From contig PUPH01000117.1 in the NCBI GenBank assembly GCA_003553085.1, positions 1 through 48,382 of the forward strand: a DNA stretch of 48,382 nt, written 5' to 3'. Each line of letters starts with the position of its first letter. Positions within the stretch are counted from its first letter, which is position 1. Position numbers and translations under genes: made by a program. A model generated the notes under the pieces. The model had not been told where the DNA came from. It did not search any database and was given only the letters and a program-made list of their open reading frames with translations. This stretch comes from Thermoplasmata archaeon (lineage in GTDB: Archaea; Thermoplasmatota; Thermoplasmata; Halarchaeoplasmatales; Halarchaeoplasmataceae). This document shows, in pieces, positions 1 through 48,382 of the stretch.

Positions 1-119
1 GAGTTTCAGAAAACAATCCAGAAACTCTTCAATCGGTTTAGCAAAAAGAACACCTTCGCTAAAGGATGGATTAAAAAGTTCTACTCAAAAATAACATATT
101 AGTTATGTCTAAGACTATA
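1..119 (+). mobile_element. Right end of an IS630-like insertion sequence (transposase C-terminus at 1-102, truncated by the window edge)
   Basis: Frame 1 reads EFQKTIQKLFNRFSKKNTFAKGWIKKFYSKITY* (TAG 100-102), resembling from memory the C-terminal 'FAKxWIxKF' of archaeal IS630 transposases. It is followed by ACTATA (114-119), which fits an IS630 terminus with a TA target. The region is AT-rich. Confidence 0.6.
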
Positions 120-240
120 ATGTGTGGGAGATGATGCTAGAGGTGGAAGGAATTTATACTAATCCTTTGTTTATCAAATAGATATATACTATTAAATACA
201 GAGCAATAATAAACCGCCAAGATACATGTTCCCATTATCT

Positions 241-390
241 CTAAAATTCTACGTCTTCTTCAGCATCCTCCTCATCGCTGAATATGGGTAAGGTTTCATT
301 CTTTATCGATACGAATATGACTAGCGATACCGTCGCTATCACGATAACCGAAAATATCAGCCAGAACAGGAGGTCATGGGTATATTACAT
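241..390 (-). pseudogene. Possible small single-TM protein with acidic tail, interrupted by a stop at codon 2
   Basis: Minus frame: ATG(390-388) TAA then YTHDLLFWLIFSVIVIATVSLVIFVSIKNETLPIFSDEEDAEEDVEF* (TAG 243-241). Absent from the ORF track. Confidence 0.3.
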
Positions 391-403
391 CGTCCCTTTG
401 TGT

Positions 404-1036
404 CTAATACTGATGTCGCTTGATATGAGCACACGCATAAGAGACCGGCAATCCATATAGAACATCTTCTCGATGAGATCCGATGGTATATCCCATTGAC
501 TCCAGTTCTTCTACCACGTCAATGGGTACGCAGTCTATGTGATCGGGAAAGCGTTCCTGGATCGTTTCATATATATCTCTCATCACGGACTTACTCCGGG
601 AGGATAAGCACAACACGCATATCCTTCCCCTAGGTTTGAGCACTCGACTTATGTTTCCTAGTAGTTTTCTTCTGTCCTCTTCGTGGAACAGCTCAAGACT
701 GAAGCTCATCAATACAGCATCGAACACGTTCTCGGAAAAGGGTATGGACAGTGCGTCCGCCAGGATCAGATCCGTCCGTCCATGATCGCATGTTTTGACC
801 AACCGTTCCTTTGCTTTAGATATCATCACTGGAGAGATATCTAAGCCGCATACGCTGCCTTCTTCTCCGACCTGTTCAGCCATGCGCGCCATGGAATGAC
901 CCGTACCGACGCCGATCTCCAGCACGTTCTCACCGTACTGTACATCCATCATGTCCAGTATCCGTTCTCTGCTATCGCTTTTGAAAGATTCTTCAAGTAC
1001 AGAGTATATTCCGCTGATGCGATCGTATTCAGCCAC
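404..1036 (-). CDS. Class I SAM-dependent methyltransferase (UbiE/Methyltransf_11-like)
   Basis: VLEIGVGTG motif I, GLDISPVM, ADALSIPFSENVFDAV, RVLKPRG. Confidence 0.85.
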   Translation of the reverse strand: MAEYDRISGIYSVLEESFKSDSRERILDMMDVQYGENVLEIGVGTGHSMARMAEQVGEEGSVCGLDISPVMISKAKERLVKTCDHGRTDLILADALSIPFSENVFDAVLMSFSLELFHEEDRRKLLGNISRVLKPRGRICVLCLSSRSKSVMRDIYETIQERFPDHIDCVPIDVVEELESMGYTIGSHREDVLYGLPVSYACAHIKRHQY

Positions 1037-1166
1037 GGTAGTAGAAAGTGTCGGTAGAACATATAAATCTGTTCTCCCATTTCAGAAGGATGTGATGCAA
1101 AAGTTATAATACCCCCTGTAATTTCGAGAACATGTGCCCGTTTGGGCAATATTTAAAGGTGGTATC

Positions 1167-2438
1167 ATGGCAAGGACAAAATTATCGGATGATAGAGACC
1201 TCACAGAGGAGCAGCGACTTTTCAAAGAGAGTTTACTCGAGTGGGCTGAAAGAAACATGCCTCTGGACAGGGTCATAAAGATGAACAGAGAAGGTCACCC
1301 ATATCCTAGAGAGTTGATAAAGGGGTTGGCTGACCTGGGTGTGATCATGGGAACCGTACCTGAAGAGCGCGGTGGTATGGGACTAACGTGGAAGGATCAG
1401 GCATTGATAGCTGATATCATAGGATATATCGACCCGAGTATCGCCACCGCCGCAGGGTTCATGGCCGTCGAGACCGGTTGGGGATTCACCATCGATCGCC
1501 ATGCTAACGATGAAATACGAAAGAAATACGTTCAACCCGCCATACGCGGTGATAAGTTCATCGGAATAGCAACCACCGAACCCGGTGGAGGTTCTGATGT
1601 AGCCAACTTCAAATGTACAGGTGAAAAGGATGGGGATGAATGGGTCCTCAACGGAGAGAAGACCTTCATAAGCGGTGTCGAGGAGGCTAAACAGATAGGC
1701 GGAGGATACTGGGTAAACGTAAGGACCGGTGAGAAAGTACCCGGCGCAGCACACAAGAACATGACAGCTTTCTTCGTGCCCATCGATTCAGAGGGATTGA
1801 CCCCGACCGAACCCTACGACGACGCTGGAAGGAACTCCATATCGACAGGCGGGTTCATCATGGAAGATGTCCGTGTTCCCGAGGAATACATGCTCGGTGA
1901 AAAGGATAAAGGATTCTACTATACCATGGAAGGTTTCGACAACGCAAGGATACTTATCGGTGCCAGTGCAGTGGGCGTCACCCGCAGAATACTGGAAGAG
2001 GCTGCTGATTATATAAAGGAACGAGAGGTCTTTGGATCTCCGTTAGCCAAGTACGAAGGTATCCAATTCGAATTCGTCGAGAGGTACACCGAGATGGAAG
2101 CCAGCAGACTGATGGTGAACAAAGTAGCGGACATGCAGGATACCCGGTACGACGAAGAAGGATGGGCGGAAAGGAGCGGAAAAGCAAAAACTTACAGCCC
2201 AACAGAGATAGCCAAGTGGATCTCCATGATAAAATACAAAGTACCACATCTGGCTAAAGACACTGCTGACGATGCGATGCACTGGCTCGGAGCCGCAGGC
2301 TACAGTTCCGAATACATATTCGAAACGGCCTGGCGCGGTGTCATGTCTTACTGTGTAGGCGCCGAGGGCGGAGCCAACATACAGAAGATCGTCATCGGCA
2401 GAGAGACGCTGGGTAAGGATTACGTACCCTACAAATAA
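1167..2438 (+). CDS. Acyl-CoA dehydrogenase
   Basis: ATTEPGGGSD, LNGEKTFIS, REVFGSPL..EGIQF, GAAGYS, catalytic Glu region GAEGG. Start moved to ATG 1167 after a GGTGG SD-like site. Confidence 0.93.
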   Translation: MARTKLSDDRDLTEEQRLFKESLLEWAERNMPLDRVIKMNREGHPYPRELIKGLADLGVIMGTVPEERGGMGLTWKDQALIADIIGYIDPSIATAAGFMAVETGWGFTIDRHANDEIRKKYVQPAIRGDKFIGIATTEPGGGSDVANFKCTGEKDGDEWVLNGEKTFISGVEEAKQIGGGYWVNVRTGEKVPGAAHKNMTAFFVPIDSEGLTPTEPYDDAGRNSISTGGFIMEDVRVPEEYMLGEKDKGFYYTMEGFDNARILIGASAVGVTRRILEEAADYIKEREVFGSPLAKYEGIQFEFVERYTEMEASRLMVNKVADMQDTRYDEEGWAERSGKAKTYSPTEIAKWISMIKYKVPHLAKDTADDAMHWLGAAGYSSEYIFETAWRGVMSYCVGAEGGANIQKIVIGRETLGKDYVPYK

Positions 2439-2450
2439 ACGGGTGAGCCT

Positions 2451-3245
2451 TTGAGGTTCGTAGTCTGTGTAAAACAGGTACCGGATACCACCGAGATAGA
2501 AGTGGACGAGGAAACGGGCACCATAATAAGAGAAGGTGTCCCTTCCGTCCTTAACGCCTTCGACGAGTTCGCTCTGAATCTTGCCGTCGAACTCAAGAAC
2601 GAGGTGGAAGAAGATGTGGAGATCGTTGCTTTGAGCATGGGTCCACCCCAAGCAAAAGAAGCCCTGAACAAGTGTTTGGCCATAGGAGCGGATCGTGCTG
2701 TTCTCCTAACAGATATGGTCTTTGCCGGAGCCGACACATGGGCTACATCGGTAACACTCTCCAGAGCGATAAAGAATATCGGAAAGACCGATATCGTATT
2801 CATGGGTCAGGAAGCCTCAGACGGTAACACCGCACAGGTGGGACCTGAAGTCGCGGCTCATATGGGTATCCCTCAGCTGACCTTTGTGACCGAGGTGGAA
2901 TCTGTAAACAATTCCCATGTCGTTGCAAAGAAAGAGACCGACGAAGGTTTTGTCAGGATAAAGTGTGAGACTCCGGTTATGATCGCTTGCATGCCGACAC
3001 CTGGTTTCGAGCCTAGGATACCGAACATCCGTGAGATAATGAAGGCTAAGAAGAAGGAGTACCAAGAATGGAGTCATGAAGATCTGGGTGGTGACCCTTC
3101 GGAATATGGTCTGGATGGATCGGAGAGTGTGGTTATAAAGACCTATTCACCACCTCCGAAAGGAGAGGGGATCATAGTGGACGACGAACCGGAAGTAGCC
3201 GTTAAAAAGCTGATGGACTTCTTCGAAGACGAGGGGATACTATGA
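2451..3245 (+). CDS. etfB: Electron transfer flavoprotein beta subunit
   Basis: VCVKQVPD, LSMGPP, FAGADTWATS, GQEASDGNTAQVGP. Confidence 0.95.
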   Translation: MRFVVCVKQVPDTTEIEVDEETGTIIREGVPSVLNAFDEFALNLAVELKNEVEEDVEIVALSMGPPQAKEALNKCLAIGADRAVLLTDMVFAGADTWATSVTLSRAIKNIGKTDIVFMGQEASDGNTAQVGPEVAAHMGIPQLTFVTEVESVNNSHVVAKKETDEGFVRIKCETPVMIACMPTPGFEPRIPNIREIMKAKKKEYQEWSHEDLGGDPSEYGLDGSESVVIKTYSPPPKGEGIIVDDEPEVAVKKLMDFFEDEGIL

Positions 3246-4438
3246 TAGAGATACACGAAGACAAATGTATCGGCTGCGAAAAATGTTTGAAAACCTGTCC
3301 CGTGGACGCCCTGAAGATGAAGGAGGGAGTAGCGAAGGTGGATGAAGGATTATGCATATCATGCAGCGCATGCATACCCGCCTGCCCAGTGGACGCTATC
3401 GAACCTATCTTGAAGGCAAGTAAAGCGGCATCTGCCGACTACAGCGGTGTATGGGTGTTCGCTGAGCAGCACGACGACCGGTGCAGACCCACAGGACCCG
3501 AGCTGCTGGGTAAAGGTCGTGAACTAGCCGACGAATTGGGAGAAGAACTGTGTGCTGTTTTACTGGGTAGTGATGTTGGCAAGTTGTCTGATGAGCTGAT
3601 AGCTTATGGTGCGGAGAAGGTGTACGTGGTGGATGATAAGATACTGGAGAACTATACCACCGAAGCATACACGACCGCACTGGTCACACTTATCTCGAAG
3701 TACAAACCGAGTGTATTCATTTTCGGAGCCACACACCTGGGACGAGACTTAGCACCTTCAGTGGCCGGACGCATGGGCCTTGGTCTGACCGCGGACTGTA
3801 CCGGCCTGTCCATAACTGAAGTCGAAGATGTCAAGGTGCTGTTACAGACCCGACCCGCTTTCGGTGGAAACGTGATGGCGGACATAGTATGTCCCAACAC
3901 AAGACCGCAGATGGCGACCGTTAGACCACACGTGATGCAGCCGCTGGAACCGGATCCTGAAAGGGATGGAGAAGTCATCCAAGAACATGTCAAGATCTCA
4001 CCCGAATCCATCAAAACCGAGATACTGGAGATCATGGAGCACGAAGATTCCGGAGAGATATCGGTGGAGGAAGCCGATGTCGTTGTAACCGGCGGCCGAG
4101 GTGCAGGCGGAGAAGAAGGCTTCAAGATGCTCAGAGAATTAGCGAAAGCACTGGGAGGCACAGTGGGATGCAGCCGTCCGATAGTAGAGGAAGGTATGAT
4201 GTCGAAATCACATCAGGTCGGCCAGAGTGGTAAGACCATCTCTCCGGAGCTATACATCGTATGCGGAGTTTCAGGAGCGGTGCAACACAGAGTCGGCGTA
4301 AGAGGATCAAAGTACATAATCGCGATAAACAAGGATCCTAAGGCACCCATATTCGACATGGCTGATTTCGGTATAGTCGGCGACGCGTCCAAGATGATAC
4401 CGATGCTCATAGAAAAGGTGAAGGAAAAGACCTGTTAG
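3242..4438 (+). CDS. etfA: Electron transfer flavoprotein alpha subunit with N-terminal 2x[4Fe-4S] ferredoxin domain
   Basis: Two CxxCxxCxxxCP motifs at the N-terminus; GLTADCT, TRPAFGG, QVGQSGK, GVSGAVQH, AINKDP. Overlaps etfB by 4 bp (ATGA). Confidence 0.95.
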   Translation: MIEIHEDKCIGCEKCLKTCPVDALKMKEGVAKVDEGLCISCSACIPACPVDAIEPILKASKAASADYSGVWVFAEQHDDRCRPTGPELLGKGRELADELGEELCAVLLGSDVGKLSDELIAYGAEKVYVVDDKILENYTTEAYTTALVTLISKYKPSVFIFGATHLGRDLAPSVAGRMGLGLTADCTGLSITEVEDVKVLLQTRPAFGGNVMADIVCPNTRPQMATVRPHVMQPLEPDPERDGEVIQEHVKISPESIKTEILEIMEHEDSGEISVEEADVVVTGGRGAGGEEGFKMLRELAKALGGTVGCSRPIVEEGMMSKSHQVGQSGKTISPELYIVCGVSGAVQHRVGVRGSKYIIAINKDPKAPIFDMADFGIVGDASKMIPMLIEKVKEKTC

Positions 4439-5646
4439 AACATGAAGAACGTGCCGGTCACCAGCAGCCAAATTATGACTGCTGATATCAGCATGGTGAA
4501 TGCAGCAGCAGCCCGCATATAGAATCTTTTCATGTCCGCTTTAAAGTACTCCAAAGTGAGGATTATACACAGGTGTATGGGAGATACCAGATATCCCATC
4601 ATTACGAACAAAAATATGGCGGCGACTACTTGAAAATTAGGATCGGGGACCATCTCCACGAATATGGGGAAGCTTATACCTGCCGCCGCGGGAAGGTGAC
4701 CCACGAGTAGTCCGATGGCAAAAGCGGCGACCAATATCACGAACACTAGAGGTACCCGCCCTTCGAGTATCTCCACCAGAGGTAATAACACGCCCGTCCT
4801 TTCGATCACACCTTTGAACATCATTATACCCAGACCGGCCATGAACAATCGTGTAGAGAGCCCTTTTCGAAGGACGTTGGGGATTTGAGCTAGCTCGTAA
4901 TGTGCACGGTTCTGCAGTAAGAGTATCATCACCGCAAATAAAAGACATAGGAAAAGAGGGACTCCAAACAATCCATTCAAAACTAAAGCCACTATTATGG
5001 GCAAAAAGTCGAGTATCAGATGTGAAATCTTGGCGATACCGTCGATCTTATCCTTCTTCACCTCGATCCTTCCTAGACCAAAAATAACACCTGCGGTTAT
5101 GTGAACGATGAATATGGGTATGTTGAAGAGTACGATGTAATATAGGTTCACCCCCATAACACTGGCTGCGATTATCAATCCGAGTTCAAGGGGATATATA
5201 GAGAACCATGCATGCCTGAACCACCAATTTAGAAAAGTTTTGTGGACCGGGTCTAGACCAAGATCGTCGCCCTCTTTATCGATCATAGGTGCAGAGACAA
5301 GAGCTCCACCTGGCATGGGCAGTAGTCCGAATATCGCTGGTATCGAAGCTATGACCATCCTCCGGTCGGGAACCGCCAGTCGCAGTTCCTTTATTATCCT
5401 GCCCACCTGTCCGGAATCACGATAGATAAAACCCATCAAGCCTATCAGCAATATGACGACAACCAGATTTATGGTCTCGTGCTCCACCAATATGTCTCGT
5501 ACCCAGACCAGTGATGTGAACGATGGTTCGGATGTCAGTAGTAGTACGGCGGTAGCGGCTAGTAAGGCCAGACCAAAATCGATCTTTCTCGATATCAAGA
5601 TCCCAAGGACTATGAATGCTACCCCTACACCGATCAACGAGTACAT
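4435..5646 (-). CDS. DUF401-like integral membrane protein (putative transporter, IT superfamily)
   Basis: About 10 hydrophobic helices; GLLPMPGGALVSAP, NWWFRH, SPIHLC motifs. Confidence 0.8.
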   Translation of the reverse strand: MYSLIGVGVAFIVLGILISRKIDFGLALLAATAVLLLTSEPSFTSLVWVRDILVEHETINLVVVILLIGLMGFIYRDSGQVGRIIKELRLAVPDRRMVIASIPAIFGLLPMPGGALVSAPMIDKEGDDLGLDPVHKTFLNWWFRHAWFSIYPLELGLIIAASVMGVNLYYIVLFNIPIFIVHITAGVIFGLGRIEVKKDKIDGIAKISHLILDFLPIIVALVLNGLFGVPLFLCLLFAVMILLLQNRAHYELAQIPNVLRKGLSTRLFMAGLGIMMFKGVIERTGVLLPLVEILEGRVPLVFVILVAAFAIGLLVGHLPAAAGISFPIFVEMVPDPNFQVVAAIFLFVMMGYLVSPIHLCIILTLEYFKADMKRFYMRAAAAFTMLISAVIIWLLVTGTFFMF

Positions 5647-5690
5647 CGAAGGAAAGCGGGGTTAAGAGGTATAAAATAATTTCCCAATCG

Positions 5691-6485
5691 CTACAATATA
5701 TCTAGGAGGTCGATGTCCGCACCGGAAACTAGGGCGTACTTGCCTTCGTTGCCGCAGTAACCGGGTATAGAAAATATAGACAACAGTTTGGAATCGAAGA
5801 ACCACTTGTATCCCTTTTTGAAGCACTGATGGCCTCGGATTATTCGCCGAAGCGCGTTCCTTTCTAGAAATCTGCGTACTGCATCCGAACCGTAGCATTT
5901 ACACACACCCCTATACAGATTCGGTGTGTAACCTGGATCGGACCCCGTTGGGTCATTCCATAACAACTCCTGGTATGCAGGGTCGGACTGAACCAACTCA
6001 TGGATATTCCAGACATATTTCAAACCCTCAGCAGGGCCTCCGTGTACAAGAAGATCACTTTCATCGATCACCGCCGCTACGGGAAGTGAATTATAAAATT
6101 TAGATATATTTTCGTATGCACTTTCAGAGTACTTGGAAACCAACTCTCTGTGAAAGCCGTACTTATGGTTGATACGGACGGTCTCGTGGTTACCCCTTAA
6201 AAGGATGATGTCTTCAGGCCGCTCTAACTTGTGCCTAAGAAGATACACAAGGTTCTCTATCTGTTGTGCACCTCTGTCCACATAATCGCCCAGGAATATC
6301 AGAGGTAAGTTTTCATCCAAGGAACGTTCGATCACGAAACGTGACACGTCCAGGTAACCATGTGTGTCCGCCACTACCATGTACTCGTTCCATCGCCGTT
6401 CAACTAGGTTCCCATCTGTTATGGCATCAGCTCTTTGGATCAGCTCTACGAACTCGTTTTCAGGCGGGGATAAGCTCACAGACAT
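5691..6485 (-). CDS. PPP-family Ser/Thr protein phosphatase (PP1/PP2A-like)
   Basis: ADTHG, GDYVDRG, RGNHE, HGG, LLWNDP, IIRGHQ, SIFSIPGYCG. Confidence 0.9.
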   Translation of the reverse strand: MSVSLSPPENEFVELIQRADAITDGNLVERRWNEYMVVADTHGYLDVSRFVIERSLDENLPLIFLGDYVDRGAQQIENLVYLLRHKLERPEDIILLRGNHETVRINHKYGFHRELVSKYSESAYENISKFYNSLPVAAVIDESDLLVHGGPAEGLKYVWNIHELVQSDPAYQELLWNDPTGSDPGYTPNLYRGVCKCYGSDAVRRFLERNALRRIIRGHQCFKKGYKWFFDSKLLSIFSIPGYCGNEGKYALVSGADIDLLDIL

Positions 6486-6496
6486 CTGTAGATATC

Positions 6497-8326
6497 TTAC
6501 CTCGAATCTACAATGTCCTTCACTTCTTTTAACCTTTTGTCGGCTAGATGCTGAATATCCTCACACTCTTCGAGAACGGTTTCCACATACTCCTGGTCCT
6601 TCATATCGGCTAGGTTTATCTTCACGTTCGCTATCCCACCGACGACACCGGCGTAGGCCATCTGCGCACCGACTGTGGCATCGCTGAGCGCACCCTTCTT
6701 ACCGTGTTCGGCTGCATCCAGCATCAACTCGATCACCTCTGCAGACATCTTGGCGGTATCCAGCGGTACCTGTACGGCATGTTTCAAACCTTTGTCCATG
6801 GCCCTCTTACGCTTATCACGCTGCTCTTTGGTAGATCTGGGCATCTGTTTGGCTTCCATGTAAGCATCGAACGCCCTGGTATCTTCATCGACGGCTTCCA
6901 ACAATCTCTGCTTCAGTTCCTGTACTCCATCGGCCACTGGCATCAGTATCGGATCGACATCTTCGGTACCGCGTCCACCGGTACTAAGGTTGCATACCAT
7001 GGAACATAGTGCGGCACCTAAGGAACCCGACAGTGCGGCTATGCTTCCACCACCGGGTGTAGAGGAATCACGTGAAACCTCGTGCACGAACTCATCCACT
7101 TTCATGGAGGCGAGTGCATCGTCAGGTATCCATGGCGCACCGATCACCTTGGATTCTATATCGAACTCGGAAACATCCCTCAACCCCAGTGATTGTATGG
7201 CAGTTTCAACAACATCCCACCATGGTACTCCCGTGGGTTGACCCTGTTTTTCGAGATAATATCTTCCGGATTCCATCAGTGCTTGATATGGGACCAAGCC
7301 CACTATCTCGCTGCCTGTTACCGTTACACCCATATCTCTAGCTATCTTCTTGGACTCTTCGTACACATCGTGGATGGACGTCTCTTTATAATTGGTCAGA
7401 TTGATGGATACCTGAGCCCGATTGAAATCATCCACGTACCACCCTATGGCTTTGCAGTGGCTGAATTTTCCCCTCTTCTTTACCGCCTTACCCTCTAGAT
7501 CCGTAACGTCGTAATCGTAATCCTTCTCCAGGAACTCTTTGAGGTCATATCCGTGCTCCTCCTGGGTATGCTCTCTTATGTCTTCGAATGTGCTCTCCAG
7601 ATGGTCGCATTCGCCGCATGGATATCTGTCCTTGGAATATCGAACTATGTTCCCCTTCCAATAGTGGTCGTCAGGTGATCCCTCTCTCTTCGATCTTCCC
7701 CGATCCCTAAGCTCGAAGGCGATGTCCCATGCGATCTTTGTATTCCGAGTGTTCAGATCGATGTTGTAAGCTATCAAAAACTCCCTAGCACCGATCACTG
7801 TCGCACCGGTCTTTTTAACTCTATCGTTCCACTCCGCCGGGCCGAAATCCGGCTCCCAATCCGGATCAACGAGTTTGTCCTCTAAACCCTCGTATTCTCC
7901 CGATCTGACGGTTGCCAGGTTCCTACGCTTTTCCTCTGTAGCAGCTTCTTCATAAAGGTAAATTGGTATGTTCAGTTCTTCACCGACTCTCTTACCGACC
8001 TCTTTAGCTATATCCACACAATCGTCCATGGTCACCCCTTTCACAGGTACGAAGGGGCACACGTCGGTTGCACCCATACGAGGATGACTCCCCTCGTGCT
8101 TGCTCATGTCGATGACCTCTGCGGCCTTCTTTATCCCACGGAACGCCGCTTCTTTCACCGATCCTGGTTCTCCGATAAAGGTGACCACTGTTCTGTTCAT
8201 ATCCGCTCCCATATCTATGTCTTTGAGCTCCACTCCTTCCACCGCTTCTATCTCTGCGGTTATCTCATGGATCATTCCCTTGTCTTTTCCTTCGGAGAAG
8301 TTCGGTACACATTCTACTATCTTCAT
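6497..8326 (-). CDS. ftcD: Fused glutamate formiminotransferase / formiminotetrahydrofolate cyclodeaminase
   Basis: ECVPNFSEG, HPRMGATDVCPF, GSEIVGLVP (FT domain); TPGGGSIAAL, VDEDTRAF, NVKINL (CD domain). Confidence 0.93.
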   Translation of the reverse strand: MKIVECVPNFSEGKDKGMIHEITAEIEAVEGVELKDIDMGADMNRTVVTFIGEPGSVKEAAFRGIKKAAEVIDMSKHEGSHPRMGATDVCPFVPVKGVTMDDCVDIAKEVGKRVGEELNIPIYLYEEAATEEKRRNLATVRSGEYEGLEDKLVDPDWEPDFGPAEWNDRVKKTGATVIGAREFLIAYNIDLNTRNTKIAWDIAFELRDRGRSKREGSPDDHYWKGNIVRYSKDRYPCGECDHLESTFEDIREHTQEEHGYDLKEFLEKDYDYDVTDLEGKAVKKRGKFSHCKAIGWYVDDFNRAQVSINLTNYKETSIHDVYEESKKIARDMGVTVTGSEIVGLVPYQALMESGRYYLEKQGQPTGVPWWDVVETAIQSLGLRDVSEFDIESKVIGAPWIPDDALASMKVDEFVHEVSRDSSTPGGGSIAALSGSLGAALCSMVCNLSTGGRGTEDVDPILMPVADGVQELKQRLLEAVDEDTRAFDAYMEAKQMPRSTKEQRDKRKRAMDKGLKHAVQVPLDTAKMSAEVIELMLDAAEHGKKGALSDATVGAQMAYAGVVGGIANVKINLADMKDQEYVETVLEECEDIQHLADKRLKEVKDIVDSR

Positions 8327-8376
8327 GATCGAACACCGTTGGATGAAATATGGGAGGGTTAAAAAGGTTTACCGTC

Positions 8377-11300
8377 TCAGGAAGTTCCCTTTTTCCGGTA
8401 CCAGTTCAAGAACACTATCAAAGCCGCTGCTACCGCCACAACGAATGGAAGCAGTGTTAGATATAACGGATACCTCGGAGAGAAACTCCACGTGTCCGAG
8501 GTGGTGACATACATGCCATCGTCCACTTCCACATACCACTCGTAATCCCGTCGTGTGCTCAGGCCGTCCCAACCCATCCTCACCGTAGAACCACTTTCCA
8601 CACCCTCTACCTCTCCGATCAGTTCGTCGTTACTTGCATCGTAAAAACGTACGGTGAGTTCATCTCCATCCGGGTCGTTGACCAGTACCTTTAGCTCGGG
8701 ATCCGTGGACGAACTTCCCCGGTGGCTGGGTGATTTCAATTCAGGTGGATCCGGTGGATGATTGGTGGTGAAATTCCACGTTTCCGATGTCGTTGAATGG
8801 ACCCCATCATCGATGACCACATACCACTCGTGAGTTTGACCCCTTTCCACATGCCAATCGACCTCGGCGTATTCACCACTCTCTAGGCCTGTTACGCTCC
8901 CGATCTCGCTATCATCAGAAGCGTCGAAAAATGTTGCACTCATAGTATCTCCATCTTCATCGTGAACGGGTACGGCAAGGCGTATGTCCTCCGGCAGCCC
9001 GTGTGCTCCATCAGCAGGATAGGGGTCTGTGGGCGAGCTCGGGGGATGATTGGTGGTGAAATTGAAAACATCGGATACGGTACTCAGCTCTCCGTCGTCC
9101 ACCTTTACGTACCACTCGTATGTCGTACCGGTCTCCAGTCCCTCCCAATACATCTCCACTCGTTCACCGCTGGTGACACCCGTCAGCTCACCGATGATGC
9201 TGCCATCGGATGCATCGAAGAATGTCACGTCCAGATCGTGCCCGTCCGGGTCGGAGATGTTCACCGAGAGGACGACATCTTCCTCCAGCCCCGTACTTCC
9301 AGGATCTGGTAAGGGTTCTGCAGGAGTATCGGGAGGTCTCTTCGTGAGGAACGACCATACGGGAGATCGTGTGGTCGAGATACCGTCATCCGCAACGGCG
9401 TACCATCTAAGATCGGTTCCCGGTTCCAATGGACCTATGTTTATTTCTGCTCTGGTATGGTTTTCCACATGAGTATCCTCCCCAAGGAGTTCATGGTCCG
9501 AGGTGTAAAAGGATACATTCATGGCATCTCCATCTCGGTCGCTGACCAGTACCGATAGAGATGTGTTCAGTCTGACCCCAGTGGTTTCGTTCGAGGGGGT
9601 CGGATCTACCGGTTCATCCGGTGGGTAACTGGTGGTGAAATTCCAGGTGGGAGAATGTGTAAACAGATCTCCGTCATCAGCCTCAACGAACCAACCGTAC
9701 CGGGTACCCGCCTCCAAAGAGGACCATACAACACCGGCACGAGCACCGCTCTCCACATCTGAAACGGATCCGATGGGCTCTACGGTATCCGATGAGTAAA
9801 ATGTGAGGTCCATGGTTTTATCCTCTGAATGGGTCACTCTGACCGAGAGTTCTACATCTAAATGTAAGCCTCTGGCTCCATGCACAGGCACCGGCTCTTC
9901 CGGAGGTTCGGGCGCATTCACCTTGAATGCGTTGTTCATCACTAAAGCATAATCCTGGTTAGCCGAACCATCTCCGTCGGCATCTGCAGGTACGTTCTTT
10001 CCGACGACCCTGATGGTGTAAACACCCTCCTCGAGGTTATCCGGGTGGATGTAGATGTTCTCAACGTTGTTCCTGTCGTCCCGTCCATCACCGTTGTTAT
10101 CGAAGTTGCTGTTCGCGTTCGGCGGGGTCCAACCTTCCTGGAAGGCATTTCCTCTGTAAACGTCTCCTGCTGGAGAGATCATCTCCAGATCCAAATCGTT
10201 CCTAAGTGTTGGATCAGCACCGGCTGAGGCTGGTGCATCGGTCCAGGTGAGAGTTAACTTCAGCGGTTCATCATGATCTGAAACTTTGATAGAGTGCTCT
10301 TCTTCTTCACCCGTAGTGATCTGCGATTCCTGATCGACCATTTCTATGTTGGTCGATGATGATATGAGATCCGGGAGGAATACCATGCCCCAGCCTTCCT
10401 CTCTGTTGGGTATATGACCTGTGTTCCCCTGGTCGGGATCTAAAGGCCGTGCGGTGTTGATGAGCATGGCTTTGACCATGGCGGGACTTGGAGTCACACC
10501 GTGTACTTCTTCGTACCATCCCACGACCACCGCTGCTGCACCGGCAACCGTTGGGCAGGACTGTGAGGTACCCTCCATCACCATGTGATCATAGGTCTCA
10601 GAATCGGCATCCCAGTAAGTTGAAGCACGTGCCATCCCCGGAGCCACTACATCCGGTTTGATCCTTCCGTCCTGAGTCCATCCTCGTGAGCTGAAACCCG
10701 CAATATTGTATGGATTATCCGATGTGAAATCGGGTAAGTAGTTCTCGGAAGCCCCCACAGTGATCACGTTCTTCGCGGTACCCGGCGAAGTGATACTGGT
10801 CTCATCGGGGCCGCTGTTCCCAGCCGCCACAACGATGACCATGGGCTGGTTTCCCTCCTTGATCATGTCTGCATCTCTGACCGCTTTATCGTAAGCCTGG
10901 GATACTTCTCTGTAACTACCATCATCCACTTCACCCCAAGAGTTAACGTGTATATAGGCCCCGGCCTCCATCTTGGCGTTCTGAACGATCTGGTAGTAAT
11001 CCGATGGCCCCACCCAGTTCTCGTCATCATCGAATATCCTCTGAGCATAGATTCCAGCATCGGGTGCTAGTGATTGGGCTAGATAATAATCTCCCACTTC
11101 GTAATGTTCTGGGAAAACCTCCTGGGTGCCTGAGTAGGTGTTTCCCCCGGCTAGACCGGCCACATGAGTTCCGTGACCACTCCCGTCGGCCCATGCACCT
11201 TCTTCCGAGCTCCACGTCTGATAATCGAACCCTCCCATGACCCTACCGGTGAAGTCGGGATGGCCGGCATCGCCGACGGTGCCGTCACCTATACCCGTAT

Positions 11301-12174
11301 CCGCCAAAGCTATGGTTACACCATCCCCGGTATAACCTATCTGGTTCACATAGGCGCCGTGATCCCCATACTCCCTATAAGGAGTGTTAGGGTCATCGTC
11401 GTCATCCATGATCCAGCACCCTCCACCGATTATCTGAGAACCGATCTCGTCCATCAGGCGAGGAGGATGATATGGGAGTATGCTGATCACCTCCGGAACA
11501 CGTGCTAAACGATCCATGGAGTCCTGATCATCAACATATACCAGAGCACTGGTGCCATCGGGATCCATCTGTAAGATAGAGATACCTGGAATACCTTCGA
11601 TAGTCCTCCGGTCACCGTTTACCGAACCTACAAAGACCAGTCCGGGTTCGGCAGCCGGGGATATCTTGTACTCCGGTCGATATGTGCTGACGGCTTCAAC
11701 GAAGAACAGATCGTTCAACTCAACAGCGACCTCACTGGTGGTGTATACTTTGTATGCATGATCAGGTACATAATCGATGATCTCTGCACCCCTTTCGATC
11801 AGTTCGTCCCTCCATTGTGGGTGAACGGGACCTATCAGATGCACTAGATATAGCCCTTGGAAACCATCGAGATAGCGAAGCTCCGGATCTGAAGGTATAT
11901 CATGACGTTCTCCATGTATGTAAAAACCGCTCCGTTGGCCCAGATCGATGACATCTGGATGGCCCCTGAGTATCTCATAACGCTCTTTGCCATCTACCAG
12001 GGCATAATCCGGATACATTTGGATCACCTCTAGGCCGTCCATATCTATCTCGCTGTTGAGTCTCACCATCAATAATCCTCCCTCCGGCTCCGTGGTATCT
12101 CCACCGAGCACTGGAATTGTCAATAAGAGGACCAAGAATATGGAAACCCACTTAACGATCGATGTTGATCTCAT
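8377..12174 (-). CDS. Secreted, C-terminally membrane-anchored S8 (subtilisin/Kp43-like) serine protease with five Ig-like repeats
   Basis: Signal peptide; triad ADTG / HGTHVAG / GTSQS; AAGN oxyanion motif; 'LRNDLDL' jelly-roll domain; C-terminal TM helix plus RKK. Confidence 0.93.
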   Translation of the reverse strand: MRSTSIVKWVSIFLVLLLTIPVLGGDTTEPEGGLLMVRLNSEIDMDGLEVIQMYPDYALVDGKERYEILRGHPDVIDLGQRSGFYIHGERHDIPSDPELRYLDGFQGLYLVHLIGPVHPQWRDELIERGAEIIDYVPDHAYKVYTTSEVAVELNDLFFVEAVSTYRPEYKISPAAEPGLVFVGSVNGDRRTIEGIPGISILQMDPDGTSALVYVDDQDSMDRLARVPEVISILPYHPPRLMDEIGSQIIGGGCWIMDDDDDPNTPYREYGDHGAYVNQIGYTGDGVTIALADTGIGDGTVGDAGHPDFTGRVMGGFDYQTWSSEEGAWADGSGHGTHVAGLAGGNTYSGTQEVFPEHYEVGDYYLAQSLAPDAGIYAQRIFDDDENWVGPSDYYQIVQNAKMEAGAYIHVNSWGEVDDGSYREVSQAYDKAVRDADMIKEGNQPMVIVVAAGNSGPDETSITSPGTAKNVITVGASENYLPDFTSDNPYNIAGFSSRGWTQDGRIKPDVVAPGMARASTYWDADSETYDHMVMEGTSQSCPTVAGAAAVVVGWYEEVHGVTPSPAMVKAMLINTARPLDPDQGNTGHIPNREEGWGMVFLPDLISSSTNIEMVDQESQITTGEEEEHSIKVSDHDEPLKLTLTWTDAPASAGADPTLRNDLDLEMISPAGDVYRGNAFQEGWTPPNANSNFDNNGDGRDDRNNVENIYIHPDNLEEGVYTIRVVGKNVPADADGDGSANQDYALVMNNAFKVNAPEPPEEPVPVHGARGLHLDVELSVRVTHSEDKTMDLTFYSSDTVEPIGSVSDVESGARAGVVWSSLEAGTRYGWFVEADDGDLFTHSPTWNFTTSYPPDEPVDPTPSNETTGVRLNTSLSVLVSDRDGDAMNVSFYTSDHELLGEDTHVENHTRAEINIGPLEPGTDLRWYAVADDGISTTRSPVWSFLTKRPPDTPAEPLPDPGSTGLEEDVVLSVNISDPDGHDLDVTFFDASDGSIIGELTGVTSGERVEMYWEGLETGTTYEWYVKVDDGELSTVSDVFNFTTNHPPSSPTDPYPADGAHGLPEDIRLAVPVHDEDGDTMSATFFDASDDSEIGSVTGLESGEYAEVDWHVERGQTHEWYVVIDDGVHSTTSETWNFTTNHPPDPPELKSPSHRGSSSTDPELKVLVNDPDGDELTVRFYDASNDELIGEVEGVESGSTVRMGWDGLSTRRDYEWYVEVDDGMYVTTSDTWSFSPRYPLYLTLLPFVVAVAAALIVFLNWYRKKGTS
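8480..9916 (-). repeat. Five tandem repeats of about 97 aa (about 290 bp) inside the protease gene
   Basis: Recurring PP..P.P..G...L.V.V.D.DGD...V.F.DAS....IG....V.SG......W..L..G..Y.WYV..DDG....S..W.FTT; repeat ends near 9631, 9345, 9052, 8763 and 8481. Confidence 0.9.
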
Positions 12175-12235
12175 GGTTCGCTACTGTTATCAACGTAGGT
12201 TAGCAATATAAGGATTGTTAGGATCTAAACAACGA

Positions 12236-13630
12236 TCATGATCTGTAAAATCTCTCCATGTCCAGGAGAGTCTTGCCTGTTATAGCTTCCACTGCGAACA
12301 CGGCGGAACTGGCGCACCCATCGACGCCACTGCTCAACTCGTGTGCGGAGTCCCCGGCCACATACAGACCCTCTATGGGAGTTTCAGGACCGAACCTTCT
12401 TTCATGATACCAATCAACCGTCCTAACCAGTCCATCTACTATCGGGAAGTACTCACCACCGAGCCATGTTAGATCTCTGTCGAGATCAACTGATGTGAAG
12501 ATATCCTGCATATCACTTTTGAATTTACTGATAAGATCCCGTTCAGAACTCAAGTGTGCAGGGTCTACCTCCGCTGCAAAACTTACGTAGTACTCACCGG
12601 GAGGGGCCTGTTTCAACCTCTCATCTACCTCGTAAACAAGGTAATACGAATCCACGTTAGAGACTTCTGATTCTGGGACCATTATCCAAGTACCTGCCGG
12701 CTCTTCCATCAGTGGTCTTTTCACACCCCCCATGACCATGAAGAGATCCGTTGCGTCCTTTTTAGCATCCCTCAAGCGAGAACGGTGATCATCATCCAGT
12801 TCAGTGACGAGATCCAACAACCCGTACACCGGTGCACTGTAGAGAACCTTTCGACAACGTATCTCCCTTCCATCATCCAACACCACACCCTTGGCAACAC
12901 CGTCTTCCACCGATATCCTCTTTACCTCGGTTCCTGTGAGTATCTCTCCTCCGTTCTCCCGGATCACCTTTCCAAGGGCTTCAGCAAGCCTTCCGACACC
13001 GCCTTGTGCAGCGAATATCGGTGTACCGTGCTTCTTCATCCCTTTCAGGTACGCCTTCATACAGAAGATCAGGTCTCCTCCTGAAAGTTTGGAGGTCTCC
13101 GTGGTAGTTTGGTAGCCTGCTACGAAACCGTCGGTGAACAACTCCCTCGCATCATGGTCGAAATCGAACTCGTCGTAAACATCGTCCACCAAACGATAAA
13201 TCCATGTGTCCATCACCTCTTGGTAACTCAGCTTCTTCACATGATCCATGAACTTCTTTATCCTCATCTTAGAACTCAATGACAGAAAGGGGAATGCCTT
13301 AAGATGACCTATCAGTCCTTTCGGTAAACTATGGAACTGACCGCCCTTGTAAAATAGTGGTAGGTTCAGTTTGACTGGTTTTGCATATCTACCTGCTCCC
13401 GTACTGCGTATGACGTACTCTAGATAATTATCGGTAGCGAAAACATGATGTCCGAAATCTACATTATAATTCTCGACATCTGCCCAACCCCATTCCTTGG
13501 GTGTTCTAGTCCCCGCTCTTCCTCCCAGGTAAGAATTTTTTTCGACTACGAGCACATCTAGACCCTTGGAAAGAAGTGCTCCAGCACACAAGCCTGTGAA
13601 ACCTGCACCGATCACGATGATATCTTTCAT
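12236..13630 (-). CDS. FAD-dependent oxidoreductase (phytoene dehydrogenase/amine oxidase-like), substrate unknown
   Basis: VIGAGFTG Rossmann motif, EKNSYLGGRA, GGVGRL, GLYVAGD. Confidence 0.8.
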   Translation of the reverse strand: MKDIIVIGAGFTGLCAGALLSKGLDVLVVEKNSYLGGRAGTRTPKEWGWADVENYNVDFGHHVFATDNYLEYVIRSTGAGRYAKPVKLNLPLFYKGGQFHSLPKGLIGHLKAFPFLSLSSKMRIKKFMDHVKKLSYQEVMDTWIYRLVDDVYDEFDFDHDARELFTDGFVAGYQTTTETSKLSGGDLIFCMKAYLKGMKKHGTPIFAAQGGVGRLAEALGKVIRENGGEILTGTEVKRISVEDGVAKGVVLDDGREIRCRKVLYSAPVYGLLDLVTELDDDHRSRLRDAKKDATDLFMVMGGVKRPLMEEPAGTWIMVPESEVSNVDSYYLVYEVDERLKQAPPGEYYVSFAAEVDPAHLSSERDLISKFKSDMQDIFTSVDLDRDLTWLGGEYFPIVDGLVRTVDWYHERRFGPETPIEGLYVAGDSAHELSSGVDGCASSAVFAVEAITGKTLLDMERFYRS

Positions 13631-13797
13631 ATATTACCACCTTTCACGGGATTAAGATATATGCATATATACCTTTTTTGCAACGATCGTCGATTATCGT
13701 CCGTGTTCATTCAAAAAAATATCATATCCCTTCAACCCACTAAAAAATAACACTATATGGTCAACCCCAGGATCCCACTGGTCGGCGATATTCATCT

Positions 13798-14079
13798 TCA
13801 TTTCTTTTTAGTGAAGTACCATTTGTACAGAAGCGCCATATCTCTGGGAAACAGTGCTAATCTGTCTCCATCCTCTACTTTCCGTTCGATATCAGAATAC
13901 TCCCTGTTGAGAAAGATATGGCTCACTTCATCTTTTTTGATCTCTAATAGGCCCATGATATCCGTGATGCAACTATCTTCCTCGATCTCGATCTTCACTG
14001 AACCGATGGAACCGGTTGTATCATCCGATCTCTCGCCCCTTTCCCTGAGTTTTCCATATAGCACAACTTCGATTTCCAT
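13798..14079 (-). CDS. MoaD/ThiS (beta-grasp) family protein lacking the C-terminal GG
   Basis: EVVLYGKLRE ... IFLN ... VEDGDRLALFP, then RDMALLYKWYFTKKK; ATG 14079 follows GAGTGA. Confidence 0.75.
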   Translation of the reverse strand: MEIEVVLYGKLRERGERSDDTTGSIGSVKIEIEEDSCITDIMGLLEIKKDEVSHIFLNREYSDIERKVEDGDRLALFPRDMALLYKWYFTKKK

Positions 14080-14099
14080 ATCACTCAACTACTCGATAG

Positions 14100-14384
14100 T
14101 TATCCACCACCTACCACCGGAAAGATGGATATCTTATCTCCCTCTTCCACCTCGGTATCCAATCCGTCCAAGTAGCCTATGTTTCTACCATCTTTGAGTA
14201 CGATCTTATCATCTCTCAATTCGGCATGTTCATCATCCTTGAAGAGCTGTTCTTCGAGCTCAGCGACCTCGGACACCAGCGCTTTTAATACGTCTCTGAC
14301 ATCCTCGCCTTCTATCTCAAATTCATTACTGCCAGCGATCTCAGCGATCTGAGCGAACAGCTTGACCTTGACTTTTCCGGACAT
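14100..14384 (-). CDS. MoaD/SAMP1-like ubiquitin-like sulfur carrier
   Basis: VKVKLFA ... GLDTEVEEGDKISIFPVVGGG. Confidence 0.92.
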   Translation of the reverse strand: MSGKVKVKLFAQIAEIAGSNEFEIEGEDVRDVLKALVSEVAELEEQLFKDDEHAELRDDKIVLKDGRNIGYLDGLDTEVEEGDKISIFPVVGGG

Positions 14385-14408
14385 ATAAATAAAAAAAGAA
14401 GAAGGTTT

Positions 14409-16151
14409 TCAGTCCTCCCAGACTGAATCCAGTTCTTCGTCAGGCACGTCGAAGACCACGTTATGGGGTGGTAGCTCTTCCTTAATCATGAACTCTGGCA
14501 GCCTGTCATCTTCCTTGGAGAATCCGGCCCTCTTGTTGAATTCCCTCTCGGTCTCAAGCACCTGTTTACCGAAATTCATGACGTCCTCGATAGAATAGTC
14601 CGTTCCTAGGACACCGTTCACAGTATCCACAACCCCTTCCAATCCTTCCTCGATATCTAAGATCGCGAAGGCTATGAAGAGACAGTATCCAGCACTGTCG
14701 ATGGCGGCCGTGGCACGCTGTAGGCTTTTAGAAAGCTCACCTTTCTTGATATCGAAAGGATCTGCCTCACCACCGACGCCCATGATCTCTGGTGCTATGG
14801 CGTATCCTGCGGTATGGTCGGCTCCCATAGGTGACGTAGCGTATGTCACACCGATGCCTTTGATAGGTCTTGGATCGTAAGCCGGCATGGCCTGACCCTT
14901 GACCGTCGGTATCCTATCGACTCCGAAGGCCCTTCCAGTGTATTCCGCACCGTTGGCCAAGATCCTACCCAGGGCTGTCTTGTTGTATATCTCATCCATC
15001 AGCTTCAGTGCTCCTTCTCCATCACCGAAGTCTAGAAGACCTCCTTCCATGGCTACCGCGATGGTGTTACCCGCTTCTATAGTATCCATACCTAGATCGT
15101 TACATGCACGGTTCAACTCCCCTATCACATCGAGGTCGTATATACCACAGTTGGGACCCAGTGCCCATACAGATTCGTACTCCAATACTCCGACTGGATC
15201 TTTTCCATCTTCTTTCGTCCATATCTCGGAACACCGTATTATACAGCTCGGACTGCATTTGTGCGGTCTGACCCCGCCTCTCTTCTTGATCTCCTCGGCC
15301 TTTCTTTCACCAGATACCTGGGCGGACCGGTCATCGCTGCCTTCGGAGAAGTTCCTCTGTGGTAAACCTCCGCTCTCGTTGATGATGTTGATCAATACGG
15401 AGGTCCCGTAGGAATAGAGTGCCCCGCCTTTCTTGGTCACATCGTGTTCCGATAGAGCTTTTGCCAATTTCTTCCTACCCTTATCGAAGGTTTCCTTGTC
15501 CTTGATCTCGATCTTATCCTCTTCAGGTTCTTCTATCACGATGAATTTTATGCCTCGAGAAGCCATCACCGCACCTAGGCCGCCTCTACCAGAGTACCTT
15601 GACGACATTCCCTCTGGATCCGTGTATGATATACCTGCATTGGCGGCTCCAAGTTCTCCTGCGATACCCACACCGGTTATCTCGATGTTATCTCCGAATT
15701 CCTCGTGGAGCTTATCATAAGCCTTGTACAGACCCATCCCTAGATAATCATCGGCCTCCACGAGTTCCTCACCGTCATTACCCAATTTAAGGATGTAATA
15801 CTTGTCCTTCTTAGCTTTACCTTCGATAACCAGCGCTTTGATCCCTTTTTGAGCCAACGTCTTAGCGAAGGGGGTACCTGCATTGGATTCCTTTATACCT
15901 CCAGTCAGCGGTGATTTGGCACCTGCCGATATCCTTCCGGAGTTGGGCGAACCGGTGCCCGTGACTATCCCCGGGGCAAATATAAGTTTGTTATTAGGTC
16001 CCAGGGGATGAGCATTAGGAGGTACTTCATCGGAGATCATCTTCGATGTAAGCGCTCTACCACCTAACCTTCTATATTTTTCAGGAACATCCTCGTAATT
16101 CAGGGTCCCTTTCCCCATATCCACTCTCAATATTTTCTGCGTCATGTTCAC
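14409..16151 (-). CDS. aor: Tungsten-containing aldehyde:ferredoxin oxidoreductase
   Basis: AKSPLTGGIKESNAG, GRGGLGAVM, CSPSCIIRC plus GYCLF [4Fe-4S] ligands, EYES, DLGMDTIE, PAYDPR, GADHT. Confidence 0.93.
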   Translation of the reverse strand: MNMTQKILRVDMGKGTLNYEDVPEKYRRLGGRALTSKMISDEVPPNAHPLGPNNKLIFAPGIVTGTGSPNSGRISAGAKSPLTGGIKESNAGTPFAKTLAQKGIKALVIEGKAKKDKYYILKLGNDGEELVEADDYLGMGLYKAYDKLHEEFGDNIEITGVGIAGELGAANAGISYTDPEGMSSRYSGRGGLGAVMASRGIKFIVIEEPEEDKIEIKDKETFDKGRKKLAKALSEHDVTKKGGALYSYGTSVLINIINESGGLPQRNFSEGSDDRSAQVSGERKAEEIKKRGGVRPHKCSPSCIIRCSEIWTKEDGKDPVGVLEYESVWALGPNCGIYDLDVIGELNRACNDLGMDTIEAGNTIAVAMEGGLLDFGDGEGALKLMDEIYNKTALGRILANGAEYTGRAFGVDRIPTVKGQAMPAYDPRPIKGIGVTYATSPMGADHTAGYAIAPEIMGVGGEADPFDIKKGELSKSLQRATAAIDSAGYCLFIAFAILDIEEGLEGVVDTVNGVLGTDYSIEDVMNFGKQVLETEREFNKRAGFSKEDDRLPEFMIKEELPPHNVVFDVPDEELDSVWED

Positions 16152-16154
16152 ACC

Positions 16155-16191
16155 GTGTCAAATATATCACAATAGATGTTTAATAAATTTT
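16155..16191 (-). promoter_or_regulatory. aor promoter (TATA-like TTTATTAA) with a downstream imperfect palindrome
   Basis: Minus strand AAAATTTATTAAAC, then TTGTGATATATTTGACAC (16172-16155) just before the start codon. Confidence 0.45.
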
Positions 16192-16298
16192 GCATTAACG
16201 TAGTTGATCTTATGACATCCCTAGATTCCATCATGGGTGGGTCGCGTATTGATGTGAGTGCGAGGATGAAGTTAGTTCAGATAGAGATATGAAGACAT

Positions 16299-17702
16299 CT
16301 AGAGCTCCCGGGAATCTTTCTCCACCAGCTCAACGTTATCGAATAATTTTACCTTGAAGATACGGCTGGCCTTGGAGTGGATTATCTCCACCACTCCACC
16401 GTCATCCTCCAGTTCGATCTTGCCTATGTCCTGATCACGGATACCGAACTTATTGAGTTCCTGTACGATATCCCATTTGGTGAAGTCATCGTCACTGGCG
16501 AATCGGAAGGGGACCATACCGAAAATATCTGCGTTCTCTTGGTAATCGATACGTTCTCTGACACGCCCCTTCTTTTTCAACTTTAGTTCCTTCAACTCCC
16601 TGTCGACGAACTCTTCGATCTCCTCGAGGAATCTAAGCTCGTCACCGCTGACGAAGGTTATTGCTTTACCTTCCTTGTCCAGCCTGCCTGTCCGACCTAT
16701 ACGGTGCACGTAGTCTTTGTGATATTGGGGTACGTCGTAATTGACGACATGGGTGATATTTTCCACATCTATACCTCTAGCTGAAACGTCAGTAGAAGCA
16801 AGTATGTCGATCTTACCTCTTTTAAAATCATTCATGGTCTTTGTTCTAGCGGCCTGACTCATGTCGCCGTGCATCGCATGTGCTTTATAACCATACTTGC
16901 GTAGGCGATCGACCAAGGTCTGGGTCCATATCTTCGTATTGCAGAATATAAGATACTTACCGGGCTCGTTGTCGAGTAAGGCAGACAATTTTGCCATCTT
17001 ATTCATCTTACCTACCCGGATAAAATACTGGTCAACACCCTTTGCGGATATATCGTCTTTGGAAAGTTTCAGTATCTTAGGATCCTCCATGTACTTACGA
17101 CCGAGTTTGATTATGGGTTCGGGCATGGTAGCGGAGAATATCATCATCTGCTTACCTTTGGGTGTACGGGATAATATCCACTTAATATCTGGAAAGAATC
17201 CCATATCCAGCATCCTGTCGCCTTCATCCAGTATGAAGAACTTTATGTGATCGAGCTTCAACTTGCCCCTCTTGATGAGGTCGATAACTCTTCCCGGAGT
17301 ACCGGCCACGAACGATGCTTTTGGTATCCGCCGGATCTGCTTCTCGATGCTGGCACCGCCGTAAATCGCCACCGTTTTCAATCCCCGGGCTCTGGCGAAT
17401 ATCTTCGCTTCACTTTCCACCTGCTGAGCCAGTTCCCTGGTAGGTGTCATCACCACTGCTTCCACCCCTTTACCGCCTTCGATACCTTCGAATATGGGTA
17501 CCAAGAACGCCAGTGTTTTACCGGAACCGGTCCTTGCTTGGACGATCAGATCTTTATCATCCATGGCCAAGGGTATGGATTCCTTCTGTACATCAGTGGG
17601 CTCGACGAACTCACCTTTTTTAAGAGCCTTCTGTGTTTCCTGACTAAGCTCCATTTCCTCGAATCTGCTGATTTCGCTCATCTGAACTGATTCCGCTCTC
17701 AC
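16299..17702 (-). CDS. DEAD-box RNA helicase with DbpA/CsdA-like C-terminal RNA-binding domain
   Basis: Q motif, ARTGSGKT, PTRELA, TPGR, DEGD (motif II variant), SAT, ARGID, HRIGRTGR; C-terminal 'DIGKIEL..VEI'. Confidence 0.93.
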   Translation of the reverse strand: MRAESVQMSEISRFEEMELSQETQKALKKGEFVEPTDVQKESIPLAMDDKDLIVQARTGSGKTLAFLVPIFEGIEGGKGVEAVVMTPTRELAQQVESEAKIFARARGLKTVAIYGGASIEKQIRRIPKASFVAGTPGRVIDLIKRGKLKLDHIKFFILDEGDRMLDMGFFPDIKWILSRTPKGKQMMIFSATMPEPIIKLGRKYMEDPKILKLSKDDISAKGVDQYFIRVGKMNKMAKLSALLDNEPGKYLIFCNTKIWTQTLVDRLRKYGYKAHAMHGDMSQAARTKTMNDFKRGKIDILASTDVSARGIDVENITHVVNYDVPQYHKDYVHRIGRTGRLDKEGKAITFVSGDELRFLEEIEEFVDRELKELKLKKKGRVRERIDYQENADIFGMVPFRFASDDDFTKWDIVQELNKFGIRDQDIGKIELEDDGGVVEIIHSKASRIFKVKLFDNVELVEKDSREL

Positions 17703-18499
17703 TCTTCTTCGGCTTCAGATTCCCCTTCAGGCTCCTCTTCGAGTTCGCCTTCCAGTTCCTCCTCTAACTCTTCGCCCAATTCTTCCGCCATCTCTTCATC
17801 GATCTCTTCAGGCTCCTTCTTGCCCTCATATTCTTCGACGAACCTGATGTTCTTTATCTCAGTGTGCCGTCTTAGATCTCCGACTATCTGATATTTTACT
17901 ACGAACCAGCCCTGCCCATACTTACACTCGTCGGGTAATATGACCTCTAATACATCATCTTCAAGATCTATCTCGAAATCTGCATGACCGTAATCCATAT
18001 CTAGTATGGCCTGGACGACCTCTTCAGTAGTTTCGGCTTTAGAGCGCACTGTATACTCGAATCTGAGTGTTTCTCCAGCCAAAGGGTGATTGAAATCAAC
18101 TCTGACCCTTCCTGCGGTGGTCTGTATTATCCTTCCGCTGCGGTCGTCGATATTCACTTCTTCACCGACTGTAACATCGAATCCCCTTCGTTCCAGCTCT
18201 CTCCTGCTGAAAAGCTCAATCTTACCGGCATCACGCTGACCGACTGCCTTCTCAGGAGGTACTTCCACCGAACGCTCTTCTTCAACTTCTGCTTCAAGGA
18301 GATCTTCTTCAAATCCTTCCATGATATTCCCTCGTCCCAGTTCTATAACTCTGGGACCGTAATGAGCGTCTTCGTCGAAAATTTCTTCCTCTTGAGCTTT
18401 AGCCTCGTCAGTCGTTTCGAAGAGTATCTTTTCATCGCCCTCGTCTTCGGGCAGTATCCATACGTTGTAATCTACATATACTAAGTCTCCTTCTTCCAT
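17699..18499 (-). CDS. slyD: Long-type archaeal FKBP peptidyl-prolyl isomerase (SlyD-like) with acidic tail
   Basis: GDLVYVDY, FETT, VEVPPEKA, GRVRVDFNHPLAG; start set at ATG 18499 after AGGTG. Confidence 0.9.
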   Translation of the reverse strand: MEEGDLVYVDYNVWILPEDEGDEKILFETTDEAKAQEEEIFDEDAHYGPRVIELGRGNIMEGFEEDLLEAEVEEERSVEVPPEKAVGQRDAGKIELFSRRELERRGFDVTVGEEVNIDDRSGRIIQTTAGRVRVDFNHPLAGETLRFEYTVRSKAETTEEVVQAILDMDYGHADFEIDLEDDVLEVILPDECKYGQGWFVVKYQIVGDLRRHTEIKNIRFVEEYEGKKEPEEIDEEMAEELGEELEEELEGELEEEPEGESEAEEE

Positions 18500-18595
18500 T
18501 TGAGACACCTTTACCCCTGGTACAAGCAGGTCCTTTTTAAGCATTTTGTAAAGAGAGCCGTTAAACTTATCCTATACCCCCTATATCCGAACTTC

Positions 18596-19594
18596 ATGGA
18601 TTTCAAGATTCCGCCGGTACTGGACGCCGATCGTTTGATGGATAAGGCCTTCCGTAGGGCTAGTAAAGTGCAGAAGAGGGGTAAAGACCGGGAGGACGGC
18701 TACCGAAAAACCGTCGCCGGCAAGCTGAAAACAGTTTCAAAGGTGCTTGAACAGACTCTGAAAAGATACGAAAAAAGCTTTCCTTCCTTCGACCAACTAC
18801 CACCGTTCTACCGGGACACTATACACATATCCCAGGATCTAGATAGGGTGAAGAAGAGCATCGGAGCCATCAACTGGGCCCGCAGGAAGATAAAACGTGC
18901 CATAATAGAGGATCTCCGTAAATTGAGGGACTGTGAAAAGGTCGGTGAGATGGATAAAGTGAGGAGAAGTGCCTATGGTAGAACATCTTCTTTCCTAAGA
19001 CAGGTTTCCAGCGATCTTGAATTCCTAGAAAGCGTAAGAAAGGCACTGAACCAACTTCCGGACATCAGGATGGACATACCTACAGTGGTTGTAGCAGGTT
19101 CCCCCAATGTGGGTAAGTCCCTTCTAGTCAACAAGCTTTCTTCCGGTAAACCAAAGGTGGCCAGCTATCCATTCACCACTAAGGAAGTTGGTGTGGGACA
19201 CTTCCGGGCCGAGGGGTTGATGTGCCAGATAATCGATACTCCGGGGCTGCTAGAGAGACCCATGGAGGAGAAGAACGAGATCGAGATGAAGGCCATAAAG
19301 GCAATAGAGGATCTTGCCGACCTTATCATATTCCTGTACGATCCATCTGGAACCTGTGGATACCCCATGTCCGACCAACGTGCACTCTACGACCAGATCA
19401 GCGGTCTGTTCGATGACACCGAGATCATGGAGGTTTACAATAAAAAAGATCTAGTAGGAGAGATGGAAGGCGTATTTCAGATATCGGCCTTGAGCGAAGA
19501 GAATATCGAGGGATTAAACAGGGATATCACCGAAAAGATAAAATATGCCTTCCGAGAAAGGTGGAACACAGATGTTCGTGAAACTGATCGATGA
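18596..19594 (+). CDS. NOG1-family ribosome-biogenesis GTPase
   Basis: FPSFDQLPPFY, GSPNVGKS, YPFTTK, DTPGLLER, DPSGTCGY, NKKD; start set at ATG 18596. Confidence 0.93.
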   Translation: MDFKIPPVLDADRLMDKAFRRASKVQKRGKDREDGYRKTVAGKLKTVSKVLEQTLKRYEKSFPSFDQLPPFYRDTIHISQDLDRVKKSIGAINWARRKIKRAIIEDLRKLRDCEKVGEMDKVRRSAYGRTSSFLRQVSSDLEFLESVRKALNQLPDIRMDIPTVVVAGSPNVGKSLLVNKLSSGKPKVASYPFTTKEVGVGHFRAEGLMCQIIDTPGLLERPMEEKNEIEMKAIKAIEDLADLIIFLYDPSGTCGYPMSDQRALYDQISGLFDDTEIMEVYNKKDLVGEMEGVFQISALSEENIEGLNRDITEKIKYAFRERWNTDVRETDR

Positions 19595-19874
19595 GGTCAA
19601 ATTCCTCTTCAAAGCGTTGGAGGATCATAAGGGGTATAGAGTAAAACACGGAGAAGGCAGACTCTACCTATCTGAGGAAGGTATTTTGGTTTCCGAAGAA
19701 GGTTCATGGTATCAACTCCCTCTGGATATGATCTACGATATCAACAGGATAGAAGGAGAACATCCGGGACTGGAGTTCAAGATACCCGGTATGGATGTCA
19801 TAGTGAGAGGAACGCGTAAAGAATTCCTATGGGCTCTAAGGCATTTCTTGTTGCCCACTGTCAGAAGCAATTAG
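19572..19874 (+). CDS. Small hypothetical protein, possibly PH-like fold
   Basis: Overlaps the NOG1 3' end; GRLYLSEEGIL...LPLDMIYDI beta-rich pattern with a C-terminal helix. Confidence 0.6.
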   Translation: MFVKLIDEVKFLFKALEDHKGYRVKHGEGRLYLSEEGILVSEEGSWYQLPLDMIYDINRIEGEHPGLEFKIPGMDVIVRGTRKEFLWALRHFLLPTVRSN

Positions 19875-20338
19875 AATAAGAGCAACAACAACGAAATTCC
19901 CCCTGCCATCACTATGAACTGCATCGTTGGTATCTCTTTAGTATGGTGTGGAAAACGATATCGCAGCTTTTTCCTTAGTAAAAATAAACATGCTAGATAT
20001 ATCGCTAACGATATAGATGCTAATATGGGGTTGAGTACGGAAAGCAATGCGATCAGTGAGAAGTAGTCCTCCGTGGGAACCGGTCTTATCTCTTTAAAAT
20101 AGTAGAAAACAACGAGAAGCACCACCAACCCCCATTTTACACCGAGAAGAAGAGGCGTATCTGGCCGTACGATCAGATCGTGTATCAGAAAGATAGGTGG
20201 AAAAACGTACCATAGTTCCGGAAGATACCTGCGGTTACCCCAATTCTTTGTATCGATCAGGGATTTGACTGTTGAAGCACCGAGTAAAAACAAAAGAGCA
20301 TATACTTGAAACTCCTGCATACCCAGTGCGTTCAACAT
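19871..20338 (-). CDS. Membrane protein resembling a degenerate A24 prepilin peptidase
   Basis: Several TM helices; SLIDTK, PTEDY and EIPTMQFI lie where the first Asp, GxGD and IPF motifs normally are. Confidence 0.5.
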   Translation of the reverse strand: MLNALGMQEFQVYALLFLLGASTVKSLIDTKNWGNRRYLPELWYVFPPIFLIHDLIVRPDTPLLLGVKWGLVVLLVVFYYFKEIRPVPTEDYFSLIALLSVLNPILASISLAIYLACLFLLRKKLRYRFPHHTKEIPTMQFIVMAGGISLLLLLF

Positions 20339-20353
20339 GGATACCTCTCTTTA

Positions 20354-20989
20354 TCAACGCTCCGTTTTACTCTTGGATGGGCGAGAACGTTCTGCACCCT
20401 TTCCTTTCTTACGGAGTCCTCTGGATTTCTTACCCGATGAAGTCAGTCCACGATATACTCTACCCTTGTTTTGTGGTTCGCAGATCCAGTTGATCTTTGG
20501 ATCGTTCTTGATAACGGGATGATGCGGATCTACCATGATCATTTCGTAGTATTTGTAACGACCGTCTTGGGCAACCCAATATGAGTTTAATACCTCTAGA
20601 TTTGGATATCTTTTAGCAGCCCGTTCTTCAACTATGCGCTGAAGGTTCTTACGGGGAGTCAACTTTTTGAAACCCATCCTTGTGGGTCCACGTCCGCCTC
20701 TAGGCCGGGATCTTCGACGTCCACCTCTGCGTACCCGGCCTCTGACCATGACGTACCCCTGCTTTGCCTTGTAACCAAGGGTCCTAGCACGATCCAATCT
20801 GGTGGGTCGCTCTATCCTCTTGAAGTTCTCCTCGCGTCTCCATTCCTGTAAACGCTCTATCCTCAACTTCTCCAGATAGTCTTCCTTGGGACGCTTCCAT
20901 GTATCTCGTATGTAGTTGTACATGTTCCCTTTGTTCTCGAGGGTCTCTTCTTCATCGTCAAAATCTTCTTGTATGAGTTTTTCTGCCAT
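20354..20989 (-). CDS. rpl15e: 50S ribosomal protein L15e
   Basis: [50 protein letters not shown]. Confidence 0.98.
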
Positions 20990-20995
20990 GTTTAC

Positions 20996-21066
20996 ACTTC
21001 CTTGTTTGTGGATTCACCCATTTACGGGCACATCTCCTGCGGGTCATATACCCGCCTCTTGGAAGC
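20996..21066 (-). ncRNA. Structured 5' leader of rpl15e (candidate eL15 ribosomal-protein leader)
   Basis: Nested pairings on the minus strand: GCUUCC/GGAAGU, GCGGGU/ACCCGC, UGUG/CACA, CCCG-UAAA-UGGG; TATA-like element at about 21083-21089. Confidence 0.7.
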
Positions 21067-21098
21067 AAGTTAACGTAAGCAGTATATATGTGTTTTGC

Positions 21099-21677
21099 TC
21101 ACAATTTTTTTATCGGTTCTTCCTGTATTATCTGCCCCATCTCTTCAGCCGATGTGTCTAAGATCACGATATCTCCAACGCTGTCAACATGACTCATGGA
21201 GATGGCTAGTTTCGTTTTGGACAGTAGGGGTTTGTCCACATCCAGCACTTCCAGTATATCTTTGTTAATCTTCACTAAAAGAGAGGGCATACCCCAATGA
21301 TCTGTATCTATCAATACGTCTTTGATCTTACCAACATCTCTCCCATGACTACCCGATATATTCTTACCTATGATCCCCGTGATCATATCTTCATCGGTGA
21401 CTTCGAGAAAATGTGCGTGCAGTTCATCCAAAGGCTCGTGCAGTACCACCTTGTCACTGAAGGCTTTTACGTGCTCTACCTCTATACCTAGTTTTAGAGA
21501 TGACAGTAACGGTTTATCTTCACCCAGTTCTTCGATCACCTCTTTGTTCATCTTGGCGATCAAATTTCTCGGAGCGTAGTCTGCATCGTAAGTCAGATCC
21601 TCCACTTTACCCATCAATCTTCCATCATTGCTCAAGATATCCTTTCCTTTCATTTCCTTGAATTGTCTCATGTTCAT
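21099..21677 (-). CDS. Tandem PRC-barrel domain protein
   Basis: Two repeats: GKDILSNDGRLMGKVEDL...KPLLSSLKLGI..HV..FSDKVVL and GKNISGSHGRDVGKIKDV...KPLLSKTKLAI..HV.SVGDIVIL. Confidence 0.85.
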   Translation of the reverse strand: MNMRQFKEMKGKDILSNDGRLMGKVEDLTYDADYAPRNLIAKMNKEVIEELGEDKPLLSSLKLGIEVEHVKAFSDKVVLHEPLDELHAHFLEVTDEDMITGIIGKNISGSHGRDVGKIKDVLIDTDHWGMPSLLVKINKDILEVLDVDKPLLSKTKLAISMSHVDSVGDIVILDTSAEEMGQIIQEEPIKKL

Positions 21678-21813
21678 TCCTCTGTAATAACAGTAATTTG
21701 TTCAGTATATATTAATTTTTGTTACTCCCACGGATCGACTCGTACAAGGGGTTAATTTTTAATACCCCCGCATCATGGACGAAGTAGGTTCAATAGATTT
21801 AAAGGTGTTAACG

Positions 21814-22041
21814 ATGAAGGTATTCAAAGCCACTGGATCATTCAAGATGGGAAGAGTATGGCAGAAGTTCTCCAAGGAGATAATCAGTGAGAACGAGGAT
21901 AGAGCGAAGGAGAAGGTACTGTCCATAATCGGAAGTAAACACGGTACTAAACGTACCAACATCCGTATCCGTGATATAGTAGAGATCGGAGAGGATGAAG
22001 TGGAGGATCTGGTGGTAAGAGACCTCCTTATGGAGGAATGA
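21814..22041 (+). CDS. rpl18a: 50S ribosomal protein LX (L18Ae)
   Basis: MKVFKATG.F...W.KFSKE....AKEKV.S.IGSKH..KR..I.I; typical LX-pfdA-ftsY order. Confidence 0.93.
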   Translation: MKVFKATGSFKMGRVWQKFSKEIISENEDRAKEKVLSIIGSKHGTKRTNIRIRDIVEIGEDEVEDLVVRDLLMEE

Positions 22042-22475
22042 ACATGGTAGATGAACAGGAACTGAGAGAAAAGATAGGACGGCTAGAACAGATCAAGACG
22101 CAGCTTCAGACTGCACAGAATCAACAAGAGTTTGTAGATGAACTCGTCGAGAACCACAAAGAAGCCATAGAGACTGTCGGAAAATATGCTGAACAGGACG
22201 AGGAACAAGAGATGTTCGTTCCTGTAGGTGGCAACGCACACATACGCTCCAAAGTCAGTGGTGGTGACAAGGTACTCATCGGTTTGGGTTCAGACATCTC
22301 CGCATTGACGGATGCTGAGAAGGCAGCGGATATAATGGAAAAGCGAAAGAAGGAACTCACTCAAACCAAGACAACCCTTGAGAACACCATAAATCAGCTC
22401 ACTGGAGAGTATCAAAAGCTCGAGAACGAAGTCCAGAGAGAGTATCAGGAATTCCAGTCTCAGATGCAGGAGTGA
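22038..22475 (+). CDS. pfdA: Prefoldin alpha subunit
   Basis: Coiled coils flanking FVPVGGNA...KVLIGLGS; gene order. Confidence 0.9.
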   Translation: MNMVDEQELREKIGRLEQIKTQLQTAQNQQEFVDELVENHKEAIETVGKYAEQDEEQEMFVPVGGNAHIRSKVSGGDKVLIGLGSDISALTDAEKAADIMEKRKKELTQTKTTLENTINQLTGEYQKLENEVQREYQEFQSQMQE

Positions 22476-22499
22476 TGAAGGAACAGGGGTAGGGTCGGA

Positions 22500-23441
22500 A
22501 TGTTCGAGAAGCTGAAGAAGAAGATAGCAAACATAACCTTGACCTCGAAAAAAGAAATCGAGGAAGACGTTGACGAGGCCTTTGTCGATGGTTGGGGTTC
22601 AAAAATAAAAGAAGGCAAACTCGATCCCATACTCTGGGACCTGAAGGTGGCCTTGCTTGAAGCCGATGTAGCTCTATCCGTAGTCGATGAGATACAGGAA
22701 GAGGTGAAGAACAATCTTTTGGATAAAAAGATCGCGAGGAAATACAGCATAGACGATGTTATAGAGACCGCTTTGAAGAACGCCGTACAGAAAGCTTTAG
22801 AGATCGAGACCATAGATTTCGACAAGTACGTGGAAGAGTCGGAAAAGCCGGTTTCAATAATGTTCGTAGGTGTCAACGGAACCGGGAAAACCACCACCAT
22901 CGCAAAGATAGCACACCGGCTGATAAAGAAAAAATACTCGTGTGTACTGGCGGCTTCGGATACTTTCAGAGCCGGCGCCCTTGAACAGATCCAGGAGCAC
23001 GGTAATAGATTAGGTGTGAAGGTCATCAAGCATTCGAAGGGGTCGGATCCCGCAGCGGTGGGTTACGATGCTGTGGAACACGCAAGGGCTAGACATAAAG
23101 ATGTCGTCCTCATCGATACTGCAGGACGGATGCAGACCAACAAGAACCTCATGGATGAGATGGAGAAGATCAAGAGGGTCGTTGAACCGGATCTGATAAT
23201 ATTCGTCGGCGACGCACTAGCGGGTAACGATGCGGTGGATCAAGCCCAGAAGTTCGACGGATCAGTCGGTATCGACGGCGTGATACTAACAAAGATAGAC
23301 GCCGATGCAAAAGGCGGCAGCGCGCTGTCCATAGGTCATGCTGTGGGTAAACCCATACTGTTCGTGGGAACCGGAGAGGAATATGAAGCCCTTGAAGAGT
23401 TCGACTCGGATTGGATGACAGAGAGGTTGTTTGAGGAGTGA
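22500..23441 (+). CDS. ftsY: SRP receptor FtsY
   Basis: LLEADVA, GVNGTGKTT, DTFRAGA, DTAGR, TKIDADAKGG. Confidence 0.97.
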   Translation: MFEKLKKKIANITLTSKKEIEEDVDEAFVDGWGSKIKEGKLDPILWDLKVALLEADVALSVVDEIQEEVKNNLLDKKIARKYSIDDVIETALKNAVQKALEIETIDFDKYVEESEKPVSIMFVGVNGTGKTTTIAKIAHRLIKKKYSCVLAASDTFRAGALEQIQEHGNRLGVKVIKHSKGSDPAAVGYDAVEHARARHKDVVLIDTAGRMQTNKNLMDEMEKIKRVVEPDLIIFVGDALAGNDAVDQAQKFDGSVGIDGVILTKIDADAKGGSALSIGHAVGKPILFVGTGEEYEALEEFDSDWMTERLFEE

Positions 23442-23447
23442 ATCGAT

Positions 23448-24539
23448 ATGAACTGGAAGAAATATGTCAGTCGGGGTAGGATCGTGGACTTTCCAGTCCT
23501 GCAACTGCTCATCACATCCATAAAGAACAACGAAGGTCATCTGCTGGTGAAGGCTAAGCCCGACGATGGTGCTGAAGGACCGATAGAGAAGCTGATTTCC
23601 ATCGGCGGTACACCCGGCAGTTACCACCTCAAGGTGTTAGCGGATAAGAACGATATACTGAACAAGCTAACCGCCTCCATGTGCCGCAGCGGGCTGGTTA
23701 AGCCCTATGCTTTAGAAGATGTAGCCACATCTTTGGTGGACAGTGAAGATCTCGTGCTCGGTTTGGACACCAACATGCTTTACAACTGTATCATATCCGA
23801 GCATCTGCTGTCTGCGCTGGATGATGTCAATCCGTACTCTTACTCCAAGATGCCTAACTGGCTATTGATAGCCGTACCCGGGGTGGTGATGAAGGAGATA
23901 GAGAACGCGGCTAACCATAAGACTAAAGGTAGACTCACCCACATAGGACGACAGGGATTCCGAGCACTGCAGGAGATGATGGTTTTACAGGAGAACCGTG
24001 GAAGTTCGGGATCTACCGTACTGGTTGTTGGAAAAACCAATCCTCAGCAGCTGAGATACTCCGATGAAGAGAGTTCTAAGATAGAGAACGCCGATTCGCT
24101 GATCAGAGATCAGTTCAGAAACTTCACCAGAGAACTGGACTTCAGAAAGGGTGTTTACTTCCTTACCATGGATAAGACCAACGCTTCTCTTGGGCGAGCT
24201 GAAGGCTTGAACTCCATCCGAGTCAATCACCCTAAGATGCTGAAGACGGGATACGACCTCTATCAGTTAAAAGGGAACACCGTACTCCTGGCTCGGATCA
24301 TATATGAGATGGCGGTGGAGTTCGGAGTCATCGAGATATCGTGGAAAGAGCACGGCAGGATCCATTATCTAGAGTTGGATTCCGGCTGGCAGTGGAAGAA
24401 CATGGGCCATTGGGAGAACTGGCAGTTACTATGCAACGGATACGACAACTACTTCTTTAGAGAGGTCAACTCTTACGAAGACGTTTCCGTTGACAGGATA
24501 AAAGAAGCCTGGAAAGAGCTCCGTGAGGCCATGGTATGA
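23448..24539 (+). CDS. PIN-domain protein (putative ribonuclease) with N- and C-terminal extensions
   Basis: LGLDTN, VPGVVMKEIE, ADSLIR and FLTMDK provide the acidic tetrad. Confidence 0.75.
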   Translation: MNWKKYVSRGRIVDFPVLQLLITSIKNNEGHLLVKAKPDDGAEGPIEKLISIGGTPGSYHLKVLADKNDILNKLTASMCRSGLVKPYALEDVATSLVDSEDLVLGLDTNMLYNCIISEHLLSALDDVNPYSYSKMPNWLLIAVPGVVMKEIENAANHKTKGRLTHIGRQGFRALQEMMVLQENRGSSGSTVLVVGKTNPQQLRYSDEESSKIENADSLIRDQFRNFTRELDFRKGVYFLTMDKTNASLGRAEGLNSIRVNHPKMLKTGYDLYQLKGNTVLLARIIYEMAVEFGVIEISWKEHGRIHYLELDSGWQWKNMGHWENWQLLCNGYDNYFFREVNSYEDVSVDRIKEAWKELREAMV

Positions 24540-24589
24540 GCAAAAATCTTTTATAGTTTGTTAACGAAGTATATATGACAACTGAGTAA

Positions 24590-25015
24590 ATGATGGATAT
24601 GTCTAACGGAAATGATGAAAATCCTTGTGGAACCTTGACCGTCACCGACCTAACTATGGCCATCAAAAATTGTGTGGATGGACAGGGTATGCAGGAAGCA
24701 GCAGCGAGATCCATGGCGGAGCACGTCCTCAACTTCTTCGGATACAGTGAGAGGATAATAGACAACATACTGGAACAAGAGGACAGAGATGTATTCTATA
24801 TGCTGGAGGACGCCGGACTTTTAACAACGGAGAGGGAACAAACCACCCTTTACGATGGGAGGGAATGGCGTATACATTACTGGCTATTCCAGAAGGACAA
24901 GATATTGAAACTGGTCGACCGTGAACCCGATAACGAGGAAGACCAATCGATGCATAAAAGCGTTTACGATGATATCCCCGATGGAGTATGGTCCTCTAGG
25001 ATGGGTATGGAATAA
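24590..25015 (+). CDS. Conserved winged-helix-like protein (DUF6015-like, Thermoplasmata)
   Basis: AEHVLNFFGY..RIIDN.LE.EDRDVFYMLEDAGLL...E.TTLYDGREWRIHYW, recognised from memory; TATA-like TTTATA upstream. Confidence 0.7.
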   Translation: MMDMSNGNDENPCGTLTVTDLTMAIKNCVDGQGMQEAAARSMAEHVLNFFGYSERIIDNILEQEDRDVFYMLEDAGLLTTEREQTTLYDGREWRIHYWLFQKDKILKLVDREPDNEEDQSMHKSVYDDIPDGVWSSRMGME

Positions 25016-25071
25016 AAGGTGTCTAGAGATCCATGTTATTTTATATCTTCAGCTAACGTATGGTGATCGTT

Positions 25072-25593
25072 ATGAACAGAGAGGTGATGGAGAAGGCGAC
25101 TTTCGGTGCGGGCTGCTTCTGGGGAGTAGAGGCCGCATTCAAAAAGATGCCGGGTGTTTTGGAGACTAGAGTCGGTTATGCTGGAGGATATACTGAAGAC
25201 CCAGATTACCAAAAAGTATGTTCCGGAAAAACGGGTCATGCCGAGGCATGTGAGATAACATTCGATCCGGAACAGGTATCGTACGACGATCTTCTAACGT
25301 TATTTTGGAACATACACGACCCTACACAGAAGGACCGACAGGGCAACGATGTCGGCACCCAATACCGGTCGGTCATATTTTACCACAACGAGGAACAGAA
25401 AAAGAAGGCTGAAAGGTCGATGATAAGGGTGCAAAAATCTCACAGGGATAAGATAGTCACAAAGATTGAACCGGCGAAAGAGTTCTGGGAGGCCGAGGGA
25501 TACCATCAAGATTATCTTCTGATGAACCCCGGTGGTTACTGCCATGTGAACATGGCCAAGGTTGAAAAGATCATAGAACAGTTGAAAAAGTGA
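25072..25593 (+). CDS. msrA: Peptide methionine sulfoxide reductase A
   Basis: GCFWG, VGYAGG, TGHAE, HDPTQ..RQGNDVGTQYRS, AEGYHQDY, GYCH. Confidence 0.97.
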   Translation: MNREVMEKATFGAGCFWGVEAAFKKMPGVLETRVGYAGGYTEDPDYQKVCSGKTGHAEACEITFDPEQVSYDDLLTLFWNIHDPTQKDRQGNDVGTQYRSVIFYHNEEQKKKAERSMIRVQKSHRDKIVTKIEPAKEFWEAEGYHQDYLLMNPGGYCHVNMAKVEKIIEQLKK

Positions 25594-25671
25594 TGGTGGG
25601 CCCGCCGAAATTTGAATTCGGGTACCGGCGTCCCGAACGCCGAAGGATGGACCAAGCTACCCCACGGGCCC
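25594..25671 (-). tRNA. tRNA-Pro, anticodon CGG, with encoded CCA and no intron
   Basis: GGGCCCG/CGGGCCC acceptor stem; anticodon arm CGGCG-TTCGGGA-CGCCG; T arm CCGAA-TTCAAAT-TTCGG; discriminator A plus CCA. Confidence 0.95.
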
Positions 25672-25746
25672 TATGTTGGAACGAAGGCACAAGAGAGGGG
25701 GTCGCATAAAAAAGTTATCTATTATCGTGAGTGGACCTAGTATCTA

Positions 25747-27015
25747 TCACGGATATTTTTTTCTACTAGATATGACCATCACTGCAGTGACCGTTGCGAA
25801 GACTGCTATCACGGCTATCACGATGAACATGAACGGGATACCGCTGGAATCGGTCTCTAGAGGTTTTCCCTGATATGCGGATATATTACCGTCTAAACCA
25901 TACAAGTAGATGATGCCTGATTCGGTAACATACACTTCACCGTAACTCTCCTCGATCTCATGCTCCCAGGCCAGGGACCCATCTAGATCGAATGCCTGTA
26001 TCTTCTCCATCGAAAATGGAATTTCTTCCACCGATAAGTATTGGCAGTATAACCGCTGGTTCTCACCCATCATAATAAACATAAATAAATTATCGTCATC
26101 CTGGGCTAGTGTGTGGTTCCACATCATCTCACCATCCTTACGGATCGATTCGAGGATGTATTCATCATCATAAACTCTGAGTGAAAGGATCCCGTCGCTG
26201 GTTAAAAAAAACGATCTAAAATCATATAAGTCAAGGTCCAGCGGACTGCCCATGAATTCACCATGATCGTCGATCCAGTATATCTTTTCATCGATTAATG
26301 CATGATGAACATCTTCTGCTACCGACAGCGGACTGCCCAGGAGGAATAAATTCTCTCCATCTGGTTTAGAGGTCCACCTTATCTCACCATCCGGGGAGAT
26401 ACAGATGATCTCTCCATCGTCCGTGACCCCGAGCAGGTCTCCTCTATAATTGGTGATATAGCTCATTACAGAAAACTGATCGCCGTTTACATCGTCTCCC
26501 CAAAGGACATCACCTTCAGAGGATATCAGCATGATATCACCCTCGGTGATGACATATATCCCATGCCCTTGAGAACCCATTATATTTACAAAACTATCAG
26601 ATATGATCTCTTTTTCCCACTTTAGATTTCCATCATAGATATCGTAACAATGTATCATATTCTTGTTGTCGTTAGAGTTATCTTCTCTAGTAAGCAGGTA
26701 ATAATTATCACTTTCGATCTGGGGGTTATATGATCTCAACTCACCGGTGAAATTATTGGACCATCCTATGTTACCATCATCATCGACCATGTGCATCGAT
26801 TTTTCCTGAGGAATGAGTACGATGATTCCATCGTTGAAAGGCGACAAGATCGTGTATTCACCAAAGTCTTTGGTCCACAATGGTTCATCGACCATGGGGG
26901 CCTCTTCTTTAGGCGTTAGTTCATCATCTAGAGCAGTTCCATACCCTACCATGCTTACTATGATCATCACTGCTAGGAAGGCGCATATTCCCACGTTGAT
27001 AGTCGATTCCCTCAT
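25747..27015 (-). CDS. Secreted PQQ-like (BamB-type) beta-propeller protein with C-terminal membrane anchor
   Basis: Signal peptide; repeated 'DG...W' blades (DGNIGW, DGNLKW, EGDVLW, DGEIRW, DGEMMW, DGSLAW); TM helix plus RKK tail. Confidence 0.8.
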   Translation of the reverse strand: MRESTINVGICAFLAVMIIVSMVGYGTALDDELTPKEEAPMVDEPLWTKDFGEYTILSPFNDGIIVLIPQEKSMHMVDDDGNIGWSNNFTGELRSYNPQIESDNYYLLTREDNSNDNKNMIHCYDIYDGNLKWEKEIISDSFVNIMGSQGHGIYVITEGDIMLISSEGDVLWGDDVNGDQFSVMSYITNYRGDLLGVTDDGEIICISPDGEIRWTSKPDGENLFLLGSPLSVAEDVHHALIDEKIYWIDDHGEFMGSPLDLDLYDFRSFFLTSDGILSLRVYDDEYILESIRKDGEMMWNHTLAQDDDNLFMFIMMGENQRLYCQYLSVEEIPFSMEKIQAFDLDGSLAWEHEIEESYGEVYVTESGIIYLYGLDGNISAYQGKPLETDSSGIPFMFIVIAVIAVFATVTAVMVISSRKKYP

Positions 27016-27082
27016 GAACCTCGATATAATCGTAAAGTATAAAAAAATTCCTGATGTGCGTAAGAGATGTTTGAGTTAAGAT

Positions 27083-27511
27083 TCACGACTCTTTCATTCG
27101 ATTCTCGTCTACTTCAAAATACGTCCCATCCATATCTGCAAGGAGCCTTTTTATCTTCTTTCGGCCTTCGTTCAGATAGAAGAGATGAGAATTACATCTG
27201 CAGTCAGAGCAGCCAAAATCAGGCACTTCCCGGTTGGACCGTGATAGGCGTGAGGCGAGTTCACATTCCATCCTTTTGTGACCCTCGACGATAATTGCGG
27301 AAAATCTTCTACCATGAACTGTGAGATGATCTATGTGCCAGTGTTTTTTCTTGTCCACCGTCGCGTGTCTGCGTGTCCGGGATTCGATGCCGTTCTGGGC
27401 GGAACCGGTGTAGGCGTACCGCCCCTCTTCGAACTCGATCTTACCGAGTGAGCCGATCTTTAGTTCCATGGTGCTCGGAAGGTCGAACAGCAAAACATAT
27501 ACTCCCTTCAT
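27083..27511 (-). CDS. DUF123 / GIY-YIG (Uri superfamily) endonuclease
   Basis: KGVYVL..YAYTGSA..R..RH..HWHIDHL..FGCSDCRCNSHLF. Confidence 0.88.
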   Translation of the reverse strand: MKGVYVLLFDLPSTMELKIGSLGKIEFEEGRYAYTGSAQNGIESRTRRHATVDKKKHWHIDHLTVHGRRFSAIIVEGHKRMECELASRLSRSNREVPDFGCSDCRCNSHLFYLNEGRKKIKRLLADMDGTYFEVDENRMKES

Positions 27512-27566
27512 CGCTACTCAGCAGGTAGGGGAAATTATAAGTAATTTTTTAGTGCTGATTGTACGG

Positions 27567-27923
27567 ATGAAAAGAAAGATGTTCCCTCTGATACTGTTCG
27601 CACTCGGTTTACTTCTAGTGGCGGCATCAGTGCTCAGAGGAGAAGCGTCTATCGCCCTTTTAGTATTCATCCCTATCATATACGGAGGAGGATGGATCTT
27701 GGGCTTGGGCATACTCTTGATCATCTCATCTTTCATGTCCTTTTTCTTCATCTCTACCGATGTTAAAAGAACAAAGAGCCAAAGCAGATACGGTGGTGTA
27801 GTCTTCATCGGCCCGATACCTATCATCTTCGGAAGCGATCAGAAGATAACGAAGATCATGCTCTACATAGGCTTGGCCATATCCATGTGTTTGCTCCTGC
27901 TTTTCCTCATCTTTTGGTGGTAA
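27567..27923 (+). CDS. DUF131 (TIGR00304-like) membrane protein
   Basis: YGGVVFIGPIPIIFGSD motif; TM helices; start set at ATG 27567. Confidence 0.85.
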   Translation: MKRKMFPLILFALGLLLVAASVLRGEASIALLVFIPIIYGGGWILGLGILLIISSFMSFFFISTDVKRTKSQSRYGGVVFIGPIPIIFGSDQKITKIMLYIGLAISMCLLLLFLIFWW

Positions 27924-27980
27924 ACTATACTTGCACCGATATGCAAATCTTTAAGTAAATCGACCTTTTCTAGATTTTAG

Positions 27981-29249
27981 ATGGCAGATTCCGAACAGGA
28001 GCCCTTCGGCATCAACAGCATAATCGCGGATTTTAAAGTCGTGATGAAGTACAAACAGCTATCTATACTGTGCTTCGCAGTATTCGTCAGTATGATCGGT
28101 TTTGGATTGATCATGCCCTTTCTCCCCATATATGCCAGGGATTTTGGTGCCACCAAAACACAGATCGGGATCATGGTGGGGCTTTTTTCCGTAGTGAAGA
28201 TATTCACAGCACCAATCGGAGGTAAGATCGCCGACATGTACGGTAGAAAACCGATCATGGTCTTCGGTATGGTTATTTATGTTATCGTCATGTTTTTATT
28301 CGGCACCGCTGGTTCCGTGGCCGAAGTGATCATCTACCGTGCAGGTCAGGGAGCGGCATCAGGACTGGTATGGCCGGTGGCCATGGCGTTCATCGGAGAT
28401 ATAGTAAAGGAAGAGGATAGGGGTAAAGCCATGGGAATATATTCGGTATCCTTCGCCAGTGGTAACGCCACAGGGCCGATCCTCGGAGGGATAATCGCCA
28501 GTTACTATACCCTCGCCATGCCCTTTTTCTTCACTTCTGCATTGGCCGCCGTCAGTGCTATACTCTTGTTCATAGGGATCGAAGAATCTTATGCCGGCAG
28601 TCGGAGAGTAAATAAAGTCCAAAGAAAACAGACTTTCGCATTCTTAAAATTTAAATTAAAGGAGATCACCCCATTCCCAAAAACATTTTTGGGTCTGACC
28701 ATTGGTTCTTTTACGGTATTTTTCGGACTCGCCATGGTGTGGCCCATGCTGTCCCTTTTCGGAGACGAGGTGCTGCTTCTTTCGGAGTTCAGGATAGCTA
28801 TCATATTCACGATCATAGGATTAGTCCAGATGATCGTTATGTTCCCTGCCGGAAGTCTATCAGATAGGATAGGCCGAAAAAAACTCATAGTCGCTGGAGG
28901 GATAATTTCATCTTTGTTTGCTGGAGTCATCGGGTTATCGATGAGTTACGCGTTCATAATAAGCATGGTTGCATTTTACACCCTGGGTAGGGCTTTAGCT
29001 AGACCTTCATTTCCCGCCTTCGTTTCTTCACTCACTCCAACAAAACATAGAGGTAAAGGAATGGGCGTTTACAACTTTGCCCAGAACCTCGCATTTGCCA
29101 GCGGTTCTTTCTTGAGTGGAGTCATCGCAGATATGGCTGGTTTGAGGATCCCATTTTTTATAGCACTCGCTGTAGGTATGATGGGGGTTATCTTCATACA
29201 GATAATGGTTGATGAACCCGATTTCATCGGTGAAAGAACCGTCCTCTAA
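27981..29249 (+). CDS. MFS transporter (DHA1-like)
   Basis: GKIADMYGRK and GSLSDRIGRK motif A, RAGQG, GPILGG; about 12 TM helices. Confidence 0.93.
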   Translation: MADSEQEPFGINSIIADFKVVMKYKQLSILCFAVFVSMIGFGLIMPFLPIYARDFGATKTQIGIMVGLFSVVKIFTAPIGGKIADMYGRKPIMVFGMVIYVIVMFLFGTAGSVAEVIIYRAGQGAASGLVWPVAMAFIGDIVKEEDRGKAMGIYSVSFASGNATGPILGGIIASYYTLAMPFFFTSALAAVSAILLFIGIEESYAGSRRVNKVQRKQTFAFLKFKLKEITPFPKTFLGLTIGSFTVFFGLAMVWPMLSLFGDEVLLLSEFRIAIIFTIIGLVQMIVMFPAGSLSDRIGRKKLIVAGGIISSLFAGVIGLSMSYAFIISMVAFYTLGRALARPSFPAFVSSLTPTKHRGKGMGVYNFAQNLAFASGSFLSGVIADMAGLRIPFFIALAVGMMGVIFIQIMVDEPDFIGERTVL

Positions 29250-29294
29250 GATCATAGCTAATAGCGGCGAAGCATCTTTTTATATCACCAACTC

Positions 29295-30359
29295 ATGTCG
29301 AACTTCATGAAAGATTTCATAGTTGATACCCTGAAAAAGATGATCGGAATCGATAGTGTCAGTAACGGTGATATGGATGAGATCATCTCGTTCACCAAAG
29401 GGCTGCTAGACGAGATCGGTATCGAAACTAGGGTGATAGATGGTGATGATCACGATCCGGTCCTTATAGGGCGATACGGTGAAGGCGGAGTTTGCTTTTC
29501 CGGGCACCTCGATACCGTTCCTCTAGATGATGGATGGTCTTTCGAACAGGGGGAGATCAAAGACGGTAAGATCTATGGTAGAGGGGCGTTGGATATGAAG
29601 GGACCCTGTGTTTCAGCCATCGCGGCCGCCAGGAAGATGGTTGAAGAGGATATACCGTTCTCCCTGATCTTCAGCACGGACGAAGAAGTATCCATGGCAG
29701 GAGCAGAAGCGGTGAACGAAGTCGATGAGGTGACCGATGCGCCGGCGGTGGTGATCTGCGAACCCACCAACATGCTTGTGGTTACTAGGGAGAAAGGTGT
29801 TTATCAATTTGAGATCTCCACTGCAGGTAAGAACGCACACGCCAGCATGCCCGAACAGGGTGAGAACGCCTTGATGAAGCTTTTACCGATACTCATGGAG
29901 TTAGATGGTAAAAATAACATACTCGCAGGAGAGAAGATATCCTGCTGTGTCAATGTGATCAAGGGAGGATCGGCCACCAACGTTATACCTAAAGCGTGTA
30001 AAGCAGAAGTCGACGTAAGGTTTCCACCTAAATACGATAAAGAATCTCTCATGGACCATCTATTCGGTGATCTAGAGGGTGAATATGAACTAAAGACCAT
30101 ACAGTACCTAGATCCTGTGGAGATCGATGAGAATAAAAGATGTGTGCAAAAGATGATAGAGTTGGCAGGAACCGATACATGGTCGGTACCATACGGTACT
30201 GAGATGGTCATGTTCAGCAGGACTAACGAGAATACGTTCATATTCGGTCCAGGAGAGGTACACCCCGCTCATAAACCCGACGAGTACATAGATCTGGACC
30301 AACTTTTTGAAGTGGTTGATGTCTACGTGGAATACGCAAAGGTCATGCAGGATCAATAG
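29295..30359 (+). CDS. M20 family metallo-hydrolase (ArgE/DapE-like)
   Basis: SGHLDTVP, GRGALDMKG, DEE, CEPT, HAS.P..GENA, AHKPDE. Confidence 0.9.
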   Translation: MSNFMKDFIVDTLKKMIGIDSVSNGDMDEIISFTKGLLDEIGIETRVIDGDDHDPVLIGRYGEGGVCFSGHLDTVPLDDGWSFEQGEIKDGKIYGRGALDMKGPCVSAIAAARKMVEEDIPFSLIFSTDEEVSMAGAEAVNEVDEVTDAPAVVICEPTNMLVVTREKGVYQFEISTAGKNAHASMPEQGENALMKLLPILMELDGKNNILAGEKISCCVNVIKGGSATNVIPKACKAEVDVRFPPKYDKESLMDHLFGDLEGEYELKTIQYLDPVEIDENKRCVQKMIELAGTDTWSVPYGTEMVMFSRTNENTFIFGPGEVHPAHKPDEYIDLDQLFEVVDVYVEYAKVMQDQ

Positions 30360-31945
30360 ACCGCGATATGACCGTCTGCCCTGGGTTCGGTACCGGCACA
30401 GTAGGGTCCTCCATCTTTCAATATTATCTGGCCCCTTCCAAAGTGCCCTGAATGTAGTGCGTATTTTATATCATGTCCTTTCCTTTCTAGATTCAATGCC
30501 GTGTGTTTGGGAAAACCCGATTCGACGAACACTTCTTTCCCCTTCTCCCACCTCCATCTCGGTGCATCCAGAGCTGATTGAGGATTTAGACCGAAGTCCA
30601 CCATGTTACTTATGACCTGAACATGGCCTTGGGGCTGCATATGGCCACCCATCACACCGAAGGGACCTATGGGAGATCCTTTTTTAGTGATAAAACCCGG
30701 TATTATCGTGTGAAAAGGTCTTTTACCCGGCTCCAAAGAATTTGCATGTTCTGGATCCAAGGAAAATGAATTACCCCTGTTGTGCAGGGCTATCCCGGTA
30801 CCGGGGACCACAAGACCCGAGCCGAAGCCCATGTAATTGCTCTGTATGTAGGAGACCATGTTCCCTTTGGCATCCGCCGCTGCAAGATAAACCGTACCGC
30901 CTGTTTCTTCGCCATCGGGACCACCCATAGCTTTCTGGCATATCCTATCCCTTAGGTCATCGGTATAACTATCCTGAAGCAGCTCGTGGTGATCTATCTC
31001 CATATGATTGGGATCGGTGAAGTATCTTTTACCCACCTCGAATGCAAGCTTAACTGCCTCGATCTGTTTATGACAGGCTTCCTCAGACCGTGATACTCCC
31101 AACTCTAAGCCGTTTAGTATCTTAAGGGCTATGGAAGCCACCATGCCCTGGCAATTCGGAGGGAGTTCCCATATATCATATCCTCGGTAATCCACTGCAA
31201 CAGGATCCACCCACTCGGGTCGATAGCTCTCCAGATCATCGGCTCGTAGATATCCTCCGTGCTCTCTCGAGAATCGATCGATCTGTTCAGCCAATTCACC
31301 TCTGTAGAACGCATCTCCGTTGGTCTCTCCGATCAGTTTTAATGTGTCCGCATGGTCTTTTGATCTCCAAACGTTACCGATACCTGGGGGCGAACCATTA
31401 GGTGCGAAGGTGTCGAACCATGGTTTGAACTCGTCACCTTCCAGCCCTTTGAAGTTGCGAAAAGCTCTTCTCCATGATTCACCCACTGTGGGAGATACGG
31501 GATATCCCTCTTTTGCGTATTTGACGGCTGGCTGTAGTACCTCTTCCAAGGATAGTTCTCCGTGTGCTTTTATCAATTCGGACCATCCCGCCACAACTCC
31601 CGGTACGGTAACCGGTAGCCATCCGTACTTCGGCATTTTATCACGACCTTCTAACTCCGCCAAGGATAGTCTGGAAGGAGCATATCCGCTGGAGTTCAAA
31701 CCATGCAGTTTACCATCCTTCCAGAACAGTGCAAATCCATCCCCACCGATACCGCAAGAGGGCGGTTCAACCACGGTCAAACAGGCGGCTGCAGAAACCG
31801 CAGCATCCACTGCGTTCCCTCCCATCTTCAGAATGTCCAGGCCGGCCTGTGAAGCCAGGGGTTGTGAGGTACAGACTAAACCATTGTTTCCATAAACGAC
31901 CTTTCTCATCGACTCGTATGGATATGTTAATGCGTCTGATTTCAT
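30353..31945 (-). CDS. ggt: Cytoplasmic gamma-glutamyltransferase family (Ntn hydrolase, YwrD-like)
   Basis: GGNAVDAA, GIGGD, nucleophile GGTVYL, PGKRPFHTIIP, GVMGGHMQPQG; no signal peptide. Confidence 0.92.
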   Translation of the reverse strand: MKSDALTYPYESMRKVVYGNNGLVCTSQPLASQAGLDILKMGGNAVDAAVSAAACLTVVEPPSCGIGGDGFALFWKDGKLHGLNSSGYAPSRLSLAELEGRDKMPKYGWLPVTVPGVVAGWSELIKAHGELSLEEVLQPAVKYAKEGYPVSPTVGESWRRAFRNFKGLEGDEFKPWFDTFAPNGSPPGIGNVWRSKDHADTLKLIGETNGDAFYRGELAEQIDRFSREHGGYLRADDLESYRPEWVDPVAVDYRGYDIWELPPNCQGMVASIALKILNGLELGVSRSEEACHKQIEAVKLAFEVGKRYFTDPNHMEIDHHELLQDSYTDDLRDRICQKAMGGPDGEETGGTVYLAAADAKGNMVSYIQSNYMGFGSGLVVPGTGIALHNRGNSFSLDPEHANSLEPGKRPFHTIIPGFITKKGSPIGPFGVMGGHMQPQGHVQVISNMVDFGLNPQSALDAPRWRWEKGKEVFVESGFPKHTALNLERKGHDIKYALHSGHFGRGQIILKDGGPYCAGTEPRADGHIAVY

Positions 31946-31985
31946 CGAACAGACATAATAAGTTGAAACAATAAATCAGTTACCC

Positions 31986-31997
31986 AAAAAAAAGAAA
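31986..31997 (-). terminator. Oligo-U archaeal terminator of the three-gene wHTH operon
   Basis: Minus strand TTTCTTTTTTTT starts 4 nt after the stop codon at 32002. Confidence 0.6.
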
Positions 31998-32001
31998 GGG
32001 T

Positions 32002-32274
32002 TTAGAAGTTGATGAAGTCTCCTATCTCGGGGATATCGGTTTTTTTTGAGATCAGGTCTCTTAAGGATATATCCTGCATGTCCTCACAGAGTTGATCTAT
32101 CATATAGGGTTCCATGCCCGCTTTTTTGAACGTTTTTCTGAATATCTTTCGCCTCTTCTTCTGTCGTCTTTTAAAGCGTAGATAGACGAAAACCAGTTTT
32201 AAGATGAGTGGAAGGGCGGTGGCCAGAGCCGCTACGAATATCAGCGGTGCACGGTCACCTTCTTCCTGAGACAT
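32002..32274 (-). CDS. Small membrane-anchored basic hypothetical protein
   Basis: N-terminal TM helix, RFKRRQKKRRK, FRKTFKKAGME; ATG directly follows the upstream stop (TAAATG). Confidence 0.8.
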   Translation of the reverse strand: MSQEEGDRAPLIFVAALATALPLILKLVFVYLRFKRRQKKRRKIFRKTFKKAGMEPYMIDQLCEDMQDISLRDLISKKTDIPEIGDFINF

Positions 32275-32646
32275 TTACTCCCAATCTCCTTCCATCTTTT
32301 CTTCCATCTTCTTTTTGACCTTTTCGCCTATCTTATCACCGAGATCTTCACCGTAGCTCTCATGGCCAAAAGACGTTGTTCCACTCAAGGCTTCTCTTAC
32401 CAGACTGGTCACGTCCCGGCTCTTCATGAAGTCCTGTGTCAGTTTGAAAGCCTGATCTTTGTCCATTCCAGCTTCAACGAGTTCTTTGTAGAACTTAGCT
32501 GTACTCTGGGCAAGCTTCTCGCTGCTCTCGGCACTATAGACCGCTTCAACGATCCCCGATATCAGGGATGGAACGGTTTCGTTCAAGGTCTTCATCACTT
32601 CTTTCAGTTCCTTTACGTCGTCCATATCGTCCATGTTCATATCCAT
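32275..32646 (-). CDS. Small acidic helical hypothetical protein
   Basis: VPSLISGIVEAVYS...FYKELVEAGMDKDQA; AGGTG SD before ATG 32646. Confidence 0.82.
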   Translation of the reverse strand: MDMNMDDMDDVKELKEVMKTLNETVPSLISGIVEAVYSAESSEKLAQSTAKFYKELVEAGMDKDQAFKLTQDFMKSRDVTSLVREALSGTTSFGHESYGEDLGDKIGEKVKKKMEEKMEGDWE

Positions 32647-32679
32647 TCTATACACCTGTTATACTATAGGGTGTTCAAA

Positions 32680-33138
32680 CTATATCTTAATGCCGAGCAA
32701 TTTTGCCCACTTGTCTAAAGCATGATCCGTTAACGCATAGGCTTTACCGTGATTGTCCTCCATCTGACGGACGACTTTCCTTTTCTCCAACTCGTTCAAT
32801 CTGTTTCTTACAGTATGTCTGGAACCAGAGCCCCTCCTTTCGCGCAATCGTTCTGTGATCTGTGTGATGTTCAATGGTCTTTTAGAGCTCAGGAGTACTT
32901 CCACTATGGATTCCATGATCGGATCATCGATCTCGGGCAGTAGTGAAGGAGAAACCTTACCATAACGCTGATAGAGGGATAGTATCTGGATGTACTTTTT
33001 CTCCACTTCAGAATTGGTAGATACTTTATCAAGAACGTTCCGATGCACGTTCATAAGATTCTCTAACATATGTTCGAGATTGTTCACCTGTTCCCTTAGA
33101 GATCGGATCTCTTCACGAAGCTCATCCTCTTCCGCCAT
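32680..33138 (-). CDS. Coiled-coil plus winged-HTH transcriptional regulator
   Basis: N-terminal heptads (LREEIRSLREQVNNLEHML); LNITQITERLRERRGSGSRHTVRNRLNELEKRKVV. Confidence 0.8.
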   Translation of the reverse strand: MAEEDELREEIRSLREQVNNLEHMLENLMNVHRNVLDKVSTNSEVEKKYIQILSLYQRYGKVSPSLLPEIDDPIMESIVEVLLSSKRPLNITQITERLRERRGSGSRHTVRNRLNELEKRKVVRQMEDNHGKAYALTDHALDKWAKLLGIKI

Positions 33139-33180
33139 TATATATCATATCTAGTGAAAGACCATAAATTTTTTGGGACA

Positions 33181-34257
33181 TTACGAAACCTCTTTTCTGA
33201 TATCGGACACAAAAGAACTCATAGGTCTTACATAGGATTGAACACTAGGTTTTTTCAACTTCAAGGATGAATCGGGTAAATATATGGTACATCGGTGTTC
33301 TCCCATCTCGATGATCTTATTTTCAGACAGATCCCTTTCATAAGTTATCAGATGCCAAATACCTTTGATCTTGTTGTCATCTAATGTATCCATATTTTCA
33401 GTGAAGGACTGTTTCCATCTTTCTCTGAAAGTCCTTTTACAGGATATCGCTATGTGCCAACCATCGGAACATTCGACCATTTTGTCCACTTCGAGACTCG
33501 CTCTGATATGTTCTGGAACTAGTTCTATGTCTGTTATACCAAAATGTTGAAGTATCAACCCGGTAACATCTTCCAATGATCTCCCTCCACGACCCTTGCG
33601 CTTTTGCCCAACACGTCTCTCAAATTCCTGTACAAACGTTGTGATCACATAATCCATATCTTCCTGATTTCCGATGATATCTTTTTTTCTAAGGACTTCA
33701 CGAAGTATGCCCAAACCTTCTACAATTTGTGCACGTTCGACACTTATACATCCTCTCATCCCCAGATCATCCCATATCTCGATTACGTCTTTTAACCCTA
33801 ATTCTCCAAATTTCTCGAGGTATGCTTTGGCTATGGGTTTTGCGATCTCAAAATCATTGCTAGGGATCTCATTCAACATCAAAGATATCGGCACGACTAT
33901 GTGTTTCATAGTCAAACCAAGAATTAAGAGATCATTCCAATCAGTTATCATGGGGTCAAGGTCGATGCATAATCGTTTTGCCTCCTCTCTAGCCTTAGAT
34001 CCTTTCATCCTAGAGTCAATGAGATAATTGAATACTGCTTGTTTTGCCATATCAACATCGACGTTTTTATGTGAACGCAATTCGGAGATGAGTTTTGCAG
34101 ATTGTATCATCACCTTGTTTTTTGAACCTATCCCCCCGTATCGATCCGATTGTATCAACATCCTCGCGAACCAATATGTTTTATCGAATGGGTTTTTTAA
34201 TGTCCTCTCAACTATATCCATATCTTCGTCTTCGATCAGATCATGCACTCTACTCAT
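33181..34257 (-). CDS. Type II restriction endonuclease, EcoRII-C / CCGG-family PD-(D/E)xK
   Basis: RKGRGGRSLE, EVDK, ISCKRTFRERWKQ; start set at ATG 34257, overlapping the MTase stop by 8 bp. Confidence 0.8.
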   Translation of the reverse strand: MSRVHDLIEDEDMDIVERTLKNPFDKTYWFARMLIQSDRYGGIGSKNKVMIQSAKLISELRSHKNVDVDMAKQAVFNYLIDSRMKGSKAREEAKRLCIDLDPMITDWNDLLILGLTMKHIVVPISLMLNEIPSNDFEIAKPIAKAYLEKFGELGLKDVIEIWDDLGMRGCISVERAQIVEGLGILREVLRKKDIIGNQEDMDYVITTFVQEFERRVGQKRKGRGGRSLEDVTGLILQHFGITDIELVPEHIRASLEVDKMVECSDGWHIAISCKRTFRERWKQSFTENMDTLDDNKIKGIWHLITYERDLSENKIIEMGEHRCTIYLPDSSLKLKKPSVQSYVRPMSSFVSDIRKEVS

Positions 34258-35200
34258 CTGGTGGCCTCCAGAAGTCCAGTAGATACTCGAATGTAGTTCC
34301 CATCGTGATATAATTAGATGGCCAACCAAAAATACCTATGTTGTTGACGATGTTTCGCCGGTCCCAGATTATTGTATTCCTCAATTCATACCCTGCTTCC
34401 TCCATAGCTTGAACAATATATATATGGATCGGGATCCTTTTGTTTTTCCACCACATATCCGCAACATTGATCACATTGTGGCCCTTTATCTTCAGCTTGG
34501 GAAGTAATTTACTGTATATCTCTTGCATCTCTGCACTGAAATCCTCGACCGAAAGTGTTCCCAGGTCGTTTTCATCTTGACTGTACTGTTCAACCTTTAG
34601 ATACTGTTCATTTTTTCGATCATCTCCTCTACGGCTTTTATTCTTCCTCTTACGGTTCAACAAGTTCGCATATGGAGGCGATGTCAAAATCAAAGATATC
34701 TGTTCATCATAGAAGTAATCAAAAGCGTTCCTAGCATCGTCAAGGATAGCTACTTGCTTTGTACTCTCTCCAATGTGGTCGGTCAATCTTGTTTGCTGAA
34801 GACGTGATTCACACAACTCAATATAATCCTGATTGATATCAAAGCCGACTGCGTTTCTATTTGTATCTTGAGCGGACACAAGAGTGGTACCGCTACCTAC
34901 GAAAGGATCGACAACCAATTCTCCTCTGTGAGTGAATAATTCTATGAATTTGGTGGACAGTGCTATAGGATAGGTCGCCGGATGTTTCTCTTTATTTCTA
35001 ATATCTCTTTTTTCATAATAAAACTCCCATACCCCTAACTGTGCTTTTATCCATTCCTTAGCCGTCATGCAATTGATATGTGATTTTTTACAGTCGCATA
35101 ATCGTTCATGACCTATCTTCAAGGGCATACCATATTCTTGTTTTTCATCATGATCGAGCTTTGATTTTTTATCTGCATCTATACTTTTTGCATTGTTCAT
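34250..35200 (-). CDS. Amino-type DNA methyltransferase, probably N4-cytosine
   Basis: HPATYP, DPFVGSGTT (motif I) before TSPPY (motif IV). Confidence 0.9.
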   Translation of the reverse strand: MNNAKSIDADKKSKLDHDEKQEYGMPLKIGHERLCDCKKSHINCMTAKEWIKAQLGVWEFYYEKRDIRNKEKHPATYPIALSTKFIELFTHRGELVVDPFVGSGTTLVSAQDTNRNAVGFDINQDYIELCESRLQQTRLTDHIGESTKQVAILDDARNAFDYFYDEQISLILTSPPYANLLNRKRKNKSRRGDDRKNEQYLKVEQYSQDENDLGTLSVEDFSAEMQEIYSKLLPKLKIKGHNVINVADMWWKNKRIPIHIYIVQAMEEAGYELRNTIIWDRRNIVNNIGIFGWPSNYITMGTTFEYLLDFWRPPDE

Positions 35201-35279
35201 GGATCTTCTATTACCCTATCTGTCATTGGATACATATATCTTTTTACCCTAAACGATTAAGTACTATCAGTGCATAATT

Positions 35280-35648
35280 ATGACCGGTATGAAACCGAAA
35301 TTTGATCTAGATGAAATCGGATGCGACTCTGTCTTGGGATGTCTTTATGATCTATCAAAAGTGGATAAAAAAGTCCTCTCATTCCTGCATGAAGGTGGTG
35401 AATACAAAGCAGCTGAGGTAGCAGAACGGATAGACAGAGATCAAAGCACCGCATACCGATCCCTGGAGAGGCTGGTTGAATGTGGGATGGTATACAAAGA
35501 GAAACACAACATAAGGAACGGCGGCTACTACTATCTTTACTCAGCTAGACCGGTAGATCTGATAAAAGAAGAGGCACTTGAGTGCCTCGATAAATGGTAT
35601 GAACGGATGAAAGGGTCTATCCAAGATATCGACGATCTCACAGGTTGA
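35280..35648 (+). CDS. TrmB-like HTH transcriptional regulator with N-terminal Cys pair
   Basis: CDSVLGC; AAEVAERIDRDQSTAYRSLERLVECGMV; GGYYYLY wing. Confidence 0.85.
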   Translation: MTGMKPKFDLDEIGCDSVLGCLYDLSKVDKKVLSFLHEGGEYKAAEVAERIDRDQSTAYRSLERLVECGMVYKEKHNIRNGGYYYLYSARPVDLIKEEALECLDKWYERMKGSIQDIDDLTG

Positions 35649-35964
35649 AGCTGTCTTCTATCTTTTTTGCGAACTGATCCTTGCTCAGTGCTCCCTGTGC
35701 CTGCCCTACGACCTGTCCGTCCTCGAAGAACAGAAAGGCGGGTATCGCCTGGATGCCGTACCTGTTTGCTATCATGTTGTTTTCCTCGATGTTGACCTTA
35801 GCAAAATTTACATCGCCGTATTGTTCAGCAAGATCCTCGAAAGTTGGCTTTACCGCCATGCAGGGACCACACCAAGTGGCCCAAAAGTCGACTAAAACAC
35901 GCTCGTTGTCTTCAACGAAGGATTGGAAATCTTCATCGTTCAGTTCTACGATTTTTTCGCTCAT
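35638..35964 (-). CDS. trxA: Thioredoxin
   Basis: VDFWATWCGPC, GIQAIP; GGAGG SD before ATG 35964. Confidence 0.93.
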   Translation of the reverse strand: MSEKIVELNDEDFQSFVEDNERVLVDFWATWCGPCMAVKPTFEDLAEQYGDVNFAKVNIEENNMIANRYGIQAIPAFLFFEDGQVVGQAQGALSKDQFAKKIEDSFNL

Positions 35965-36084
35965 TTTGCTACCTCCTGATTCTATTTTTCCGCAGATGGG
36001 ATTCGATATATAGACTTTGCCTTGCAATATGCAGATGTTAATCATGGCAAAAGATTAAAAGAGGAGGTGCCTTTGTTCCAATCC

Positions 36085-36363
36085 ATGAGCGAAAAAGAAG
36101 CTGAAAGCAAGGTATGTATAGAATTCATTTTTTCGGATACCTGCCCGGATTGTCCTCCCGCCAAGGAGCTTGTAGAAAGGATCGTGCCAGAATTTGAAGA
36201 TGTTGACGTAAAGTACCTTGAAGCCAGGAACAACCCTGGGCTGATAGAGAAGTACGATATAACCCACATACCCACCATCGTGATAAACGAAGAGGTGGCC
36301 TTCGTGGAGAGCTTGACCGAAGCTAAACTGAGAACGAAGATACAAGAACTGATAGATGGCTGA
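36085..36363 (+). CDS. Thioredoxin/glutaredoxin-like redox disulfide protein
   Basis: TCPDCP, YDITHIPTIVIN. Confidence 0.85.
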   Translation: MSEKEAESKVCIEFIFSDTCPDCPPAKELVERIVPEFEDVDVKYLEARNNPGLIEKYDITHIPTIVINEEVAFVESLTEAKLRTKIQELIDG

Positions 36364-37327
36364 ACTTCTATTCGAATTAGTCGGGCCCGATTATGGTCTA
36401 GCGGAGGCAGAAGTTAAGGCGGTGATCGAGGGTAGTGGATACCAGTGGGATGAGGTCGCTTGCTCCACAGGTGTATCGGTATTAAAAACCGACTGTCCAG
36501 TAGATCTTATCGGAGCTAAGGCAGGACTTACACATCGGATATTTGAGCATTTTCATACCGGGAATCAGAAGGATATACTCCAAGATGAACTCGAGATCGA
36601 TCTGCCTGATGGAACCGCTAAAGTTGAAACACGCAGAGTGGGCGGGGTCCCTGGTGATACTCAAAGGATCAAGAGCGAACTCGGAGATAGGATAGACAAT
36701 CCCATCGACCTGGAGGACCCTGACAACATCTTAGCTGTGTTGATATCTGACAGATGTCATGTCGGCAGGCTGATCCATAGGACTGATAAGGGTGAATTTC
36801 GCAGTAGGGAAGTAAAGTATAGACCGTACTTTTCACCGGTATCTCTCCAGCCAAGATACGCCCGTGCACTGGTCAATCTAACGAGAGCTACCAAGGATCT
36901 GCACGATCCATTCTGTGGAACCGGCGGTATCCTACTGGAAGCACTGATGATCGGACTGCAGGCGACCGGTGGAGATATAGATCCAGAGATGATCAGAGGG
37001 TGCAGACTCAATCTTAAAAAATACGGGTTCCATGCCCAGGTGAAGGTAGGTGATGTTGAAGAGACTATCCCTAAGCATGTGGAAAGCATCGCAACGGATC
37101 CACCCTACGGCAGAGCGGCATCCACATCCGGCGAAGAGATGGATACCCTTTATAAAAGGTTCTTCGATACCGCCGAACATCGGTTGAAAAAGGGAGGACG
37201 TCTTGCAGTTATACTTCCAGATATGAAGTATGTTAAAATGGTCGAAAACCTAGAGTTGACTGAATCGTACATAACCAGAGTACACTCCTCTTTGAAAAGG
37301 CACTACCTGGTATTCAAAAAAATTTAG
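36356..37327 (+). CDS. THUMP plus methyltransferase, tRNA m2G10/m2,2G10 (Trm11/TrmG10-like)
   Basis: RPYFSPVSLQPRYARALVNL, DPFCGTGGIL, TDPPYGR, RVHSSL.R. Confidence 0.9.
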   Translation: MAELLFELVGPDYGLAEAEVKAVIEGSGYQWDEVACSTGVSVLKTDCPVDLIGAKAGLTHRIFEHFHTGNQKDILQDELEIDLPDGTAKVETRRVGGVPGDTQRIKSELGDRIDNPIDLEDPDNILAVLISDRCHVGRLIHRTDKGEFRSREVKYRPYFSPVSLQPRYARALVNLTRATKDLHDPFCGTGGILLEALMIGLQATGGDIDPEMIRGCRLNLKKYGFHAQVKVGDVEETIPKHVESIATDPPYGRAASTSGEEMDTLYKRFFDTAEHRLKKGGRLAVILPDMKYVKMVENLELTESYITRVHSSLKRHYLVFKKI

Positions 37328-39141
37328 AGTTTCACGCCGACTAACTCTATTTCTTCTATCTCTCCGGTACCTATAGACTCCACTAACACATCGACGTATA
37401 TCGGTGTGAAGCCGGATGATGTCCAGTCTTGGTTGTACAGTTCAACATCGATCGTCTCCCGGGTACCGGCTGAAACATTCACCTGTATATCGGGGGATGT
37501 GATATCATCGAATGTGTAACTTACATGCCAGTCTTCTAGTGAGATCTGTTGCGTACTTATCCTATACATATCGGGATGGCCGTGGTTTGTGATATCTATC
37601 TGGAAGATGGATCTGCCGTCCACGATCTCCCTGACCCTTTCACCTCTTACATCTACCTCGAACGAATGGATCAATCCGACTGTGAATTCAAGGGTTTTCT
37701 CTTCACCACTGTTGTCGGAAACCACTTTGAGTTCGATGTCGGTCCTTGGTTGGGCATGTTCCTCGGGCCAGACCTCGAGCATGAATGTGACGTTCTCACC
37801 GGGAGATAATTCTCTAGTAGTATGATTTGCTCCAACGATACCGTCATCGGTTTCGTTTATAAATCTCATGCTTACGGACCAAGCGGTTGAATTAGTGTAC
37901 ATGTAACTGATATTGTACTCATCATCTGAAGGCTCACCGGTGTTCTCTAACTGTACTAAAAACTCCGCACTCTCGTTCACCGCAAGCATACGCTCGGGGT
38001 CACCTTCTATGAGTTCGAAAGAGAAATCATGACGGTATGTCACCTGATCTATGGGAATGGGATGGAAGCAGGTGAACAACAGTATGATGGCAACGACACC
38101 TACACCTTTACGCTTGAGGTCCAAAGAGCTCAGGTCGTTAAGAGGTGGTGGGTGCTTAAGGCCGACAAGGAAAAATATGAAAAGCGCGAACATGAGCCAT
38201 CCAGGATACCATACGAGTCCTACGATCACGAGGAATGCCGCTGCACCGTAACTAGCGTATTTGGCATTCTCACCAAAAAGAGCTCGGGTTATGTGTCCAC
38301 CGTCCAGCTGACCGGCAGGTAACAGATTCAGACCTGTGACCAGGAACCCGATCCAACCGGCAAAGGCCGTTGGATGTAGAACCGCATCGGCAGGGAATGG
38401 GACGAAATAAGATATAGCTTGAAGGATCAGAGGGAAATTTATCGCCATGAAAGTTCCTTCGACTTCCGTAGGTATCGGCCTACCCATGACCGTACCAAGA
38501 TATATCCCGATTATGGATACGGGAACGGCGACTATGAATCCCGCGATGGGACCGGCTACACCCAGGTCCAAAAGTGATTTCTTATCTGGGATGGGTTCTC
38601 TGATACTTATGAAAGCACCGATGGTACCTAAAGGTGGTATGAAAGGTATAAAGAATGGGAGTGATGCTTTGATACCATGGTGCCTCGCGAGCATATAATG
38701 GCCCATCTCATGAACACCTAATATTGTCATCAACGGGAGGGTGAAATATAGTCCTCCGTTGAGTAGGTTGTGTAGTGAAAAGAAACCACCATTGGGGTCG
38801 TAGGATGACCACCACCACATGCCAGCAAATAGAGTCGTGCAGATGGTCAATATCAGCATCACCACGTTGGTCTTTACCGAACGATAATTCTGTTCGGGTT
38901 GACTTTTGACGCTGATGATGAATTCACCCTGTTTCTCCCTTAGATGTGGGATATAATTTTGAGGGACCAGTTCCCTTCTCAGGTCGTCGAATGGTTTTTC
39001 TACATCCTGAGCGGATGATACCCTCACATAGAGGTTGACTATATCGAATTCAACTTCCGTGCGATATATGGGGAAGTACTTCCCAACAACACTTTGAACG
39101 TATTCTATCTCGTTCCTTTGATCCTCAGGGCGAACTACCAT
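37324..39141 (-). CDS. Site-2 (M50) intramembrane metalloprotease with C-terminal extracytoplasmic Ig-like domains
   Basis: HEMGH, GTIGAFI, AGPIAG, NLLPAGQLDGGH; two 'NTG/NHG..D.Y.I' beta-sandwich repeats. Confidence 0.9.
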   Translation of the reverse strand: MVVRPEDQRNEIEYVQSVVGKYFPIYRTEVEFDIVNLYVRVSSAQDVEKPFDDLRRELVPQNYIPHLREKQGEFIISVKSQPEQNYRSVKTNVVMLILTICTTLFAGMWWWSSYDPNGGFFSLHNLLNGGLYFTLPLMTILGVHEMGHYMLARHHGIKASLPFFIPFIPPLGTIGAFISIREPIPDKKSLLDLGVAGPIAGFIVAVPVSIIGIYLGTVMGRPIPTEVEGTFMAINFPLILQAISYFVPFPADAVLHPTAFAGWIGFLVTGLNLLPAGQLDGGHITRALFGENAKYASYGAAAFLVIVGLVWYPGWLMFALFIFFLVGLKHPPPLNDLSSLDLKRKGVGVVAIILLFTCFHPIPIDQVTYRHDFSFELIEGDPERMLAVNESAEFLVQLENTGEPSDDEYNISYMYTNSTAWSVSMRFINETDDGIVGANHTTRELSPGENVTFMLEVWPEEHAQPRTDIELKVVSDNSGEEKTLEFTVGLIHSFEVDVRGERVREIVDGRSIFQIDITNHGHPDMYRISTQQISLEDWHVSYTFDDITSPDIQVNVSAGTRETIDVELYNQDWTSSGFTPIYVDVLVESIGTGEIEEIELVGVKL

Positions 39142-39230
39142 TTCATTACAGTTTAGAATCAACGTTCTAATAAGTGTTGTGGAATCTGATGACGAAAATG
39201 TTATTTTACATGAACTTATGGAGCGACTTC

Positions 39231-39701
39231 ATGAGGGCACTTCACAGAGACGAGAAAGGAGATATACCTGGTCTGCCGCTGGAGATCGCCGTTATAGCAC
39301 TTGTCATGGCGGTGGTCATACCCACGGTATGGTCTATATCTGGTCACTATCGTGAAGAGCAATTCGAAGAACTGCTTAGGGATGAACTCAGTAGATTCAA
39401 AAGGGCGGCTGGAGAGGTGCACAGCTCAGATCCAGGGAACATCAGAGCGGTCTCTATAGATCTTCCCAGAGAAGCTCTGTCAAAGATAGATTACGTTCGG
39501 TGCGGGGGAGACATGCCCCAGTTGATACGATATCGATTTGCTGGTAATAACGAGATGACATTTCATCTGGGAGGACCTGTTGTGAGCAATCTGACCGCTG
39601 ATGGATATACATCATTGGACCTCCCTGTGGACGGTAGTGTTATGCTATTGAGACGCTCTCGCCATGTACCGGATACCGTTGAGTTGATGATTAAGAGGTG
39701 A
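39231..39701 (+). CDS. Pilin-like protein with class III signal peptide
   Basis: MRALHRDEKG|DIPGLPLEIAVIALVMAVVIP. Confidence 0.7.
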   Translation: MRALHRDEKGDIPGLPLEIAVIALVMAVVIPTVWSISGHYREEQFEELLRDELSRFKRAAGEVHSSDPGNIRAVSIDLPREALSKIDYVRCGGDMPQLIRYRFAGNNEMTFHLGGPVVSNLTADGYTSLDLPVDGSVMLLRRSRHVPDTVELMIKR

Positions 39702-39703
39702 TC

Positions 39704-40210
39704 ATGATCCGAAGGATAACGAGAGACAACCGAGGTATGATCGAACTGCCCTTCAAACTGCTGCTCATGTGCTGTTTATTGGCCCTTCTGATACCCACCA
39801 CAGCATTGAGCTACAGGCATGTATCCCGGATAAGACTGGAGGACTCCGTCGAGGAGATCATCGAAGATATCTTATCCAAAGCCAGCAGGATGGCGATCCA
39901 AGACGATCGTTCGAGGACCCTATACTCATTCGAGATAGAAGAAGGGCATATGGCCAATCTGGATTATATAAGAGTTGGAGGGAAGATAGGTGAGGGGGAC
40001 AACATGATCGAATACAGGATGGGGTGGTGGAGCAATCCAAAATATATCTATGTAGAAAATTTTGGGATTACATCGAACAGCAATAGTACTTATGAGTTAA
40101 GAAGTGGGAGGCAAGAACTGGCACTGACAAAGATAACTATTTCAGAGGAACCCATCGTTGTGATATCGGGAGCTAACCATAACGTTGATCCTGCGGATTT
40201 CCTTCAGTAA
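39704..40210 (+). CDS. Pilin-like protein with class III signal peptide
   Basis: MIRRITRDNRG|MIELPFKLLLMCCLLALLIP; GAGGTG SD. Confidence 0.7.
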   Translation: MIRRITRDNRGMIELPFKLLLMCCLLALLIPTTALSYRHVSRIRLEDSVEEIIEDILSKASRMAIQDDRSRTLYSFEIEEGHMANLDYIRVGGKIGEGDNMIEYRMGWWSNPKYIYVENFGITSNSNSTYELRSGRQELALTKITISEEPIVVISGANHNVDPADFLQ

Positions 40211-40635
40211 TCATCAAGAGTGCTTCCCTTCCAGCTCCCGCCTTTTCCTAGATGGATCACTTCCCAACCTTTCTCCTCTAAACGCTCTGAGATGAATCTG
40301 CGGTGGCACCTAGAAGGATCCTTCTCTAAACACATCATCACCGTGGGTACGTCGATGGAGAAATCTTCCAATTTGTAAAAAGCCTCTTTCCATTCTAGTG
40401 TTTTCATCTTCTCCCGATAATCCTCCACATCTAAACCGCCCAATGCCTCTAGATGTTTGTATACTATCCCTTTTTTGAATAGATTCGATTTAAGGTTATC
40501 CCCGCTGAACTCCGATCGACTAGAGTGTGGTGATGATCTTACATCTACCAGATGCCTTATACCTTTGTCCTTTAGTATGCCGATGAACTCCTCGAGCGTC
40601 TTTCCTTCATATCCCACGGTATAGATCTTTTTCAC
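40204..40635 (-). CDS. DUF488 family protein
   Basis: IYTVGYEG, LVDVRSSPHS, YKHLEALGG, MCLEKDPSRCHR. Confidence 0.88.
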   Translation of the reverse strand: MKKIYTVGYEGKTLEEFIGILKDKGIRHLVDVRSSPHSSRSEFSGDNLKSNLFKKGIVYKHLEALGGLDVEDYREKMKTLEWKEAFYKLEDFSIDVPTVMMCLEKDPSRCHRRFISERLEEKGWEVIHLGKGGSWKGSTLDDY

Positions 40636-40698
40636 GGTAGGAGTATAACGTATTGCTCATAAAAGTATTTTCATCGTGAGTTCAAAAAACCATAGAAA

Positions 40699-40750
40699 TT
40701 TTTAAATACCGTCTAGTCTATGTCCGACGTACGACATACAAAATATGTCG
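40699..40750 (+). promoter_or_regulatory. BRE/TATA promoter and putative RHH operator
   Basis: TTTTTAAATA (40699-40708); tandem GTCCGAC-GTACGAC (40722-40735); inverted repeat CGACATA-N5-TATGTCG (40732-40750). Confidence 0.6.
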
Positions 40751-40774
40751 GTTAAGGGTACAAAAGGGAAAACC

Positions 40775-41008
40775 ATGTCCGATACAGAAAAGATCACGAT
40801 AAGGCTGCCCAAAAGCTATCTTGAGCGGGTGGACTTTCTCGTGGAGATGGACGATTTCCCAAGTCGCTCCGAGGCCGTAAGGACCGCTGTCCGAGATATG
40901 CTGTATTACAGGATCGAATTGGTGGCGGATAAGGTCGAAAAGATGGTCGAACAGGAGCGAAAGATGGCCCAAGCAAAGGCGATAAAGGAAGAATACCTAA
41001 AAAGGTAA
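40775..41008 (+). CDS. Ribbon-helix-helix regulator, CdrS-like
   Basis: EKITIRLPK...VDFLVEMDDFPSRSEAVRTAVRDML. Confidence 0.85.
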   Translation: MSDTEKITIRLPKSYLERVDFLVEMDDFPSRSEAVRTAVRDMLYYRIELVADKVEKMVEQERKMAQAKAIKEEYLKR

Positions 41009-41028
41009 TCTGGGATGCAACTCTAACC

Positions 41029-41088
41029 GGCCCGAGTCCCCCTCGGGCCATTCACGATAAAATATCTCCCCACCCCCTTTCTTTTTTT
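41029..41088 (+). terminator. GC hairpin plus U-tract between convergent genes
   Basis: GGCCCGAG-TCCCC-CTCGGGCC (41029-41049); TTTCTTTTTTT (41078-41088). Confidence 0.6.
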
Positions 41089-42232
41089 ATACACCCATGG
41101 CAAGACGGAGCATGTTCCTTACACCGGGTGCCAGTCCTAAGGTGATAATCGCAAACTGTAATAGAAACTTCAATTCTGGAAGATCCTTCAATTCTTCCCT
41201 GAACCAGATATCGAGTGAATAGATCACGAAAACTACAAGAAATAGCTTCAAGGGATACATCACCAGAGACGTTCCAGTAACATCGATAGCCAATGCGGGT
41301 AGAACGTGTTTTTCAACGTAACCATAGGCACTTATCCCCCTATAAGTTGCGGAAGCGTCCATCATGTGTGCGAACACAATAAGAGGATTCAGAGATAAAA
41401 CAAAGACCTTAAGTGAAGCCACTTTCTTTGAAAATGTCCATGGGATCACCAGAAATACTGCCGAACTGATGACGGTTAGAAATAGAATTATCGGTATCTC
41501 CAAAGGTCTAGTACCTTCCAAGATCCGTAAATTATTGGAGATATAGATCAAGGTCAAAGACAGAAGGGTCATACCGTATGCACCGAACAGATATCGTTCG
41601 TCGAGTATCTTTTTTCGATGTCCTATGATATAGAATATAATCAGCAAGATAACCGTGAAGGGAAGTACGTATGCCATGTGTGGTGGATCAAGGAGTAACA
41701 GGAACAAGAGGGGAGGGGTGAGGGACAGAGCTCTTACTGCTCGTGTATCTCCTTCGTAAAGAGAGAGTTTTGCTCCGAAAACCATCGTGATTATCGCGCT
41801 TATTCCGAGTACCAAATATATCACTGGAGATATGAAGAACGGAGCCATGGAACGTGAAAAAAAACCTGCATCTTCAAGACTTCTAAGGGTACCGCCTAGT
41901 ATCACCCATGGTAGTAACGAAAAAATAAACAGTCTATCCACCTTTATCTTATACCGATGGAATATTTCAAGGATACCCAAGATCGCGATTATCAGTGAGA
42001 TTCCATACACGAGTGTGTTCACTATGTTGTAACCAGCGGAGATACCGTTGACGGTTTCATCCCTAGCATCTGCCACCACCGGACCCCAGATATATCTCCA
42101 GATGAAGTTGTCCCAAAAGATCTCTCTCCACAACAAACATCCTAGGAAAAGAGATATGGGTACTATGATTAGTGCTACTATCCAGAACGTTCGTTTGTTG
42201 TCTTTATATATCTTGGGAAGATAATCCGTCAT
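41087..42232 (-). CDS. DUF63 family multi-pass membrane protein
   Basis: GPVVADA, GYNIVNT, GGTLRSLED, AHMMDASAT, YVEKHV, LGLAPGVR. Confidence 0.85.
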   Translation of the reverse strand: MTDYLPKIYKDNKRTFWIVALIIVPISLFLGCLLWREIFWDNFIWRYIWGPVVADARDETVNGISAGYNIVNTLVYGISLIIAILGILEIFHRYKIKVDRLFIFSLLPWVILGGTLRSLEDAGFFSRSMAPFFISPVIYLVLGISAIITMVFGAKLSLYEGDTRAVRALSLTPPLLFLLLLDPPHMAYVLPFTVILLIIFYIIGHRKKILDERYLFGAYGMTLLSLTLIYISNNLRILEGTRPLEIPIILFLTVISSAVFLVIPWTFSKKVASLKVFVLSLNPLIVFAHMMDASATYRGISAYGYVEKHVLPALAIDVTGTSLVMYPLKLFLVVFVIYSLDIWFREELKDLPELKFLLQFAIITLGLAPGVRNMLRLAMGV

Positions 42233-44013
42233 TCTACAGTCACGCTCTTGGCCAGGTTCCTCGGTTTATCTATCGAACATCCCCGCTTGCGTGCAGTATG
42301 ATATGCCATCAACTGGAGCACTACATTGACCAAGATCGGTGAGAATAGAGGAGGTACAGACGGTATGACGATCATATCATCTGAGAGTTTTTCCAACTCC
42401 CTATCCTCATCACCCACAGATATGATCGGGCTACCCCTTGCTGCGATCTCTCCGATATTTCCCAACATCTTTTCGAAGGTATGGTCCTTGACAAGTATGG
42501 AAACAACAGGTGTTCGTTCGGTGAGTAAAGCGAACGGACCGTGCTTCAGTTCTCCAGCCGGATAGCCGGCCGAATGGATGTATGCTATCTCCTTCAGCTT
42601 CAATGCACCCTCCAGAGCGACCGGGTAGTTTATGTTGCGTCCCACGAAAAATATATCTTCCGCTGTGACGAGTTTATCGCATACATCTCTGATATAATCC
42701 GATTGATCCAGCAGTACTTTTACGTGTCTTGGTAATCTTCTTAGTTCATCACGGTACTCCTGAACATTCTCTCTGAGCAATCTTTTGTTATTCAGACCGA
42801 GCTCCATTGCTATGAGATAGAGCACGATGAGCTGTGTTGTGAAGGTCTTGGTAGCGGCCACACCTATCTCTGGACCGGCCTGGGTATATATGACCTCATC
42901 GACCTCCCTGGTTATGCTGCTGTTCATCACGTTGGTGATCGCCAAGGTCTTACAACCACGTTGTTTTGCCTCCCTGGCGGCGGCGATGGTATCTGCGGTT
43001 TCTCCGCTTTGGCTTATCAGTATGGTAAAAGGTGTAAGATCAGAGGGTGAAGAATACCTATATTCGGATGCAAGATCCGTGGTACATGGTATAGCTGCCA
43101 ATTCTTCGATTATGTATTTACCGACCAATGCGGCATGATAAGAGGTCCCGCATGAGATCAAACGTATATGTCTGGTATCGTAACTATTAAAATCAACATC
43201 GTCGAACTCGACTAATCGACCTAAAAGAGAATCGTGTATCGCCTTGGGTTGTTCATATATCTCCTTTAACATATAGTGCTCGTATCCACTTTTTTCAGCA
43301 TCCTCGTGGGTCCAATCTATCTCTACGGTTTCACGCTCCACCGGTACACCCTTCCGATCCCAGATACGGATCCTCGAGGGAGTCAGTTCGGCGATATCTC
43401 CATCCTCCAGATATTTTACCTCGTTGGTGTGATCGAGTATCGCTGGGATGTCTGATGCAACCAGGTTTTCCTCCACACCGATACCTATGACTAAGGGGCT
43501 CTGATTTCTAGCGACGACGATCCGGTCTGAGTCTCTTTGTACAGCGCACACCGCGTATGAACCACGCAGTTTTTTAATCACTTCGCCCATTGTTTGTAAA
43601 AGATTTCCTTCGTGATATTCCTCGATAAGATGAACTAATATCTCACTATCGGTCTCCGAGGAAAACTCATGACCTTTCTCTATGAGTTCTTCTTTTATAG
43701 TTATAAAATTGTCTATGATCCCATTATGAACTATGGCAAATTCTCCACTGCAGCCTTTGAAAGGATGGGCGTTTTCATCCGATGGTTTACCATGTGTGGC
43801 CCATCGTGTGTGCCCGATACCCGTGTTGCCGCTTGGTATTGTGATCGGTTCCAGATCCTTGATCATACCCTTCTTTTTCTGAAGGTAGATGCCGTCGTTT
43901 TGTACTACCGCAACACCTGCAGAATCATAACCTCGATATTCAAGACGCTTCAGGCCCTTCAACAACACTTTGCCGACGCCGCTTTTTCCAGTATAACCAA
44001 CGATTCCACACAT
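42229..44013 (-). CDS. glmS: Glutamine-fructose-6-phosphate aminotransferase
   Basis: MCGIVG, LEYRGYDSAG, GHTRWATHG, SQSGETADT, ELKHGP, PRNLAKSVTVE. Confidence 0.98.
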   Translation of the reverse strand: MCGIVGYTGKSGVGKVLLKGLKRLEYRGYDSAGVAVVQNDGIYLQKKKGMIKDLEPITIPSGNTGIGHTRWATHGKPSDENAHPFKGCSGEFAIVHNGIIDNFITIKEELIEKGHEFSSETDSEILVHLIEEYHEGNLLQTMGEVIKKLRGSYAVCAVQRDSDRIVVARNQSPLVIGIGVEENLVASDIPAILDHTNEVKYLEDGDIAELTPSRIRIWDRKGVPVERETVEIDWTHEDAEKSGYEHYMLKEIYEQPKAIHDSLLGRLVEFDDVDFNSYDTRHIRLISCGTSYHAALVGKYIIEELAAIPCTTDLASEYRYSSPSDLTPFTILISQSGETADTIAAAREAKQRGCKTLAITNVMNSSITREVDEVIYTQAGPEIGVAATKTFTTQLIVLYLIAMELGLNNKRLLRENVQEYRDELRRLPRHVKVLLDQSDYIRDVCDKLVTAEDIFFVGRNINYPVALEGALKLKEIAYIHSAGYPAGELKHGPFALLTERTPVVSILVKDHTFEKMLGNIGEIAARGSPIISVGDEDRELEKLSDDMIVIPSVPPLFSPILVNVVLQLMAYHTARKRGCSIDKPRNLAKSVTVE

Positions 44014-44024
44014 TTGAACACACC

Positions 44025-45215
44025 TCAGAGCACCGTACTACCGGGAGGACATCTTTCTCTAAGAACGACACCGCCGCGGATATCACAGTCTTCACCGACT
44101 ACCACCCCGGGATAGACGGTAACGCCGCTTCCGATCAAAGTGTCCTCAGCTATCATACATCCTATCTTTTCAACCATCTCAAAACCGTCTTCCACCTTCA
44201 TATCCACCGCATCGGCGTGAGAAGAGAATCCTGCACCGATGTTGACGCCCTCGCCTATGACAGAAGAGTCGATCATTGAATTGGGCCCGATGTTTACACC
44301 ACTCATTACTATTGAATTCTGCACCATGGTGAACGGTGATATTCGGCAGTCGTCCCCTATACTGGTTGAGGGTAATATGCAGGCCTGGGGTCCTATCTCA
44401 CATCCTTCACCTATTACCGCTGGCCCTTCTATGTGTGTACCCCCTTTGATGACGGTGCCTTCACCGATCTTGACATCACCTTTGATGCTCACACCCTCCT
44501 CGATGATCCCAAGGGATGAAGTACCTATGTCGGTCAAAGCTGCGGAGTTCAGTGATAGAAGGTCCCATGGATAAACGGCGTCCATCCACATGAAATCGGT
44601 GGATATTCCGTGCAGAGGTGCGTCTTCTTTTAGATCGTCCATCACTGAAGTGAGGTCGTAAACGTTATCCATCATCAAGTCATGGATCCTTGGGAAAATA
44701 TCCGTATCCAAAGAGTAGATGCCCGTGGATATCAGATGACTCTCACTCTCAGCAGGTTTTTCCTCTATCTTTTTAACCAAGCCGTTGAGCATAGTAACAA
44801 CGCCGTACTTGGAGGGCTCCTCGTTTTTTGTTATAAGTATCGAGTAACCATGACGTTCGCTTAAGAAATAGTCGATAGTTTCCCTATGGATCAGGTTATC
44901 ACCGGGCAAAACTAAAAATTCACCATCCATTATATCCTTTGTTTGGTAAAGTGCGTGGGCGGTTCCCACCTGCTTCGGCTGTACCACATACTCAATATCG
45001 GCTCCCATGTCCTCTCCATTACCAAAGTACGACATTATCCGCTGTTTGTGATAGCCGACTACCATCACGATATCAGTTACATCACTATCGACCAGTGCTT
45101 CTACGACATGATGCAGTATCGGTTTGTTAGCGACCGGTATCATCACCTTGGGTTCCGAAGATGTGAACGGCCTCAATCGAGTACCCTCTCCTGCCGCAAG
45201 TATTACTGCTTTCAT
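44025..45215 (-). CDS. glmU: Bifunctional sugar-1-phosphate nucleotidylyltransferase/acetyltransferase (archaeal GlmU-like)
   Basis: LAAGEGTRLRPFT, GTAHAL, YPWDLL, C-terminal hexapeptide repeats; next to glmS. Confidence 0.85.
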   Translation of the reverse strand: MKAVILAAGEGTRLRPFTSSEPKVMIPVANKPILHHVVEALVDSDVTDIVMVVGYHKQRIMSYFGNGEDMGADIEYVVQPKQVGTAHALYQTKDIMDGEFLVLPGDNLIHRETIDYFLSERHGYSILITKNEEPSKYGVVTMLNGLVKKIEEKPAESESHLISTGIYSLDTDIFPRIHDLMMDNVYDLTSVMDDLKEDAPLHGISTDFMWMDAVYPWDLLSLNSAALTDIGTSSLGIIEEGVSIKGDVKIGEGTVIKGGTHIEGPAVIGEGCEIGPQACILPSTSIGDDCRISPFTMVQNSIVMSGVNIGPNSMIDSSVIGEGVNIGAGFSSHADAVDMKVEDGFEMVEKIGCMIAEDTLIGSGVTVYPGVVVGEDCDIRGGVVLRERCPPGSTVL

Positions 45216-45277
45216 GCAACTTCAATTTGTTGCAGAGGATATAAGGATTTTGTTCAAAGGAACGAACGTGAAAACCT

Positions 45278-48130
45278 TCACTCTACATATATAGCGGGTT
45301 TACGGGGGATGGCCTGGGATGATTTATTAGTTGGATCGTAGGACGACCCATCAGGGGGGTAGATCTTGATCTGGGCTTGGAACTCCTCCTCTAAGAAGGC
45401 TGCTGCACCTTTGAGCACTTCGTATTCGTTCATATCTATGGACCACGAATCTTTAGCTCCTTTCTCCCTGAGGTCCTTCAATATGTGCTGTACGAACTTT
45501 GATAGTTGTTTTGCAGGTGCATCTAATTTTTTTGTGAGCTCTCCCATCACACCCATGCCTTTTTCGGGTTGTTGGATTATCATACCAACGGCCTTTTCTT
45601 TCCAACCGGCAGCGGTGTAGATGTGTATCTTCTCTCCTTCCACATCCGCGATATCGAGTATCTGTTTTATATCGGCTCGGACTTCCTTGATATATTCCTC
45701 TTCCAGCTCTGCCTTTTTAGAGATACCGTCTTCAGGGATCTTCGGCAATCCACTCTTAACCAAATATTCTATGTTCCACATATCGGACAATTCTTCAGCT
45801 ATGTGTGGGGTGAATGGAACCATCAGTTTTAACATACCTTTAGCGATCTCGTCCATCAATTCTCCGTTACACCCGCCTCTTTTGAAGTACCAGTCGATCT
45901 CCGATGGGATATCGTAATAAACCACGCTGGCCGCCTTACGGAGTTCATGATCCTGCATGTACTCGTTCCCTTTCATCACAAGAGAATAAAACCTTGAGCG
46001 GAGGTACTCGTCCACCGGATTCTTACCACCATCGGTCTCTTTCATCCTGTGAACCTTGTTCCAGATCGAGTTGAGTTTTTTACGGTAGTTGAAGACCTCG
46101 TCCTCGTCCCACTCCTTATCAACGAATGGACTGGCGGAATGGGCGTAGAACAGACGTAAAGTATCCACACCGTACTTTTCAGCGGTATCCGGGATCGGTT
46201 CAGCCCCTCCTTTGGACTTCGATATCTTTCCTCCTTTACCCACGAGCCACCAATTGACGAATATACCCTTTGGCCAGTATTCTTCATCCAATATGCCCAC
46301 GTGATTCATAAGGAAGGGTGGAAAGTGTACTGTCATGTGTTCTTTCCCGCCCAGGTTCAGATCTAAAGGATACCAGTACTTGAAATCGGACCGGATATCT
46401 TCTATAGTTTCCTTGGAGAGGCCGGTCTTTTTCGATACATCCTCTATATTTCCCTTACCGAGATATACGTGATCAAAAAAATCCTCTGTCATGTTCTCCG
46501 CTTCGATGATGCCATCGTTGTAGTGCTTGGCCAATATGTAGTAAGCCGGATAAAGTGTGGAATCGGCGATAGCCTCGATCACCCATTCTTCATCGAAGGG
46601 GAATTCTGTCCCCATCCAATTACCCTTTCTCGCACATGATCGATCCTGGAACCAGCCTATGGTTTCCGTGATGTTGTCAGCATAGCTTTGAGGTTTGATC
46701 TCCATATCCGTAGCGTGTTTTTTACTCTTCTCGGTGAGCTCTTCGTCGGAGTAGCGGATGAACCATTGATCGGGTATCTTACCCACGACAACTTTGGCTC
46801 CACATCGGCAGACGACTTCTTCTGAAAGGTCGTACATGATATCCGCTTCACCGGATGCGATCATATCCTCTTTCACCATCTCTTTGGCTTTTTGAACACT
46901 CATCCCTGAATAATCTTGACAACTGTCCAACATCTTACCTGTGTGGAATCCAGATTTGTATATTTTTTGAGTCGCAGTCTCCAACTTATCATCATCTCTC
47001 TGACTCTGGATATCCATCTCGTGTATGATCTTCTCAGCAGGATTTATCCCCCAATCTTTCGATTCGATGATGGGGATGGGTTCAACATCTTCTATCTTGC
47101 CCTCTAGGCCGAATCTTTTCAATGTATCTTCATCCTGCTTCAAGTCCCTGAGAGCGATCCAATCATAGGGTGCATCGCTGGGAACGCTGGTTACGATACC
47201 GGTGCCGACATCGGGATCGGTGAACGATGCCGGTAATATGATTATGTCTCTGTGGATGACCGGTGCCTTAACGTAGTCACCTATCATATCCTCTCCCATG
47301 ATGGTGTCGATCACCTTGACATCATCCTTCTGATACTTCAACTTCTCCACGGCCTCCTTGCTGAGTATCCATTCTTCGCCTTCGACCTCTGCCACAACGT
47401 ATCCTTCCTCGGGATCGACCCATAGATTAGTCTGTCCGAAGACGGTTTCAGGTCTCAATGTGGCCGCTGTGATGTACCTCCCGTTGTACTCGAACTTCAA
47501 CAGGGTGTACTCCTGCTTCTCCGCCGTCCCCCCCTTGGAAAGGTCGGTCTCAGAAGGGTCCACGGCTACCGGTCCGCATTCGATACACTCCGTTCCGAAG
47601 TAGTCCTTTTGGGTGAGCAGACCCCTTTCTTTCAACTTTCGAAACTGCCATTTGATGAACTGTTTGTAATCCTCACGTGTAGAATAGGTGAAATAGTCAA
47701 AATCTATGCTTATACCGAACTTCTTCCAGTATTTATCGATGTAAACCTCGTTGAAGTAAGTCACCAGCTCCATGGGATCTTTGACCCTTTCAATATCCTC
47801 CTCAGTGGCACCATTCCTTTTCATGTAATCTATCTTCTCAGGAACGCCTTCCTGCAGGTGTTTGGAAAGGCTGTATGCTTGATTACCAGTGGGGTGTGTG
47901 CCGGTGGGGAACAGGACGTTGTACCCTTCCATACGCTTGTACCGTGCGATTATATCCGTGTAGCTGTAACATCTCATATGACCTAGGTGGAGAAAACCCG
48001 ATACTCCAGGATACGCAAAAATCAGGTAGAAAGGTTCCCTGGACTCGTCAACCTCGGCTCTATCGACGCCTTCTTCCTCCCACCGTTCCTGCCACTTTTT
48101 CTCGATCTCCACAGGGTCGTAGTCTTTCAT
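45278..48130 (-). CDS. leuS: Leucine-tRNA ligase (archaeal type)
   Basis: HLGH, AATLRPET, GTGIVTSVPSDAPYD (editing domain), KISKS; ATG 48130, alternative TTG 48136. Confidence 0.97.
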   Translation of the reverse strand: MKDYDPVEIEKKWQERWEEEGVDRAEVDESREPFYLIFAYPGVSGFLHLGHMRCYSYTDIIARYKRMEGYNVLFPTGTHPTGNQAYSLSKHLQEGVPEKIDYMKRNGATEEDIERVKDPMELVTYFNEVYIDKYWKKFGISIDFDYFTYSTREDYKQFIKWQFRKLKERGLLTQKDYFGTECIECGPVAVDPSETDLSKGGTAEKQEYTLLKFEYNGRYITAATLRPETVFGQTNLWVDPEEGYVVAEVEGEEWILSKEAVEKLKYQKDDVKVIDTIMGEDMIGDYVKAPVIHRDIIILPASFTDPDVGTGIVTSVPSDAPYDWIALRDLKQDEDTLKRFGLEGKIEDVEPIPIIESKDWGINPAEKIIHEMDIQSQRDDDKLETATQKIYKSGFHTGKMLDSCQDYSGMSVQKAKEMVKEDMIASGEADIMYDLSEEVVCRCGAKVVVGKIPDQWFIRYSDEELTEKSKKHATDMEIKPQSYADNITETIGWFQDRSCARKGNWMGTEFPFDEEWVIEAIADSTLYPAYYILAKHYNDGIIEAENMTEDFFDHVYLGKGNIEDVSKKTGLSKETIEDIRSDFKYWYPLDLNLGGKEHMTVHFPPFLMNHVGILDEEYWPKGIFVNWWLVGKGGKISKSKGGAEPIPDTAEKYGVDTLRLFYAHSASPFVDKEWDEDEVFNYRKKLNSIWNKVHRMKETDGGKNPVDEYLRSRFYSLVMKGNEYMQDHELRKAASVVYYDIPSEIDWYFKRGGCNGELMDEIAKGMLKLMVPFTPHIAEELSDMWNIEYLVKSGLPKIPEDGISKKAELEEEYIKEVRADIKQILDIADVEGEKIHIYTAAGWKEKAVGMIIQQPEKGMGVMGELTKKLDAPAKQLSKFVQHILKDLREKGAKDSWSIDMNEYEVLKGAAAFLEEEFQAQIKIYPPDGSSYDPTNKSSQAIPRKPAIYVE

Positions 48131-48305
48131 GTTCAATCGAAATATGGTTGATTATTTAAAGTCTTTCGAATTTTGGGGTGTAGGATAGATGGGCGAAGAG
48201 TAGTTACTGTAGTTGTGAATATTGGAACATCATATTTGACAACGATCATGGTTATTAGGAAACGGTTAATTTTTTATCTGTTGAGATGATATACCACCGA
48301 TATCT

Positions 48306-48382
48306 ATGATAGAAACTCCTGTGATTATGGTGAACTATAAGACGTACAGCCAGTCCATAGGCGATAGTGGGTTGGAACTGAC
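48306..48382 (+). CDS. tpiA: Triosephosphate isomerase, N-terminus (truncated by the window end)
   Basis: Manual translation MIETPVIMVNYKTYSQSIGDSGLEL, matching archaeal TIM 'P.I.VN[FY]KTY...G..ALEL'. Confidence 0.8.
   Translation, partial: MIETPVIMVNYKTYSQSIGDSGLEL

Follow-up and report, generated by a model that had tools for sequence, protein, structure and literature searches.

To our knowledge, few routes from the membrane to transcription are understood in archaea, and we know of no sigma or anti-sigma factors in these organisms. Several described systems tie a small membrane-associated component to a dedicated regulator. For instance, the repressors BlaI, MecI and CopY (Penicillinase_R family) are controlled by a membrane sensor. 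The Psp (PspA-PspBC-PspF) and Lia (LiaI-LiaH) systems comprise a dedicated regulator, a soluble helical protein and a small membrane protein such as PspB or LiaI, which is anchored at its N-terminus and has a helix in the cytoplasm. Moreover, according to Ravi et al. (mSystems 2024; PMC11237479), the small membrane-tied alpha-helical HAAS domain is always encoded beside a standalone winged-helix regulator of the PadR-like winged helix-turn-helix (wHTH) type. HAAS consists of three consecutive helices, the third of which is kinked at a conserved GxP motif, and the HAAS/PadR dyad has been proposed to convey membrane-linked signals in place of two-component systems (PMC11237479). Here, we describe an archaeal gene trio and class it among the membrane-linked partners of dedicated transcription factors; the protein family from which it is built is unnamed.

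The window, by which we mean the whole stretch of 48,382 nucleotides that was analysed, derives from a Thermoplasmata archaeon. The ORF list and the reading of the sequence revealed three co-directional ORFs on the minus strand, in the order wHTH, SOL and TM. The wHTH gene (32680..33138, minus strand) encodes a protein of 152 aa that carries a heptad helix at its N-terminus, a conserved helical region in the middle and a winged helix-turn-helix at its C-terminus, of which the very end reads W..LLGI. The SOL gene (32275..32646, minus strand) encodes an acidic, soluble, all-helical protein. Its ORF opens at GTG 32655 and its likely start is ATG 32646, which is preceded by GGTG 6 nt upstream and gives a product as long as the database copy (123 aa). 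The TM gene (32002..32274, minus strand), with GGAG 11 nt upstream, encodes a single-pass membrane protein of 90 aa with a polybasic juxtamembrane stretch. The SOL stop codon TAA (32277-32275) directly touches the ATG of TM (32274), resulting in a TAAATG junction. The T-tract TTTCTTTTTTTT (31986..31997, minus strand) is located 4 nt past the TM stop, between ACCC and GGGT, and is a candidate archaeal oligo-T terminator, a role taken from known archaeal oligo-T termination; a scan for hairpins of the bacterial type found no minus-strand terminator at the T-tract. The compact unit at 31986-33138 with its TAAATG coupling and T-tract is thus present in all parts as the original prediction had it.

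A BRE/TATA-like element, CCCAAAAAATTTATGG (33162..33177, minus strand), was read from the sequence 24-39 nt 5' of the wHTH ATG, and CCAAAAA(A/C)(C/T)TTATTG is found at equal distance in the relatives L007-L014 and L066. By comparison with known archaeal BRE/TATA promoters, the element may serve as the promoter of the trio. It lies inside the 42 nt that separate the wHTH ATG from the stop codon of an upstream restriction-enzyme-like gene. In the aligned upstream regions of the relatives, no conserved operator or palindrome was seen between the TATA element and the wHTH ATG. From this arrangement of genes and signals, we infer that wHTH, SOL and TM form one operon. The wHTH gene is single-copy in the genome from which the window derives.

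Directly upstream of the trio, the window contains a type II restriction-modification (R-M) pair. This pair is an insertion; the relatives read (L007, L008, L012, L013 and L016) have a TrmB-like gene at that place, directly upstream of the wHTH gene. The genes beyond the trio vary between loci and look housekeeping-like by eye; judged from their sequences, we take them to resemble fibrillarin, ribosomal protein S15, a RecJ-type DHH protein and NAD kinase. The locus therefore seems to reside among housekeeping neighbours rather than in a mobile island.

The regulator had been predicted to contain a coiled coil, and this was borne out by the hydrophobic 3-4-3-4 spacing of its N-terminus (L7, I11, L14, V18, L21, L25, L28), which AF2 modelled as a single long helix comprising residues 2-38. 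The model has a mean pLDDT of 79.8, with values above 90 over the winged helix, and its Foldseek matches include Fur, MarR, ArsR, PadR and AbfR2 (Lrs14-type) structures with E-values of 3e-4 to 3e-3, the PadR structures being found at about 2e-3. A profile search of solved structures gave only weak matches to Fur, PagR and coiled coils. This coiled-coil winged-helix protein is probably dimeric and probably binds DNA. In Pfam, the protein from the window has only sub-threshold wHTH matches (HTH_12, 20.9 bits; Penicillinase_R, 20.4 bits, below the cut-off of 22.6), and its relatives lean towards Penicillinase_R (19/33), DUF7342 (15/33) and HTH_12 (15/33). Penicillinase_R, the family of BlaI, MecI and CopY, is thus the best-matching one, with 19 of the 33 members reaching E<=0.01 and a best value of 9.6e-7. 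However, BlaI and MecI have an N-terminal wHTH followed by a C-terminal dimerisation domain, whereas the order is reversed in the protein from the window, and the cassette is devoid of a BlaR1-type peptidase. Within the family, the mean column identity of wHTH is 71%. Seven columns are invariant across the 33 members, and conserved regions are also present outside the DNA-binding part.

The original prediction that one small product is acidic and soluble and the other strongly basic and membrane-anchored agrees with the calculated properties. SOL has a pI of 4.59 and lacks a hydrophobic segment; TM has a pI of 9.72 and a single hydrophobic segment comprising residues 10-32 (KD19 2.48). Because the N-tail of TM carries a net charge of -2 and residues 33-46 one of +10, the positive-inside rule implies an N-out/C-in topology, in which the C-terminal domain would be on the cytoplasmic side. 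The AF2 model of SOL, a weak one with a pLDDT of 62.6, contains five helices. When this model was compared with the PDB using Foldseek, nothing was found at E<=1e-3, and the best Z of 6.2 in a wide VIA-align search is within the noise for helical models. A profile search of solved structures with SOL gave no match either (best E 0.16). The invariant columns of SOL are P26, F52, G60, A66, L69 and T70.

That the two small proteins have no characterised function had been stated before, and the family libraries indeed give them no name. There was no naming match in Pfam, NCBIfam, PADLOC or PHROGs for the proteins from the window, nor in Pfam for 33 SOL and 31 TM members. Two further candidates were considered and dismissed. 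A UBA-like or EF-Ts N-terminal fold for the AGM module was rejected on EF-Ts chains that reached a Z of only 4.8-4.9 and matched on another domain. Likeness to SHOCT was rejected because, compared with 30 aligned SHOCT segments by hhalign, SOL and TM scored no higher than 7.6 and 9.5 (P 0.49 and 0.19); SHOCT (PF09851) matched other genes in the genome of the window (contig C80) and in G037, and never the SOL or TM genes. A literature search with literal words, which cannot prove absence, found no paper on the cassette.

A relationship between SOL and TM had been proposed on the basis of a gapless alignment, which is real over 22 residues with 7/22 identical. This alignment is not significant in a pairwise comparison, as BLASTP of SOL against TM returned only an unrelated 8-residue match (E 4.9), and a word-based search for homologs with TM found only TM itself, so that profiles were needed. 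With alignments restricted to their own families, hhalign of SOL against TM was suggestive (P 7.7e-4, probability 25%). In 20 class-level loci, the cross-hits were weak but reciprocal: among 918 ORFs, the TM model recognised 13/20 SOL ORFs and the SOL model 8/19 TM ORFs (E-values 3.5e-5 to 5e-3). Once these class-wide members were included, hhalign gave a probability of 95.9% (E 6.1e-9, score 53.1). Thus, the shared motif is significant in profile comparison: a second run on the alignments A3 and A4 gave 96.6% and E 6.9e-10 over 74 columns, and the controls scored far lower (10.6 for the reversed profile, at most 13.4 in 30 column shuffles and 10.7-17.4 for six unrelated family pairs). The homology is collinear over the whole core, which comprises a Pro-containing first helix, FxKxLxxxGM and two further helices, and the anchor helix of TM aligns with the amphipathic Pro-containing helix of SOL. 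From these profiles, SOL and TM are true paralogs across the whole core. The notion of paralogous helical hairpins therefore holds with respect to paralogy; however, the hairpin is too small a unit, as the homologous region includes the helix that became the membrane anchor of TM.

How do these features compare with HAAS? The HAAS dyad and the cassette follow the same logic, with a membrane-tied helical partner adjacent to a wHTH gene. However, SOL has its conserved Pro in the first core helix, with no Gly two residues before it and no GxP in the third helix. The membrane helix of TM is N-terminal to the helical domain, whereas the order is opposite in HAAS, where it is C-terminal. Furthermore, the cassette contains two paralogs, one of them soluble, and its wHTH has an N-terminal coiled coil and Penicillinase_R rather than PadR as the best Pfam family. 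PadR is absent from the 25 Pfam families listed for the 33 wHTH members, although the adjacent wHTH gene itself is present. Neither HAAS_TM (PF08006/DUF1700) nor DUF1129 or DUF1048 was listed for SOL and TM from the window (E<=0.1), the 33 SOL members (E<=0.01) or the 31 TM members (E<=0.05). A genome search with PF08006 gave 0/201 matches in the phylum, but control genomes also gave no match. Taking together the lacking HAAS match, the lacking GxP kink and the reversed order of anchor and domain, assignment of SOL and TM to HAAS is not supported. The Psp and Lia systems resemble the cassette in having a small N-anchored membrane protein, a soluble helical partner and a dedicated regulator, but their partners are not paralogs of each other, while the soluble and the membrane protein of the cassette are. 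No match to PspA_IM30, PspB or PspC was detected in SOL and TM from the window or in the 33 SOL and 31 TM members, and thus no homology to Psp/Lia was found. The nearest match of the Psp type is that of SOL to Snf7 (E 0.056, 13.5 bits as compared with a cut-off of 27.3). By these comparisons, Psp and Lia serve as analogies only.

The trio recurs in other archaea. Among the family relatives, all three genes are present in 18/19 loci, 17 of them in identical order; in L020 wHTH is located after TM, and in L018 it was not within the flank. A profile search of 151 genomes of the class found TM in 77 and wHTH in 85: both genes are present in 75 genomes, TM only in 2, wHTH only in 10 (three of these being weak or partial) and neither in 64. 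In 72 of the 75 genomes with both genes, no more than 3 kb separates the two hits, which are on the same contig and strand; the exceptions, with hits on different contigs, are G026, G093 and G105. Families as a whole either contain the two genes together or lack both, for example with 15/15 in one family and 0/16, 0/15 and 0/12 in others for the TM profile; as counts across kin are not independent, no statistic is given. A scan of named species genomes seeded with SOL returned 80 loci, of which 79 are archaeal and belong to Thermoplasmata (including Halarchaeoplasma, Saliniplasma and Natronoplasma), Aciduliprofundum, Methanomassiliicoccales and Bathyarchaeia. The remaining one, with SOL alone, is from a Planctomycetota MAG. 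An HMM scan of these loci found wHTH, SOL and TM on one strand in 71. Incomplete loci include six with SOL and TM, all at a contig start, and two with wHTH and SOL, both at a contig end; in 8 of the other 9 loci, a contig end is next to the missing gene. Co-occurrence of the three genes outside the window is therefore seen both in the named genomes (71/80 loci) and, for wHTH and TM, in the class (75/151 genomes). The trio is a conserved cassette without a family name. In 84/131 junctions, TM starts at -4 to +15 nt from the SOL stop. Of 88 junctions between wHTH and SOL, 16 fall in that range, 49 span 16-60 nt and 23 exceed 60 nt. By these distances, with loci that are partly redundant in both sets, SOL is coupled more tightly to TM than to wHTH.

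A bacterial form of the cassette became apparent from a metagenome scan seeded with long SOL relatives, which are composed of hairpin repeats, a charged coiled coil and the SOL domain. In 51 of the 80 loci returned, SOL is preceded by genes for an ECF sigma factor and a zf-HC2 anti-sigma factor, and 19 of these 51 loci also contain TM. The archaeal form with wHTH, SOL and TM accounts for 12/80 loci. In 7/80 loci, the anti-sigma gene and SOL are located at a contig start, and TM may or may not be present. Further loci contain sigma and anti-sigma, with SOL lost to the contig end (2/80), SOL and TM at a contig start (1/80) or SOL alone (7/80), each of the latter starting at most 161 nt from a contig end. 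For sigma and anti-sigma, the models derive from 8 members each, taken from these 80 loci; Pfam confirmed five sigma proteins as Sigma70_r2 plus r4_2 (ECF type) and four anti-sigma proteins as zf-HC2. Where named, the sources of the short bacterial SOL proteins, all of which are annotated as 'hypothetical', are Candidatus Bipolaricaulota or Acetothermia and once Anaerolineales. Bacterial SOL proteins match the archaeal SOL profile with E-values of 1e-18 to 1e-28. Among archaea, Thermococcales have a form of 194 aa in which a coiled coil is combined with SOL. In hhalign comparisons, wHTH resembled neither the sigma nor the anti-sigma alignments (scores 15-17, P about 0.12).

Bacterial SOL and TM are thus located directly downstream of a pair of ECF sigma and zf-HC2 (class I) anti-sigma genes, often with overlapping stop and start codons. 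Overlaps are found in 52/53 sigma/anti-sigma and 20/53 anti-sigma/SOL junctions (loci partly redundant), and overlaps of 4 nt often link sigma, anti-sigma, SOL and TM into a chain, the pattern of proteins that are made in fixed ratios. The logic of a dedicated, probably self-controlled factor is common to the ECF operons and the archaeal cassette. In contrast to the ECF operons, the window contains no sigma or anti-sigma factor; the regulator has wHTH matches only, and a coiled-coil wHTH stands there instead. In every sample, SOL adjoins a dedicated transcription factor of whichever type, which assigns the cassette to transcription control. The SOL/TM pair also travels with such a factor in both domains of life, because bacterial SOL, with or without TM, follows ECF sigma and zf-HC2 anti-sigma genes. 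The presence of the sigma/anti-sigma genes in place of wHTH lends independent support to the link with transcription control. A TM match is absent in 42 of the 80 metagenome loci, mostly those with long bacterial SOL forms, and among the 13 of them that were read downstream of SOL, none has a TM-like ORF there. Given these loci, the TM paralog is not essential to the link between SOL and the factor.

From these gene-level data, we read the cassette as an unstudied membrane-proximal regulatory or stress module. In the explanation that we prefer, to which we assign a probability of about 0.4, SOL and TM would report a membrane-proximal state from the inner membrane face to the factor by sequestration and release. 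One dedicated transcription factor would share its transcript with two small helical proteins that are paralogs of each other. TM would be anchored by its N-terminal helix, and the helical domain that it has in common with SOL would be kept at the cytoplasmic side of the membrane by way of a strongly basic collar in front of it. SOL would represent the same domain free in the cytoplasm, with the anchor helix turned amphipathic and an acidic tail added. Both proteins would associate via their common domain on the inner side of the membrane, and the membrane-proximal state would be passed on by holding or releasing the factor. Such a logic may resemble that of anti-sigma factors, HAAS-PadR pairs and PspBC-PspA-PspF. 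To the gene order, paralogy, topology, conservation and factor link in two domains of life that are reported here, this explanation adds protein contacts, a DNA target and a signal, every one of which we infer.

Several observations were counted in favour of sequestration and release. These are the linkage in archaeal loci and the swapped factor in bacteria, the paralogy of SOL and TM as a free and an anchored partner, the tight SOL-TM junctions, the chained translation in bacteria, the additional conserved regions of wHTH, the match of its fold to DNA-binding repressors and the single-copy locus among housekeeping neighbours. Other observations speak against it. SOL is highly similar across domains while the factor has been replaced outright, which fits a partner other than the factor. 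Moreover, an anti-sigma factor is already part of the bacterial form, TM is dispensable, the junction between wHTH and SOL is usually loose, no conserved operator was seen and the SOL model is of low confidence. A further reading, which we regard as doubtful, is that SOL would be an ancient, factor-independent 'third component' of transcription switches that reads the cytoplasmic membrane face, with TM as its receptor where present, and that passes the state to the adjacent factor, which would be the ECF sigma/anti-sigma pair in Bipolaricaulota and the coiled-coil winged-helix protein in archaea. If this were true, one signalling module would have moved between two domains with replacement of the transcription factor, and the wHTH of archaea would do the work of the sigma/anti-sigma pair.

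The main competitor of the preferred reading, although on balance unlikely, is that SOL and TM are the output rather than the input of the factor. The factor would sense alone and switch on its own operon, and SOL-TM would be stress-response effectors that act on the membrane like LiaI-LiaH or PspA. The strong conservation of SOL across domains despite the swapped factor fits effectors better than it fits sequestration of the factor, and the same applies to the complete sigma/anti-sigma switch in the bacterial cassettes. The tighter coupling of SOL and TM to each other than to wHTH points in the same direction, and an amphipathic SOL helix at the position of the TM anchor would suit a peripheral membrane protein. 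However, SOL is often translationally chained to the anti-sigma factor (20/53 overlaps), which is unusual for an abundant effector, and long bacterial SOL forms occur without TM. Moreover, both proteins are very small, and a membrane-remodelling domain is not recognisable in them, the match to Snf7 (E 0.056) being the sole one of the PspA/Snf7 type.

Two other roles are less likely than both sequestration and an effector function. It is improbable that the trio forms a structural or organising membrane complex, for example in division, membrane domains or chromosome tethering, with the winged helix as a protein or DNA anchor. The highly conserved single-copy locus (71% mean column identity in wHTH), its neighbours that look housekeeping-like by eye and the coiled coil in the wHTH protein would all be compatible with such a scaffold, but the bacterial counterpart at the same position is a transcription device, namely ECF sigma/anti-sigma. 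Furthermore, the TM profile gave no hit at all in some families of the class (0/16, 0/15 and 0/12 genomes), and the cassette is therefore not essential in these families. We consider it very improbable that the trio is a selfish or defence module, such as a toxin-antitoxin-like or holin/antiholin-like pair with a repressor beside the R-M genes of the window. A small basic membrane protein with a small acidic partner under a repressor-like gene, directly downstream of a type II R-M pair, would be in line with this idea. However, the R-M pair is an insertion at the place where the relatives read have a TrmB-like gene, neither SOL nor TM has a PADLOC or PHROG match, and the cassette is single-copy and syntenic across the class, unlike mobile toxin-antitoxin loci.

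If SOL and TM control the factor, the cassette would constitute a new signalling device common to both domains as well as a natural experiment in output-factor swapping. If they are effectors, they would be a new pair of membrane-stress proteins. At 90-152 aa, the parts are tiny and easily tested, and the pair of a soluble and an anchored paralog provides a clear starting hypothesis, namely competition or hetero-oligomerisation. The cassette is small, widespread and unnamed in the libraries. The SOL family comprises 469 library representatives (50% identity) at E<=1e-3 and 258 at E<=1e-10, and the matches in the ESM Atlas, which we treat as leads only, are all unnamed archaeal clusters with scores of 0.86-0.88.

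In the relatives from the same family, the cassette, which comprises the genes for the putative winged-helix regulator wHTH, the acidic soluble protein SOL and its basic, membrane-anchored paralog TM, has a TrmB-like wHTH gene and a thioredoxin-like gene as conserved divergent neighbours. Both genes are present in the window, the former on the plus strand at 35280-35648 (Pfam TrmB, E 3.1e-13) and the latter on the minus strand at 35638-36045. Just upstream of the ATG of the TrmB-like gene lies the plus-strand motif CCTAAACGATTAAGTACTA (35249-35267), which matches a motif conserved in the relatives and is probably the promoter of this gene. The two divergent promoters are about 60 nt apart in the relatives. 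In the window, a type II restriction-modification pair, identified by PADLOC and Pfam matches, is placed exactly between them on the minus strand (33181-35200). It consists of a methyltransferase gene (34250-35200; PADLOC MTase_II, E 1.6e-136) and a gene for an EcoRII-C-like endonuclease (33181-34329; Pfam, 27.4 bits), whose reading frames overlap by 80 nt. Moreover, either the methyltransferase gene or a remnant of an endonuclease is still present at the matching site in three relatives (L010, L011 and L066).

On the other side of the cassette, a minus-strand gamma-glutamyltranspeptidase gene (30353-31945; Pfam, E 7.2e-150) starts 41 nt past the T-tract. This gene adjoins the cassette only in the four loci of the same genus (L007, L008, L012 and L013).

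Long bacterial SOL proteins of about 170-470 aa (metagenome loci L126-L165 and L197; proteins P0116, P0139, P0162 and P0171) are encoded after a sigma/anti-sigma pair, and a search downstream of their genes revealed no TM paralog. In these proteins, the SOL domain is accompanied by a proline-rich tail and by a coiled coil that is ERE-rich and highly charged, and the longest of them also contain FxxxLxxxG(M/I/L/V)S hairpin repeats. A coiled coil is likewise fused to SOL in the 194-aa form from Thermococci/Palaeococcus. Among the 80 genome loci, the only bacterial record is a Planctomycetota MAG (L123), which encodes a lone SOL homolog of 176 aa (3222-3752) directly downstream of an RnfB-like Fe-S protein gene; no wHTH, sigma factor or TM gene was found near it within the 6 kb contig.

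The window's own genome also encodes a second, shorter SOL paralog (contig C23, 60025-60309; locus L002, 1474-1749). This 91-aa protein lacks the C-terminal tail and shows 64% identity across 81 residues (tblastn). Its gene stands alone, with neither wHTH nor TM beside it, and is directly followed by an aldo-keto-reductase-like gene. Furthermore, five relatives (L021, L022, L056, L057 and L061) possess a four-gene cassette, in which an extra short SOL paralog is located directly upstream of the wHTH gene.
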